Shown here: positions 1 to 64,000 of the stretch, piece after piece
Layout of the letters: every line of letters begins with the position of its first letter
Numbering within the stretch: the first letter of the stretch is position 1
IMG/VR virus record: IMGVR_UViG_3300024299_000001
Location: 64,001 to 128,000 of that record
Strand: one strand, 5' to 3'
Length of the DNA stretch: 64,000 bases
Source: a virus
Position numbers and translations under genes: made by a program
Notes under the pieces: generated by a model
Told to the model about the DNA's origin: nothing
The model's input: the letters and a program-made list of their open reading frames with translations, nothing else
Databases searched by the model: none

Positions 1-3000
1 ATTGTAAAAAGCAGCAGCAATTGTAATAGCTTTATTCAATGGAGTCCTGGCTTGTTGTATGTCTCCATAGATTTTATCTATAGCCTGAGTTAAGGCCTTA
101 CCATGGTATTTATTAGTAAAAGCAGCAATATCTTCATAGATACTGGGATTAAGTTTAATCTTTAATAAAGCTTCTTTATTTAAATTTCCTTCAACACCAG
201 CAATATTGGCAGGAATAAATAATGCTTTTGGGTTATTAGCTAAAGTATTAGTGTAACGAACAAGTTCTCTTAATTCATCAGCTGCAGCTGGACGAGTAGG
301 GTCTTCTAAAATCTTTTCTAACTTAGCTTTAATACCATCTTCAATTATTGTAATGACTAAACCTCGTTTAATCTTACCATGACCGGAGCCATATAAAGCA
401 CCTACAGCTCTATTCTTAGCTAATTTACGTACAGCCTTATCTAAGAAGCCTTTACTATCTGTAAGTTTTCCTAATAAGAATTCTGCAGCTTCCATGCGTT
501 TATAAGTTGCAGTATCCTTAGCAGCGATCATAGTCTTTTTTAATTGGTTCACTAAAGCGCCCCAACCGGCCCCAATAGATTGGTAAGGATCATAAGGAAC
601 AGTATCTGTTTCTACAGGATTCTCAGTAAACACCATACCTTCACTGGCTGCAATACCTAAATTCTTTATAGTGGGTAAACTTAATAATAACTGGATACCG
701 CCAATAGTTGGTCCATTTGCCTGACCATCAATCTCTACTGGAAGAGAAGTAGTAAATTTACCAGCACCTGCTCTTTGAAATCTTTGGTACTCAAGAAGAC
801 CTTTTAAAGTATGAAGGTCTTCGCCACCTTCTTTAATACCGGCTAAAATATCAGCCTCTAAGTCTGGTTGAGCTTTACGTAAGGCTACCATCTCATCTGG
901 TGAGTACTCAGTATGCTGTTCTGCGGCTGATAGGAATACATCAATAGCAGCTAAAGCAGATTGTATTACTGGACTTTCTAAAATATCAGTTGTTTTTTGT
1001 TGCACTATAGCCATAGATGCTTCTTTAGTAGGATCCACTCCTAATGAGAGGCCTACTGCTGCTTTAAATAATTCAACTACTTGTTCATCTGATTTATCAA
1101 AAGTGGCTTCCCAAGCTTTATTTTTAAACAGAAATCTATGGGTCATACTATTTTGTGGTTGAATAGGACCTGCTTGTTGCATTCGTCCAGTAGCAATAAA
1201 ATAAGATTGTATAAAGAAATTAGAAGCATACTTAGCTGTTTCTTTTTTAGCATTGTGTAACCAGAAGCGTACTGCATCCAGATCAAGTTCAATTTTACGA
1301 TTAATACTCTCTCTGTGTTTATGTCGGTCATGTGTTGCATCATTAATGTTTACTGCACCAGCTGCAGTTCTCTGTCCAGCATTAGTCAGAAAAGTAAATA
1401 TATTCATAACACCATGGGATAATCCATAAGGTTGTTCAATATATTGTTTTAAATTATTGGTTTGAGGGATTGTTGCAAATTCACTTGTTCTGGCCAATGG
1501 CCACTTTTCTTTATCATTTTCCCAGGTGGGTTTGGTAAAAGAGTAGTCTAACGGATCTGCTGTTAATTTAAATAATTGTTCCCAGACACCTTTACCATAT
1601 TCATAATCTGTTCGTGTCTGGGTATTTGCATTTGTTAAGGCTTCAAATGAAGTCCCATCTTTTAATGTAACAACCTTACTAGCAATACGAAAGAAATCTA
1701 CTTTAGTAGTGTTTTTTCTGTCTATAACATCTTCTTTGGCTACATCTAGTCTTTGATCAGGAAGAATAAAAGTATTTATTAATTGAGGAGAGAGTGGAGC
1801 TTGTGGAGTATTTAACATATGATTACGTAAACCATAGAATCCTAAAGTAATCTTTTCTGTTTTTACAGGAGTACTGGGTATTCTTCCGGCATTAACTTGA
1901 GTACGCTCTACTCGACCCATACGATCTAATGTAGCCAATAACAGAGTACCAAGATCTTGTTCAATGAGCTCTCGGTCAAATACACCAATATCTTGAGTAG
2001 CCTTGATCTCAAACATCTTAATAACATCTTTACCCAGCGTTCCACTCAAATAATCTTTGGAGGCGCCAATACGACTAACCAAAGCTCTAACATCTTCAGA
2101 GATTTCCTGACTCTCTTTAAGATTAAATATTTTACGAATACTTTTGTCATCATTTATTAAGGTTTTAGGACCTTGAGTTGCTAACCACTTCCAAGCAGTA
2201 GCTGACATGGCCATAAGAAAGTTAGGATTTAGTTCACCATTAACTCTAAAATAATTAACAGCATCTTCATAAAAGAATTTTTCATTTGCTTTTGGTTTAA
2301 AAGTTTTAAGTAATGTAGCAGAGAATTCTTTATTAAACTTCATTAAAGCAATTGCTGCTTTTTCCTGATCTGGATTTAAAGAATGATTTTTAGATAATAT
2401 CTTTTTACGCATTGCTGCAACAAAATCAGGAATCTTATTTAATAAACTCTTAGGGCCGGCTTTACCATAAATTGGTTTAAAAAAAGCTCTAAGCGTATTA
2501 ACCCATAATCTGTTATTGGCTAAATCAGTATTATTTGTGTTACCTGGGGTAAGAGATTCTCTATCAATACCTGTTTTATCAGTTAATTGTTCAGCTAAGG
2601 GTGTATGTTTTTCAGAAGCTGTTTTTTCATATAATTGTTTTCTGCGATTTTGATATTCTGTATTATAAGAATTTTTCCATTTATTAGTTTTAGGATCAAT
2701 ACCTAAAGCTTCCATTATACTATCAGGATCTGTTGTTATAGGGTTATTCGAAATAAAAGCAAAATCAGTCTCTGAAAAATTTCTATTTTTTAATTCTTGT
2801 TTAATACTATCATAATACTCTTGTTCATTACTTGCGTATCCTTGAGCAACTTCACCATAACGAAGATGCTCAGAAATATCTCCTTCGTAATTTTCTTTAT
2901 CCAACTCATCCATTAAAACAGAAGTAGCTGTAGTACTATGATCATACTTAATATTCTTTTTTGAAACAGAATACTGTCCTTTAGGTATGATAATATCTTT

Positions 3001-6000
3001 TTTTGTAACAATCCTTTGTTCCCGTTCATCACCTACTACTCTTTCATCAGTAACAGCAGTTCCACCTTGTCTATTTAAAGGAAAGATTTTATCAAGATAA
3101 TCAATATTTATTTGTATAATAAAAGGATTTTTAGAATACCGATTTCCATACTCTTCTGCTAATTCTTTATCTTCAGCAAAAGAAATTCCAGTATTTTTAA
3201 ACAAGGAATCATGAGTAGGGGTTAAAACTAAATTACCTTTATCGTCTATATAAGGAGCCTCTTCCTGCCCCCTAAATAAAGTTTTTTCAGATGGCTCAGA
3301 CTCAGAAAATGCCGACGCGTCGTCAGCATTTTCTTCGGGTTTAGAGCCATCTTCTTTCTTTGGTTTCTTTTCAGTTGCATGCTTTGTTCTAAGTACTGCT
3401 TCAATTTCTTGTCTTCTGTCAGTATTAGTTTTTTCAGTATTCTGATAAAGAGTTTGTAATTCCGCTTTGGTCATTTCTTCTAATGTTAAGAATGTTTCAG
3501 ATTCATCCTGACCAAAAAAAGTATCTTCCTCTTCAACTACAAAATCTTCTTGTACTGGTGTAGTTGTTTCAATATCTTGGTCTGTTTTATAGGCTTTTAA
3601 ACCTAATTCTTGTGCTGTTGCAGTAAGAACTTTACCTGTATTTGTTTTTATTTCAATACTATAACCAGTAACAGTTTTTACCCCATTAACTATACTGAAG
3701 CTATCTGGAATCACATTACCAGTTACCTGAGCTTTAAAGGTACCAGTGTATTTAGGAAAATCAACAGTAACCCATTTTCCTTTATTTGTTTTAACTAAAG
3801 AAGTTATTTCTTGCTCAGCACTCAAAGGTTGTTCATTACTTCCGACTTCCTCTGAGGAAACATCTTCCGCTGTCGCTGCAGAAATTTCCTCCTCCTCAGT
3901 CTCAGACTGAACAACCTTTTCGGCAGTAGGCTGAGCTTGGGGAGGGGTGATCATATCCTGTGCAACTGAAAGAGCTTCAGACAGAGAATCAGCCTCACGC
4001 TCCATGGATTGAATTGAAGCTTCAAAGTTTGTATTAAAGTCATAATCGGCATTATAACCAATTGATGCACGTTCAGTGTTCAGTTGTTCTAAGAATTTCT
4101 GATCAGCCGCAGAGAATGTTTTAATGACTGCTTCTTGTTCTTCAGTTGTTTTAGCTTTTGCTTTAATTACTGCATCCTGAAGTCTACGAAATAAATCAGC
4201 TTTAATGGCATGTCTTTCAGTGAATGCCTGAAGATCTGATAACTGAGATTTAGCTAATTTGGTGTCCTTATTTTGTGTTGCAATGGCTATGGATTGCAGG
4301 TAGCCCTTGATACCTTTAAATTTATCTTTGATTCTACCATTGATAATATCTTGGTTCACCTGCACAGATGTCTTGTTTATAGGGCTTTTTTGGCCCTCTA
4401 GAGTCGCTTTGGCACTTTTCTGATAGGAGAGTATGCGTTTGAACTTAACCTTCGTTATATCGTCTATTTTGGGGTTATTCAGGACCTCATTGATATCAGC
4501 ATCTGTAAAATCACCTTTTGAACCAAAAACAGTAAGAATAGCTTCCTGGATCTTAACAGAATCAGAACCCTTAAGAATTGTCTTAACTTCTTTGAGTTTC
4601 TCAGGTGAAGCAGTCTCTTCTCGGCCCATACTATCGATGACCGGTACTATCTGATCTATGATGGCTTTAGAGGCCATGGCTTGTTTCATTGCAGAGACGG
4701 CTAACTCACCCTCTTCTTTAGTAAGTTCTCTTTCTTCTTTAATTGCCTGGTACTTCTGTACTTCTTTAATTTGTTCCTGGAATTCAGCATCTACTGCATT
4801 ATGGATCTCTATTGCTTTATCATGATTGGTTATTTTAACCGATGGATCCAGATCTTTCTTTTGATTAATCTGTTGTAATGCTTCAGCTGCCAATACAGGA
4901 TTATCTTTATGCATGGAAATGTCTTCTGTTTCAACAGCAGCTGATAATTTATCTTCATAACCTAATTGTGCTTTAGGATTCGCTTTAACCCTGAGAGCTT
5001 TACGTTCTGCTTTACGTTCAGTAGATTCTTGCTGTTCCTGTTCTGACCGAGTAAATACTCCGCCTACACTGGTAACCGGTCCACCAAGTGAACCAAGCAT
5101 ACCAGCATCAAACTGTTCTTTACGAGATTCAGCAGAGAAAGGATTCTTACCAGTACCCCATTGTTCAATGGCTGTTTGCGCGTACTCTTCAGCAAATTCA
5201 ACAGGAGCAACTTTACCTGCGGTTACACCAACTCTGGTAGCTTTGCCGGCCACACCACTTACTTTTTTACCTAATCCACCAATGGTACTGAGGCCACCTT
5301 TTAAAGCTTTTACATTAAACAGTAAATCTAAGTATTCAACTGCTCCGGCCAGTCCAGTAGCAATTCCAGCTTTCTGGATTTGTTTCCAGGTTACATCTGC
5401 TTCCTGGGATAGAGTACCAAATATCTCACCACCCTCTAAACCAAAACCAGCAGAGGCCATACCAATATGGGTACCAGCTTTACTGGTTACAGAAGATATT
5501 GCTAATTTAGATACTGAATCAGTTGCAGCAACTTTAGCAATGTTTTCAGTAGTTACTTTAGCACCTTGAGTAATTAATTGCTGTTTAGCTATCCGATCAG
5601 CTTCTTTCTTAACTAAACCACCCATAAGCTTACTAATTGCTTTTTTACCAGTAAGCTCCACACCGGTTTTAATAATACCACTACCAACCAACAAGCTAGT
5701 TAATTGCCCGGCCACATAACCCGAACCATGGGAGAACCAAGAAACTAATGCTTTCCAATCGCCTTCTTTAGCTTTTTCATAAGAGTAAGTAAAAGAATCT
5801 TCTGGTTGGGCGCCCACACCAATGTCTTGTTCAATTTTATGATACTTACCAGCAGCCGCTTCTTTAATCTTGGTAGCAATACCACCTTCCCCTACAATCT
5901 TTTCAGCCACAAGAGCACCGCCAGCTACTACACCTGAAGCTAACATAGGAATGCCCTTAACTGATTCTACAACACCCCGAGCTGCTGCTTCAGGAAGAGT

Positions 6001-6186
6001 CTCTTTATAAGGGATTAAAGGCTGATTAGGTTCTTGAAAAGTGTTAACACTGCTTCGTAACTGTGCTTCCATAGTTGCAGTATCAAATTGCTTTTCTGCT
6101 GTTTTACTATTCAATATATCTATCTTAGCTTGAAGAGTATTTTGAAGATCAATACCTTTTTGCGGAGCAAGCTCTGGATCAAACAT
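1..6186 (-). CDS. virion-encapsidated RNA polymerase (N4 gp50-like vRNAP), first 2062 codons; ORF continues past the left edge
   Basis: Absent from the ORF track because it has no stop codon in the window. ATG at 6186 with AGGA just upstream, directly after the stop of the 615-aa gene. Hand translation of 6186 to about 5000 (MFDPELAPQKGIDLQNTLQAKIDIL...) and of 1440 to 1 in the same frame met no stop; the middle was not translated. T7-like single-subunit RNAP motifs are present: IATGRMQQAGPIQPQNS (1147-1197, cf. T7 DFRGRVY..NPQGND), motif A LPVEIDGQANGPTIGGIQ (691-744) and motif B R-KLA-K-NRAVGAL-YG (385-429, Rx3Kx7YG). Its position at the end of the late operon matches N4 synteny. Confidence 0.85.
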   Translation of the reverse strand, partial: MFDPELAPQKGIDLQNTLQAKIDILNSKTAEKQFDTATMEAQLRSSVNTFQEPNQPLIPYKETLPEAAARGVVESVKGIPMLASGVVAGGALVAEKIVGEGGIATKIKEAAAGKYHKIEQDIGVGAQPEDSFTYSYEKAKEGDWKALVSWFSHGSGYVAGQLTSLLVGSGIIKTGVELTGKKAISKLMGGLVKKEADRIAKQQLITQGAKVTTENIAKVAATDSVSKLAISSVTSKAGTHIGMASAGFGLEGGEIFGTLSQEADVTWKQIQKAGIATGLAGAVEYLDLLFNVKALKGGLSTIGGLGKKVSGVAGKATRVGVTAGKVAPVEFAEEYAQTAIEQWGTGKNPFSAESRKEQFDAGMLGSLGGPVTSVGGVFTRSEQEQQESTERKAERKALRVKANPKAQLGYEDKLSAAVETEDISMHKDNPVLAAEALQQINQKKDLDPSVKITNHDKAIEIHNAVDAEFQEQIKEVQKYQAIKEERELTKEEGELAVSAMKQAMASKAIIDQIVPVIDSMGREETASPEKLKEVKTILKGSDSVKIQEAILTVFGSKGDFTDADINEVLNNPKIDDITKVKFKRILSYQKSAKATLEGQKSPINKTSVQVNQDIINGRIKDKFKGIKGYLQSIAIATQNKDTKLAKSQLSDLQAFTERHAIKADLFRRLQDAVIKAKAKTTEEQEAVIKTFSAADQKFLEQLNTERASIGYNADYDFNTNFEASIQSMEREADSLSEALSVAQDMITPPQAQPTAEKVVQSETEEEEISAATAEDVSSEEVGSNEQPLSAEQEITSLVKTNKGKWVTVDFPKYTGTFKAQVTGNVIPDSFSIVNGVKTVTGYSIEIKTNTGKVLTATAQELGLKAYKTDQDIETTTPVQEDFVVEEEDTFFGQDESETFLTLEEMTKAELQTLYQNTEKTNTDRRQEIEAVLRTKHATEKKPKKEDGSKPEENADDASAFSESEPSEKTLFRGQEEAPYIDDKGNLVLTPTHDSLFKNTGISFAEDKELAEEYGNRYSKNPFIIQINIDYLDKIFPLNRQGGTAVTDERVVGDEREQRIVTKKDIIIPKGQYSVSKKNIKYDHSTTATSVLMDELDKENYEGDISEHLRYGEVAQGYASNEQEYYDSIKQELKNRNFSETDFAFISNNPITTDPDSIMEALGIDPKTNKWKNSYNTEYQNRRKQLYEKTASEKHTPLAEQLTDKTGIDRESLTPGNTNNTDLANNRLWVNTLRAFFKPIYGKAGPKSLLNKIPDFVAAMRKKILSKNHSLNPDQEKAAIALMKFNKEFSATLLKTFKPKANEKFFYEDAVNYFRVNGELNPNFLMAMSATAWKWLATQGPKTLINDDKSIRKIFNLKESQEISEDVRALVSRIGASKDYLSGTLGKDVIKMFEIKATQDIGVFDRELIEQDLGTLLLATLDRMGRVERTQVNAGRIPSTPVKTEKITLGFYGLRNHMLNTPQAPLSPQLINTFILPDQRLDVAKEDVIDRKNTTKVDFFRIASKVVTLKDGTSFEALTNANTQTRTDYEYGKGVWEQLFKLTADPLDYSFTKPTWENDKEKWPLARTSEFATIPQTNNLKQYIEQPYGLSHGVMNIFTFLTNAGQRTAAGAVNINDATHDRHKHRESINRKIELDLDAVRFWLHNAKKETAKYASNFFIQSYFIATGRMQQAGPIQPQNSMTHRFLFKNKAWEATFDKSDEQVVELFKAAVGLSLGVDPTKEASMAIVQQKTTDILESPVIQSALAAIDVFLSAAEQHTEYSPDEMVALRKAQPDLEADILAGIKEGGEDLHTLKGLLEYQRFQRAGAGKFTTSLPVEIDGQANGPTIGGIQLLLSLPTIKNLGIAASEGMVFTENPVETDTVPYDPYQSIGAGWGALVNQLKKTMIAAKDTATYKRMEAAEFLLGKLTDSKGFLDKAVRKLAKNRAVGALYGSGHGKIKRGLVITIIEDGIKAKLEKILEDPTRPAAADELRELVRYTNTLANNPKALFIPANIAGVEGNLNKEALLKIKLNPSIYEDIAAFTNKYHGKALTQAIDKIYGDIQQARTPLNKAITIAAAFYN

Positions 6187-6194
6187 AAGACATC

Positions 6195-8042
6195 CTATTT
6201 ATTAAGATTAACCGGAAGTGCTCGTAAAAATGAGTCTCTATCTTTTTTTAAACGGCGGGAAGTTCCTTTTGTAAAGTCCCCACTTTTAAGTTTTTTAATT
6301 ATTTCAACAGGAGCTCCTGTATGGGTAACACCCCCGAGTTTTTTTATAGTTTTTTCAAATTCTACTGCTGACATTTGTTTTATATCTTTGGTTAGTTGAT
6401 CCCCAACTTGTTTTGAAATAGCAGAATTGTTCTCTAAGGCTCTCTTAAAAGCAGCTTTAGCCTCTATCAAAGATTGCTTTTGCAAAGTAGGCGAAGATTC
6501 ATTAGGAAGTTTTGAAAAAGCTGTACTCATTTGTTCAACAAATGAACCATTATTGACAGTACCAGAAAGGTTTCCTTTTCGTTGTTCTTGTCTCCAACCT
6601 AGTAATGCACCACTCTTTGCAACTGCAGCTTTTTCAAGTTCTCTTTTTAAACTTTTAGAGTCTGTAATTATTTGTTGTCTAATAGCTTTACCATCATTAT
6701 ATTGCCTCATTCGAGCTCTAATTGTGGCATCTAAAGCTTTTGGGGCTACTCCTTTTGCTCCACCAAAACCATAACTATCTCCAACAGAATCCTGATAAGC
6801 CAACCAGAGTAAACTATTTGCATCAACATCATTAATACCAGGAAGACTTCTTAATTGCTGTAATTTATTATTTAAAATAGAACTAACAGTACCTGGGCTA
6901 GTTTTTAAAGCGCTCCACCAATCAGAAGGTTCGACTTTTCCTGTTTTTGTGAGACTCTTCATAATCTCGCCTACCATACCACCATCCTGCAATACTGTTT
7001 TTTCAGCAAATGTTTTTGTATTCTCATCAAGCCCAGTAACATTACTTAATTGTTGCTTTAAAGAATCTATATGCGCAGTAGCATCTGCTTGTTGTTGTGT
7101 AAGCTGTGAATCAGCTTCTAATTTAAGCTGATTATACATTTCTTCTTGAGGACCTTTAAGTTTTTGTTTTTGCTTTGCATAACCTAGAGCCATGTTAGAA
7201 GCAGCTATTTGCTGAGTACCATTAAGGTTTGCTTTTTTAGCACCAACTTGTACTGCTTGTGCAGGATCCATACCATTATTAATATTTTTTAAAAAATCAG
7301 TGTTGAAAGCGTTAAGAGCTACTCTATCAGCTTCTTGTCTCTGATAAATACTTTCTGTTCTATTTGCTGACATTTCTTGAGTGAGCTTTTGCTGGACAAC
7401 ATCCCAATTAGCCTTAATCCCTTGTTGTTTACCCGCATCAATGGTTTCTTGAATTTTTGCTGGAGAAGTTATTGGTCCTGTATTTAATAAGAAAGTGTCT
7501 GTAGCATCTTTTCTTTCTTTATTAAATTTATTCTGTAATACCCCAGCTCCTTGTTCCCACTTAGAAGCCTGTTGCAGTGCCCAGTCATTATCAGCGCCTT
7601 TAGCAATCAAATTTTCATATACAGCCTTTGAACCAAGAGTAATATCCTTACCATCGTTGGCTGCTTGAGTACCAATTCCAGAGGCAATACTAAGTGCATC
7701 AGCCCTTAGATCAGTACGTTGCTTGGCTACATTTTTAGTAAGCTTATCAAAGTTCGCCATCTTACCGTACTGTTGTTCTATAGTACCAATATCAAACCGA
7801 CCTGCATCTTCTGCTTGGTTCAACTCACCAAGAGATTTTAACTTTTGTAAGTTAGCTTGGATACCAGTATCAACATTTTCTCCTTGTTGAATAAAATTCT
7901 CTTCCTGGAGTTTTTGATGATCGGTAAGTATTTTTTTAAAAGGATCAAACCCACTAATAATATCTTCATTAGCATCACCTATTGCTTCCAGTGGGCCTTC
8001 AAAGGAGGGTGCATTTACATTCCGCCAAGTAATCTGAGCCAT
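6195..8042 (-). CDS. virion internal/structural protein (N4 gp51 position), Q/K-rich coiled-coil
   Basis: 615-aa ORF immediately upstream of the vRNAP in the late operon. The function is assigned from position only. Confidence 0.5.
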   Translation of the reverse strand: MAQITWRNVNAPSFEGPLEAIGDANEDIISGFDPFKKILTDHQKLQEENFIQQGENVDTGIQANLQKLKSLGELNQAEDAGRFDIGTIEQQYGKMANFDKLTKNVAKQRTDLRADALSIASGIGTQAANDGKDITLGSKAVYENLIAKGADNDWALQQASKWEQGAGVLQNKFNKERKDATDTFLLNTGPITSPAKIQETIDAGKQQGIKANWDVVQQKLTQEMSANRTESIYQRQEADRVALNAFNTDFLKNINNGMDPAQAVQVGAKKANLNGTQQIAASNMALGYAKQKQKLKGPQEEMYNQLKLEADSQLTQQQADATAHIDSLKQQLSNVTGLDENTKTFAEKTVLQDGGMVGEIMKSLTKTGKVEPSDWWSALKTSPGTVSSILNNKLQQLRSLPGINDVDANSLLWLAYQDSVGDSYGFGGAKGVAPKALDATIRARMRQYNDGKAIRQQIITDSKSLKRELEKAAVAKSGALLGWRQEQRKGNLSGTVNNGSFVEQMSTAFSKLPNESSPTLQKQSLIEAKAAFKRALENNSAISKQVGDQLTKDIKQMSAVEFEKTIKKLGGVTHTGAPVEIIKKLKSGDFTKGTSRRLKKDRDSFLRALPVNLNK

Positions 8043-8055
8043 TTTGTCCCCCTAC

Positions 8056-8565
8056 TTAGATATTAATAGTTTTTTTCTGGTAAGAAGCATTGGCTAGTTT
8101 TCTTGCATTTTCACGCCAATTAAAATCTGCCTCAACTAATTGTTTCTGAGCAGCATAGTTTTTATTGAATGCTTGCTTCTGGAAGTTAAAAGAATCTTCA
8201 GCCAGTCCTAGTTTCTTCAAACCAAGATAAACTTTAGCTCCCCCTTCAAGAGCATCAAATGCTCCACCAGCCCAACTACCATGTTTCATTTTAGTAAGAG
8301 GATCTTGGTATCCGCCAAGGTGTTCCATACCAGTAGCTCTATATCTGCCAAACTCATCAACACCTCCTTTACCCCAAAACTTAAATCCATCGTAGTCAGG
8401 AAGATTAAGAGGATTAGTGTTAAGATTTGCTAAATCTCCTAAACCAAAACCTTGATTAACAAAATTCTGATTCTGAGAAGACCCATATGTTTTGCCCACA
8501 TCGGTTTTAAATAAATTTTCATCTATATCAAAATCAAAATTAAATTGATCGTTATTGTTTACCAT
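8056..8565 (-). CDS. virion protein (N4 gp52 position), Gly-rich
   Basis: 169-aa ORF tightly packed in the late operon. No catalytic motif recognised. Confidence 0.45.
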   Translation of the reverse strand: MVNNNDQFNFDFDIDENLFKTDVGKTYGSSQNQNFVNQGFGLGDLANLNTNPLNLPDYDGFKFWGKGGVDEFGRYRATGMEHLGGYQDPLTKMKHGSWAGGAFDALEGGAKVYLGLKKLGLAEDSFNFQKQAFNKNYAAQKQLVEADFNWRENARKLANASYQKKTINI

Positions 8566-8600
8566 AGTCAGTCCCCTTATTAAAATTTATTTATTTATTA

Positions 8601-10817
8601 TTAACCTATATTTGCCATATTAGCAAAAGCATAATTATTTGGTTCAGGTAATTTTAAAGACATATCAAAAAAATTAGGTACGATATCATGTGCAACAACA
8701 GTACCTATATTGCCTGCATGAATTGTGTACTCATAAAACTTTTCTGGATCTGTTATAGGATGCTGTAATAACCTGGCTGATTGTGCCATTAAAAGATTCT
8801 CAGCCAATAAATTAGGTTCAAGTTCTTCTTGAATAAGTGCTAATTCATCCCATTGCTTTTCTGCAGCCAATAAGAAATTATCATACTCTTGCTTTAGGTT
8901 TTCTAACTGACCGGCTATAAACTCATTACTCTTATTTAACAATGCAGGAACCATGGATAATAATATATCAGAAGTAAGCATGTCTTTACCGAATACAGAT
9001 ATACCAGAACTGGAGGGCCCTTTAAATGCTGTAATAGCAAAAATAAGAATTGCTAAAATTGCAGCACCTTCTGGCCCAATGGCTTCTACAATAAGCTGTA
9101 CACCATAATTTAAAGCTACTCCAAAAACAACTTGAGGTAGGATAAAATTAATAACGGCCATATAACCTGCCGAAGCTGCAGTAGCAAGATCTAACAACCA
9201 AGGCTGAGCAGACCATAATGCAAAAGCAAGAGATGCAAATAAAAAGATAAATTTAAACAAACTAGATTCATACCATTTAAGCTTAACAACATCTACAGCA
9301 TTAATAACCAGTATAAGTGCTTCTTGATAAAGTTGATTTTGCATTATCTTATTCATATTGAAAGATACACCGTAATGCACTGGTACAATAAAGTTTAAAT
9401 TATCTGCATCATCGATTACATCATTAAGGTAAGTATTAACTGAATGCCCGGTCCATATGTCATTATTATGTCTGGGAGCGTATACAGTTACTTCTTTATA
9501 TAAATTAGCTTCTGTCTGTAATTTGAAGACTACTTTAGAATTATCATCCCAAGAGCTTAAATTATAAACATCACCAACAGTATTCCGGGTAAACGTCTTA
9601 GTAGCAGTGCCAATAGCCCCAATTGAACCAACAATAAAAACTGTAGTAATATATAAGAATTCAATTTTAAGTTTAAGGCCATACTCCACAAGAGAGGTAT
9701 TCATGGTGTAGGTTTGTTTAGTATTAACATTTACTGTTGAATCTCCATTAAGAATATCATCCACATGGGTCCAAGCAGTAGCAGTTGTTAAGGCACCAAT
9801 ATGTTCAAAGAATTCTCCAAGGTACCAGATGCCTGCATTACTGGTAGTCTGCATATTAACCCCAAACATTACATAAGCATGATCAATATCATCTTTATCT
9901 GGGTTATCATTTATTTGGGTCGCAATCTCATCAATATCTAATTTTATTTTCTTTAGTAAAGCTTTACCGGTAATATATTGTTGAGTACTCTGATAGGGTG
10001 CAGAAGTTAGATCAATATTTACTCTTCTAATAGGAACCACTGGCATAAAATCAGTAGAAGTTTGTATTGTAACGGTACCACTTAAAGCTGGATGTGTGCC
10101 ATCGGAAAGTTTATATGCCCACCATTTGAGTGGCAGGGTCGTTGCGCCACCAGCATCCAGCTCGTAATAAGAGGCCATACAGTATTCAGCACCTAATTCA
10201 TAGCTGGAACTGATTACCTGGTCTTCATTGTAATAAGTAGCAGGATCTGATTCAACGGTAGCATTAGCCTTTGAGTGGAGAACAACGTAAGAGGTTAGAA
10301 TTTTATAAGTAATGGTAACTGTAACATTATCTGCAGCTAAAGACAGTTCATACAAAGTGACTTTATTAATTGCTAAGGCACCAGTGGAACTAACAGTAGG
10401 AATAGTCATTCCTGCAGGAAAGGTAGTTATTTCTTGAGTTAAATAATCATAGGTTCGGTCAGCAGTTAAAAATGGTAGAACAAGATAGTAGATCGATAAA
10501 GGATCTGTGAAGTATGCTTCAACTTGTACTCCAAGGGGTAAGATCATATCAGTAACAATTGCAGCTGCAACATCAGCTTTAGGGGCGGTAAATAAAGTAT
10601 CAGTAGTTCCTTGTGGTAAACCAAGAGTATAAAACTGTTCAGCATAGCCCATAAAGCCGGCTACTTTGGTGGCCATACCACCTAGTACAATATTAGTTAA
10701 ACTGTTGCTTATATTGTTGCCAGATAAAACGGCAGAAAGGACAGCATTCTCTACAGGAGAATTATCAGGCTCCATAAGCTGCATTGTTGCGGTTGCTACT
10801 GTAACTCTAGTTGCCAT
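8601..10817 (-). CDS. large virion protein with C-terminal transmembrane cluster (N4 gp53 position; possible ejection/channel protein)
   Basis: 738-aa ORF. The C-terminal third has several hydrophobic helices (FKFIFLFASLAFALW, VINFILPQVVFGVALNYGVQLIV, AAILAILIFAITAF). Confidence 0.5.
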   Translation of the reverse strand: MATRVTVATATMQLMEPDNSPVENAVLSAVLSGNNISNSLTNIVLGGMATKVAGFMGYAEQFYTLGLPQGTTDTLFTAPKADVAAAIVTDMILPLGVQVEAYFTDPLSIYYLVLPFLTADRTYDYLTQEITTFPAGMTIPTVSSTGALAINKVTLYELSLAADNVTVTITYKILTSYVVLHSKANATVESDPATYYNEDQVISSSYELGAEYCMASYYELDAGGATTLPLKWWAYKLSDGTHPALSGTVTIQTSTDFMPVVPIRRVNIDLTSAPYQSTQQYITGKALLKKIKLDIDEIATQINDNPDKDDIDHAYVMFGVNMQTTSNAGIWYLGEFFEHIGALTTATAWTHVDDILNGDSTVNVNTKQTYTMNTSLVEYGLKLKIEFLYITTVFIVGSIGAIGTATKTFTRNTVGDVYNLSSWDDNSKVVFKLQTEANLYKEVTVYAPRHNNDIWTGHSVNTYLNDVIDDADNLNFIVPVHYGVSFNMNKIMQNQLYQEALILVINAVDVVKLKWYESSLFKFIFLFASLAFALWSAQPWLLDLATAASAGYMAVINFILPQVVFGVALNYGVQLIVEAIGPEGAAILAILIFAITAFKGPSSSGISVFGKDMLTSDILLSMVPALLNKSNEFIAGQLENLKQEYDNFLLAAEKQWDELALIQEELEPNLLAENLLMAQSARLLQHPITDPEKFYEYTIHAGNIGTVVAHDIVPNFFDMSLKLPEPNNYAFANMANIG

Positions 10818-10861
10818 AAGCTCCTACAGTAATGGGGGCTAATTAAGCCCCCATTAGTTAA

Positions 10862-11896
10862 TTAAGGAATTGGTGTAACATTTGCCCCAGCCAGAAGAAC
10901 ATCCAACATTGCACCAAGATTAGGATCATCTAAACGATTGGCTGATTTAACTGTACCAACACCCATAGTAGCAGAAACTGACCAAGCATCAACCATAAGC
11001 TTAGCTGCTTTCTGTTCTGCATCCCGAGTAAATCCATCAGTCTGAGCTTGGAATAAAGCTTTCTGTTTACCAATAACACCAGCAACAATTGCAGCACTAA
11101 CAGTAAGATCTTGGATCTGGGCTAATTCAGTTGCTTTTTTCTGATCAAGTAAGTTCTTTTCAGATAGAATTTTCTCTCTCTGAGGATATGCTAAACCTTC
11201 AATAACAGTAACAGAGTTCATCTGTCCTAAAGTAGCTGGTTTAGAGTCACTAGTATTAGATAATTCAGTTACAATTTTCTGTTCTGTTAGAGCTACATCC
11301 ATCTCTTGTTGTTGTTTTTTATATTCAGCAAAACCACCAAGGTTATCATTTCCATTATATCCGTATCCAGCAGCTTTAGCTGTAACAAGACTGTCGCCAG
11401 TTTGGACCAATTCAGTAATAATCTTCTGACCAAGTAAATCCTTCTCAGCAGTAGCAGTAGTAGTCTGAGCAGTTGCTAAAGCTAATTGCTGGGTAACCAG
11501 AGCCTTTTGATCAGCAACTACTCCTTCAACAGCAGTCGTACCATTAAAACCAAGATTAAGTAATATAGTATCATCAGTCTGAGCAAGCTCAGTAACAGTC
11601 TTCTGTCTTACCAAGCCAATCTCTGCCCTGATCCGTTGGCCATTCTGATGGCTGTCAAGGAAAGCAATTGATTGCTGCATAACAGCGCTAAGAGCCCCTA
11701 AATATACTTTGGAGTACTCATCACCAGTAATACGGTCATTGTTGTATTCATCAAGCAAATGGAGCTTAACAACAGCCATTAGCTTATCAAATACACCGGT
11801 ACCAGTAATGCTGCTGGTAGTTAACTGCTCAACATCTGGTTCATCCAGACTAACATTTGGTTCTACTTCAATTGGATCAAGGGTTAAGTTTGCCAT
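10862..11896 (-). CDS. virion/tail protein with four internal repeats (N4 gp54 position)
   Basis: 344-aa ORF. A repeated segment QK-x-(V/I/A)TEL-x-Q/N-T-x-D occurs four times (RQKTVTELAQTDD, GQKIITELVQTGD, EQKIVTELSNTSD, DQKKATELAQIQD). Confidence 0.5.
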   Translation of the reverse strand: MANLTLDPIEVEPNVSLDEPDVEQLTTSSITGTGVFDKLMAVVKLHLLDEYNNDRITGDEYSKVYLGALSAVMQQSIAFLDSHQNGQRIRAEIGLVRQKTVTELAQTDDTILLNLGFNGTTAVEGVVADQKALVTQQLALATAQTTTATAEKDLLGQKIITELVQTGDSLVTAKAAGYGYNGNDNLGGFAEYKKQQQEMDVALTEQKIVTELSNTSDSKPATLGQMNSVTVIEGLAYPQREKILSEKNLLDQKKATELAQIQDLTVSAAIVAGVIGKQKALFQAQTDGFTRDAEQKAAKLMVDAWSVSATMGVGTVKSANRLDDPNLGAMLDVLLAGANVTPIP

Positions 11897-11905
11897 TTAT
11901 GACTC

Positions 11906-12472
11906 CTAATCTTCTATTCTATTACCCATCGCCTGGCGTTGGGCTAGGTCTTTCAGTTCTTGTGGAGTTAAGGGATCTAAAATTTCAATTGCAAATTCTT
12001 TAACCAAATGGCCTCTTTTCTGTTTCTGGCCATTGGGTAGTTTAATTTCTTTAAAAGCCTGGTATTTTCGTTCCTGCACCAATCTTAAAATAGCTGCTGG
12101 TACATGATATCCGACTTCAGTATTAAAAGGAACAAACTTTTTAATAGTACCAATAACTCGATTACTGATACTAAGTATTTCTCCAGGCCAATCTTTTTTG
12201 TTTGGATTCATGCATGTTAAATTTATACGAACTAACCGGTTTGCTGTTTTTCTCAACCGGGTATTACTTTCCGCTTTACGGGTTGCTTCTGATTTCTGTT
12301 TAAATCGAGGCTTGGGTTTCTGTACAACCATCTCTTCTACTTCTTCTTCCGAGTTGAGTACTGCATTGAGTTTTTCTTTCAAAGACTTTACTCCAATTGA
12401 AGGATGAAATTTAATACCCATTAGTGTTGCTCTATCTTTTAAAAGACTTAATTCTGTTGCTTGCTTTGCCAT
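11906..12472 (-). CDS. basic structural-module protein (N4 gp55 position)
   Basis: 188-aa ORF between the capsid gene and the tail genes. No motif recognised. Confidence 0.4.
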   Translation of the reverse strand: MAKQATELSLLKDRATLMGIKFHPSIGVKSLKEKLNAVLNSEEEVEEMVVQKPKPRFKQKSEATRKAESNTRLRKTANRLVRINLTCMNPNKKDWPGEILSISNRVIGTIKKFVPFNTEVGYHVPAAILRLVQERKYQAFKEIKLPNGQKQKRGHLVKEFAIEILDPLTPQELKDLAQRQAMGNRIED

Positions 12473-12578
12473 TTGTCCACCTTTATTTGTGTCAGGTTAC
12501 TGTTAAAGAAACTCTTCCCCTAATTAAAGGGGAAGAGAGTAAATTACATTTTACTCAACACTTAGTGTCAAGTTGATT

Positions 12579-14378
12579 TTACCACTGTGCAACAGTCCAC
12601 AACACGGCCAACCGTTCTGGGCGCAAAATCATGGAACCGTAGTACCATTTGATACTCATAAGCCCAGATTCACCGTAAGGATCCTGCGTGGAAACCATCT
12701 CTTTACCTGGTTTCTTATGGAAGATGGTAAACTTGGTGCTTTTACCGCTGGTCTGGAAACCAATAGTAGTAAATGAAGCATCACCAACAACAAGCATCGG
12801 ATACGCATCATAATAACCATCAGTTACACGATAACCAGAGTTAACACCCTCAGCGATACCTACGGAACCGGCAGCACCGTTATGGTGCATCATCTCAGGA
12901 ACAACAACAATTCTGAAATGTCCAATGGTACCGATTTCACCATTAATCTCAGAACCAGCAGCCGCATAATGTGCCAGCGGGATAAATGCCTGGTTACTGA
13001 AATGATCAGTCATCTTTTCAATGGTAGGAATCAACTCAGAACCAATATATATAATACGGGCGGAGTTAATAACCTTTGTATCAACCATTCGGGAACCGGT
13101 TATAATCTTGGTGTTCTTAGGACATCTGTTGTTATCAAGATCAATGGAAAGCTTACTTAGATCATCATAATCAACTTCAGTCAGGGTAGAAGCAACACCA
13201 GACATATCCTCTTTACTTAAAGCATCACCGGCATAACGAATAACACCAGCACCGTTAAGCAGATCAATCTGCAGAGCATCCTCGGTAATTTCATTGGCAC
13301 CAAAGAGCATTTCACGGTTAATATGCATGGCCATCTCAGCATCAGTATCAAAGTCCAGAGATTCCTGGGTGTACTCATCAAAGAAACCAAATTTCTCAAT
13401 AGATCCTTCCAGAGTAATACGTTTGAAACCAACACGGTTAACTCTTCCACCAACCTCGGTCAGTGCAGGGAGTTTACCGGAGATATAACCAACATCTTTA
13501 CTGGAACCATAAAGATTACCAGCACCATTTACAGAAGTGTTCAGGGTTGTTTCATAACCCAGATCGTAAATAGTATTAGCACCTTCTACAGTTTCTGCAA
13601 CAGACTCAGTACCAGTACCAGCTATTGTACAGGCTACACGACTAGCCTGATAGCCAGCACGATCAAAAGTTGCAGTAAGAGTTCCACCATTAGTACCGGT
13701 ACCGGTAGCAAGAGCAAGGGTGAAAGGCATAGCTGCGTAGTTTGCAGCATTTGGGGATGCAATCAAACCAGCCAGAGCAGCATCAATAGTCTGAACACCA
13801 GCCATAGTAAATTCAAGATCTACTCCATCCCAAGTGATAGTAATTACATCATCAGTAGTAAGAGTAACCAGGGTAATAGTATCAACCTGAATTGCTTCAC
13901 CGGTAGCTGCCTGAATGGCATAATCGGCTGCAACAGAAGCATGGGCCATGGTTGCATACTGATCAGGAAATTGTGATTGGATCCAGGCAACAAAAGCTGT
14001 CTTTGCAGCAGTAATAGCTGTTGCATCAACTGATGCATGGTTACCAACAAAATATTCTTTCATTCCTGCGCCAAGGGTACCTTCACCGTCCGGACCTGCA
14101 ACAGTAATGGTAGATTCAAAAGTCGTTGTTGCACCAGCAGCATCCAATCCCTGATCATTGATATTCGCATCATCAAGTAAAGGCATGTAATGGTACCGTT
14201 TAATTGTTTTACCCATGTGTTTGGGCATGGCCGTTACATCAGCCAACTGGGAAAAGTACTGTTCTTTTTTCAGCTCAATAAGAGCTTTTTTCTGATAATA
14301 CTCAGTTACTAGCTGAGTACCTATATCAGACGCCGCTCCGCCTGTTACAAAGCCTCGTCCACCGTCAGGTAGTGCCAT
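12579..14378 (-). CDS. major capsid protein (N4 gp56 family) with a large internal insertion
   Basis: 599-aa ORF. The N-terminus (TEYYQKKALIELKKEQYFSQLADVTAMPKHMGKTIKRYHYMPL) and the C-terminal half resemble N4-type capsid proteins. It lies after a scaffold-like gene and the portal. Confidence 0.8.
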   Translation of the reverse strand: MALPDGGRGFVTGGAASDIGTQLVTEYYQKKALIELKKEQYFSQLADVTAMPKHMGKTIKRYHYMPLLDDANINDQGLDAAGATTTFESTITVAGPDGEGTLGAGMKEYFVGNHASVDATAITAAKTAFVAWIQSQFPDQYATMAHASVAADYAIQAATGEAIQVDTITLVTLTTDDVITITWDGVDLEFTMAGVQTIDAALAGLIASPNAANYAAMPFTLALATGTGTNGGTLTATFDRAGYQASRVACTIAGTGTESVAETVEGANTIYDLGYETTLNTSVNGAGNLYGSSKDVGYISGKLPALTEVGGRVNRVGFKRITLEGSIEKFGFFDEYTQESLDFDTDAEMAMHINREMLFGANEITEDALQIDLLNGAGVIRYAGDALSKEDMSGVASTLTEVDYDDLSKLSIDLDNNRCPKNTKIITGSRMVDTKVINSARIIYIGSELIPTIEKMTDHFSNQAFIPLAHYAAAGSEINGEIGTIGHFRIVVVPEMMHHNGAAGSVGIAEGVNSGYRVTDGYYDAYPMLVVGDASFTTIGFQTSGKSTKFTIFHKKPGKEMVSTQDPYGESGLMSIKWYYGSMILRPERLAVLWTVAQW

Positions 14379-14401
14379 TTTATATTTCCTTGTTTAATAG
14401 A

Positions 14402-15643
14402 TTATTTTACTTTAAAATCATTAGGGTCAATTTTAGCAAAATCATCATCAGACATGGATAAAGGATTATACGATACGACTGCTGGAGTACCTTTACTCTT
14501 AGTAGGGCTAGCAGCCTTCTTGCGTTCTTTCCGTTTTTCCTCTGCTTTAGAATCGATTTTAGTTGGAGCAATAACTGGTTCAGGTTTAGTTTCTGTTACA
14601 GGAGATGTTTCCTCCTTTTTAAACTGCCCTGCTTCGTATAGCTGATCACCCATTTGTTTATACGCATGAATATCAGATATCCCAGTTAAATTCCCCATGC
14701 TGCGTTCATACTCTACGGCTTTCATGACTTTATCATAGGTCCCATCGGCAACGTGCTCATTGATTGTTTTAATAATTTGAGGTGAGTTGGCAATGATGTT
14801 ACGACTGTCTTGATCCCATACATTCGTTATTACATTCAGAGTATCCTGATAGGTGGGCGTACTATGAATATCTTCAAGTACAGCGTCTAAATCAAGTTCT
14901 GATTCATTAACAGTATGTTGGGTCGGAGTATATTTACTGTCATCTTTAACATTTACATCCAAAGGATCCATACCACTGTCTTTAACCAGTTTAGTAATTG
15001 CCTCTGGATTTTTGTTGTGTAGATCAATTAAAAAGTTAAGATCATTCTCTTCCATCAGGCCATTCTTTTCGAGTAACTTAAGAATGCGCATTGAAGGTTT
15101 AAGACCGGCCATCTTCTTATGATAATTGGCTCCCATCTGCATAAGACGGATAGCATCATCAGTATTCTTTACAGCCATGTCATAACCATTTGCTTTAAAT
15201 GGAGCAGTGATCTTTTCATACTCAGCTTTATAATCAATCCCCGCTTTATCAGACTTTACTTCTTTGTCTTCTTTTTTATCTGTTTTAATTTTTTTATCCG
15301 AATCCGCCTCAAGGTCAGTTTCAACCTCCTCTTTTTTCTTTTCTGGTTCTGGCTTCTTCAAATCTTTATCTTCTTCTGAGAAAACTTTACTGGCTTCTTC
15401 AGCTGCAAGCTCTTCAGCCTTTTTATTAGCAGCTGCATCAGCTTCTTCCTGGGCTTTTGCTTCAGCTTCTGCATCTTCCTCAGCTTTTTTAACTGCATCA
15501 GGATCAACCTCTTCTTCCGGCTCTTCCTCAACAATTTTTTCTGTAAGTTCTGGAGGACCCTCTAATTTAGCAAAGTCTTCATCAGACAATTCCAGTGCCT
15601 CAATCGGTGCTTCTTCCATTTTTGTTTCTTCGGCAACAGCCAT
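14402..15643 (-). CDS. scaffold-like / head assembly protein, highly acidic E/K/A-rich N-terminal half
   Basis: 413-aa ORF directly upstream of the capsid gene. Low-complexity charged N-terminal half and a globular C-terminal half. Confidence 0.5.
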   Translation of the reverse strand: MAVAEETKMEEAPIEALELSDEDFAKLEGPPELTEKIVEEEPEEEVDPDAVKKAEEDAEAEAKAQEEADAAANKKAEELAAEEASKVFSEEDKDLKKPEPEKKKEEVETDLEADSDKKIKTDKKEDKEVKSDKAGIDYKAEYEKITAPFKANGYDMAVKNTDDAIRLMQMGANYHKKMAGLKPSMRILKLLEKNGLMEENDLNFLIDLHNKNPEAITKLVKDSGMDPLDVNVKDDSKYTPTQHTVNESELDLDAVLEDIHSTPTYQDTLNVITNVWDQDSRNIIANSPQIIKTINEHVADGTYDKVMKAVEYERSMGNLTGISDIHAYKQMGDQLYEAGQFKKEETSPVTETKPEPVIAPTKIDSKAEEKRKERKKAASPTKSKGTPAVVSYNPLSMSDDDFAKIDPNDFKVK

Positions 15644-15646
15644 GGG

Positions 15647-15979
15647 TTACCCCTCTTCGGCTAGGATATTCTCTAGCTCTTGTTCTGCACTAAATAGTGC
15701 TTCTCTTGCAGTAACACCAGTCTGTCTCACATTAGCCAAAAATTGCTGTAAACCAGCAACACCCGTAAGCTGACACTGAGCATGAGCCTGAACCTTTGGT
15801 TCCTGGGCCTGCAAACTAGCAGTAAACGTCAGCATACCCAGAGCAAAGTCCCTTAAATAAGTCTCAGTAAATAACTTTTTAAAGTGTTTGTTTTTCTCCA
15901 GGAAAATCAATGCATCAGCCAGTTCTACTTTGTCCCGTTCTGCTCTAATGTTTAACTCAATCTTTTCTAAATTTGTCAT
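15647..15979 (-). CDS. small head-module protein
   Basis: 110-aa ORF between the portal and the scaffold-like gene. Confidence 0.4.
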   Translation of the reverse strand: MTNLEKIELNIRAERDKVELADALIFLEKNKHFKKLFTETYLRDFALGMLTFTASLQAQEPKVQAHAQCQLTGVAGLQQFLANVRQTGVTAREALFSAEQELENILAEEG

Positions 15980-16058
15980 AGTTTTATTCCTCTTTGTGTC
16001 CTCCTGCGATATGCTGCAGTGAGCTATTATAGGTTATACCTGAGTATAAATATACTGG

Positions 16059-18230
16059 TCAGGCAGTAGCTTTTTCTGGTTTAACGGTATCGGATATTAT
16101 TTTAGTAGTCAAATCATTTTGTGCTTTTACATCTAACTTTTCCAACTCTCGGGCTTGATTTACTCCGGATTCTTGTTCTAAGTAACTTAAATCTTTATTA
16201 TCAGCATCACTGGAGATATCTCTTGTTTTAGCGCCCTCAGTACCTGCTTTTGCCTCATTAAGTCTACCCTGAGTAATCTCACGGTAGCCCTTCTCACCGT
16301 TCAGTTCCGCTTCAGCAGCATGCTTGGTTGCCAATGCTTCTTCTTTAGCAATCTGAGCTTTAAGTAGATATATTTCTAATTCTCTCTTTGCTTCTTCAAT
16401 TGGATCAGGTTTGGGCTCATACTCTTCAATCTTTTTAGCCATACCAGGCATCTTTCTTAAAGTAGCAATATCAGCAAGAATCATATTCCTTAAATCAGGG
16501 TCCATATTATTACCGGTAGTCTGAAGCATGAAAGCTAATTCCTCTGCTTTCTTATTATCAGCTTCAGCAGTACTTATGCTTAACTCAAGATCAAAATGAC
16601 CAGCAAGATCATCTCTACGGATCGGAATGAATCTTTCATTGGTTACTCTAATAATTTCTTCTTCAGATAAGAATTCAGCATTCATACTGATCATCTTACG
16701 ACCAATCTGGATTATACCTAATGCAAGGCGCCTAAGTATACCAAATTCACGTTTACTAGCTGCATCTAAGGCATCCCTACCACCTCCGACACTATCGCCT
16801 AATGCGCGGCTATTTATACCCGAATGGAAGGCCTTCACACCGGTAAGACTCTCAGCATCAGCATTCTGCATAGCAATCATATTGGGGGCTGAAGCAGGTA
16901 TTTCCGGAAAGGAGTGCATATATACTGCTTGACGGGGATCCATTACCTGATTAAATACATAATCCTCACCCCTATCAAATTTACGTTTATTAGTAAAATC
17001 AAGGAAACCTTGTTGCATGCCAGTCTGACTATTAGCTGATCGACCCAAAAGATCAATCATACCACGAGTGGTAGCACCAATAATCTGTTGATTCTCAATC
17101 AGTAATTCACCATCAGGTTGACCATAAAGGGATTTACGTACTGGCAAATACACTGCTTTAACAAAGGGATGTTCTTTATCCGGGAAAGGGTTCTCTTCCA
17201 TACGGATCTTACGATCATTAACCCAAGCAGCAACAATGGGTACTACTGTACCATCACCATGGATATCCCAGTCACCCCAGTACTGTTGCACGGTAAACTG
17301 CTTACGGGGTTCATCAGTAAAATTAAAAGAATCATTATCAGGTGTCTCTTCATAATCCGGATCAGTTAAAGGAGAAGAGGCTTCTTTATTTATATGCTTT
17401 AAATTATGATACTTACCGTCTTTCTTTAAACCGGCTACTGAAGCTTTAAAAGTCTCACCAATAAAACCTGCCTTACGAATATCACCACCACAGGACGGAT
17501 CCATAACAAGATTTTTATGCTCCATCACTTCAAGAACTGGTTGATTCTTTGTTTCCTTCATTACTTTCTCAATACGAACACCAATTTGATTGGGTGTAAC
17601 CGCCTGGCCAGTTGTAGCAAATATTTGTAATGTTTGATCCATCCCGGGATTGCTGTATTCTTCGTACACATCCCGGTTATCTTTCTTAAGTTGCAATAGC
17701 TGAATGTATTTAGGAATAGTTTGCTGCAGTACTTCCGGATCAGTAATAGGAATAAATTCGTATTCAGGAATCTCTTCCTCAACTTCCTCTTCTTCTGAAT
17801 CCCAGCCTACTTTAACAATGACAGTACCTAGATCAACAGCATCCCGGATATAGGCATCAATAAAATTTACTTTATCTATCTTAGTATTAAACTGATTATT
17901 CAGTACCAGAGCATTTTGTTTAGCCCGGTCTCGGTCACCAGCAGTAATTGGATTTACATTAAAAATATCTGAAGTACTTAAGAATGGTTCAGATAAAGAA
18001 GAGTACCGCCATTCAGCCTGCTTCCGGATAACCTTGGGCACAACAGAAGATCTACCTTTTGCAGTGGTAATCTTAGCAGCTCCAGTAATATTTAAATTCT
18101 CTAACCAGGTATCAACATTATTGATATGCTTATCATAGTCCGACCGGGCATCATCTAAATTTTGTTTCAAATCAGCGATAGATGGCTCATTAGCCCAATC
18201 AGTAAGTTTTGTTTTAGCTGTATCTTCCAT
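16059..18230 (-). CDS. portal protein (N4 gp59-like)
   Basis: 723-aa ORF. Its size, its position relative to capsid and terminase, and its N-terminus (LTDWANEPSIADLKQNLDDARSDYDKH) are typical of N4-like portals. Confidence 0.8.
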   Translation of the reverse strand: MEDTAKTKLTDWANEPSIADLKQNLDDARSDYDKHINNVDTWLENLNITGAAKITTAKGRSSVVPKVIRKQAEWRYSSLSEPFLSTSDIFNVNPITAGDRDRAKQNALVLNNQFNTKIDKVNFIDAYIRDAVDLGTVIVKVGWDSEEEEVEEEIPEYEFIPITDPEVLQQTIPKYIQLLQLKKDNRDVYEEYSNPGMDQTLQIFATTGQAVTPNQIGVRIEKVMKETKNQPVLEVMEHKNLVMDPSCGGDIRKAGFIGETFKASVAGLKKDGKYHNLKHINKEASSPLTDPDYEETPDNDSFNFTDEPRKQFTVQQYWGDWDIHGDGTVVPIVAAWVNDRKIRMEENPFPDKEHPFVKAVYLPVRKSLYGQPDGELLIENQQIIGATTRGMIDLLGRSANSQTGMQQGFLDFTNKRKFDRGEDYVFNQVMDPRQAVYMHSFPEIPASAPNMIAMQNADAESLTGVKAFHSGINSRALGDSVGGGRDALDAASKREFGILRRLALGIIQIGRKMISMNAEFLSEEEIIRVTNERFIPIRRDDLAGHFDLELSISTAEADNKKAEELAFMLQTTGNNMDPDLRNMILADIATLRKMPGMAKKIEEYEPKPDPIEEAKRELEIYLLKAQIAKEEALATKHAAEAELNGEKGYREITQGRLNEAKAGTEGAKTRDISSDADNKDLSYLEQESGVNQARELEKLDVKAQNDLTTKIISDTVKPEKATA

Positions 18231-18257
18231 GTGATATATCCTATTTAAATATGTTTA

Positions 18258-18728
18258 CTATTCTTTTGGAAATCTATTTTTAGCTGAACGACAAACAGCA
18301 TCATATGCTTTAAGTTGCTCTTTACTTTTTTTTCTTTCTTTTGGGTCATCACTACGCAATTTAAACTGTATATCTAAATAATCATTTGAATCCGGGTATA
18401 ACCACTTACGGAAAGTTGTATAGTATTTCTTTTTAAAAGCAACAGGTTCTTCACCTAAATTAATAATTGCTTTATTAAAATTATCTTCTGAATCTACATA
18501 TTGTTTTAAACTGAACAAATTAGTAACAGGAAATTCTGGATAAGGTATTGTGGGCTCTGTAACAACTAAAGTTTCAGGATTAATTATACAAGTTTCTTCA
18601 TACCTTTGATCACATAAAATTTCTGTGACTGGATCAAAATTAAGTTTAGCTTGATGAAGCGAACAACCTAAGTATTTTACAACTTTACCTGTTACTTTAT
18701 TAAAAACTGTATATTCATTATTTTGCAT
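18258..18728 (-). CDS. hypothetical virion-module protein
   Basis: 156-aa ORF tightly packed between the fibre gene and the portal. Confidence 0.35.
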   Translation of the reverse strand: MQNNEYTVFNKVTGKVVKYLGCSLHQAKLNFDPVTEILCDQRYEETCIINPETLVVTEPTIPYPEFPVTNLFSLKQYVDSEDNFNKAIINLGEEPVAFKKKYYTTFRKWLYPDSNDYLDIQFKLRSDDPKERKKSKEQLKAYDAVCRSAKNRFPKE

Positions 18729-18733
18729 AATTC

Positions 18734-20902
18734 CTACTTATATGAAATCATTACTATAATACAAGGATAGCCTGTTGCGCCACCTAAAGTACCCTGTACT
18801 TTAAAAGAATATGAACCGGCTGCTACTGTTGACCAAGTTCTGCCACCAGAGTACATTCCTCCCTCACCACCAGCAGACCATATGAGTGTTGTACCTGCAT
18901 AAAAATTAACAGTACAAGTAGTATACCCTACCATAGAAAACTGTACGGATATGTTTGCAGTAGAATGTGTAGAAAAATTATGAGTTAAAGTGTAATCAGT
19001 AGAAAGTCCACTATCTCCAGTAATCTCTGTTGCGGCATTAGCGTCAAGTTTACCAGTATTAACAGCTAGATCTTGGATATTACCAGTAGCAATAATATCA
19101 CCGGTAACAGTTAAAGTAGAGCCATTCCAAAGAATACTTTTGGAGGAATTACCAAAAGCTAATTTATAGGTCCCACCATCATAGCCCATCCAAAAACCAG
19201 CAGTTGGATCAGCATGCGAAGTTTTACCCCCTCTAAGGCTTCCAGTGGTTCCAACATTCAGTAAACCAGTATTAACAGAAAGAGCGGCTAAATTAGATAC
19301 ATTTATTTGGTTTGCAGTAATAGAATTAGTATAAATCTTTCCGCCATCAATAAAGGTTTGTCCTGGATATTTCCAGAGTACCGTTGAATTGTAGCCAAGT
19401 ACCCCATTTGCAGCATCAGCAAGAACTGCAGCACCGCCATTTAATTCCCCAACAGTTATTGCTCCAGTATTTATTAAACTTGTTTGAATTTTAGTTCCTG
19501 AAATAATAGTGCCATCTAGGTTGCTAAAACCAACAGAAGATAAATAAGCCATAGCAGCTAAACTTAAAGCTGACTTAACAGATGCAGGATCTGCACCAAT
19601 TGAACCAACAATTAAAGTTGTGGGGATATTTACATAAGTAGAATTTAAACTAATAACATCACCAGCTACTGAAAATACAGGATCAGCCGAAGTACTGGTT
19701 AACACTTTAAAAGTGTCAGCGTTAACAATAAATTCTGATTTAGTATCATCTGGTTGAGCTGTCCAATAAGCCGGGTCTACACCAGGAGCATTGCCTGCAG
19801 CAGACGTATGAGCTAAAATACAAAGATAAACTACATTACCATAAACAACTTTAACGTCTAATGGGTAGTCTTCGCCACTGAGCCAAATAGGATTAAGTAA
19901 TAACTGAAAACCGGTTGCATAAGATTTACCATTACCATCTTCAACAATGTTTACTGCAAATTGATTAGCCAATAAAGTTTGGGTGGCCTCTAAAGAATAT
20001 TTTGTTGCACCAAGTTTCGTGCTGTTGACTTGGGAAAGAATTTGATTAGCTGAAATTGTAGTTTCTGCAATATTTACTCGACCTGTAACACTATCAGTTG
20101 CAATTACTTGTAGATCAATAAGATCTCCTTGAATAGTAAGAGTAGCTGTATTTACATCTGCTTTTCCATTTACTAATATTCGCGCTTCAGACTCTAATAT
20201 CAATCCAGCAGCATTAATACCAATAGAAGAAGTAAGTGTTTCAATATCTCCACCAGGGCCATTAATAGCCAATACATCTGTAGCAACTAAATCAATATCA
20301 TCCGCTGTTTGGTTTATTAATGTAGTATGGGCTGAAAGAGAGCCGTTAACAGATGTTTCCAGGTCAGTAACACTCTGACTAATCTGAATAGCAGTTAGCT
20401 CAATGCTAGCAGCTCTTGCATTTAATTTACCAGCAGTATCTGCTTTAATATCTACCGCTGAAAGGGCTATCTTCGCATCTGTTGCAATAACTGAAGTCGC
20501 AATTAAAGAATTACCGGCACCTAAAGTTAACAGAACATCTGCACCAACACTAACCCATAAATCTGCCAATTTAGTTAAATCAGAAGCAAGACTAGCTGCC
20601 ATCTGTGTAGAGGTTAATTGACCGGCCAACATTGCTATAACTGTTGCTGTATCATACTTATTACCAACACCCGTATTAATCACAACCACTGGCTTCTCAT
20701 CACCAAGAACAGTAACCGGTGTTGCGCCGGTAACAGTAATTTGAGGGATTACATTGCCTATAACTGTGACTTGAGAGGTAGAATTATCTGTAACAGTTAT
20801 TGCAGCAATAGAACTATCAGTAATAGTTACAGTAGGTTGATTATCAGTTACTGTAACGGTTATCACTGTAGGGACTACATTTACAACAGCCATATCGCTC
20901 AT
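18734..20902 (-). CDS. tail fibre / appendage protein
   Basis: 722-aa ORF. The N-terminus is a repetitive beta-strand region (TVTVTDNQPTVTITDSSIAAITVTDNSTSQVTV). The composition is T/S/G/N-rich, as in receptor-binding proteins. Confidence 0.6.
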   Translation of the reverse strand: MSDMAVVNVVPTVITVTVTDNQPTVTITDSSIAAITVTDNSTSQVTVIGNVIPQITVTGATPVTVLGDEKPVVVINTGVGNKYDTATVIAMLAGQLTSTQMAASLASDLTKLADLWVSVGADVLLTLGAGNSLIATSVIATDAKIALSAVDIKADTAGKLNARAASIELTAIQISQSVTDLETSVNGSLSAHTTLINQTADDIDLVATDVLAINGPGGDIETLTSSIGINAAGLILESEARILVNGKADVNTATLTIQGDLIDLQVIATDSVTGRVNIAETTISANQILSQVNSTKLGATKYSLEATQTLLANQFAVNIVEDGNGKSYATGFQLLLNPIWLSGEDYPLDVKVVYGNVVYLCILAHTSAAGNAPGVDPAYWTAQPDDTKSEFIVNADTFKVLTSTSADPVFSVAGDVISLNSTYVNIPTTLIVGSIGADPASVKSALSLAAMAYLSSVGFSNLDGTIISGTKIQTSLINTGAITVGELNGGAAVLADAANGVLGYNSTVLWKYPGQTFIDGGKIYTNSITANQINVSNLAALSVNTGLLNVGTTGSLRGGKTSHADPTAGFWMGYDGGTYKLAFGNSSKSILWNGSTLTVTGDIIATGNIQDLAVNTGKLDANAATEITGDSGLSTDYTLTHNFSTHSTANISVQFSMVGYTTCTVNFYAGTTLIWSAGGEGGMYSGGRTWSTVAAGSYSFKVQGTLGGATGYPCIIVMISYK

Positions 20903-21300
20903 AGTGTTATTTCGCCAGTAACCTTTACTAAGCCAACAAGAATCTTGTCAACCACTTCAGCAACTACCGGAGGTCCGACAACAGCATCAGTAACTAGTTC
21001 CAGGTCATAACGGCCTTCATTAAAAGTTAATGCAGCCGTGTCAGCTGCAGAAATAAACATAGTAAGAGTAGTGGTTACTACTTCAATACCACCATTATCA
21101 GTTGTCAACTCTAATAGTGGTACCATTGGGCTATTACCATGTTTTTTAATCCAAGCAGGTCTGATCTGCATACGTACCGAATCGTAAGTACTGAAATCAA
21201 TTGCTACTCCTGCAGCATTCTCAGCATTAATACCTACTGAAAATGTACCACCTCTGTAAATTGTAATATCGTAATTACCAGGTACCATAATTAAGTCCAC
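20899..21300 (-). CDS. small tail-module protein
   Basis: 133-aa ORF whose start and stop overlap its neighbours, suggesting translational coupling. Confidence 0.35.
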   Translation of the reverse strand: MDLIMVPGNYDITIYRGGTFSVGINAENAAGVAIDFSTYDSVRMQIRPAWIKKHGNSPMVPLLELTTDNGGIEVVTTTLTMFISAADTAALTFNEGRYDLELVTDAVVGPPVVAEVVDKILVGLVKVTGEITL

Positions 21301-22016
21301 CCATTACTTTCAAATTTTTCGGAAGATTCCTCAGTCTTATCAGCCAAACCAAGTAACTCTATTTTTTTACATGAATTTTCATATTGGTACATAAAAGTAG
21401 TATAAAGACTTCGCTCACCTTCAGCAGCCTTAGAAGCCTTTCCCTGGAACACCCGGGCAGCAACATAAAGCAATAGGGGCTCTAGTATCCAACTAGGAAA
21501 GAATAATTCTACTTCTTCTGGATTAAAGTCATCTTCTACTACAATTTTGGGATAACTGGCCAAATAGATTAAAGTCAGAACTCTTAAAGGATCTTGAGGC
21601 GTAAGTCTTATAGTATCAAATGCTTGAGTGAACACCCCCAGATCCGGAAAACGTTTATCATTAAGATGGATTGGATCATCATCAGCATCAATAACTTCAG
21701 TAATCTTAATTATATCATCTTCAAAGGGATCATCGCTATCTTCAATTAAATAACCATTAGAGGACACAGCAGCTACAGTGCTGCTAAGGTAATCTGAACG
21801 AATTAAATAATGAGTAATACCAGTCTGTTCATAAAGATCAATTCTCTTTTCTTTAAGAGTAAAGCGCTTATAAATCTCAATAAGACCTAAATTTACATTA
21901 CTAACTATCTTGGGATATTTTTCTTCGGTAATAGTGGATAACACTGAATTGCCTAGAGCCAAATTAGAAAATTCTCCAGAGGCTAAAGTGTCAAAAAACT
22001 CTTGTAAGGTAATCAT
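21291..22016 (-). CDS. structural protein (N4 gp67 position)
   Basis: 241-aa ORF immediately downstream of the terminase. Confidence 0.4.
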   Translation of the reverse strand: MITLQEFFDTLASGEFSNLALGNSVLSTITEEKYPKIVSNVNLGLIEIYKRFTLKEKRIDLYEQTGITHYLIRSDYLSSTVAAVSSNGYLIEDSDDPFEDDIIKITEVIDADDDPIHLNDKRFPDLGVFTQAFDTIRLTPQDPLRVLTLIYLASYPKIVVEDDFNPEEVELFFPSWILEPLLLYVAARVFQGKASKAAEGERSLYTTFMYQYENSCKKIELLGLADKTEESSEKFESNGWT

Positions 22017-22043
22017 GAGTACCCTCTACGTTAAATATTTAGT

Positions 22044-23639
22044 TTACACTACATAAGAATCAATTGTTGATACATTGTCTTCCTTCTCACTTTCATAAAC
22101 ATTATTTTGGTCTTTATGCATGATCACATTATCACTTGGTCTCCATACTGTCAAACTACTCAACATAGAAATAGTATCTATAAAGTCATCGTGTTTACTC
22201 TTCATACCGCTCGGAGAAACTAATTGCAACTCATTTATGCACTCTTGCATTGGAGGGGTGTCTTTTAATTCTAAAGGAAGATACATTTTTTTAGCCTTGA
22301 ACCAAGGAACAACAATATTAAATCTAACCATTTTATGGGAGTTAGGTCTTATGCCCGGCTGGTTACTATTATTGTCAGTTGCGAGCATAAAATAAATATT
22401 ACGATCCATCATTTCACTTTGGATCCAGGGTATAAATCCACCTTGCTGGCCACTCACCTCAACACCTACTGTCTGGGGTTGCCACTTCTGAGCCAACCTA
22501 AATAAGTCATCAATGTTATGGTTCATTAACTGCTTTTTACAAATGCCATCGATCCAAAACCAAAAGCCTTTATTATTCAGGGCCCACACCGATATAACAG
22601 AAAAATCACTAGAACTCTTCTTACTGGTGGCAAAATCAGTAGTAATATAATAATTAAAGGCCCCTAAATTATTTAAGATCATTTCATGTTTATACCAACA
22701 AATATCTGAATCCTGGATTAACCTGTCTTCCTGAGACATAATTCTCAACATTAACTCCTGGTTAAACGCACTGATCTCACCATTCTCTGAGAGAGTATCA
22801 TACTCCTGCTGTACAAAGTCAAAGGTAAACCTGTCCTCCCAAGCGCCTTTAAAGTCCTCTCTGGCACAGGGAAACTCTTCACAGATCGGATATACTCTGG
22901 TATTCCAACCACTACTGCCTGCAGCTTCATATAATGGGTCTCTTTGATTAAAAGGGGTACCGGTCCATATAACCATACGCTTAGCAGGATGCATAGCCTG
23001 TCGAGCAGCTTTATATATAATATTCTTTATATCCCGGGTAATAGTAGCTGATTCAGCATTCTTATCACTCATTAAATCGTCAAAGCCTGCCCAGGATGGC
23101 CTGGTCCCATATTCTTTAAATCCTCTCACACCGGTACTGGCCCCGAACCCTCTGACACAAAATCTATGGCCGGCAGCATTAATAAACTCCCATCGGACAT
23201 CAGTAAAGTTTGCAGTAGGAATATAAGTTTTTAAGAATTCAGAATTATTATACCTGAACTCTAAATTCTTACGCATACTCTTAATACCGTTATCAATGGT
23301 GTCACTGATATACATTGCCACTGACACCTCACCAAAATCAAAGAATTCACCATATACTGCAATATATAAAAACATGTACTCATGTAGAGCAGTCGTTTTG
23401 GCACTGCCACGGAAAGACACAAATAGATTATTATTATTAGCATTTATATTATCGAGCATATCCATATGGAAGACAGGTGACTTATTTTCTTCACCTTCAG
23501 TACCATTAACTAACTTAATAAAAGTAATATAAGCCAGTGCTTCTTCTGACGGGACATAATGCTCATTGAAAAAAGAATAATTAACTTCATTAAGTAATTT
23601 TTCTAAAGATGGGTTATCTTTTAATTTATCAGTCATCAT
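22044..23639 (-). CDS. terL: terminase large subunit
   Basis: 531-aa ORF. It has a Walker-A-like segment (VSFRGSAKTTALHEYMF) and a C-terminal nuclease-type region (ITTDFATSKKSSSDFSV, KHDDFIDT). Its position matches N4 gp68. Confidence 0.85.
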   Translation of the reverse strand: MMTDKLKDNPSLEKLLNEVNYSFFNEHYVPSEEALAYITFIKLVNGTEGEENKSPVFHMDMLDNINANNNNLFVSFRGSAKTTALHEYMFLYIAVYGEFFDFGEVSVAMYISDTIDNGIKSMRKNLEFRYNNSEFLKTYIPTANFTDVRWEFINAAGHRFCVRGFGASTGVRGFKEYGTRPSWAGFDDLMSDKNAESATITRDIKNIIYKAARQAMHPAKRMVIWTGTPFNQRDPLYEAAGSSGWNTRVYPICEEFPCAREDFKGAWEDRFTFDFVQQEYDTLSENGEISAFNQELMLRIMSQEDRLIQDSDICWYKHEMILNNLGAFNYYITTDFATSKKSSSDFSVISVWALNNKGFWFWIDGICKKQLMNHNIDDLFRLAQKWQPQTVGVEVSGQQGGFIPWIQSEMMDRNIYFMLATDNNSNQPGIRPNSHKMVRFNIVVPWFKAKKMYLPLELKDTPPMQECINELQLVSPSGMKSKHDDFIDTISMLSSLTVWRPSDNVIMHKDQNNVYESEKEDNVSTIDSYVV

Positions 23640-24303
23640 TCACCAACGTACTCTCAGCAATGGTCTTAACTGAGTGTGAACCATTAAGAATAAGCTCTTG
23701 CTGTTGCTTAGCTAATTTGAGAGTAGTTTCTCTTAAAGTCCTGATAGAGTCATCCTGTTTTACTGTAATATCTAACTCCAGTTTAGAGGATTCTGGGGGT
23801 TTCAAATGAACCATTACACTGTTGGCTGCATCAGATCTTACTTTCTCTGACTTGGCATGATGCATCAGGTCAACTTGAGTATTCAAAGCATCCTGGTACG
23901 CGGGGGCATTCAGTACATGAAAGGGTACTAGTGTCTGTTCAAAAATAAGATTAACTAATTTACTCTTGTTATAGGCAGTGGTGTAACTCGCAATATCCTT
24001 TTGAGCTACACCATCTGCCAGAAAGCCTACATACTTATCCGGAAAGGTTTTGATGTAAGCATCTTTATTTGTATGACCCAATAACTTAAAACTAACATAT
24101 TTCACTGCACTGATATAGCTGGTCATCTTAAACCGGCCTTCAGTCATCACATTGGTATAGCTTAACAGGTTCTCTCGGAAATGTTCCAAAGCCTCCGGAT
24201 TCATCAGCATATCATTAATATCATCAATGATCTGAGGATTAACTAATTTCTTAACCGTTACCGGTAGTGCAGCTTTAAATTGTTCTTCAGTTATTGGGTC
24301 CAT
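23629..24303 (-). CDS. conserved protein at N4 gp69 position (possible small terminase-like partner)
   Basis: 224-aa ORF overlapping the terL start by 11 nt. The function is inferred from position only. Confidence 0.35.
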   Translation of the reverse strand: MDPITEEQFKAALPVTVKKLVNPQIIDDINDMLMNPEALEHFRENLLSYTNVMTEGRFKMTSYISAVKYVSFKLLGHTNKDAYIKTFPDKYVGFLADGVAQKDIASYTTAYNKSKLVNLIFEQTLVPFHVLNAPAYQDALNTQVDLMHHAKSEKVRSDAANSVMVHLKPPESSKLELDITVKQDDSIRTLRETTLKLAKQQQELILNGSHSVKTIAESTLVNDD

Positions 24304-24311
24304 GGTTTATC

Positions 24312-24836
24312 CTATTTTATAATCATCCAATCATCAGCCAGCATATCAGTCTGTGAAGCTAACCAGCCTGGTAACCATTTCTTATCAGCAGTCCACATTG
24401 CAATATACGGAAGCGTTACAAGGGGTGTGTCTTCACCAATCCATTTTGCGGTTCGATCATTAACCTTTCTATCTGTCCCTTGTGTTGAGAAAGGAGGTAA
24501 AGTCATTCCAGTCATAAGTACCAACCACATATCTTTACCATTCCAACCTGCCCGGGCAACCTTATGCCCAGTTTTAAGTGCTGCAATAGCTGTTCCAAAG
24601 GTCATAGAATCTTCAAGTGATTTATAAGCTGCCTCAAACACATCCATTGGGCTCCATGAGATATAATGACAACCGCTTTCCAAGGGTCCATCAAATTTAC
24701 CCTTAGCATTTGAGTAACCAACCATATAGCCATCAGCTAATGGTTCATCCGGAACATCCATTCTCTGTGAATCACAGTAATCTCCACGAGTCATAGGTGT
24801 TGCTTTAATAATTTTTGTACCAATAAACTTTTCCAT
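24312..24836 (-). CDS. DUF2829-domain protein (Tad2 family fold) with extra N-terminal domain
   Basis: The C-terminal 100 aa (MTFGTAIAALKTGHKVARAGWNGKDMWLVL ... PGWLASQTDMLADDWMIIK) match the DUF2829 signature as I know it. Confidence 0.65.
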   Translation of the reverse strand: MEKFIGTKIIKATPMTRGDYCDSQRMDVPDEPLADGYMVGYSNAKGKFDGPLESGCHYISWSPMDVFEAAYKSLEDSMTFGTAIAALKTGHKVARAGWNGKDMWLVLMTGMTLPPFSTQGTDRKVNDRTAKWIGEDTPLVTLPYIAMWTADKKWLPGWLASQTDMLADDWMIIK

Positions 24837-24844
24837 CTTTCCTC

Positions 24845-25048
24845 CTAAGCTGGTTCTAAATTATCTTCAAAATACTTACGGGCCACATACCACTGGTCAG
24901 CATGATTCTGTGGATTCCGGGCTACCATACCCATATCATTTTCAGGGTCATCTACTTCAGCTACTGAAATATCTGTTAAATCTTCTCCTTTTACATAAGG
25001 ACGCATCTCAGATAAACCTTTTCTTTTGTACTGTTTAAATTCTTCCAT
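24845..25048 (-). CDS. hypothetical small protein
   Basis: 67-aa ORF with an RBS (GGAGGAGG) upstream. Confidence 0.5.
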   Translation of the reverse strand: MEEFKQYKRKGLSEMRPYVKGEDLTDISVAEVDDPENDMGMVARNPQNHADQWYVARKYFEDNLEPA

Positions 25049-25087
25049 CTTTCCTCCTCCTTGGGTTAGTGTATAGGGTAAGTATAG

Positions 25088-25318
25088 TCAAACATTTCTT
25101 AAAAGCAAGTTTTTTATTTTTAACTCTTTTAATTCTATCTCTAATTCCTTTAAAGTATTAAAAATAAAACCATCCTTTCGTTTTGGGAGTTTAACTTTAA
25201 AATCAATACGATCCATTGGGTAATTATAGCGTTGATCAACTTTAAAATTGTAATAACCAAATTGCTGTAACAACCGTCTAAAAGGCAAAGTATTTTTATA
25301 TTTAGCATCAGCTATCAT
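25088..25318 (-). CDS. hypothetical small protein
   Basis: 76-aa ORF overlapping the upstream ORF by 4 nt. Confidence 0.45.
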   Translation of the reverse strand: MIADAKYKNTLPFRRLLQQFGYYNFKVDQRYNYPMDRIDFKVKLPKRKDGFIFNTLKELEIELKELKIKNLLLRNV

Positions 25319-25620
25319 AAAGAATTCCCCTCTATTTTAAAAGCATCTATAGTAAAATTAGCATATTGGGGCTTATTTACCTTATCCAGCAATAGGTCTT
25401 TCATCTTTAATTCGTTATTATGTTTTTTAACAGCCTCAATACATTCTTCTTCTGAACCAAAAATATAAACTAACAGCATACCTAAAGACTCAACGTATGC
25501 ATGGCATGCACAGCTGGAGTCTTCTTTGTAAACACTGGCCCCAGAACGCTTATGCTTCACAGCAAACAAGCAGTTCCTTTCCCACTTCTTATCCTGGAAT
25601 AATTCACGGTTATCAATCAT
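25315..25620 (-). CDS. hypothetical protein
   Basis: 101-aa ORF with AAGGAA upstream. Confidence 0.45.
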   Translation of the reverse strand: MIDNRELFQDKKWERNCLFAVKHKRSGASVYKEDSSCACHAYVESLGMLLVYIFGSEEECIEAVKKHNNELKMKDLLLDKVNKPQYANFTIDAFKIEGNSL

Positions 25621-25667
25621 TAAATTCCTTTGGTTTAGTTTATTTAAAATAATATTTTTTATTTATA

Positions 25668-25773
25668 CCCCTTGGGAATACACTACGCAATTTACGCCGG
25701 ACTCTCGCTGCGCTACGCTTGCTCGCCCGGTCTCATTGCTCCGTATTCCCTGCGGGTAATGGGGGTTGGTGTC
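25668..25773. other. GC-rich structured island (candidate ncRNA or protein-binding element)
   Basis: About 106 nt, markedly more GC-rich than the flanking A/T-rich DNA. It is closed by an 8-bp stem, GGGAATAC (25674-25681) with GTATTCCC (25743-25750). The interior holds GCG/AGC-rich repeats (ctcgctgcgctacgcttgctcgcc). Confidence 0.4.
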
Positions 25774-25787
25774 TTACTATATAATAT

Positions 25788-26216
25788 TTATTTTTCATTG
25801 GTTAATTCTCCTTTATTCTCCCACTGTTCAAGCACATCATCAAAAGTAGAGAAATCTGATAGAACTGCCCGGGGGTTAATCAAGTAATGCTGCTGTTTAA
25901 TCCGTCTAACTAATCCCAAACCCTCAAGGGCTTTGTAGGCCACACTTAACCGATTAATAGCAACTTTACCCTCTGGCCGGTAAACAGCAATATTAGTGTA
26001 AGGGTCTCTTGAATCAACCAACTCCCACCATAGCCAGGCTACCTGCTTAGACATAGCCTGAATGGTCTTATACAAATGTGGGTAATTCTTAACTCTGGTT
26101 TGGTAACGCATATTCCCTCCAATACAATCATAAGATGGTGTTACTACTTTATGCTTAACCTTCCGGCTAATATAAACCTCTTCATCATCTCCGATAACCT
26201 CTACAAACTGTGTCAT
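25788..26216 (-). CDS. winged-helix DNA-binding protein, paralog of 51477..51923
   Basis: 142-aa ORF. The segment KQVAWLWWELVDSRDPYTNIA...LEGLGLVRRIKQQHYLINP aligns with KPAYSLFNQLKSNRNPTNNIS...LKKQNIIKKAF...GSYIINP of the other ORF. Confidence 0.55.
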   Translation of the reverse strand: MTQFVEVIGDDEEVYISRKVKHKVVTPSYDCIGGNMRYQTRVKNYPHLYKTIQAMSKQVAWLWWELVDSRDPYTNIAVYRPEGKVAINRLSVAYKALEGLGLVRRIKQQHYLINPRAVLSDFSTFDDVLEQWENKGELTNEK

Positions 26217-26371
26217 AGTTTATCCCCTTATTTTATGGATAAACACAGCATACCATATAAAACATGTAAGTCAAGGACTATTTTCCCATAAAAAGTGTGG
26301 TAAGAAATTGTTCATAACTATTTGAAATTATTAGTGATTCGCAGATTGGTGACGTCTATATATATATTATT

Positions 26372-26397
26372 TGCGCGTACATGCGCGCGCGTATATA
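26372..26397. repeat. 26-nt perfect alternating pyrimidine-purine tract
   Basis: tgcgcgtacatgcgcgcgcgtatata alternates Y-R without interruption. It is preceded by a (TA)n run at 26357-26368. Confidence 0.8.
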
Positions 26398-26528
26398 AGA
26401 GCATGCTGCGCATACCCATGTTTCGCTACGCTCAACTAAGAGCAACTAAAACTGAACCAAAGAGAAAGAACACAAGATCGGTAGATCTGTAACCGATTAT
26501 TAAGGGTGCGCCAGAGGCGCGTAAAAAG

Positions 26529-26563
26529 AAAAAGGACCGAGTTTACCAAGCCCGATCCTTTTT
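26529..26563. terminator. bidirectional terminator-like hairpin (A-run / stem / T-run)
   Basis: aaaaaggaccgag ... cccgatccttttt pairs at 11 of 13 positions, with A5 on one side and T5 on the other. Confidence 0.45.
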
Positions 26564-26659
26564 CAACAACCACTAACCAAAAGGAGTTTAACATGTCCCA
26601 TGAGAAGACATTAACTAAAACCTATACTAATTAAATTTAACTTGCAAGTAATAAAACTA

Positions 26660-26693
26660 AAAAAGAGTAAACTAGTTAAAGTTCACTCTTTTT
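26660..26693. terminator. bidirectional terminator-like hairpin
   Basis: aaaaagagtaaac / gttcactcttttt pairs at 12 of 13 positions, with an 8-nt loop. Confidence 0.45.
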
Positions 26694-26791
26694 CAGGGAG
26701 GTTAAAAAAAGGCCCGTGAGAAACCTTAATATTACTATTATATTATATAATTACCTTAAGCAAGTAATTTTAACTTTTTGCAACTTTTCTC

Positions 26792-26975
26792 AAAAAATAA
26801 AATTTGAGTACACCGGTAGTTCTGTTTCAGGTTTTTCAGAAAAAAATAAATTAGACGTAGATGAAGTTCGGTTCCAGGTTTTTGTCAAAAAAATAAATTA
26901 CGTACAGATGAAGAGTTTGCGAGTTTTTTAAAAAAATAAAAATTACGTACACCGGTAGTTCTGCTCTGTAAAGAG
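26792..26975. repeat. four tandem A/T-rich direct repeats, 43-48 bp period
   Basis: Units start at 26792, 26840, 26887 and 26930. Each opens with AAAAAA(A)TAAA(A)TT. The first and fourth share GTACACCGGTAGTTCTG. Confidence 0.75.
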
Positions 26976-27101
26976 CCTACAACACAAACCCACCCCCGGG
27001 TGCTTAAAACTTTAGGGCTACGTTTTCATCACCCACCATCTGCCTGGCCTCTGGCTATATCAATGGCACTAACGCCACAATCCCTAGCTAGGAGATTTAT
27101 C

Positions 27102-27359
27102 ATGTTTCAAAATTTAACCCGGGTAATGACCCGTACATCCGATGTCATTGTGGACACAATGGGTGTCCTATCTATTAACATGTCCTCACTTAAAGTCATA
27201 AGCGAAGGCGGTAACGTCAAAGCTGAGGACTTCAAAGCAGCATGTATCGATGATGCTGCTCTTGCCGCTGACAAGCGTAAGTATGACATCACAAAACAAC
27301 GTATTGACCTCGATGCCGATCATCAAGCGCTTCTGGCCACTCCTAAACCTAAGAAATAA
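27102..27359 (+). CDS. first early-region protein, hypothetical (85 aa)
   Basis: The track ORF is 27000..27359. I prefer the ATG at 27102 because AGGAG lies 8 nt upstream. A strong terminator follows. Confidence 0.55.
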   Translation: MFQNLTRVMTRTSDVIVDTMGVLSINMSSLKVISEGGNVKAEDFKAACIDDAALAADKRKYDITKQRIDLDADHQALLATPKPKK

Positions 27360-27367
27360 CCCTAACC

Positions 27368-27405
27368 AGCCATACCCAGTCCATCGGGTATGGCTTTACT
27401 CTTTT
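27368..27405 (+). terminator. rho-independent terminator
   Basis: 10-bp perfect stem agccataccc / gggtatggct with an 8-nt loop, followed by ttactctttt. Confidence 0.7.
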
Positions 27406-27604
27406 ACTACACAAAGAACACATTAAGATAGTTGCTTTAAGATTGCTGTTTAGCTCCGTGCGTAAGAGGTCGTAATTACCTGTAATAACACTGTTATTTA
27501 AATGTTTACACTGTTTAGCTTGATTTAACATAGTTCATCACTCCGACCATCGGTCACTATACCTACCCGACATACTAACACCTTCAGTCTGTATCAACAC
27601 CTCT

Positions 27605-27628
27605 ACCTCCGGTTATATAAACGGATAG
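27605..27628 (+). promoter_or_regulatory. hairpin promoter-like motif, copy 1 (vRNAP-type)
   Basis: acCTCCGGttatataaacggatag. The template strand reads CC-GGA-GG. It shares the downstream consensus CCGG-YY-ATAT-NAAN-GG-R-AGTA with the other copies. Confidence 0.45.
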
Positions 27629-27713
27629 TTGTTATAAAGGCAAGTTCATCCATGTGACATATCTCCGTAACGAGATATATGCACGTTGAACTAGCAAAGC
27701 ATAACAACTGTTC
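27623..27713 (+). other. about 90-nt extended hairpin immediately downstream of promoter-like copy 1 (candidate early ncRNA)
   Basis: Three stacked stems. Outer: agttgttat (27627-27635) with ataacaact (27701-27709). Middle: gttca with tgaac. Inner: catatctc with gagatat around the loop cgtaac. No ORF is present. Confidence 0.4.
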
Positions 27714-28029
27714 CTTTGCTAGAAAGACATTACCGCCGAACGGCAATGAGCGGTAGTATCATGCATCGAAACTATAAATAAAGCCGACAAGCTTAGTGCA
27801 CTTGGAACTCCCAACGCACTAATTCACACCTTGGACCGTGTGTCTTAAATTACTAACCAGTTGGTTAGTCCATTATTTGATTGACCAGAATGGGGAGGTG
27901 TTTGAAAAGAATATGCATAGCTCGTTGCTTAATAACTGCAAGCATATCACCTAAATCTACATTGGTCTAATCATCTTAAAGCTATAACCTCTGGGCAAGG
28001 TTAAAAGAATACTGCCCATTAACTTGCCC

Positions 28030-28055
28030 AACCTCCGGTTATATCAATGGAAGTA
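28030..28055 (+). promoter_or_regulatory. hairpin promoter-like motif, copy 2
   Basis: aaCCTCCGGttatatcaatggaagta, with a 4-bp stem AACC/GGTT and a 3-nt loop. It lies about 45 nt upstream of the 28101 ORF. Confidence 0.5.
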
Positions 28056-28100
28056 TTAATACTTCTTTAAACTAATTACTACTAATAGGAGCTACCAACC

Positions 28101-28274
28101 ATGCGTAATACTCAAACTGAAGAACTAACCAACTTACTCAATAATATTAATATTACTAACTTTCAAAAACAAATTAAAGCCTTTGATATTACTAAAAATC
28201 AATTCTTCTTTATTGATAAAGATACAGTTATTCATGCTTATTGTATTAAAGGTATTTGGTACTGCAAAGCTTAA
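28101..28274 (+). CDS. hypothetical small early protein (57 aa; below the ORF-track cutoff)
   Basis: ATG at 28101 with AGGAG 9 nt upstream. Translation: MRNTQTEELTNLLNNINITNFQKQIKAFDITKNQFFFIDKDTVIHAYCIKGIWYCKA. Confidence 0.5.
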   Translation: MRNTQTEELTNLLNNINITNFQKQIKAFDITKNQFFFIDKDTVIHAYCIKGIWYCKA

Positions 28275-28347
28275 TAATTATACCTTTCTAATTAAATTAT
28301 AAGTGTGGGCCTAACCGGGCTCACACATTAACCAAAGGAGATAGACC

Positions 28348-28554
28348 ATGCGTAACCAAATCGGAGCACGTTACCTACATCACTGCATCAATCGTACTGA
28401 TAAGTCATTCAATGGCATCATTAACATTGCCAACCGACAATATGTTAGACTATCAGCAACTACCCTTAAACGCACTAAAACAGGAGACTTAAATAATGGA
28501 AAATCATTCAAGCAGTTCAGAAAATACAAAGAAAATAACCAGGTTTTGGGATGA
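28348..28554 (+). CDS. hypothetical small early protein
   Basis: 68-aa ORF with AAGGAG upstream. It overlaps the start of the next gene. Confidence 0.45.
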   Translation: MRNQIGARYLHHCINRTDKSFNGIINIANRQYVRLSATTLKRTKTGDLNNGKSFKQFRKYKENNQVLG

Positions 28555-29032
28555 CCTTAAATCCGGGCATTTTGCGTCTATGATCAAGGAATCCAGTAAG
28601 GGCAATGCTTTATCAAATGCCCAGGAGGTCTGTAATATCATGAAGCCTTTCTTTGCCAGGCATGACGACATCGAAAAAATGTACTGTATCTTACTGGATG
28701 CCAAAAATCACATCATTGCTATCGAAAAGATGTTTTCTGGCTCAATCACAAGTTCCGCAGTATACCCCAGAGAAATTGTAAAAAAGGTGTTGAAAAATAA
28801 AGCTGCAGCAATAATTTTGACACATAACCACCCGTCGGGCTCCACAAAGCCATCATCTGAAGATCTTATGATTACAGCACGAATTGGAATTGCACTTTCA
28901 AGCATTGATGTAACCTTGCATGACCATCTGATTATTGGAGAAAATTATTACAGTTTTTCTGAACAGGGATGGTTAGAGAAAACAAACCAAAAATATCAGG
29001 ATTTCATCTTTGCCAGCATCATAGCAGATTAA
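28496..29032 (+). CDS. RadC-like JAB/MPN domain protein
   Basis: JAMM signature ILTHNHPSGSTKPSSEDLMIT followed by LHDHLII, in a 178-aa ORF. Confidence 0.75.
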   Translation: MENHSSSSENTKKITRFWDDLKSGHFASMIKESSKGNALSNAQEVCNIMKPFFARHDDIEKMYCILLDAKNHIIAIEKMFSGSITSSAVYPREIVKKVLKNKAAAIILTHNHPSGSTKPSSEDLMITARIGIALSSIDVTLHDHLIIGENYYSFSEQGWLEKTNQKYQDFIFASIIAD

Positions 29033-29119
29033 ACCCAGTTCAATAAAAATTAATAGAAACCTTTTGGAGTTGTTCCAAAGGGTTTTTTGTTTTTGAATTA
29101 ATAACCAAGGAGAAGACCA

Positions 29120-29395
29120 ATGGCCAAAAAGCCTCATAACATTAAATTACAAGGCATCCTTCCTGACGGTCATATTGCTAAAACATCTGATGCTGACCAA
29201 GTATCAGCCTTCGTATCAATTGACCGCAAAGTATCTGTGGTAATACGCCCAGACAGAGCATTCCTTAGAACTCCCAAGGGTCACTATCAGCTTACCAAAC
29301 ATAAGAGTGCCAACCGGTACCAAGGCATTGTAGAGGGAAATAAAACCCACATAACCACCAAATTAATAGTTGGTAAAGTAATATGGTGGGCATAA
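29120..29395 (+). CDS. hypothetical protein
   Basis: 91-aa ORF with AAGGAG upstream. Confidence 0.5.
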   Translation: MAKKPHNIKLQGILPDGHIAKTSDADQVSAFVSIDRKVSVVIRPDRAFLRTPKGHYQLTKHKSANRYQGIVEGNKTHITTKLIVGKVIWWA

Positions 29396-29417
29396 CTACA
29401 ACAGCTGGAGGTCGAAC

Positions 29418-29445
29418 AGGCCTCCGGCTATATCTTTGGGTATTA
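29418..29445 (+). promoter_or_regulatory. hairpin promoter-like motif, copy 3
   Basis: aggCCTCCGGctatatctttgggtatta. The CCTCCGGC is also the 3' arm of a larger 8-bp hairpin with GCTGGAGG (29404-29411), so this site may act as terminator and promoter. Confidence 0.4.
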
Positions 29446-29467
29446 ATATTAAATAAAGGAGATAGTT

Positions 29468-29659
29468 ATGAAACTCTATGAACCCGTTGAACTCGGTGAA
29501 ACCATTAAAGCCGGTTATCAATTTAAACGCCGAGGAGAGAATACCTGGGTTAGCTTAGATCAGTCTTCGATCGATAGCTTTGTTGCAATAACCAAGAAAC
29601 CTATTATCTATGATGCCCTTGATCGTCTTTGTCGTAAACCATTAAAGGAGTTTGAATAA
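29468..29659 (+). CDS. hypothetical protein
   Basis: 63-aa ORF with AAGGAG upstream. Confidence 0.5.
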   Translation: MKLYEPVELGETIKAGYQFKRRGENTWVSLDQSSIDSFVAITKKPIIYDALDRLCRKPLKEFE

Positions 29660-29745
29660 TGTGCAACAGGTACTGCTCATCCAAAAGAAATTAAAATATC
29701 ATTACAAACAACAATAGTTTAATTATAAATAAAGGAGTAATTATT

Positions 29746-30021
29746 ATGGTTCAGTCATTTTGGGACAGGCCTTCACCGGTTCTTACTCAACAAGAGTTAA
29801 AAAACTGTGAAACAGTACTTGCACAAATAAAAATAGATGGTAAATCTTCTTTATGCCCCATTAATACAAAATGTGAAAGTATTTGCTGTAAACTCTTTCC
29901 AGAATTACCTGACTATACATGTCCTTGTGGGTCTCAGTATAAACCCTTGCATCTTATCCGCGTACTTAATAAGTTAATCAGAGAGAATACTTACCGATTA
30001 AATAAAACAAAAGGAGACTGA
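29746..30021 (+). CDS. Cys-rich hypothetical protein
   Basis: 91-aa ORF with AAGGAG upstream. It contains eight Cys, including a CPC and a CC pair. Confidence 0.5.
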   Translation: MVQSFWDRPSPVLTQQELKNCETVLAQIKIDGKSSLCPINTKCESICCKLFPELPDYTCPCGSQYKPLHLIRVLNKLIRENTYRLNKTKGD

Positions 30022-30026
30022 ACCAA

Positions 30027-30218
30027 ATGCCAAAGTATAAAATACATTGGACAGAAATCAGACAAGTCAGTTATCATACTGAAATAATTGCTGATAATAA
30101 GATTAGTGCCCAAAAGATGCTCTTTCATGATACTGATGAAGTTAGATCATCTGTTGAGAAAGTAGATGAAGACTGCTTTGATTATATATCTAAAATTAAA
30201 ATAGAGGAGATCAAATGA
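30027..30218 (+). CDS. hypothetical protein
   Basis: 63-aa ORF with a GGAG RBS. Confidence 0.45.
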   Translation: MPKYKIHWTEIRQVSYHTEIIADNKISAQKMLFHDTDEVRSSVEKVDEDCFDYISKIKIEEIK

Positions 30219-30547
30219 CTATTGAAATTATGAACCTTCGTACTGATCAACCGACTGAAGAGTATGATGTAAAAATTGACCGTACATCTGTTCTTGGTAA
30301 TCCTTACCATATGCTCAATGAAAAACAGAGAGATCTGGTATGTGCTCAGTATGAAGACTATCTGAAGAGTAGAGCAGCAGCGGGTCATCTCATGGAGAAT
30401 AGATCATTTATCAAGGAATTGGAAAGGCTGGTTGAGCTGTATAAAGAACATAAGCAACTCAGATTGTTCTGCTGGTGTGCCCCGAAACGTTGCCACGGTG
30501 CCTCTATTAAGCGCTGGGTACTAAACGAATGCCATAGTACCAGTTAA
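30215..30547 (+). CDS. DUF4326-like protein
   Basis: YDVKIDRTSVLGNPY near the N-terminus and RLFCWCAPKRCHGASI near the C-terminus match the DUF4326 pattern (GNPf ... C.C.P..CHg). Confidence 0.6.
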   Translation: MTIEIMNLRTDQPTEEYDVKIDRTSVLGNPYHMLNEKQRDLVCAQYEDYLKSRAAAGHLMENRSFIKELERLVELYKEHKQLRLFCWCAPKRCHGASIKRWVLNECHSTS

Positions 30548-30599
30548 TCACTTAAGGGTCTTAAATGGCCCTTTATACCTCTTTAAAAAGGAAATAGAT

Positions 30600-31040
30600 A
30601 TGGAATTACAAGATTTTAAAGGTTGGTACTTATTAACCGGTGTAGAATTCTCTACAATCAAACCTTCACGTAATAGTTATTCTTCAGATATTGGGTGTTG
30701 CCGATTTGTATTAAATAATATCACTTATCAGATAACTGAAGATGAAAATGATGGTTATCGTAGTGCCCTAGAAGAGGTTAAAGTTATTGCTGATCATCAA
30801 GTAAAAAATACTTTTGAGCCAGCTTGGGTCAAAGCAGTGTATGTATCAGTAAAAACAAAGGGTGATTACCATTATAACAGGGATTGTGATATTATCCAAT
30901 TTATCGATGTAATAACTAATAAAATAGTATTAGAAATTGGTACTGAAAATACTGATGACTATTACCCAACGTATATTGATAGTTTTAACCCAGAGAATAT
31001 GGCTATAAATGCAAACCTTAAACAGGAAATAGAGATATGA
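30600..31040 (+). CDS. hypothetical protein
   Basis: 146-aa ORF. Confidence 0.5.
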   Translation: MELQDFKGWYLLTGVEFSTIKPSRNSYSSDIGCCRFVLNNITYQITEDENDGYRSALEEVKVIADHQVKNTFEPAWVKAVYVSVKTKGDYHYNRDCDIIQFIDVITNKIVLEIGTENTDDYYPTYIDSFNPENMAINANLKQEIEI

Positions 31041-31489
31041 TGAAAGAATTAATCAAAGAAATCATAACTGATCCAATGAAATTAAAGATACCTTGTCGAC
31101 CAATTGGTAAGCTGCAGAATAATGCTTTGCTTGATGAGATAGTTATGTATCTCACTGATACTTACAAAGCTAACCAGAAGAGATGCTTAGGTCTTGCAGC
31201 TAATCAGATAGGCTACCAGAAGAGAGTTATACTGGTTAGGATAACCCAAGGGTTTGTTATTATGATTAACCCGGTTATTGTACCCAGTCTGATCCATGGT
31301 CGGATTACCAAGAAAGAGAACTGCTTAAGCTTCCCGGGACAGGTATTCAGAGTTAAACGATATAAACGTATCAAAGTTATCTATCATCCGTATACCAAGG
31401 AACCAGTATTACAGACTCATAAATATACTGGTCTTGCTGCTCGTATTGGTCAACATGAGGTTGATCATCTTAATGGTGTACTCAGATGA
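31037..31489 (+). CDS. def: peptide deformylase
   Basis: All three PDF motifs are present: GLAANQIG, ENCLSFPG and QHEVDHLNG. Confidence 0.8.
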   Translation: MMKELIKEIITDPMKLKIPCRPIGKLQNNALLDEIVMYLTDTYKANQKRCLGLAANQIGYQKRVILVRITQGFVIMINPVIVPSLIHGRITKKENCLSFPGQVFRVKRYKRIKVIYHPYTKEPVLQTHKYTGLAARIGQHEVDHLNGVLR

Positions 31490-31728
31490 CTTTTAAGTGG
31501 GAACCAACTGATTCGGGTGGTATGCGAAGAGTCCGAGTATACAATATTTATGAGGCTATTGATTACATCTGGACAAACCAAGACAATGTAAAAGCTAAAA
31601 GTCATTTGCACAGAGATGCTAAAATGTGGAACATACTCTGTCATATTATTGAGAACAGCCCAGATACTGTATTTACTGTGGAACAGCTTGATAAGTTTTT
31701 ACTGGTTTGTGAAGGAGTATACATTTAA
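31486..31728 (+). CDS. hypothetical protein
   Basis: 80-aa ORF with a 4-nt overlap with def. Confidence 0.5.
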   Translation: MTFKWEPTDSGGMRRVRVYNIYEAIDYIWTNQDNVKAKSHLHRDAKMWNILCHIIENSPDTVFTVEQLDKFLLVCEGVYI

Positions 31729-31733
31729 CCAAA

Positions 31734-31763
31734 CAGGCCTCCGGCCATATGAACGGGAGTACA
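31734..31763 (+). promoter_or_regulatory. hairpin promoter-like motif, copy 4
   Basis: caGGCCTCCGGCCatatgaacgggagtaca, with a 4-bp GGCC/GGCC stem and a 3-nt loop. Confidence 0.5.
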
Positions 31764-31802
31764 TTACGTGCTCCTGTTTACATTAAACTAAAGGAGATTA
31801 CC

Positions 31803-31976
31803 ATGGCTAAGAAATTTGCATTTAACATTATGTCTACCAGACGGTGTGCTCACCCGATGTGTATCAAGCTTATCAAACAAAGATTAGTTGATAAGGATCC
31901 TGCAGGGACAAAGTTCACTTTATGCTACAAACATTGGCACCAACAAGAATATAACAGGAGAGGCAACCATGTGTAA
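31803..31976 (+). CDS. small zinc-finger-like protein
   Basis: The track ORF is 31749..31976. I prefer the ATG at 31803 (GGAG upstream), which lies downstream of the promoter-like motif. It contains C..H..C and C..H.H. Confidence 0.45.
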   Translation: MAKKFAFNIMSTRRCAHPMCIKLIKQRLVDKDPAGTKFTLCYKHWHQQEYNRRGNHV

Positions 31977-32169
31977 GATTATCGGATTTACCAAAAGAGT
32001 TGATGGTTATCGTACTGCTGCTGGTTTTATGAAAACTGAACTGTTTAAAACTGCCTGTATGAAAGTTGCTGGTAAAGGTAACTATGTTGACTATGCACAG
32101 CTGTACACCAAACGCCAAGCCAGTAAGTTCCTTAAGAGCAGAGGTATTGTATTTAACCACTTAAATTAA
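31969..32169 (+). CDS. hypothetical protein
   Basis: The track ORF is 31888..32169. The internal ATG at 31969 follows GGAGAGG. Confidence 0.45.
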   Translation: MCKIIGFTKRVDGYRTAAGFMKTELFKTACMKVAGKGNYVDYAQLYTKRQASKFLKSRGIVFNHLN

Positions 32170-32178
32170 GAGGTTCTT

Positions 32179-32316
32179 ATGTTTGATAGATTCTTGGTAC
32201 TTGTAGGTATTGTTGGTTTGGTTCTGGCTTGTAATGAATCAAACTATTGGGAAGTTAATGTATTGGGTGTTATGCTGTTAGCTACTTCAGTAGCACTCTT
32301 TAACTTTAAAAGCTAA
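32179..32316 (+). CDS. small membrane protein (45 aa; below the ORF-track cutoff)
   Basis: MFDRFLVLVGIVGLVLACNESNYWEVNVLGVMLLATSVALFNFKS has two hydrophobic helices. GAGG lies upstream. Confidence 0.4.
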   Translation: MFDRFLVLVGIVGLVLACNESNYWEVNVLGVMLLATSVALFNFKS

Positions 32317-32347
32317 AAGGCCTCCGGCCATAAAAAGGGGAGTATTC
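32317..32347 (+). promoter_or_regulatory. hairpin promoter-like motif, copy 5
   Basis: aaGGCCTCCGGCCataaaaaggggagtattc, about 40 nt upstream of the 32387 ORF. Confidence 0.5.
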
Positions 32348-32386
32348 GCTCTCAAATAATCAACCATTAATCAAGGAGTATGTACC

Positions 32387-32650
32387 ATGGAAAAGAAAAG
32401 TAAAAAGAAAGACAAACAACGTGCTGCAGCATTTGTTAATTGGGAAGTAACTACTAAAACTGGTATTGTTGTTAAATCTGATAGAGGTTTTCCTATCTTT
32501 CAGAACCCTGAATATCCTAATGCCAAAGAAGATCTGTTGGTTGCGGCAGCTGGTCAGACCGAGAATGGTATTCTTGAGTTGGATATGAAAGTCCGTATCT
32601 GCTTGAATGCCCCTGTTGAAGCTATTGTCAAACCCGAAGACTTGTTCTAA
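32387..32650 (+). CDS. hypothetical basic N-terminus protein
   Basis: 87-aa ORF with AAGGAG upstream. Confidence 0.5.
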   Translation: MEKKSKKKDKQRAAAFVNWEVTTKTGIVVKSDRGFPIFQNPEYPNAKEDLLVAAAGQTENGILELDMKVRICLNAPVEAIVKPEDLF

Positions 32651-32845
32651 ATCAACTGGCTCACAGTCATCCCAGGTTACATAAAAAACGGGATTGAGAC
32701 ATCGAGCCGCATAATGGGTTATCCTTAATTGGGTAGCCCATTAAAAATTAATACTCTAATATTTTCAGACATATATTATATACATATGGAATTTGAGATC
32801 ATTGGTATTAGGGTATTAATTTTAAAAATTTAAAAGGAGACAAGC

Positions 32846-33670
32846 ATGTTAAACCAAAGTGAACAATTTGTACTTGATTATATTATTGCTGAAGGTGGGC
32901 TCAAAGAGATCCCTGAAGCTATTGAACTGATTAGACAATACTGGCGTAAAGACCACTATAAATCTAAAAATATAAGACTTAAACAATGGGCTCCTCATAA
33001 TGCTGACTCATTAGAGATAATTATATCAGTATTTACTGTTACTTTAATGGAAGAGACTATTACTTATCAGGCTATGGTTGGTAAGTTAAACCATTTGATT
33101 AAAGTAAAAGATAGTCTTGATAGATTTAAAATAATAGCTGATGTAATTGCTCTGATCAGTCAGACTGGTTTGATAGACATTGTTAGTCCCGGGCAGGGTA
33201 CCAGTATACTCATTAGTACTGATTATGAGATACTTGATATCCCTAAACCAGATAAGCATGTTATTCTTACCCATCGACCACAGCCTATTGAATCTAACTG
33301 GGATCCAGAGCTGGGCTCAATGCTGTTGGGGCATAACATGAACCATCATGATGAGGAGATCTGTTTACAGCACTTGAACCAATTAAATCAAATACCTTTG
33401 CAACTGAATAGGGCTTTTGTAAATATGTATACCGAGGCGCCTAGGAATGCCCCTAATAGTGTAAAAGCTGAACAACAATGGTATCAATTTATGAATGAAT
33501 CCTTTGGTAAGTATCAAGAGATTCTGAACCACAATAATTATTTCTATTTGGGTCATAAATATGATACCCGTGGTAGAACTTATGCTTGTGGTTACCATGT
33601 TACTACTCAGGGTAATTCTTATAAGAAAGCCATTATTGAATTGGCTAATGAGGAATTAGTGGAGGGCTAA
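32846..33670 (+). CDS. RNA polymerase II small subunit (N4 gp15-like; N-terminal half of a T7-like RNAP)
   Basis: The C-terminus carries the T/DxxGR motif and following loop: YDTRGRTYACGYHVTTQGNSYKKA (DTRGR at 33563-33577). Confidence 0.7.
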   Translation: MLNQSEQFVLDYIIAEGGLKEIPEAIELIRQYWRKDHYKSKNIRLKQWAPHNADSLEIIISVFTVTLMEETITYQAMVGKLNHLIKVKDSLDRFKIIADVIALISQTGLIDIVSPGQGTSILISTDYEILDIPKPDKHVILTHRPQPIESNWDPELGSMLLGHNMNHHDEEICLQHLNQLNQIPLQLNRAFVNMYTEAPRNAPNSVKAEQQWYQFMNESFGKYQEILNHNNYFYLGHKYDTRGRTYACGYHVTTQGNSYKKAIIELANEELVEG

Positions 33671-33674
33671 TATT

Positions 33675-33863
33675 ATGGAACTACCCTACGAAATCATTGA
33701 AAAATTATTAGAGATAGAAATTAAAAAGAGGTTTACACTACATAAACTAAATGTAAATAAGTATGAAAGAAATCCGCTACATCGAATGCAAATGCTTAAT
33801 AGTAAAAAGCGTTGGAAAGATGCTGAACACGCTCTTACTTGGTTTATGCGAAATACATATTAA
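33675..33863 (+). CDS. hypothetical protein
   Basis: 62-aa ORF between the two RNAP II subunit genes. Confidence 0.4.
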   Translation: MELPYEIIEKLLEIEIKKRFTLHKLNVNKYERNPLHRMQMLNSKKRWKDAEHALTWFMRNTY

Positions 33864-33886
33864 TTAAATTAGTGAAAGGATAAATT

Positions 33887-34168
33887 ATGGTTTCATTTCC
33901 AAGTATGGATCAAATGATTAAAGATGCCGATAAACTTAAAAAGAAAACCTTTAACGAGCGGCAATTTGAAGAGGCTCGTAGACAATTGATGGAGTTATGC
34001 ACTAATGCCTTTGAAGAAGGTAAACGTCAACAAATAGGAATAGACAAAAAAGGCTTAGGTTATGGTAGAGTAGGTTTTGTGTATACCCCGACTTATAAAA
34101 TTATCATGTCTCTTAAAACTGTTAATGAACAAATAACTGAATTACTATTGAAAGGAAAAGGCTTATGA
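33887..34168 (+). CDS. hypothetical protein
   Basis: 93-aa ORF with AAGGA upstream. Confidence 0.45.
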   Translation: MVSFPSMDQMIKDADKLKKKTFNERQFEEARRQLMELCTNAFEEGKRQQIGIDKKGLGYGRVGFVYTPTYKIIMSLKTVNEQITELLLKGKGL

Positions 34169-34404
34169 GATATTTTGTTTATTTATTTAATAAATTAGTA
34201 TTTAAAGTCTTTGCACCCAAACCCCGGCCTCCGCTTGATTATGTATTATTAATACAATTATTTAATAGACTGGATATTGATTTTACAGTCAATGAACCAG
34301 AAAATAATACTGTAATTATTACTATTTATGGAAAAGACAAACATGTTGAAGCAGGCATTAATTTCTGTTTTAAACGATCTGGCAAATTAATTGGTACATA
34401 CTAG
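34165..34404 (+). CDS. hypothetical protein
   Basis: 79-aa ORF with a 4-nt overlap with the previous ORF. Confidence 0.4.
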   Translation: MRYFVYLFNKLVFKVFAPKPRPPLDYVLLIQLFNRLDIDFTVNEPENNTVIITIYGKDKHVEAGINFCFKRSGKLIGTY

Positions 34405-34420
34405 AAAAGGAATTTAAACT

Positions 34421-35635
34421 ATGAGATTGTATACCGGTAAAGAGTACTTACAGATTGATATGGCTAATCATTTTGGTTTAGATAAATCTCAGTTTGGTGG
34501 TCGATTGAAGTGGGTACAAGATAATGAAACTCAACTTGAAACATTAGTAGAACATGCCAAGGAACCCTTTAGATTTGCTGCTGCACTAATGGCTTACCGC
34601 AAGACTCAGGCTGGGCAACCTACTGGTTATTTGGTTGGTTTTGATGCCTGTGCTTCCGGTCCACAGATCATGAGTACTTGGATGGGTTGTAAAGTAGGTG
34701 CCCGTAATACTGGTCTCACTGGTCAAACCAGAATGGATATTTATAAAGAAACTGTTAAAGCAATGGATAAAATTCTTGGTAAAAACAGTAACTATAATCG
34801 TGATGCAGTGAAAATTAGTTTAATGACTCATTATTATGGTTCAAAGGCTGAACCTAAGAATGCCTTTGGCGAGGATACCCCAGAGCTTGAAGCCTTTTAT
34901 GAGGCACAGAAGATAGTTGCACCCGGGGCAAGTGAATTGATGCATCACATGTTAAATGCCTGGCAACCCTTTGCACTACAGCATACATGGATCATGCCAG
35001 ATGGTTTCTTTGTTAACAAGAAAGTAAAAGATATGGTTGATGATAAAATTGAGGTAGATGAGCTTGAAGGCCATCCTTGCTTCATCTATCGGCATACTGA
35101 GAATGTAGGCTTAGAAGAAGGTATTTCATTAGCTGCTGATTGTGTCCACAGTGGTGATGGCTTTGTAGTAAGAGAGATGAATTACCGATGTAACTATGAT
35201 CGTACAGCATTGAAAAGAGCTGAACGTATGCTACATTACCGGTTATTCCAAGGCATACCTGCTGTAGGTGCTACCAGTAAGATAGAACGATTAGCTGATC
35301 AGCATCAGTTTATATCTTTGGCTGGTGCACATGACTTGACCCAAGAAAGAGTGAATAGTTATAGTTATGAATATGCTTACAATTTATTGAAATTAGTTAA
35401 GCAGACATTAGCTAAACCCGCATTTCCAATAGTATTCGTTCATGATGATTTTAAATGCCATGCTAATAATATGAATATAGTTAGACAGACTTATAATGAC
35501 ATATTTGTAGAGATGGCTAATAGCAATATAATTAATGCTATTCTTACAATGATTACTGGTAAACCAACAAATATTACTAAATTATCTGATGACTTGTCTG
35601 TTGAAATTAGAAGTTCTGAATACTTCCTATCTTAG
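34421..35635 (+). CDS. RNA polymerase II large subunit (N4 gp16-like; palm/fingers of a T7-like RNAP)
   Basis: Motif A GFDACASGPQIMS, motif B VKISLMTHYYGS and motif C PIVFVHDDFKCH are present. Confidence 0.8.
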   Translation: MRLYTGKEYLQIDMANHFGLDKSQFGGRLKWVQDNETQLETLVEHAKEPFRFAAALMAYRKTQAGQPTGYLVGFDACASGPQIMSTWMGCKVGARNTGLTGQTRMDIYKETVKAMDKILGKNSNYNRDAVKISLMTHYYGSKAEPKNAFGEDTPELEAFYEAQKIVAPGASELMHHMLNAWQPFALQHTWIMPDGFFVNKKVKDMVDDKIEVDELEGHPCFIYRHTENVGLEEGISLAADCVHSGDGFVVREMNYRCNYDRTALKRAERMLHYRLFQGIPAVGATSKIERLADQHQFISLAGAHDLTQERVNSYSYEYAYNLLKLVKQTLAKPAFPIVFVHDDFKCHANNMNIVRQTYNDIFVEMANSNIINAILTMITGKPTNITKLSDDLSVEIRSSEYFLS

Positions 35636-35648
35636 TTAATTGAAGTAT

Positions 35649-35702
35649 ATCCTATAGGGCTCACCTCCGGTGAGTTCTGTAGGATTATTTCTTATTTTTT
35701 TT
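35649..35702 (+). terminator. compound hairpin terminator containing the CC-TCC-GG core
   Basis: Outer stem atcctatag/ctgtaggat and inner stem ctcacc-tcc-ggtgag, followed by tatttcttatttttttt. Confidence 0.65.
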
Positions 35703-35861
35703 GAGAGTGAAGAAATACTTCTTTCCGATATACTAATAGTTCTGAATTTAGCATTTTTGACTATATACAGACTATAACGTAACTGCTATATTTTAGTTAA
35801 AACTATATTTTAAGTAAAATCCATAAAATAACACTTTTAGACTTTAATAGGAGATCCAAAC

Positions 35862-36032
35862 ATGTCAAAAAAATCACTAATAGGTTTAATTCCAAGACAT
35901 ATCCACAATGAAAAAAGAATCTGGGAAATTATATTAGCAATAAATCGTTATGCTGCTGTAAGAAAAGTAATTCCAAATGAATGGATGGAAGAGTTAAAAG
36001 AATTATACCCAAAAGAAGCACAGGAGGATTAA
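35862..36032 (+). CDS. hypothetical small protein (56 aa; below the ORF-track cutoff)
   Basis: ATG at 35862 with AGGAG upstream. Translation: MSKKSLIGLIPRHIHNEKRIWEILLAINRYAAVRKVIPNEWMEELKELYPKEAQED. Confidence 0.45.
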   Translation: MSKKSLIGLIPRHIHNEKRIWEIILAINRYAAVRKVIPNEWMEELKELYPKEAQED

Positions 36033-36034
36033 TC

Positions 36035-36190
36035 ATGCCAGGTAGACAAGCCAGTTGTCCAGAATGTGGTGCCAGTATTGATGTATTTAATAATAAAGAT
36101 GGAGATATTTTTCCTTGTTCTGATTGTGGAGAAAGTTTGGAATTAATAAAGAACACCGGAGAAGAACCAGAATTAATCTATAATTATTAA
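36035..36190 (+). CDS. zinc-ribbon protein (51 aa)
   Basis: The track ORF is 35981..36190. The ATG at 36035 follows GGAGG. It contains CPECG...CSDCG. Confidence 0.5.
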   Translation: MPGRQASCPECGASIDVFNNKDGDIFPCSDCGESLELIKNTGEEPELIYNY

Positions 36191-36205
36191 CAGGAGTAAT
36201 GAGCC

Positions 36206-36390
36206 ATGGGTATGAAGATAAACAGTAAAGAGGCGGTTAAATTTATAATTGCTGCCATGAAAGCAAATCTTGTTACCATGATATCTGGTTCCCCAGGTAT
36301 TGGTAAAAGCGCTATTGTACAACAAATTGCTGATCAATATAATCTTGAACTAATTGATGTAAGATTAAGTCAGTGTGATCCAACAGACCT
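36206..36390 (+). CDS. AAA+ (MoxR/AAA_5-like) ATPase, exon 1 (N4 gp24-like)
   Basis: Walker A GSPGIGKSAI is followed by IDVRLSQCDPTDL. The reading frame then enters intron sequence and stops at 36412. Confidence 0.75.
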
Positions 36391-37273
36391 TAAGTTACAA
36401 AGGGCTTCATAAGAGCAATCTTATGTCGAAAACTATCTAAACGGTGAAACACCTTGACTAATGGAAACCCTTAACATACAGTGGGGTAACTATTAATTTT
36501 AAAGCGAGGTCAATACCGTGCTAAATACTAATAACATTACAGAAATTTGGGTACCGATTAAAAATTTTGAAAAAAGATATGAGGTATCTAATTTAGGAAG
36601 AATACGCTCTATTCAAGATAATCATCATAATTATCGTATTAAAATAATAACAGGTTTCATAAGATCAAAAACTTGTCAATATTTATATGTACAATTATGG
36701 CGAAAAGATAAACCAACAACAAAAGCAGTTCATCGATTAGTAGCACAAGCATTTAAACCAAATCCTTATAATAAACCAATGGTTAATCATAAAGATGGTA
36801 TTAAAATAAATAATATTGAAACAAATATTGAGTGGGCTACTAATTCAGAAAATGTTAAACATGCTTTTACAACTGGGCTACAGGATAGAGAAAAATGTGT
36901 AAAGCGAATGATTGGAACTAAATTTAACACCAGATCCAAATACAAAAATGTATCTTGGGATAACTCCAGAAAAAAATGGATTGGTGGTGTTAAACACAAA
37001 GGAAAAGTTATTAAAAATAAACGTTTTAATAGCGAAATAGAGGCAGCTTTACATGTTAACTGGATTATAGATACTTATAATTTAGACCGTCCAAAAAATG
37101 TTATTAGTTAAATTGCGTAACGACCATCCCGCAAGGGAGTACACTCAAGTGAGTGGAAACGGTAGTCGTCCTGCTTATAATAGTAGGATGTTGATATGGT
37201 CTATTCTGCATGGTAACATGCAGCAGTTCAGAAGAGAACGGGTAAAGATTAACGAACTTTATCGAATATTAAG
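36391..37273 (+). mobile_element. group I intron with HNH homing endonuclease, inside the AAA+ ATPase gene
   Basis: The exon halves join in frame as ...DPTDL(L)GFPFI... The 5' exon ends in U and the intron ends in G (36390|36391 and 37273|37274; alternative 36391|36392 and 37277|37278). The segment ctatctaaacggtgaaacacc resembles the T4 td-type core. The 3' core (37136-37170, gagtacactcaagtgagtggaaacggtag) is shared with the intron at 56.2-57.1 kb. Confidence 0.75.
36518..37111 (+). CDS. HNH homing endonuclease (NUMOD4 + HNH_3 + AP2-like), intron-encoded
   Basis: GTG start after GCGAGG. Motifs: WVPIKNFEKRYEVSNLGRIRS (NUMOD4), VHRLVAQAFKPNPYNKPMVNHKDGIKINN...EWATNSENVKH (HNH) and YKNVSWDNSRKKWIGGV (AP2-like). 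Confidence 0.85.
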   Translation: MLNTNNITEIWVPIKNFEKRYEVSNLGRIRSIQDNHHNYRIKIITGFIRSKTCQYLYVQLWRKDKPTTKAVHRLVAQAFKPNPYNKPMVNHKDGIKINNIETNIEWATNSENVKHAFTTGLQDREKCVKRMIGTKFNTRSKYKNVSWDNSRKKWIGGVKHKGKVIKNKRFNSEIEAALHVNWIIDTYNLDRPKNVIS

Positions 37274-38123
37274 TTTGGGCTTTCCTTTCATTAGTGAAGA
37301 TCGGAAGAAAGCTTCCTATGTGCCCATGGATATATTTCCATTAGAAAATACTCCAATACCTGAAGGCAAAGTAGGTTTTCTTTTATTCCTGGATGAGATC
37401 AATGCATCCTCATTAGCAGTGCAGGCAGCGAGTTACAAGCTGATACTGGATGAGAAGGTAGGACAGCATCACTTACATCCAATGACCAAGATGGTGGCTG
37501 CTGGTAACCTTGCTACGGATAAGGCCATTGTGAACCGACAAAGCACTGCAATGCAGTCCAGACTGGTTCATCTTGAACTGGTAACAGATCCGGAACTATG
37601 GCAGGAGTGGGCAGCTAAAGAAGGTATTGATCATCGTATCATTGCTTATATCAACAGTAAGCCAGATGATCTTTATAATTTTAACCCAGAGCATAATGAC
37701 CATACATTTGCTTGTCCTCGTACCTGGGATTTCCTTTCAAAGATTATTGGTAGCATTGAAACTAAACAATTGCATACATATTTACCTTTGATTGCTGGTA
37801 CTGTTAGTGAAGCCATTGCTCGATCATTTGTAATGTTTACTAAAATCTACACCAATATGCCTGATTTCCAAGAAATAATGGCCAGACCAGGATTAGCTCG
37901 TTTGGACAATGATCCCTCTTTTAGATTTGGTGTATCCCATATGATTGCTGCTTACACTAAAACAAATAATATTTCTACTTTAATGACATACATTGAACGC
38001 TTACCACTTGAGTTTCAAACAATTACCCTTCAGAATATTATGCGTAGAGATCCAGAAATGATCAAAGAAGATTGTGTTAAGAGGTGGATCTCAGTTAAAG
38101 GTCAACAATTGTTTAAGGAGTGA
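37274..38123 (+). CDS. AAA+ (MoxR-like) ATPase, exon 2
   Basis: Walker B GFLLFLDEINA and sensor region VAAGNLATDKAIVNRQSTAMQSRL. The track ORF 37098..38123 includes in-frame intron sequence at its 5' end. Confidence 0.75.
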
Positions 38124-38127
38124 TCCA

Positions 38128-46109: not shown

Positions 46110-46760
46110 ATGAAACAAAAATTAGTAGGTAAACGTTTTGGTAAATTATTAGTCATTAATGAAGAACCAGAAAGAGCAAACAATTCAAGGTATTTTAAAG
46201 TACTTTGTGATTGTGGTAATACCCCTGTAATGCATATGTCTAGTATAAAACGTAAAATAGCAGGTATTAAAAGTTGTGGTTGTGCTAATAAACATAATGG
46301 TACTGGGACCCGTTTACACAGTATTTGGCAAAATATGAAACAACGCTGTTTAAATCCAAAAAATACTAATTATAGAAATTATGGAAAAAAAGGTATCACA
46401 ATCTGTACTCTTTGGTTAGAAGATTTTACTTTGTTTCGTACTTGGGCTTTAAATAGTGGATACCACGCTAATTTAACTATAGACAGAAAAAACGGAAAAT
46501 TAGGATATACACCATTAAATTGTAGATGGGTAGACCAAATAACACAAACTCGTAATTCTTATAAACGAAGGAAAACCAATTCAAAATATATTGGAGTATG
46601 TTTTTACCAACGTACTAAATTATGGGCAGCATATATTAATGTTGACAAAAAACGTATCCATTTAGGTTTTCACTCTTCCGAATATAAAGCGGCTATAGCT
46701 AGAGATTCTTATATTGTAGCACATAATTTACAAAATTTTATTATGAATGAGGTGTTATAG
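46110..46760 (+). CDS. homing-endonuclease-like protein with AP2 domain, inserted in the DNA polymerase gene
   Basis: ATG at 46110 after GGAG (track start 46095). Motifs: GKLLVI...CDCGN...SCGC, RLHSIWQNMKQRCLNPKNTNYRNYGKKGI, LTIDRKNGKLGYTPLNCRW, and AP2-like YIGVCFYQRTKLWAAYI. This architecture is common in free-standing phage HEG-like genes. Confidence 0.65.
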   Translation: MKQKLVGKRFGKLLVINEEPERANNSRYFKVLCDCGNTPVMHMSSIKRKIAGIKSCGCANKHNGTGTRLHSIWQNMKQRCLNPKNTNYRNYGKKGITICTLWLEDFTLFRTWALNSGYHANLTIDRKNGKLGYTPLNCRWVDQITQTRNSYKRRKTNSKYIGVCFYQRTKLWAAYINVDKKRIHLGFHSSEYKAAIARDSYIVAHNLQNFIMNEVL

Positions 46761-48394
46761 TGGGTGTTACTGCAAAAATAGCAACTCCAGATTTATTAAA
46801 GTATAATGGTCAAGATTGCTTGGCTACCTGGTACGTTAATGAGACCCATAAACCAACAATGATAGCTGATCAACAAGAGCAACTATATGAAGAATTATTT
46901 AAACCAACAGTAATTACTCTCTTGCAGACTGAGCTGTGTGGCATGCCAATTAATCCAAAAAAAGTACAATTTGCTAAACTTCATTTAGTTTCTATTGAAC
47001 ATACCTGTTTAGATTATTTTAATAATTCTAAATTAATCCAAGATTTTCATTTTACTCAATTAATAGCATTAGCAGAAAAGATGACTGCTAAAGCTAAAAA
47101 GAAAATTTACGATATCACTGATCCAATCATTGCCCGGGAAGTATTTAATCCTGGCAGTGATACCCAACTCAGGGCTTTAATCTTTGATTATATGGGTTAC
47201 GATATAATCAATCTTACAAAAGGTAAACAAGCCTCTACCAGCAAGGGTACCATTGAGAAGTTAATTAATCATGCCAAGACTCCTGAACATAAAGAAATAT
47301 TTGAACATCTTATTAAATTAGCTGATGTCAGTATCTTACTTTCAACTTTTATTCCTTCAATGGAGAAAGCACAAAGATTACCTGATGGTAGTTACCGGTT
47401 ATATGGTAACTTTAATCTTGGCGGGACCCAAAGCTTAAGGCTATCCAGTTCAGATCCTAATCTGCAAAATATTCCATCACATTCAATATTTGCTCAAATC
47501 ATTAAAGAATGCTTCGAACCGATTATTGGTTGGTTATTCTTTGGTTCAGACTTTGATGCACTGGAAGATAAAACAAATGCTCTAATAACTAAAGATCCAA
47601 ATAAATTAAAAATCTATACTGATGGTTTTTGTGGCCACTGTCTTCGGGCATTCTCTTACTTTGGCGATAAAATGAATGGTATTATTGAAACAGTTACTTC
47701 TATTAATTCCATTAAAAAACTCTATCCTGATCTAAGACAAGATTCTAAAGCCCCTACCTTTGCACTTACCTACGGGGGAAGTTTTCATACTTTAATGAAG
47801 AATTGTGGATTTACTAAACCTCAAGCCAAACAAATTGAAAAGATGTACCACCAGCTTTACACCGTAGCAGATAAATGGGTTGATAATCTTGTAGAGCAAG
47901 CCAAAAAAATAGGATACATTCCCTTAGCATTTGGTGGCCGGATACGTACCCCATTGCTCGCTAAAACCGTAGGGAAGGTCAAAGTACCCTTTGCAGCTCA
48001 AAAGGAGGCTAGGAGTGCAGGAAATGCTGCTACACAGTCATATTGTTTCCTGACCCAACGTGCAATGAATGAATTCAGAGAAAGAGTATGGGCTTCACCA
48101 TATATTTACACTATATTACCTGCTGCTACAATTCATGATGCAGCTTATTACATGGGACAAGATAATGCTGATCTGATCAAATGGGCCAATGATAATCTCA
48201 TTGATTGTATGGCTTGGCAGCAATTACCTGAACTAATGCATCCTACGATTAAAATAAGCTCTGGATTAGAGATTTACTGGCCTTCCTGGGGTAATAAGGT
48301 CAAGATACCCAATAACGCTTCTAAACAGCAAATTAAAGCCCTTTGTTTGAAAGCTGAACAAGAAGAAAAGGCTAAACAATTAATTACACCATAA
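46760..48394 (+). CDS. family A DNA polymerase, part B (Exo III + polymerase domain)
   Basis: GTG at 46760 with GAGG 8 nt upstream. Exo III LLKYNGQDCLATWY, motif A FFGSDFDALEDK, motif B RQDSKAPTFALTYGGS and motif C ATIHDAAYY. Confidence 0.8.
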   Translation: MGVTAKIATPDLLKYNGQDCLATWYVNETHKPTMIADQQEQLYEELFKPTVITLLQTELCGMPINPKKVQFAKLHLVSIEHTCLDYFNNSKLIQDFHFTQLIALAEKMTAKAKKKIYDITDPIIAREVFNPGSDTQLRALIFDYMGYDIINLTKGKQASTSKGTIEKLINHAKTPEHKEIFEHLIKLADVSILLSTFIPSMEKAQRLPDGSYRLYGNFNLGGTQSLRLSSSDPNLQNIPSHSIFAQIIKECFEPIIGWLFFGSDFDALEDKTNALITKDPNKLKIYTDGFCGHCLRAFSYFGDKMNGIIETVTSINSIKKLYPDLRQDSKAPTFALTYGGSFHTLMKNCGFTKPQAKQIEKMYHQLYTVADKWVDNLVEQAKKIGYIPLAFGGRIRTPLLAKTVGKVKVPFAAQKEARSAGNAATQSYCFLTQRAMNEFRERVWASPYIYTILPAATIHDAAYYMGQDNADLIKWANDNLIDCMAWQQLPELMHPTIKISSGLEIYWPSWGNKVKIPNNASKQQIKALCLKAEQEEKAKQLITP

Positions 48395-48404
48395 GGAGTA
48401 AATT

Positions 48405-48761
48405 ATGTCAGATCTAAGTCATTACCCAAAAACAGATAAATTTGAAATTATAGATACCATTGGTACCCCTCACCCATTTTGTATTACACCCCGTCATGTA
48501 GTATTTGCCTCTGATCATCATGGAGGTATGCTGGGAAAAGAGGCAATAGAAGCCTATGAAAAATCAAAAGGATCCTGTCATTGTGGGGTAAAAGGATGCC
48601 AATTATCTTTTGCAGAACATGAGACTGCTTTGCTTATTGCAGTAGATGACTCCCGGGAATTAGGGGCGATACCAGAATTACCTACTTATTTATTAAAATG
48701 TAAACCTATCTGTGAAAAAGATGGTTATGCTGGTTTTGCTTTTATGAAAAAGAAATCATGA
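48405..48761 (+). CDS. hypothetical protein
   Basis: 118-aa ORF with AAGGAG upstream. Confidence 0.5.
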   Translation: MSDLSHYPKTDKFEIIDTIGTPHPFCITPRHVVFASDHHGGMLGKEAIEAYEKSKGSCHCGVKGCQLSFAEHETALLIAVDDSRELGAIPELPTYLLKCKPICEKDGYAGFAFMKKKS

Positions 48762-48961
48762 CACCTGAAGACATAGACTTACATAAACTTGCTATTGGTC
48801 AATTAGACCATACTGACATGGCAATCATACATCGATTTGCTCCTTCGGAACACCCATTCTTTACAGTGGATACCGGTCTATCTAAATATTTCAATGATAG
48901 ATTTAAAAAACTTGGAGGGATGACTCCAGAAATATCTAAATTAATAGGATGGCAAATGTGA
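48758..48961 (+). CDS. hypothetical protein
   Basis: 67-aa ORF with a 4-nt overlap. Confidence 0.45.
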   Translation: MTPEDIDLHKLAIGQLDHTDMAIIHRFAPSEHPFFTVDTGLSKYFNDRFKKLGGMTPEISKLIGWQM

Positions 48962-49167
48962 CTCTTATCTGTCCATTCTGTAAAAGCAAAGCAGTAAGAT
49001 ATTATGCAAAACGCACACGCGGAGGACTGAGACCTCTTTCGCATATTGTCTTTTGTATAAGTTGTGAGGCTAAAGGACCTAAAGCTCTAACCAAAAAAGA
49101 AGCTATTAAATTATGGAGCATAACACTATCTACTGGCGAAAGGAAAATATATGATCTTATCAGTTGA
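48949..49167 (+). CDS. Lar-family (restriction alleviation-like) zinc-ribbon protein
   Basis: ICPFCKSKAV ... VFCISCEAKGPKALTKKEAIKLWS matches the Lar-family pattern CPFCG ... C..C.a.gp....eAi..Wn. Confidence 0.5.
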   Translation: MANVTLICPFCKSKAVRYYAKRTRGGLRPLSHIVFCISCEAKGPKALTKKEAIKLWSITLSTGERKIYDLIS

Positions 49168-49408
49168 AATACCAAAAAGATGTTATTGTGATAATACTCA
49201 TCAAAACAATCAAACTGTTTGTATAGAATGTTGGGTATTGGGTTATAGGTATAATTCACCATTTTATCCACGAGTTTGGTGGAACCCTATTTTAACTAAT
49301 ATACACGCAGTAAAAATAAAAACTGAATATGCTAAAGGAAATATTTCACAAAGAACTTTAGCTAAAAAATATAATATAAGTCAAAGTAACATGCATAATC
49401 AATCTTAA
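49151..49408 (+). CDS. hypothetical protein with C-terminal HTH
   Basis: 85-aa ORF. ISQRTLAKKYNISQSNMHN looks like a helix-turn-helix. Confidence 0.4.
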   Translation: MILSVEIPKRCYCDNTHQNNQTVCIECWVLGYRYNSPFYPRVWWNPILTNIHAVKIKTEYAKGNISQRTLAKKYNISQSNMHNQS

Positions 49409-49428
49409 AGCTTATAAGGAGGCTTAAT

Positions 49429-50025
49429 ATGGTACTTTCAGTTGATCCAGGATTATCTAATTATGGTTATGCCGTTTGGAATGAGTATGGAGAGATCTGT
49501 GATACTGGTCTTCTTCAAACCAAAAAAACTAAAAGAAAGAATATATTGGTAGCTGATGACATGGTGCACAGGATGGCTAGGCTTACCGTTGATCTTGAAT
49601 GGGTTATCAGAGCATTTAAGATCAAAGCAGTCATTGGAGAACGCCCAGGATTTGCCAGTCAGAATTCAGCAGCAATGAGAGATATGTCAGCCAGTATGGC
49701 TGTATCAGTGGCTGTATTTACAATGCTTAATTTATCAATGGAATGGGCAACCCCAGAAGAAGTTAAAGTAGCTTTTACTGGTAAAAAAACAGCTTCTAAA
49801 AAAGAAATGATGATAAAGGTTTGTAAACGGCATTCTTGGAATATTACTACTAAAAGGGTTAATTTTAAAAATTCTAAACAACTTAAACGTTTAGATAATA
49901 TTTACCATCCAATGGGTGTACCAATGGGAGCCAATAAATTTGAACATATTGCTGATGCAGTTGCTGCAGCTCATGCCTTAAAGAACGGTAACATTATTAA
50001 AATGTATTTAAATAAAAGAAGATAA
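49429..50025 (+). CDS. RuvC-like Holliday junction resolvase
   Basis: VLSVDPGLSNYGYAV (catalytic D), VIGERPGF (E) and FEHIADAVAAAHAL (H/D). Confidence 0.7.
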   Translation: MVLSVDPGLSNYGYAVWNEYGEICDTGLLQTKKTKRKNILVADDMVHRMARLTVDLEWVIRAFKIKAVIGERPGFASQNSAAMRDMSASMAVSVAVFTMLNLSMEWATPEEVKVAFTGKKTASKKEMMIKVCKRHSWNITTKRVNFKNSKQLKRLDNIYHPMGVPMGANKFEHIADAVAAAHALKNGNIIKMYLNKRR

Positions 50026-50134
50026 CCAATTTAAGGGCAACACTACACTGGGTGGGGGATTAAAATTAAAGTTTCCTCATATAGTTTCTTTGATTCCCAG
50101 TTGCCCTTACTTTTAAACCAAAAAGGAAAATATT

Positions 50135-50422
50135 ATGCATATTATAATAGGAGATCTTGTATTACGCAGTGGACCTAATGATTTTGTAATTTCTGATAAA
50201 GAACCCTTCATAAGTAAAAAAGGAATAAAAACATATTACAATGCTACTTATTACCCTACAATAGAATCAGCCTTAAATAACGTGTTAAAGAGACGTTTAC
50301 TCAAAAGTGATGCTACTACCCTCACAGAACTCAGAAACGAATTGTTGGCACATAGACAGGAGCTGAGTGAGATATTTAAAGAGATTATTACAACCAACCC
50401 TGAACCAAAGGAAAAAGAATGA
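50135..50422 (+). CDS. hypothetical protein
   Basis: 95-aa ORF. Confidence 0.45.
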   Translation: MHIIIGDLVLRSGPNDFVISDKEPFISKKGIKTYYNATYYPTIESALNNVLKRRLLKSDATTLTELRNELLAHRQELSEIFKEIITTNPEPKEKE

Positions 50423-50739
50423 AAAAATTAACTTACTATTTGCCCTTAGTGGGCCCTAAGACCACTGCAGTATTTTTGATGTATAATGAAGATACTTTTA
50501 AGGCTGTTGCTAGAGGAGTTGCCTTCTGTAGTGACAAAGATCAATTCAATAAAAAAAGAGGAAGATCTATTGCTGCCGGTAGAGCATGTAAAGCTTTCAT
50601 GAATGCTGAGACCTGTCCCAATAATAAAATTCGAAGAAAGACTGTACCTGCTATAGATTTCACTAATAAATGCACTTACCTCCCTACTCTTACTGAATTT
50701 GAAAAGACCCTCATAGCCAAAATAAATAATTTAGATTAA
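50419..50739 (+). CDS. hypothetical protein
   Basis: 106-aa ORF with a 4-nt overlap. Confidence 0.45.
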   Translation: MKKLTYYLPLVGPKTTAVFLMYNEDTFKAVARGVAFCSDKDQFNKKRGRSIAAGRACKAFMNAETCPNNKIRRKTVPAIDFTNKCTYLPTLTEFEKTLIAKINNLD

Positions 50740-50743
50740 TAAT

Positions 50744-51052
50744 ATGAGTGTATTTGAAGTAGGAAGATTTATAAACCGAAAATATGAAAAACATCCACAC
50801 ATGCATCGATGGCCTGCTGAAAAGACATTACCAATTGCTTTTGGGTTAAAAGAACTTGAACTCCAACAAGAACCCGATAATATCACTGAAAATGTTTCAG
50901 ATGAGCGTGGAAGATACGAAGAAATTAATAATAGAGGTATTTATGGTTTCTACAGAGAATCTGTTTGTCTTACTGAATACAGACAAGGTAAAGTAATTCA
51001 GCCAGCCCATACTTTATCTGAAATAGGTCAAGTGATACTCCGATGTGATTAA
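50744..51052 (+). CDS. hypothetical protein
   Basis: 102-aa ORF. Confidence 0.45.
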   Translation: MSVFEVGRFINRKYEKHPHMHRWPAEKTLPIAFGLKELELQQEPDNITENVSDERGRYEEINNRGIYGFYRESVCLTEYRQGKVIQPAHTLSEIGQVILRCD

Positions 51053-51083
51053 TAATATATTTAAATAATATTTAATTTAAATT

Positions 51084-51235
51084 CCACGCAGTCTTGTCGT
51101 ACAGGGTACTATCGTCGACCCGAGCTAAAGCTCTCTCTCCTCTGCACCCTTCCCGACCGACTGCTGGAGTGAGCACAGAGGGCGCGAGCGAAGCGAAGGC
51201 GACCGGTAAGTGCGTCTACGACAGCAGGAAGGTCA
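51084..51235. other. GC-rich structured island (candidate ncRNA)
   Basis: About 150 nt, clearly GC-rich by eye and embedded in AT-rich DNA. It is closed by TGTCGTA (51095-51101) with TACGACA (51217-51223). The interior holds gcgagcgaagcgaaggcga, a GCGAA-like repeat that includes the GCGAAGC mini-hairpin sequence. Confidence 0.4.
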
Positions 51236-51326
51236 TATAAATTATATATAAAACCTCTTTATATACTATATGTGTACATGACAGAATGTTTATTGGCAAT
51301 AAATTCAGATAGTTACAAAAGACAAA

Positions 51327-51376
51327 ATCAAGTATATATTTTTGTTTTTAAAGTAAAATTCAAATATATACTTGAT
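51327..51376. promoter_or_regulatory. 15-bp perfect inverted repeat (operator- or terminator-like)
   Basis: atcaagtatatattt (51327-51341) and aaatatatacttgat (51362-51376), separated by 20 nt, about 100 nt upstream of the wHTH gene. Confidence 0.5.
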
Positions 51377-51476
51377 CTTTTAACAGGTACCAGATAAGAT
51401 GGCATAAACGAAATAAGACACAGTATCCCCATACTTTAATAGTCTTATTTTCTAAATAATGAGGTCACTATAACAG

Positions 51477-51923
51477 ATGCCACAAATACAAAGCAACATT
51501 AATATTATTGAGATTAAAGGTAAGCGTCTCATTGTCAGTGAAACGCATAAAGAAAAACTCGGTAAATTCCAAGCAATAGGGAGAATTAATAGTATGTACA
51601 GTAAAAAGGAAACAAACTTGGATATTTTTAATTTATTGGATCAAGTGTCTAAACCAGCTTATTCTTTATTTAATCAATTAAAAAGTAACCGCAATCCTAC
51701 TAATAATATTTCTTTTATAAAAACATCACAGATGAATAAAAGCCAAAAGACTATGTTCAGCTCCAGGATCTTAGAATTAAAAAAACAAAATATTATTAAA
51801 AAAGCATTCACCATTGACCGCACTAAACCAATTCAAAAAGGCTCTTACATAATTAACCCAAATCTGATACTTTGTCCGGGACATCAAGAAGAAGCCCTTA
51901 GAATATGGGACTATTTAAAATAA
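51477..51923 (+). CDS. winged-helix DNA-binding protein, paralog of 25788..26216
   Basis: See the paralog alignment at 25788..26216. 148-aa ORF. Confidence 0.55.
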   Translation: MPQIQSNINIIEIKGKRLIVSETHKEKLGKFQAIGRINSMYSKKETNLDIFNLLDQVSKPAYSLFNQLKSNRNPTNNISFIKTSQMNKSQKTMFSSRILELKKQNIIKKAFTIDRTKPIQKGSYIINPNLILCPGHQEEALRIWDYLK

Positions 51924-51936
51924 AAAGGAGTAACAC

Positions 51937-52197
51937 ATGACTGACATGAACATCTTACCGCTCTATTCAAATCTTATTAAAGATCCAGATAGTAAATCAG
52001 TTTTACCTGAAGATAATTTTTATATAGCTAAAAGATTTGGGGATCAATGGCATATTATTGAAAGTGCTATTGATGTCTCCCGGGCAGCTGCTGCTCGAAT
52101 GATCATTATGAAGCAAGACCACAAAGCCCATCCTGAAACCCGGCCCACCGATTATCGTATATTTAAAAAAGGCTTAAATAAAATTATAACTAAATGA
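51937..52197 (+). CDS. hypothetical protein
   Basis: 86-aa ORF with AAGGAG upstream. Confidence 0.5.
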   Translation: MTDMNILPLYSNLIKDPDSKSVLPEDNFYIAKRFGDQWHIIESAIDVSRAAAARMIIMKQDHKAHPETRPTDYRIFKKGLNKIITK

Positions 52198-52264
52198 TAT
52201 ATTTAGATGACTGTCTCAAATGAGACACATTAACAGTATAACTACTTATTGAGAGGACAAAAAC

Positions 52265-52447
52265 ATGCATAAAAAGATTTTCTGTGACCAACATAAATGT
52301 CTATTACGAGAGTGCGGATGCGATATCAAAGAAGCCTCTCAATCAGTAAATGCAGCGGTTGCTTATTATACTTGCAAAAGTTGTGGCAACTATAACCTTT
52401 GGCAATATCACCGGGATTTTTGCCCAAAATGCAAAACGCACCGATGA
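52265..52447 (+). CDS. zinc-ribbon protein
   Basis: 60-aa ORF with CxxxxC...CxxC...CxxC. Confidence 0.45.
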   Translation: MHKKIFCDQHKCLLRECGCDIKEASQSVNAAVAYYTCKSCGNYNLWQYHRDFCPKCKTHR

Positions 52448-52493
52448 TTAAAATATTACACTAAATAATATATCAAGATTAATTTAATAATAG

Positions 52494-52523
52494 CCAACCT
52501 CCGGTTGGTTTAAAAGGATTACT
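52494..52523 (+). promoter_or_regulatory. hairpin promoter-like motif, copy 6 (outlier inside the replication block)
   Basis: CCAACC-TCC-GGTTGG (6-bp stem, 3-nt loop) followed by tttaaaaggattact and the ATG at 52524. Confidence 0.4.
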
Positions 52524-52706
52524 ATGAAAAAGCCAAAATCTTTTACATTAGTTAATGCTATTGGTTCAAATGATAAATCAAAGATGTATCAAATATGTTG
52601 GGAACCATACCGTAAAGAATTTATTGAACCAATAACAAATAAAGAGGCTGAATCTGTACTTGGAAAAATAATCTATTGGGAGTATATGAAATGTCTAATC
52701 CGGTAA
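52524..52706 (+). CDS. hypothetical protein
   Basis: 60-aa ORF. Confidence 0.45.
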   Translation: MKKPKSFTLVNAIGSNDKSKMYQICWEPYRKEFIEPITNKEAESVLGKIIYWEYMKCLIR

Positions 52707-52876
52707 TTCAATTAGAATGTTCTTGTTGTGGTAAATGTACAAAAGGCAGACAATGGTGGAATCGAGATAATGGTTATGGTTTATGCCCTGATTGTGCTAA
52801 ATGGCTCAGAGATAAAGGTAATTTAATGATATATGAAAACTATGGAACAAGAGGAGTGCACTATGAAATATACTAA
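52691..52876 (+). CDS. zinc-ribbon protein
   Basis: The track ORF is 52676..52876. The ATG at 52691 follows GGGAG. It contains CSCCGKC...CPDC. Confidence 0.45.
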   Translation: MSNPVIQLECSCCGKCTKGRQWWNRDNGYGLCPDCAKWLRDKGNLMIYENYGTRGVHYEIY

Positions 52877-53885
52877 TACAGAAAACCAATCACTTTCAAT
52901 AGCCGTATGGCTTGTAACCGATTCTTATGATAAAGATCCCTTTCCCGGGCAATTGCATATAAGTGTCACTGGACTGCTTAAACCAGCCAGAATGATTGTT
53001 TTAAGTGGTAGACTTACTGATGCCCAGGCTGTAGACCCAGAAGAAACAGAATATGATATTTCAATGAATATACCCAATAGAATGGGTACTGCTATTCATA
53101 GTGGTATCGAGAATGCTTGGATCAAAAACTATAAACAAGCATTAAAAGATCTGGGTTACCCACAAGCAATAATTGATAGAATTGTTATTAACCCATCATA
53201 CAATGACCGACAAGCAGTTCCTAACTGTATTCCAGTTTATATGGAACAGCGTATACATAAAACCATTGAAGGCTATATTGTCAGTGGTAAATATGATTTT
53301 GTTGGTGAAGGAATCATAGAAGACTTCAAATCAACTGGTGTATATGGTTACATGAAGAAAGATCCACATGATGATGAACTTAAAATATTACAGGGTAGTA
53401 TTTATCGTTGGCTCAATCCTGATATTGTTACTGCAGATCATATGCTTATCCAATATGTATTTACTGATTGGTCCAAGCTTGATTCAAAGATCAGGGCTAA
53501 ACGAGGTTACCCAGCATCTCGCATTGTACCCAAAAAATTAATGCTCAAATCTATTCCGGAAACTGAATCCTGGATCCGTCAGAAGATCCAATTAGTTAAA
53601 TCTTTAGAATTGGTTCCAGAACATGAATTACCCCTTTGCACTGATGAAGAACTATGGCAGAGCAAACCAGTGTATAAATACTTCAAAAACCCTACTAAAA
53701 CGAAGAGGAGTACCGCAAATTTTGATGATTACCACTTAGCCCATGCCAGACTACTCAAAGACGGTAATTGTGGCTTAATCAAAGAATTTAAGGGCACAGT
53801 ACGCCGATGTGGTTATTGTACCGCATATGAACTGTGTACTCAGAAAAATGCATATTTAAACAATGGAACACTACAGTTACCTTAA
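52863..53885 (+). CDS. PD-(D/E)XK nuclease (RecB/Cas4-like) protein
   Basis: The ATG at 52863 follows GGAG (track start 52833). Motifs: GKYDFVGEGIIEDFKST (D...ExK) and a C-terminal Cys cluster RRCGYCTAYELC. Confidence 0.6.
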   Translation: MKYTNTENQSLSIAVWLVTDSYDKDPFPGQLHISVTGLLKPARMIVLSGRLTDAQAVDPEETEYDISMNIPNRMGTAIHSGIENAWIKNYKQALKDLGYPQAIIDRIVINPSYNDRQAVPNCIPVYMEQRIHKTIEGYIVSGKYDFVGEGIIEDFKSTGVYGYMKKDPHDDELKILQGSIYRWLNPDIVTADHMLIQYVFTDWSKLDSKIRAKRGYPASRIVPKKLMLKSIPETESWIRQKIQLVKSLELVPEHELPLCTDEELWQSKPVYKYFKNPTKTKRSTANFDDYHLAHARLLKDGNCGLIKEFKGTVRRCGYCTAYELCTQKNAYLNNGTLQLP

Positions 53886-53896
53886 AGGAGGAATAA

Positions 53897-56053
53897 GTGA
53901 GAGATTTACAGACGTTAACTTTTCATCCAACTGCTGAAAAGATTGTAGACATACTCTGTAAGAAAACCCAGAATACCAATCCAATGTTCTTCAGAGTATT
54001 AATCAGTTATTATCTTGCAAAGATTACAGCTATGATGCGGGTTAAGATTGCTACTCAGGATAGAGGTGAAATACCTGTAAATCTGTATGCAATTAATTTA
54101 GCGCCCAGTGGACAGGGTAAAGGCCATTCAACTAATATAATTGAAGAGCAGTTAATTGATAAGTTCAGATCAACATTCTTTGATGTAACTGAACCAATTG
54201 TATCAGCTGAAAACTTAGCCAAACTGGCAGTAGAACGGGCCTTTGTACATAATGAGGATCCAGATACTGTTGAAGTGAGAGTTAAATCAGAATTTGCTGC
54301 TTTAGGCGCCTTAGCCTTCTCATTTGATTCAGGCACTACTGCTGCTATCAAACAGATGCGGTATAAACTATTAATGGGTGGTATTGGTTCAATGAATCTG
54401 GAGATAGATGAGATTGGCAGCAATCTATTAGGTAATGCTGATGTACTCTCTTCTTTCCTGGAACTATTTGATGTTGGTAAAATCAAACAGAAGCTAACCA
54501 AAAATACAAAAGAAAACCTTAGAGCAGAAGAGATTGATGGTAGGACGCCTACTAATCTTTTACTATTTGGTACACCCAGTAAATTATTAGATGGTGGCCG
54601 AACTGAAGCTGAATATGATTCTTTTCTGGAAACCGGTTATGCTCGTAGATGTATCTTTGGTTACACTAAAACAACCAAAAAAGACAAAACCTTAACACCT
54701 GAACAACGGTATAACTCTTTAACGGATGCTACAATAAGTGATTTTATATCAGATACCTCAATTGCTTTTGGGGAACTGGCTAACATAGCCAATTATAATA
54801 AAACATTATTGGTATCCAAAAAAGTAAGTATCCTAATTATTGAGTATACCATGTATTGTGAAGATTTAGCTGAAAAGATGGGTGAGCATGAAGAGACGGC
54901 TAAAGCAGAGATGGCTCATCGATACTTTAAAGCCCTTAAGTTAGCTGGCTGTTATGCATTCATTGGTAATGAAGTAGAAATCACTGAAGATAATTTTTAT
55001 CATGCAGTTCATATGATCGAAGAATCAGGTAAAGCTTTTAATCGTATGTTAACCCGGGACAGGGCTTATGTAAAATTAGCTAAGTATATTGCCAGTATCG
55101 GCCGAGAGGTTACTCATGGCGATCTGTTTGAAGACTTGCCATTCTATCGTGGTTCTAATCAAGTAAAACAAGAGATGATGCAATATGCTATTGATTGGGG
55201 TTATCGTAACCATATCGTAATTAAACATGTTACGAATAATGGTATTGAGTTCATTACAGGCGAGACCCTTAAAAGAGTTGATTTAGGAGCTTTACGAATT
55301 GCTCATAGTGCAGACATCTCAGATAATTATGCAAATGATCCAGCACCATGGGACAAGATGCACATCTTAACTCAATTGCCTCATCATAATTGGATCAACC
55401 ATTTTACCATGAATGGCCATCGAAGTAATGATACCCTTAAGCCAGGCTTTGATTTAATTGTTTTGGATATAGATGATAAAGGCGTTACTATTGAAGCAGC
55501 TTCAAAATTATTAGAAGACTACAAATTCTTCTTATATACTACAAAACGTCATACACCAGTTCATCATCGATTCAGAATAATCTTACCAATGAATTACCGG
55601 TTAACACTGGACACAGATGATTACAGTGAGTTCATGTGTAATATATTTGAATGGTTACCATTTGATGTGGACATCCAGGCAAAAGACAGATGCCGTAAAT
55701 GGCTAACCCATAAACACTTCTTTACTTACAATACTGGTATTAAATTAATTGATGCCAGATTATTCATTCCTCGAACCAGTAAGAATGATGAAAGAAAGAA
55801 AACAATTCAAACATACCAGTCTTTAAGTAATATACAGCGTTGGTTTGTACAGAATTCTACTATGGGTGGCCGTAACAACCAATTAGTCCGTTATGCTTTA
55901 GTTTTAGTGGATATGGGCTATCCAGTAGATATAGTTGAAACCCAGGTTAAGAAACTTAATGCCGGGTTACCTGACAGTCTGCCGGATAAAGAAATTGATG
56001 ATACTATTATGAGAACAGTATCTAAAGCAATTATTAAAAGAGAAAAACCATAA
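53897..56053 (+). CDS. primase/helicase-like replication protein (N4 gp42/43 position)
   Basis: 718-aa ORF with a GTG start after AAGGAGG. It has a P-loop-like NLAPSGQGKGHS and a C-terminal LIVLDIDDKG ... HHRFRIILP (primase-polymerase-like acidic motif). Confidence 0.45.
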   Translation: MRDLQTLTFHPTAEKIVDILCKKTQNTNPMFFRVLISYYLAKITAMMRVKIATQDRGEIPVNLYAINLAPSGQGKGHSTNIIEEQLIDKFRSTFFDVTEPIVSAENLAKLAVERAFVHNEDPDTVEVRVKSEFAALGALAFSFDSGTTAAIKQMRYKLLMGGIGSMNLEIDEIGSNLLGNADVLSSFLELFDVGKIKQKLTKNTKENLRAEEIDGRTPTNLLLFGTPSKLLDGGRTEAEYDSFLETGYARRCIFGYTKTTKKDKTLTPEQRYNSLTDATISDFISDTSIAFGELANIANYNKTLLVSKKVSILIIEYTMYCEDLAEKMGEHEETAKAEMAHRYFKALKLAGCYAFIGNEVEITEDNFYHAVHMIEESGKAFNRMLTRDRAYVKLAKYIASIGREVTHGDLFEDLPFYRGSNQVKQEMMQYAIDWGYRNHIVIKHVTNNGIEFITGETLKRVDLGALRIAHSADISDNYANDPAPWDKMHILTQLPHHNWINHFTMNGHRSNDTLKPGFDLIVLDIDDKGVTIEAASKLLEDYKFFLYTTKRHTPVHHRFRIILPMNYRLTLDTDDYSEFMCNIFEWLPFDVDIQAKDRCRKWLTHKHFFTYNTGIKLIDARLFIPRTSKNDERKKTIQTYQSLSNIQRWFVQNSTMGGRNNQLVRYALVLVDMGYPVDIVETQVKKLNAGLPDSLPDKEIDDTIMRTVSKAIIKREKP

Positions 56054-56072
56054 ACTATAAAGGAGGTTAAGT

Positions 56073-56189
56073 GTGGTCGATCAAAATGATAATCTTGTAT
56101 TAATTGTTGGTTCAAGTGGTGGTGGTAAATCAGCATCATTACGGGATATTAAAGATCCCCAAAATGTATATTACTTCAATTGTGAAGCT
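56073..56189 (+). CDS. Sak4/AAA_24-like recombination ATPase, exon 1 (N4 gp44 position)
   Basis: GTG at 56073, 6 nt after AGGAGG. VDQNDNLVLIVGSSGGGKSASLRDIKDPQNVYYFNCEA contains Walker A. The in-frame stop is at 56193. The exact 3' boundary is uncertain. Confidence 0.65.
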
Positions 56190-57117
56190 AAATAATTGGC
56201 TTCGTTAAACCCATTGAATTGCTGGAAACCCCAAACAAATAATGTTGTGGGCAATCAGCAGCGAAGACTTAACGTGTCTTGACAGAGCAGTTTAAATATG
56301 GTACTTTGAACAACTTCTCAATTAAATAAAGGAGAAATTGTATGAAAGAATACATAGAAGAAACTGAAACTGGAATTTACAGAATAACCGAAAGAGGTAA
56401 GATCTTTTCCCAAAGTAAGCTTAAAATACCTATTGTGGGAAAAGGTATGCAACATACAGGAAAATTCCACATGATAACAAAACCTGAAAGGGAACTAACA
56501 TATACTCTCAATAATAGAGGGTATTTATCAGTAGGAATTATGAAAAAAACTTTTATGGTGCATAGATTAATCGCTAAAGTATTTGTAATTAATCCGTGTA
56601 ATAAGCCTCAAGTGAACCATATTGATGGTAACAAACTAAATAATTGCGCTTTAAACTTGGAATGGTGTACAGCCCAAGAAAATATCCAACATGCTTATAG
56701 AATTGGTATAAATAAAGGATGTCTTGGGCTAAAACGCATATATAGTAGTGCCCAAATTAAAGCTAAATGTCTTGCAAATTTAAAGAATAAATCTAAACTG
56801 ACTCCTGATGAAGTCAAATATGTTAGAAAAGTATATATTGCAAGAGATAAAAATTTTAGTTGTACTGCATTAGCTACACAATTTAATGTTAGTATCGCCG
56901 CCATGAGTAAAATTGTAAAAAGACAGTCCTATCAACACATTAAGTAACGTTCAACGACTATCGAAAGCATCTTATATAAGATAAGCAAGTAGAGTACACC
57001 CAAGTGGGTGGAAGCGGTGGGACGTAGAAATACGTATGATATAGTCTACTCTCATATGAAAGTATGAGCAGAGTTAAAAGCTCGATATTAGCGTAACGAA
57101 CTAATATGAATATAAGG
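56190..57117 (+). mobile_element. group I intron with HNH homing endonuclease, inside the Sak4-like ATPase gene (boundaries approximate)
   Basis: The 5' core GAATTGCTGGAAAC (56215-56228) and CAATCAGCAGC (56252-56262) is shared with the helicase intron. The 3' core gagtacacccaagtgggtggaagcggtgg (56992-57020) is shared with the AAA+ ATPase intron. Walker A lies in exon 1 and Walker B in exon 2. The candidate 3' splice site follows G57108 or G57117. Confidence 0.7.
56342..56947 (+). CDS. HNH homing endonuclease (HNH_3 + C-terminal HTH), intron-encoded
   Basis: VHRLIAKVFVINPCNKPQVNHIDGNKLNNCALNLEWCTAQENIQH, and a C-terminal HTH CTALATQFNVSIAAMSKIVKRQSY. Confidence 0.85.
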   Translation: MKEYIEETETGIYRITERGKIFSQSKLKIPIVGKGMQHTGKFHMITKPERELTYTLNNRGYLSVGIMKKTFMVHRLIAKVFVINPCNKPQVNHIDGNKLNNCALNLEWCTAQENIQHAYRIGINKGCLGLKRIYSSAQIKAKCLANLKNKSKLTPDEVKYVRKVYIARDKNFSCTALATQFNVSIAAMSKIVKRQSYQHIK

Positions 57118-57732
57118 AATAAAAAATTACCATTTCCAGCTAAATTTCAACAGTTTAATATTACCAATCCTTACCAGGTTCATGAGGGATTAGTACATGC
57201 TGAATCCAAACCTGATATTCATACTATTGTAATTGATAGTTTAACCTTTTTAATGGATATGTGTGAGTTACAGTTTATTCTGGATGACCGGATAACTGAT
57301 ACAATGAAAGGATGGGCCGAATACCAAAAATTCTTTAAAAAACTTATGCAGGAACATGTTGCAAAGTCTACAAAGAATATCATATTCACAGCCCATGTTC
57401 AGTCAATCCTTAATGAGACAGATATGGTTCTTGAGAAAAAGGTACCTATTAAGGGTGCTTTAAAAGCAAATGGTGTTGAGGCTTATTTCAGTACTATTGT
57501 GAGCGCACGAACCATAACGGTAAATAAACTGACAAACTTTAAGAATCCACTACTTACTGTTACACCTGAAGAAGAAACTTTAGGATTTAAGTATGTATAC
57601 CAAACCCAATTAACCAAAGAAACGGTCAATGAAAGGATCCGTGCCAGTATGGGTATGTGGACCCAACAAGAAACTTTCATTGATAACAATGCACAATTTT
57701 TAATGGATCGATTACATAAATACTATGTGTAA
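57118..57732 (+). CDS. Sak4/AAA_24-like ATPase, exon 2
   Basis: KKLPFPAKF..., Walker B HTIVIDSLTFLMD, IIFTAHV. The track ORF starts at 57106, and the true exon start is 57109 or 57118. Confidence 0.65.
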   Translation, partial: NKKLPFPAKFQQFNITNPYQVHEGLVHAESKPDIHTIVIDSLTFLMDMCELQFILDDRITDTMKGWAEYQKFFKKLMQEHVAKSTKNIIFTAHVQSILNETDMVLEKKVPIKGALKANGVEAYFSTIVSARTITVNKLTNFKNPLLTVTPEEETLGFKYVYQTQLTKETVNERIRASMGMWTQQETFIDNNAQFLMDRLHKYYV

Positions 57733-57764
57733 TTGATTTTAATTTTTAACAAGGAGAATACCGT

Positions 57765-58517
57765 ATGAGTTTACTTGATCAACTAACAACTGATGACAAA
57801 GACATCCAGCAAGAAACTGATTCCGTTGGAACCAGTTTTTCACCCTTAGAGAGTGGTCTATATCTGCTGAAGGTTATATTTGCTTATATCACCATCTCAG
57901 CAGGTGAAGCCATGGCCCTAAACATTCTGTTTGAGACCCCAACTAAACAGAGAATCAGACAGCAGTTCTGGATGACTTCCGGCAAGGACAAAGGTAAGAA
58001 GAATTTCTATATCAACAAGAAGACTAAAGAAAAACACTACTTACCTGGTTTTAACCAAGCTAATGGTATTGCCCTGCTGACTTGCAACAAAGGCATTAAC
58101 CAGATGGTAACTGAAACCAAAACCATTAATCTCTATGATTATGATCAGAAAAAAGAAGTACCAAAAGACGTTGACATGATTGTAGAGCTGATTGACAAAG
58201 AAATTACTGCCGGTGTCATTAAACAGATTGTTGATAAAAATGTTCAAAATGATACTGGAGCATATGTACCTTCCGGTGAGACCCGAGTTGAAAATGAAGT
58301 AGATAAGCTTTTCCATACTGATGGCCGTACCATTACTGAAATCCGGGCTAAAAAACCAGCTACTTTTAAAGATACCTGGCTTGAACGTTGGGAAGGAAAA
58401 GTTAAAGACAAATCTGCAGCTAAAGCAGGAGTAGTTAGTGGGGCCCCTAAAGCCAATAAAGTCCAGACTGCTACTGGTGGAACCACTGCTAAAGCAGATT
58501 CACTCTTCCAGGATTAG
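57765..58517 (+). CDS. single-stranded DNA-binding protein-like (N4 gp45 position)
   Basis: 250-aa ORF following the ATPase, as in N4. Its flexible A/G/T-rich C-terminal tail ends in ADSLFQD. Confidence 0.5.
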   Translation: MSLLDQLTTDDKDIQQETDSVGTSFSPLESGLYLLKVIFAYITISAGEAMALNILFETPTKQRIRQQFWMTSGKDKGKKNFYINKKTKEKHYLPGFNQANGIALLTCNKGINQMVTETKTINLYDYDQKKEVPKDVDMIVELIDKEITAGVIKQIVDKNVQNDTGAYVPSGETRVENEVDKLFHTDGRTITEIRAKKPATFKDTWLERWEGKVKDKSAAKAGVVSGAPKANKVQTATGGTTAKADSLFQD

Positions 58518-58590
58518 TTTTTAAATTACCAAAGGTCCTATTAAACAGTAGGGCCTTTATCATTAATTCATATTATAAGGAGATTAAAAT

Positions 58591-58965
58591 ATGGAAATCA
58601 GTATTAACGAGGACAAGATCCTTAAAACCATTAAAAAGCATGGTGGTGCTATCATTGAAGCTGGGATTATTCAGGCCATTAAAGACTATGCTGGCAATGT
58701 AGTCAGTGACAGTCTTATTGAAGGACCGACTACTGTTGGTGGTGCAATTGCTGAACATGTAGGACCTGAAGTTAAACCAATGCCAGCCAAGCCTAAACGT
58801 AAAAGACGTTCTCAGGCTGAAATGAAAGCAGATGCTGCAGCTAAACAAAAAGCTGAAGAAGAAGATAACGCTGAAGAACCAAACAGTGATCCAGTGGTTG
58901 AAGAAACCCCAGTGCCTCAGACACCTACTGTTGGTACAGGTGTTGATTCATTGTTTAATACTTAA
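58591..58965 (+). CDS. hypothetical protein with charged tail ending in DSLFNT
   Basis: 124-aa ORF with AAGGAG upstream. Confidence 0.5.
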   Translation: MEISINEDKILKTIKKHGGAIIEAGIIQAIKDYAGNVVSDSLIEGPTTVGGAIAEHVGPEVKPMPAKPKRKRRSQAEMKADAAAKQKAEEEDNAEEPNSDPVVEETPVPQTPTVGTGVDSLFNT

Positions 58966-58967
58966 TT

Positions 58968-59132
58968 ATGTGGAAACTCTGGGATGATGTTAAAATCATT
59001 GGGAGTTTGATATTAGTTGCTTTTTTTGGTTTCCTATTCTTATTAAGTGTTCCACTTATAATTATATTTGGTATTAGTCTTGCTTTAGGTTTTATTGGCT
59101 GGATCCTATTTACTGATAAACCACTCCCATAA
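58968..59132 (+). CDS. small membrane protein (54 aa; below the ORF-track cutoff)
   Basis: MWKLWDDVKIIGSLILVAFFGFLFLLSVPLIIIFGISLALGFIGWILFTDKPLP has two transmembrane helices. Confidence 0.4.
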   Translation: MWKLWDDVKIIGSLILVAFFGFLFLLSVPLIIIFGISLALGFIGWILFTDKPLP

Positions 59133-59197
59133 CAATTAATTAACTAATCAAATGATCCCCTTGAAATATAGGGGATCTATTTAAAAAAGGAGTACCA

Positions 59198-59386
59198 ATG
59201 GCTAAAATTCAAAGAGAACCTATCCCATTTATTCCATATATTTTAACTATTGAGTCACAAAAAGAACATGATTTCTTAGAAGGTTTATTTTATGCCAGTG
59301 AAGGAGAAGCAAAAGAAAGATGTCGAAATTTTGATTCTACTCTTGATAAAGAATTCCATGCACTTATTAAATCAATGGAGAAATAA
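59198..59386 (+). CDS. hypothetical protein
   Basis: 62-aa ORF with AAGGAG upstream. Confidence 0.5.
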   Translation: MAKIQREPIPFIPYILTIESQKEHDFLEGLFYASEGEAKERCRNFDSTLDKEFHALIKSMEK

Positions 59387-60684
59387 TGGAAACTGTTACT
59401 TATTTAATTCAAAAGAATACCAATGGTAAAATTAAATTTATCCAATTTGCTCTTAATGGTGCAACGTTAACCCGGGAATGGGGTTTAATTGGTGGTGTAG
59501 CTCAAGGTACTGTTAACACCTATGAAGCAATTAATGTTGGCAAAGCTAATGAGCAATCACCTGAAGAAGCTGCAGAGGCTAAATACAAATATATCTGGGA
59601 TAAAAAAATTAAAGAAGGTTATGTACCCACCCCATCTTTAGATGCTATCCCAGCACTACCTGATTTCTTATCTGAACTTGACCTGGATAATATTCCTAAA
59701 TCTTTCTGTCTTTCCAAACCAACTGCAAAGATATCTGATGCAGCAATGGGTACCCTATTGGCTTCAGGCCATGCCAGAATATTTATAAAGTATAACGGCG
59801 GATGCCATTATGTTGTTATTGGTTCAAAAGGCAATGTCGAAATATACACCAGGCGCTGGGATAACCATACAGCTAAGTATCCTAAAATAGTACAAACAAT
59901 TTTAGATGAAAAATATCCTCCTAACTCTTTATTTGCAGTTGAATTATGTATTGATCCATTATTGAATCTACCTCACATGACATGTCTTAAGAATGCAAGT
60001 AAGGTAGCCAAAACGAATAATAGCGGGGGAACTCTTAAAGCAGACTTGACCAAGAGCCATGCACTGCAAGAGAACCCGCTATATTCTATTAAAGCTGCAG
60101 TGTTTGGAATCCTTTATTATAATGGTGCTCAACTTTGGAACCAACCATATGAAATTATGTTAAAATTAATTGAAAAGATTGTTCCACTACTCAGTACTCA
60201 GCAATTAATATTTCAACCACAAAATATTGGTCTGAATACAGTTAAAGCTGTTATTGATGCAGCTACTGCTAATCAAAAATTAATTGAAGGTTTTGTTATC
60301 TGGGATACTACTAAAGCCATGGAAGTTACCATGAATGGTAAACCGGTCAGAAGAGCTGCATACAAAATCAAAATTAAAAATGAAAAGGATGTGATAGCTT
60401 ATGGTTGGGAAAACGCTAATAACAAACCTGCTGGTATTATTGGGGCCCTTAAAATTTGTCAATATGACGCCAAAGGTAATATGGTTGATCTTGGTACTGT
60501 TGGAGGTCTCAAACCAAAAGAAGGAGAGACCGACCCAGCTAACTGGAGCTTCCCCTGTGTCATCGAAGTTGGCTATGATAATCGGTTCCCTGAAACGGGC
60601 AGATTCCAATTTGGGCATTTTAACAAAGTACATGAAGACAAAGTTCCGGAAGAAGTAGAAATCTTTGACTTAAAAGAACTGTAA
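59386..60684 (+). CDS. WGR-domain + ATP-dependent DNA ligase-like nucleotidyltransferase
   Basis: The N-terminal WGR-like region is KIKFIQFALNGATLTREWGLIGGVAQGT...KIKEGY. Ligase-like motifs: I IKYNGG (59788-59799, KxNG instead of KxDG), III FAVELCID, IIIa AAVFGILYYNG, IV IEGFVIWD and V AAYKIKIK. Confidence 0.55.
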   Translation: METVTYLIQKNTNGKIKFIQFALNGATLTREWGLIGGVAQGTVNTYEAINVGKANEQSPEEAAEAKYKYIWDKKIKEGYVPTPSLDAIPALPDFLSELDLDNIPKSFCLSKPTAKISDAAMGTLLASGHARIFIKYNGGCHYVVIGSKGNVEIYTRRWDNHTAKYPKIVQTILDEKYPPNSLFAVELCIDPLLNLPHMTCLKNASKVAKTNNSGGTLKADLTKSHALQENPLYSIKAAVFGILYYNGAQLWNQPYEIMLKLIEKIVPLLSTQQLIFQPQNIGLNTVKAVIDAATANQKLIEGFVIWDTTKAMEVTMNGKPVRRAAYKIKIKNEKDVIAYGWENANNKPAGIIGALKICQYDAKGNMVDLGTVGGLKPKEGETDPANWSFPCVIEVGYDNRFPETGRFQFGHFNKVHEDKVPEEVEIFDLKEL

Positions 60685-60908
60685 TGAATAAAAATGGTCC
60701 TATAAGTGCAACTGCTTTGAATGCTGGAGTAACTTCAAGAAATGCTATTACAATAGCTACAGCTGTAGCAAGTAGTGATGCAGTTCTTGACTTACAGGAA
60801 CGGGTAGCTAAACTTGAACAGGCACTCACTGCTAAAATTAGTGAATTGGTTCAAAATGATCCAGACTTTAAAATGATTAAATTACTGTTTCAAAAAGGAG
60901 AGCTATGA
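60684..60908 (+). CDS. hypothetical protein, paralog of 61133..61381
   Basis: Shares NDPDFKMIKLL with NDPEFKMVKLL of the paralog. Confidence 0.5.
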   Translation: MNKNGPISATALNAGVTSRNAITIATAVASSDAVLDLQERVAKLEQALTAKISELVQNDPDFKMIKLLFQKGEL

Positions 60909-61123
60909 AATCAGAAGATTTTATAAAAATAGTTAATACACACAGAAGAAAGAATAAGAACACTTGGTATTCTTTTAATGAAATTGTGGAAAATAAAAAG
61001 GTTAAATTATCAGGTTATAATACTTGGTTGCGTACTTATTTAGTTGATGGTACGGTCTATTCAGGTCTTCATGGTTTGTCAGTGAAAGAATTTAAAGAAG
61101 AATTATCCCAACCTTTTAGGTAA
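60905..61123 (+). CDS. hypothetical protein
   Basis: 72-aa ORF. Confidence 0.45.
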   Translation: MKSEDFIKIVNTHRRKNKNTWYSFNEIVENKKVKLSGYNTWLRTYLVDGTVYSGLHGLSVKEFKEELSQPFR

Positions 61124-61132
61124 GGAATTGTA

Positions 61133-61381
61133 ATGACTGATCTTAATGAAATCTGTACTTATATACATATGTCTTTAACAGAATTAGGTGCACACGTACA
61201 AGCATTAGTGGTGGCATTAGAGGAGCAACAAAATAAAAATAAAGCTGAAATGAATGTCTTACGTGCAGATCTTAAACTTCAGATCCAAGAAACTATAAGA
61301 AATGACCCAGAATTTAAAATGGTTAAATTATTACTAAATAAGGAGACCTATAAAAATGAACCAAAAAGAAAAAGATCCTAA
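61133..61381 (+). CDS. hypothetical coiled-coil protein, paralog of 60684..60908
   Basis: See the paralog at 60684..60908. Confidence 0.5.
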   Translation: MTDLNEICTYIHMSLTELGAHVQALVVALEEQQNKNKAEMNVLRADLKLQIQETIRNDPEFKMVKLLLNKETYKNEPKRKRS

Positions 61382-61832
61382 TAACATTGATCAACATGAT
61401 CCAGGTGCTAAACTAGACCAAGGTAAATTATTGGCTGGAATACTTCAACAATTTTCATTAGCCCTTACTGCAGTTCTGGAGGTAGCCACCTTTGGTGCAA
61501 ATAAGTACAGCAGAGGGGGCTGGAAACACGTCAAGAATGGCCAAGAAAGATATTCTGATGCTATGATACGCCATTACCTCAAAGAGGCCTTAGAACCGCT
61601 TGATCTGGATTCAGGGTTACTGCATGAAGCCCACCTTGCATGGAATGCTTTGGCTCGACTTGAACTTAAGTTACAAGAGATAGGCCAAAAGGCTACTTTA
61701 TTTGATTCTTCTTGTACCTTCAGTCATAAATGTGCTCTTATAGGTATGGGCTGCTATTCTGGTGGTAAACATTATTTTACAACTAAAGCTGAAGCTGATA
61801 TTAGAGCAGAGCAGGTAACTAATGAAAAGTAG
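61356..61832 (+). CDS. DUF5664 / dATP-dGTP diphosphohydrolase-like domain protein
   Basis: DQGKLLAGILQQFSLALTAVLEVATFGANKYSRGGWKHV...RYSDAMIRHYLKE...DSGLLHEAHLAWNALARLEL matches the family pattern (D.GK.....L..va.v..fGa.KY....w......y..A..RH.......D.esGl.H.aH...n). Confidence 0.6.
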   Translation: MNQKEKDPNNIDQHDPGAKLDQGKLLAGILQQFSLALTAVLEVATFGANKYSRGGWKHVKNGQERYSDAMIRHYLKEALEPLDLDSGLLHEAHLAWNALARLELKLQEIGQKATLFDSSCTFSHKCALIGMGCYSGGKHYFTTKAEADIRAEQVTNEK

Positions 61833-62010
61833 CAAAGAGTGGGAACGCGTTCAACGGATGCGAAGAGAGCATGATCCATTAGTTAAAGGTGGTCATTACC
61901 ATGAAGTACCAGACTTTGGTGCTTACGATGGTACTGGTAAAGGGATGCCAAATCATAATAAAAAGAAAGCCCTTAAACCAAAGAAATCATATTACAAGAA
62001 AAAGAAATGA
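61822..62010 (+). CDS. small basic protein
   Basis: 62-aa ORF with a K-rich C-terminus. Confidence 0.4.
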   Translation: MKSSKEWERVQRMRREHDPLVKGGHYHEVPDFGAYDGTGKGMPNHNKKKALKPKKSYYKKKK

Positions 62011-62186
62011 ATAAATTATTTATTATATTTTTGGTTCTATTACTTTCAGCCTGTAATCAGGTTAAAACAACTGAACCAGAAGAAAAGAAATACTGGCATG
62101 AGTTGAGGAAGAAATATGTTCCTTTAAGATCTTCAGCAATCATAAAACATATTAAACGACATCCAGGATTAAAGGAGAAAATATGA
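62007..62186 (+). CDS. small lipoprotein (59 aa; spanin-like candidate; below the ORF-track cutoff)
   Basis: MNKLFIIFLVLLLSAC has a lipobox LSAC. ATGA overlaps occur at both ends. Confidence 0.5.
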   Translation: MNKLFIIFLVLLLSACNQVKTTEPEEKKYWHELRKKYVPLRSSAIIKHIKRHPGLKEKI

Positions 62187-62578
62187 GATCACCAACTGGT
62201 TCAAATGAAATAAGAATGGATTTAATGGGTAGTGGTGTATATGGTGCTCCCAGAGGCCACAGAAAGCATTTAGGGACTGATTATACTGTTATTCCGGGCG
62301 CAGCAATAGTAGCGCCTATCTCAGGTGAAATAACCCGTGTAGCAGTACCTTACGTGGGACAGGAGTATAGTGGCCTGGTTATTGCCAGTAAAGCCATGAC
62401 AGTTAAGTTATTTTACTTTAAACCACTATCAGAAATTGTTGGGAATAATGTACGAGAGGGAATGGTTATTGGGTTTGCTCAAGATATTTCAAAGATGCAT
62501 GGGGAAGACATGCTCCCCCATATACACCTTCAAATAGATAGAATCAGTCAGAATCCGGCAGATTGGATAAATCTTTAG
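62183..62578 (+). CDS. M23 family metallopeptidase (peptidoglycan endopeptidase; lysis or virion-associated)
   Basis: HxxxD motif HLGTDY and HxH motif PHIHLQI. Confidence 0.7.
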   Translation: MRSPTGSNEIRMDLMGSGVYGAPRGHRKHLGTDYTVIPGAAIVAPISGEITRVAVPYVGQEYSGLVIASKAMTVKLFYFKPLSEIVGNNVREGMVIGFAQDISKMHGEDMLPHIHLQIDRISQNPADWINL

Positions 62579-62972
62579 AATGCTTGTGTTGCCCAGCCAA
62601 AGCATTTATTGCTTTGGCATTCTTTTCAATATGTTCTGCGTTGTTTGCTATTAGTACAGCATTACTAGTGGTAGAAACTCTATTAATTCCCATTGCACCA
62701 AACAGAATAACAAATAAACCAACGGCAATACCAATAATTTTAAATGAACTTTGTTTACTGGTTTTGTCGTCAATCTTGGTATACACACCACCGATTCTTT
62801 TGTCACATTTGTCTTCACTTCTTTTCATAAAATCTTTTAAATCTTTTTGAGTTACTGTATGGGCTAAACATACCGCAGTCATTTTAGTAGATAGTTCAAT
62901 GAGAATATCATGATCTGATGCTTTTGTCAGATGATCAGTATAACGTCTTTTAAGTAATTGAGGGGTACTCAT
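62544..62972 (-). CDS. single-pass membrane protein
   Basis: 142-aa ORF with the transmembrane helix IIGIAVGLFVILFGAMGI. Its 3' end overlaps the M23 gene by 35 bp in convergent orientation. Confidence 0.45.
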   Translation of the reverse strand: MSTPQLLKRRYTDHLTKASDHDILIELSTKMTAVCLAHTVTQKDLKDFMKRSEDKCDKRIGGVYTKIDDKTSKQSSFKIIGIAVGLFVILFGAMGINRVSTTSNAVLIANNAEHIEKNAKAINALAGQHKHSKDLSNLPDSD

Positions 62973-62995
62973 AATCAGCTCCGGTGCGCGTTAAA

Positions 62996-63199
62996 TTATT
63001 CTACCCAACCTTCAAAACTATAAGCGATACCTGCACCAGTTGCAGTACCAATTGCTCTTACATCAATATCAGCTGCAGCAACAATAGGTACATGCCTGGA
63101 AGTGTTAAGTGTTGTTTTTACTGTAGTAGTAATCGTCCCCCAAACAAGTGAGGGTACCAGACCAAGTAATAAGATAAAAATTAAAAGTGCACGTTTCAT
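62996..63199 (-). CDS. small secreted/membrane protein
   Basis: 67-aa ORF with the signal-like N-terminus MKRALLIFILLLGLVPSLVWG. Confidence 0.45.
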   Translation of the reverse strand: MKRALLIFILLLGLVPSLVWGTITTTVKTTLNTSRHVPIVAAADIDVRAIGTATGAGIAYSFEGWVE

Positions 63200-63211
63200 A
63201 TTGTTTTCCTT

Positions 63212-63556
63212 TTATGCTGCTAAAACTGCATCATCTTTTACGATAAGAATAAACTGAGACCATAACATTCCATTAACATGATCATTCCCATCATAGACAA
63301 TGAATTCAACTAATTCACCTTTTTTTCTTGAAGCAGCTAGACCAAGGGAATAAGGTTTAATTTCTACTTGACCATTAGGGTTATCCTCAACAAAAGCAAG
63401 AGGATAGGTATCAGAATCATAATAAGTATTCTGATACTTAATTTCAAATTTAAGGAATTGGTTCATTTCAGACTCAGTTAATGTAACCCCATTTTTCACT
63501 AAAGTAATCAAAATAGGGTTACTACGATCTTCATATATTATTGCTTTAGCAACCAT
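63212..63556 (-). CDS. hypothetical late protein
   Basis: 114-aa ORF. Confidence 0.45.
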   Translation of the reverse strand: MVAKAIIYEDRSNPILITLVKNGVTLTESEMNQFLKFEIKYQNTYYDSDTYPLAFVEDNPNGQVEIKPYSLGLAASRKKGELVEFIVYDGNDHVNGMLWSQFILIVKDDAVLAA

Positions 63557-63566
63557 AATTTACTCC

Positions 63567-63953
63567 TTAATCAAGATCTACATCAAAGGCGCCGGCTACC
63601 AATTGAACTGTATCACCAGTAGTTGGGGTCTGATCAATTATGTTGGTATTATCAAATGCCAGCAGATCTCCACCAACACCTGACAAATCATCAACAATAA
63701 AGAGAGAGGTTACCAGGCCCCAGGTTCCGGAAGGAATATCAAACACTATTCCAGTATTATTGGTTGTTACCCCTGCAGCTGCAGCATCGATACTTGAAGC
63801 AGGTACAGGTTCCCGGGCATAATTATTACCAGAGCATTCAGTAACATCCCCAATACCATCTGAATCAGAAATAGTAGCAGTAGCCAAACCAAAATGAATA
63901 GTTGCATTAGGAGAAGCCCAGGCAACATTTCTAAACATTAGGTTAAGCATCAA
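63567..63953 (-). CDS. hypothetical late (virion?) protein
   Basis: 128-aa ORF. The ATG at 63950 overlaps the upstream stop (TGATG), so the true start may be 63950. Confidence 0.45.
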   Translation of the reverse strand: MMLNLMFRNVAWASPNATIHFGLATATISDSDGIGDVTECSGNNYAREPVPASSIDAAAAGVTTNNTGIVFDIPSGTWGLVTSLFIVDDLSGVGGDLLAFDNTNIIDQTPTTGDTVQLVAGAFDVDLD

Positions 63954-64000
63954 GTGTACCGCAACATCAGTAAAGCCATTGGTAGAGGCACCAATTGATA
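63950..64000 (-). CDS. 3' end of an upstream late gene (partial, runs off the right edge)
   Basis: Open frame ...YQLVPLPMALLMLRYT* ending at the TGA at 63950-63952. Confidence 0.35.
   Translation of the reverse strand, partial: YQLVPLPMALLMLRYT

Follow-up and report, generated by a model that had tools for sequence, protein, structure and literature searches.

A predicted mobile group I intron with an HNH endonuclease in the Sak4-like ATPase gene of a marine N4-like phage

In the viral DNA analysed here, a stretch of 64,000 nt from an uncultured IMG/VR record referred to as the window, the gene for a Sak4-like ATPase is located between the primase gene and the SSB gene and is split in two. 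This raises the questions of what separates the two parts, where they would be joined, and how the intervening sequence is related to the two other introns of the same phage. According to the first-pass annotation, the Sak4/AAA_24 ATPase gene is interrupted by a third group I intron that contains an HNH endonuclease; the core, the ORF and the homologs bear this out. We conclude that positions 56190-57117 very probably represent a mobile, subgroup IA-type group I intron in the Sak4-like ATPase pre-mRNA, from which it would be removed by splicing.

The two exons of the Sak4-like ATPase gene

The coding parts of the gene are as follows.

56073 to 56189, + strand: exon 1 of the Sak4-like/AAA_24 ATPase, 39 codons with a GTG start, Walker A motif GSSGGGKS (GSSGGGKSAS) and the end ...YFNCEA
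57118 to 57732, + strand: exon 2 of the Sak4-like ATPase, NKKLPFPAKF..., with Walker B motif HTIVIDSL, 204 codons plus stop

Both the 39-codon exon 1 that had been described earlier, with GTG 56073 and GSSGGGKSAS, and the motif HTIVIDSL in exon 2 are present. Exon 1 is preceded by a Shine-Dalgarno sequence, AAGGAGG at 56060-56066 (+ strand), read from the sequence 6 nt 5' of GTG56073, and it aligns to the N-termini of uninterrupted homologs of approximately 240-250 amino acids each. Exon 2 was matched by Pfam AAA_24 with 41.2 bits (cut-off 27) and by PHROG 124 (Sak4-like) at 7.6e-28, and it has homologs in 469 phage records, those listed being mostly annotated as Sak4-like. The gene belongs to the Sak4-like family by a profile score above the cut-off, combined with a Walker A motif from exon 1 and a Walker B motif from exon 2. 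The exons show 81% amino acid identity to the nearest intron-less relative.

Joining of 56189 to 57118 would restore a gene of 243 codons, reading ...YFNCEA|NKKLPF... across the junction. Gene callers give a 208-aa fragment without the ATP-binding loop, whereas recognition of the intron yields the complete 243-aa protein. In the databases, P0013 and P0017 have been called wrongly, as proteins that read through into intron sequence.

Splice sites and exon junction

Two features define the predicted ends of the intron.

56184 to 56203, + strand: P1, with GGCUUC (56198-56203) as the internal guide for the exon sequence GAAGCU (56184-56189) and the pair U56189·G56198 marking the 5' splice site
57117 to 57117, + strand: omega-G, the terminal intron G, from the homolog alignment, the length match and the same-site relatives

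The predicted 5' splice site is resolved to the position after U56189, which had been named as the probable end of exon 1 and which forms the U·G pair that P1 of a group I intron carries. The exon strand and the internal guide change together at the same site in relatives (GAGUCU/GGACUC in L004 and GAGAAU/GUUCUC in L009/L054), so that a P1 tracking the exon is seen in three same-site lineages.

For the start of exon 2, positions 57109 and 57118 had been offered; this was the correct pair of candidates, between which the homologs pick 57118. Joining 56189 to 57118 gives 732 nt, the exact length of the intron-less gene in the syntenic relative L007 (2232-2963), and the joined gene aligns to it without gaps at 76% identity, with the empty site of L007 reading GAGGCU|AAUAAA. 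The junction NCE[A/S]-[N/G]KK[L/C]PF was found with zero extra residues in 27 of the 29 aligned exon-2 homologs, all of them with a Walker A N-terminus, while the remaining two themselves run into intron sequence. Thus, with G57117 the intron ends in a terminal G and the junction restores the frame, as in group I introns, and we place the 3' splice site with good confidence after this nucleotide, exon 2 probably beginning at 57118. P10 would comprise only about 3 bp.

An alternative is that the same intron is cut after G57108, with exon 2 running from 57109 and three extra residues, Asn-Ile-Arg (NIR), in the protein. This G lies in frame immediately 3' of the P9.2 hairpin, the AAU that follows it permits the same 3-bp P10, and L004 has an equivalent in-frame alternative G. 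In L054, however, the corresponding G upstream does not lie in frame, the NIR residues are absent from all 27 full-length uninterrupted homologs, and the 732-nt length of the intron-less allele is obtained only with the junction at 57118. We therefore regard a 3' splice site after G57108 as unlikely and retain the one after G57117. The intron-less alleles were identified by protein searches; an exact-pattern scan of IMG/VR for the intron-less junction NCEA|NKKLPFP, using a degenerate pattern, returned no match.

Structure of the intron RNA

The helices and joining segments are distributed over the intron as listed here.

56190 to 57117, + strand: predicted group I intron of subgroup IA type without P2, 928 nt, from RF00028 half-matches, the helix table, the RNAalifold consensus and the empty-site comparison
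56210 to 56263, + strand: 5' core, with the P3 5' strand at 56210-56216, J3/4 AAU and P4 at 56220-56225 with 56255-56260
56210 to 56263, + strand: 5' core, continued, with P5 at 56230-56233 with 56248-56251 and the P6 5' strand at 56261-56263
56264 to 56280, + strand: candidate P6a-like hairpin AAGAC/GUCUU, all positions pairing, at the foot of the P6 loop that holds the ORF
56948 to 57068, + strand: 3' core, with the P6 3' strand at 56948-56950, J6/7 UCAAC and P7 at 56956-56961 with 57041-57046
56948 to 57068, + strand: 3' core, continued, with P7.1 at 56967-56986, P7.2 at 56997-57010, the P3 3' strand at 57015-57021, P8 at 57022-57035 and P9 at 57051-57068
57085 to 57107, + strand: P9.2-like hairpin AUAUUAG/CUAAUAU, with hairpins of other sequence at the equivalent place in L004 and L054

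No match to Rfam RF00028 was obtained at the gathering threshold (50 bits) over the whole window as contiguous DNA, nor in an 8-kb Rfam scan by E-value, and half-matches surfaced in short stretches only. These half-matches flank the 606-nt ORF, at 56138-56340 with 19.5 bits and at 56848-57068 with 21.6 bits, and align the conserved J3/4, P4, J4/5, J6/7, J8/7, P7 and P9. Relatives without an ORF in the core reached 94.8 bits (L098, in Sak4), 97.9 bits (L019), 90.5 bits (L018) and 82.9 bits (L010), and the annotated intron of phage Aes508 reached 73.3 bits. The score of the window intron most likely falls below the Rfam threshold because the ORF splits the core.

All core helices pair in the window, and covariation extends from P3 to P9, including the P3/P7 pseudoknot. 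P3 (CCCAUUG/CGGUGGG) and P6 (GCG/CGU), which span the ORF, both covary among relatives. In the helix table, P3, P6 and P7 are fully paired across 11 introns despite sequence changes, and P8 and P9 stay hairpins although their sequences differ. In the RNAalifold consensus of eight 3' cores, 17 of the 22 pairs show compensatory changes; among relatives such changes occur in P1, P3, P6-P9, P7.1 and P7.2. The joining segments J3/4 AAU, J4/5 AAA, J6/7 and J8/7 GAUAUAGUC align to the RF00028 consensus, and the window contains exactly three copies of the J8/7-P7 motif, one per intron. The hairpins P7.1 and P7.2 are located between P7 and the P3 3' strand, as in subgroup IA, and they also covary (CACCC/GGGUG versus CACUC/GAGUG, GGAUC/GAUCC and others). 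Subgroup IA (IA2-like) is said to have been defined by Michel and Westhof in 1990 by these extra hairpins. Unconstrained minimum free energy folding of an ORF-deleted construct recovered P1, P4, P5, P7.2, P9 and P9.2; the long-range or pseudoknotted P3, P6 and P7, as well as P8, were not recovered in this fold. The lack of P3 and P7 was expected, since unconstrained folding cannot represent the P3/P7 pseudoknot.

These observations bear on two other explanations of the split gene, both of which we consider highly improbable. The downstream frame opens with an ATG at 57106, which would fit a free-standing endonuclease insertion without splicing, where polypeptides of 39/40 and 208 amino acids (the latter from ATG57106) assemble. 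Yet there is no Shine-Dalgarno sequence ahead of ATG57106, a complete and covarying group I core surrounds the ORF, and the pairing of the exon end with the internal guide in P1 covaries with the exon in relatives. According to the other explanation, the intron has decayed and no longer splices, and the Sak4 gene is a pseudogene. P5 is indeed much shorter than that of most relatives, the 5' core segment measuring 60 nt as compared to 90-115 nt in L004, L009, L010, L018 and L013, and the frameshifted endonuclease ORF of L004 demonstrates that decay occurs in the lineage. However, L019 has an equally short P5 and still attains its high score of 97.9 bits, every core helix and conserved junction of the window intron is intact, and so is its endonuclease ORF, with exons as conserved as stated above (81%). 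A splicing-competent group I intron is thus the preferred reading.

The HNH endonuclease

The P6 loop contains a single long reading frame.

56342 to 56947, + strand: ORF of a putative I-HmuI-like HNH homing endonuclease, 606 nt and 201 amino acids, in the P6 loop, with its own Shine-Dalgarno sequence AAGGAG at 56329-56334

The ORF was matched by Pfam HNH_3 with 27.1 bits (cut-off 24.8, E = 3.3e-6), by PHROG 59 at 1.2e-38 and by I-HmuI (PDB 1U3E) with E = 1.3e-8 over residues 37-140. The domain score above the cut-off and the similarity to I-HmuI assign it to the HNH_3/I-HmuI-like endonucleases. Orthologs with 59-77% identity are present in other Sak4 introns, in phages whose Sak4 proteins are only 54-65% identical. 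The window copy is intact, whereas that of L004 is frameshifted. The three HNH ORFs of the phage are related to one another, as had been claimed (E = 1e-17 to 1e-22, 35-49% identity over the N-terminal HNH part), and the difference in how core and ORF are placed, also noted earlier, agrees with an ORF in P6 here and in P8 in the helicase intron. A candidate hairpin at 56304-56348 that would mask the ribosome-binding site folds only weakly better than shuffled sequences (z = -1.78), and we make no claim for it.

Proposed splicing and homing

We propose that the intron is transcribed within the Sak4-like ATPase pre-mRNA and that the RNA would fold into the P1-P9 core. An external guanosine would then attack after U56189, at the U·G pair in P1, and the freed exon 1 would attack after G57117, joining 56189 to 57118. 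The ORF, looped out of P6, has a ribosome-binding site of its own, from which an I-HmuI-type HNH endonuclease may be translated. By analogy with known homing endonucleases, this enzyme is predicted to nick or cut Sak4 alleles that lack the intron, close to the site of insertion, during mixed infection, whereupon repair would copy the intron in; both its activity and its target are inferred in this way.

Distribution among relatives

Among 81 evaluable Sak4 relatives in IMG/VR, 72 genes were uninterrupted and nine were split. The comparison of related phages for presence or absence, which had been suggested as a check, thus reveals polymorphism, as expected of a homing element in nature. The 81 relatives were obtained with an alignment query, as compared to only three loci with a single-protein query; in L005, a run of N covers exon 1 and the 5' core, and the 3' half alone was usable. 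In two other contigs (L011/L024 and L016/L025), the intron is equally long, exon 1 is the same and the exon-2 protein is 100% identical. Since they carry the same arrangement, it persists in nature. A megablast search with 3 kb against GenBank phages identified no close relative, the matches being confined to the 3' core and to Aeromonas phage introns.

The intron is unexceptional within a very widespread family of phage introns and reveals no new mechanism. It adds the Sak4-like gene of a marine N4-like phage to the hosts of HNH-bearing phage group I introns; a literature search of limited reach revealed no description of an intron within a Sak4-like gene.

Comparison with known introns

The DNA-polymerase introns of Bacillus phages SPO1 and SP82, with the HNH nicking enzymes I-HmuI and I-HmuII, are likewise phage group I introns in a DNA-metabolism gene with an HNH_3-type endonuclease. 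They differ in their host gene, which is a DNA polymerase instead of the Sak4-like ATPase of a marine N4-like phage, and nicking is only predicted for the window intron. The T4 td intron (subgroup IA2) with I-TevI has an IA-type core, P7.1/P7.2 and an ORF in the P6 loop, and is located in a nucleotide-metabolism gene. As judged by description, it has the same overall design as the window intron; in contrast, I-TevI is a GIY-YIG and not an HNH enzyme, and td has a P2, which the window intron lacks. A group I intron that encodes an HNH endonuclease, as here, is also described from an N4-like phage, where it occupies a different host gene.

In GenBank phages, the 3' core was matched best by Aeromonas phage Aes508 (JN377894) and its relatives, whose split DNA polymerase gene 43B carries an intron with 79-81% identity over about 110 nt. 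This intron has a long P7.1 of the same architecture, but it is ORF-less, matches the P3-P5 sequence at 34 of 48 positions, and resides in another gene and another phage family (Straboviridae). The introns in the helicase (Walker A) and AAA+ genes of the same phage are part of the same broad family, and their HNH ORFs are related to the one described here, but they are more distant from the window intron than are introns of other phages.

Relationship to the other two introns of the phage

The first-pass annotation had described the core as a mosaic, with blocks shared with the helicase intron in the 5' half and with the AAA+ intron in the 3' half. The blocks exist, although the coordinates given for the partners were off by one base: 56215-56229 is identical to 41562-41576 (15/15) and 56252-56262 to 41599-41609 (11/11) in the helicase intron, and 56992-57018 matches 37137-37163 in the AAA+ intron at 24 of 27 positions. 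In a whole-genome search, the 5' core and the helicase intron were 79% identical over 57 nt with E = 2e-7, and this similarity is therefore more than chance.

If the core were a recombinant, the two resident introns would have supplied its halves, the helicase intron (41515-42494) the 5' half and the AAA+ intron (approximately 36391-37273) the 3' half. Besides the exact 15-mer and 11-mer and the 24/27 block in common with the resident introns, comparisons within the genome point this way: the 5' half is nearer to the helicase intron, with 43/60 versus 34/42 aligned (score 12) for the AAA+ intron, and for the 3' half the order is the opposite, with 76/95 for the nearer AAA+ intron versus 61/73 (score 15.5) for the helicase intron. 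Comparisons beyond the genome do not. The 5' half is matched better by L004 (56/60) and L019 (49/57) than by the helicase intron, and the 3' half better by the Aes508 DNA-polymerase intron (96/115) and L009 (99/117) than by the AAA+ intron. Moreover, L009/L054, inserted at the same Sak4 site, resemble the window intron on both halves, so that a donor within the genome is not needed.

The shared blocks correspond to P3/J3-4/P4, P4'/P6 and P7.2/J/P3', which within a large family of phage introns are the parts conserved most strongly. At least 116 IMG/VR contigs contain both the 15-mer and the 11-mer, and 25 contain the 27-mer of the block in common with the AAA+ intron. A 26-mer of the 5' core was found exactly in 11 contigs with four host-gene contexts besides Sak4, whereas the helicase intron departs from it at several positions. 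The Aes508 DNA-polymerase intron has an identical copy of a 28-nt P7.2 block, while the AAA+ intron differs at three of the 27 block positions, two of which form a compensatory pair, and the helicase intron P7.2 also has the AAGU loop and the GAAG joint. With blocks that are family-wide and outside introns that match both halves better, the mosaic claim is not supported, and recombination among the three introns of the phage, also suggested earlier, is not borne out; we consider an origin from the two resident introns very improbable.

Exchange on a wider scale is a more plausible, if still doubtful, idea: the Sak4 introns may record re-targeting and module exchange between phages, with the introns of other phages as partners in place of the resident two. 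Two insertion positions exactly 3 nt apart are used, NCEx|NKK (window, L004 and L054) and NCExG|KK (L059, L074 and L098), and orthologous HNH endonucleases (59-79% identity) ride introns at both of them. As the endonuclease tree is moderately supported (81-89% ultrafast bootstrap), module exchange stays a hint; if true, it would mean that mosaic evolution occurs in the Sak4 intron family. The P7.1/P7.2 region is of a long type, near-identical to that of the Aeromonas T4-like phage intron, in the window intron and L054, and of a short type in L004 and in the introns at the NCExG|KK position, a distribution that does not follow the endonuclease tree.

Gene structure and predicted splice junction

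The source record is 131,274 bp long and carries direct terminal repeats; the window covers its bases 64001-128000. The Sak4-like gene, split as proposed in the first-pass annotation, lies between a primase and an SSB gene.

Features of the split gene and its flanks
53897-56053, DNA primase gene (PHROG 2135, E = 5e-300)
56073-56189, exon 1, 39 codons from GTG56073, ending in ...YFNCEA, with Walker A GSSGGGKS
56190-57117, intron (928 nt)
56342-56947, HNH endonuclease ORF, 201 aa (Pfam HNH_3, 27.1 bits, cut-off 24.8)
57765-58517, SSB gene (PHROG 743)

Exon 1 is preceded by AAGGAGG; reading on past its last codon without splicing gives AAA and then a stop codon. The downstream reading frame, which opens at 57097 and has an ATG at 57106, contains Walker B (HTIVIDSL) and matches Pfam AAA_24 (41.2 bits, cut-off 27) and PHROG 124 ('Sak4-like ssDNA annealing protein', 7.6e-28). 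A search with the exon-2 protein returned 1409 homologs, nearly all of about 240-250 aa and with an N-terminus about 40 residues longer. The junction reads NCE[A/S]-[N/G]KK[L/C]PF, with no added residues, in 27 of 29 aligned homologs, namely those with the Walker A N-terminus; in the nearest (P0002, 81% identity) this region is YFNCEANKKLPFPAKF. The lack of extra residues places the end of exon 1 at 56189, agreeing with the earlier proposal of U56189, and the start of exon 2 at 57118. Joined in this way, the gene measures 732 nt, the same as in the syntenic relative L007, where it is uninterrupted (gene order primase, Sak4, 250-aa gene; empty site GAGGCU/AAUAAA; 76% ungapped identity). Of the two exon-2 starts suggested previously, 57118 is thus very probably correct, whereas 57109 would insert Asn-Ile-Arg, which is absent from every homolog aligned. 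Splicing would accordingly remove 56190-57117, with a U immediately 5' of the 5' splice site and G57117 as the final intron base. The counterpart of G57108 is out of frame in the relative L054 and in frame in L004.

Two database homologs, P0013 (L005:3101-3823) and P0017 (L004:4001-4792), have N-termini consisting of translated intron 3' core running into exon 2, and are mis-called genes. In the relative L059, a tRNA gene (L059:4077-4149, RF00005, 76.6 bits) follows the Sak4 gene at a distance of about 1 kb.

Intron RNA core

Sequence evidence identifies the insert as a group I intron. Two half-matches to the Rfam group I model RF00028 flank the ORF (56138-56340, 19.5 bits; 56848-57068, 21.6 bits), and the alignment takes in the conserved J3/4-P4-J4/5, P5, P4', J6/7, J8/7-P7 and P9. 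Neither attains the 50-bit cut-off, likely because the ORF inside P6 splits the core; the five scored introns of relatives without a core ORF exceed it easily.

RF00028 scores of introns without a core ORF
L019, other host gene, 97.9 bits
L098, Sak4 (359-nt intron), 94.8 bits
L018, other host gene, 90.5 bits
L010, other host gene, 82.9 bits
Aes508 (Aeromonas phage), DNA polymerase, annotated intron, 73.3 bits

All positions of the following helices, as read from the sequence, pair.

Helices of the window intron
P1, 56184-56189 / 56198-56203
P3, 56210-56216 / 57015-57021
P4, 56220-56225 / 56255-56260
P5, 56230-56233 / 56248-56251
P6, 56261-56263 / 56948-56950
P7, 56956-56961 / 57041-57046
P7.1, 56967-56986
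P7.2, 56997-57010
P8, 57022-57035
P9, 57051-57068
P9.2-like hairpin, 57085-57107

P7.1/P7.2 between P7 and P3', the hallmark of subgroup IA, is present, and P2 is absent. RF00028 matches fall at exactly three places across the whole 131-kb genome; they number four, all partial, and the Sak4 intron accounts for two. The window contains three copies of the J8/7-P7 motif. The earlier call of a third group I intron in this phage is supported.

Comparative support for the predicted structure is strong. P1 tracks the exon (GAAGCU/GGCUUC in the window, GAGUCU/GGACUC in L004, GAGAAU/GUUCUC in L054). Among 11 introns, P3, P6 and P7 keep full pairing despite sequence changes (for P6, examples are GCG/CGU, GCU/AGU, GGC/GCU, GGU/ACU and GCC/GGU), and P8 and P9 are hairpins throughout, with differing sequences. 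RNAalifold on eight 3' cores predicted P7, P7.1, P7.2 and P9, with double changes in 17 of 22 pairs.

Endonuclease ORF

The 201-aa ORF matches PHROG 59 (1.2e-38) and resembles the I-HmuI structure 1U3E (1.3e-8); by analogy, it may be assigned a putative endonuclease activity and target. The three HNH proteins of the phage are mutually related (E = 1e-17 to 1e-22), as had been noted, and the reported difference in layout also holds, with the ORF in P6 of the Sak4 intron and in P8 of the helicase intron (41515-42494).

The orthologous ORF at L004:3404-4008 carries a frameshift near 3508, giving 35-aa and 166-aa pieces, which reflects either homing-endonuclease decay or an assembly error. A hairpin predicted in 56304-56348 (56311-56319 pairing with 56332-56340) would cover the endonuclease Shine-Dalgarno up to the AUG, a likeness to I-TevI translational control. 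Its MFE is -8.6 kcal/mol (z = -1.78), a value equalled or bettered by 10 of 200 shuffled sequences, and the case for masking of the ribosome-binding site is weak.

Distribution among relatives

In IMG/VR, 81 Sak4 relatives could be evaluated; the gene is uninterrupted in 72 of them and split in nine. In two of the split relatives (L024, L025), intron length and exon 1 are the same as in the window and the exon-2 protein is 100% identical. The same site is also occupied in L054/L055 (the contigs of L009/L014) and in the ENA scaffolds L004 and L005, where the endonucleases are 62-77% identical to that of the window. Such a pattern of presence and absence is that of a putative homing element.

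A second class of Sak4 introns sits exactly 3 nt downstream (junction NCExG/KKLPF) and has a P2 hairpin.

Second-class Sak4 introns (also in L076 and L081)
L059:1515-2500 and L074:1534-2500, endonucleases 59-61% identical to that of the window
L098:825-1183, ORF-less, 359 nt, RF00028 94.8 bits

Relationship to the other two introns

The first-pass annotation described the core as a mosaic of the helicase intron and the AAA+ ATPase intron (about 36391-37273). The shared blocks are real and map to P3/J3-4/P4, P4'/P6 and P7.2/J/P3', but a mosaic origin is not borne out. At least 116 IMG/VR contigs contain the paired 15-mer and 11-mer that the Sak4 intron shares with the helicase intron, and 25 contain the 27-mer shared with the AAA+ intron, scanned with its three variable positions left free. 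Matches to the 5' core occur in 95 GenBank phage records and matches to the 3' core in 218. An exact 26-mer of the 5' core was found in 11 contigs, with four host-gene contexts other than Sak4 (by upstream exon: L010, L012, L015 and L017; L013; L018; L019). In global alignments, introns from outside the phage are closer than the resident introns on both halves.

Matches/aligned positions against the window's Sak4 intron (5' half; 3' half)
Helicase intron, same phage, 43/60; 61/73
AAA+ intron, same phage, 34/42; 76/95
L004, 56/60; 79/99
L019, 49/57; 81/94
L009, 43/50; 99/117
Aes508, 34/48; 96/115
L010, 42/50; 89/100

The L009 5' core includes the exact 26-mer, and its lower aligned count is due to a long P5 extension absent from the window intron. 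In the helicase intron, P7.2 has the AAGU loop and GAAG joint of the Sak4 intron, followed by a P3' (UGCGGAA) in perfect pairing with P3. The pattern is that expected of three diverged members of one family; it is no evidence for recombination among them.

In the helicase intron (41674-41704), the Rfam alignment assigns P3' to AACGGGGAAU. UGCGGAA is the better P3', pairing with UUCCGUG at 7/7 positions (two as G·U) and coming after the P7.2 hairpin GAGAUC-AAGU-GAUCUC; the two together indicate an IA-type P7.1/P7.2 region there too.

The P7.1/P7.2 module exists in two types (window 56962-57014; L004:4009-4116; L054; L001:2463-2581). The long type, which includes an identical 28-nt block, is found in the window, L054 and the Aes508 polymerase intron, and the short type (CCC-GNRA-GGG) in L004, L059, L074 and L098. 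This split is not congruent with the endonuclease tree (support of only 81-89%), a hint that modules were exchanged or that the core and the ORF have separate histories. Two separate full-length RF00028 matches (1087-1357, 90.5 bits; 1977-2268, 74.6 bits) occur together in a stretch of about 1.2 kb on the minus strand of the viral contig L018.
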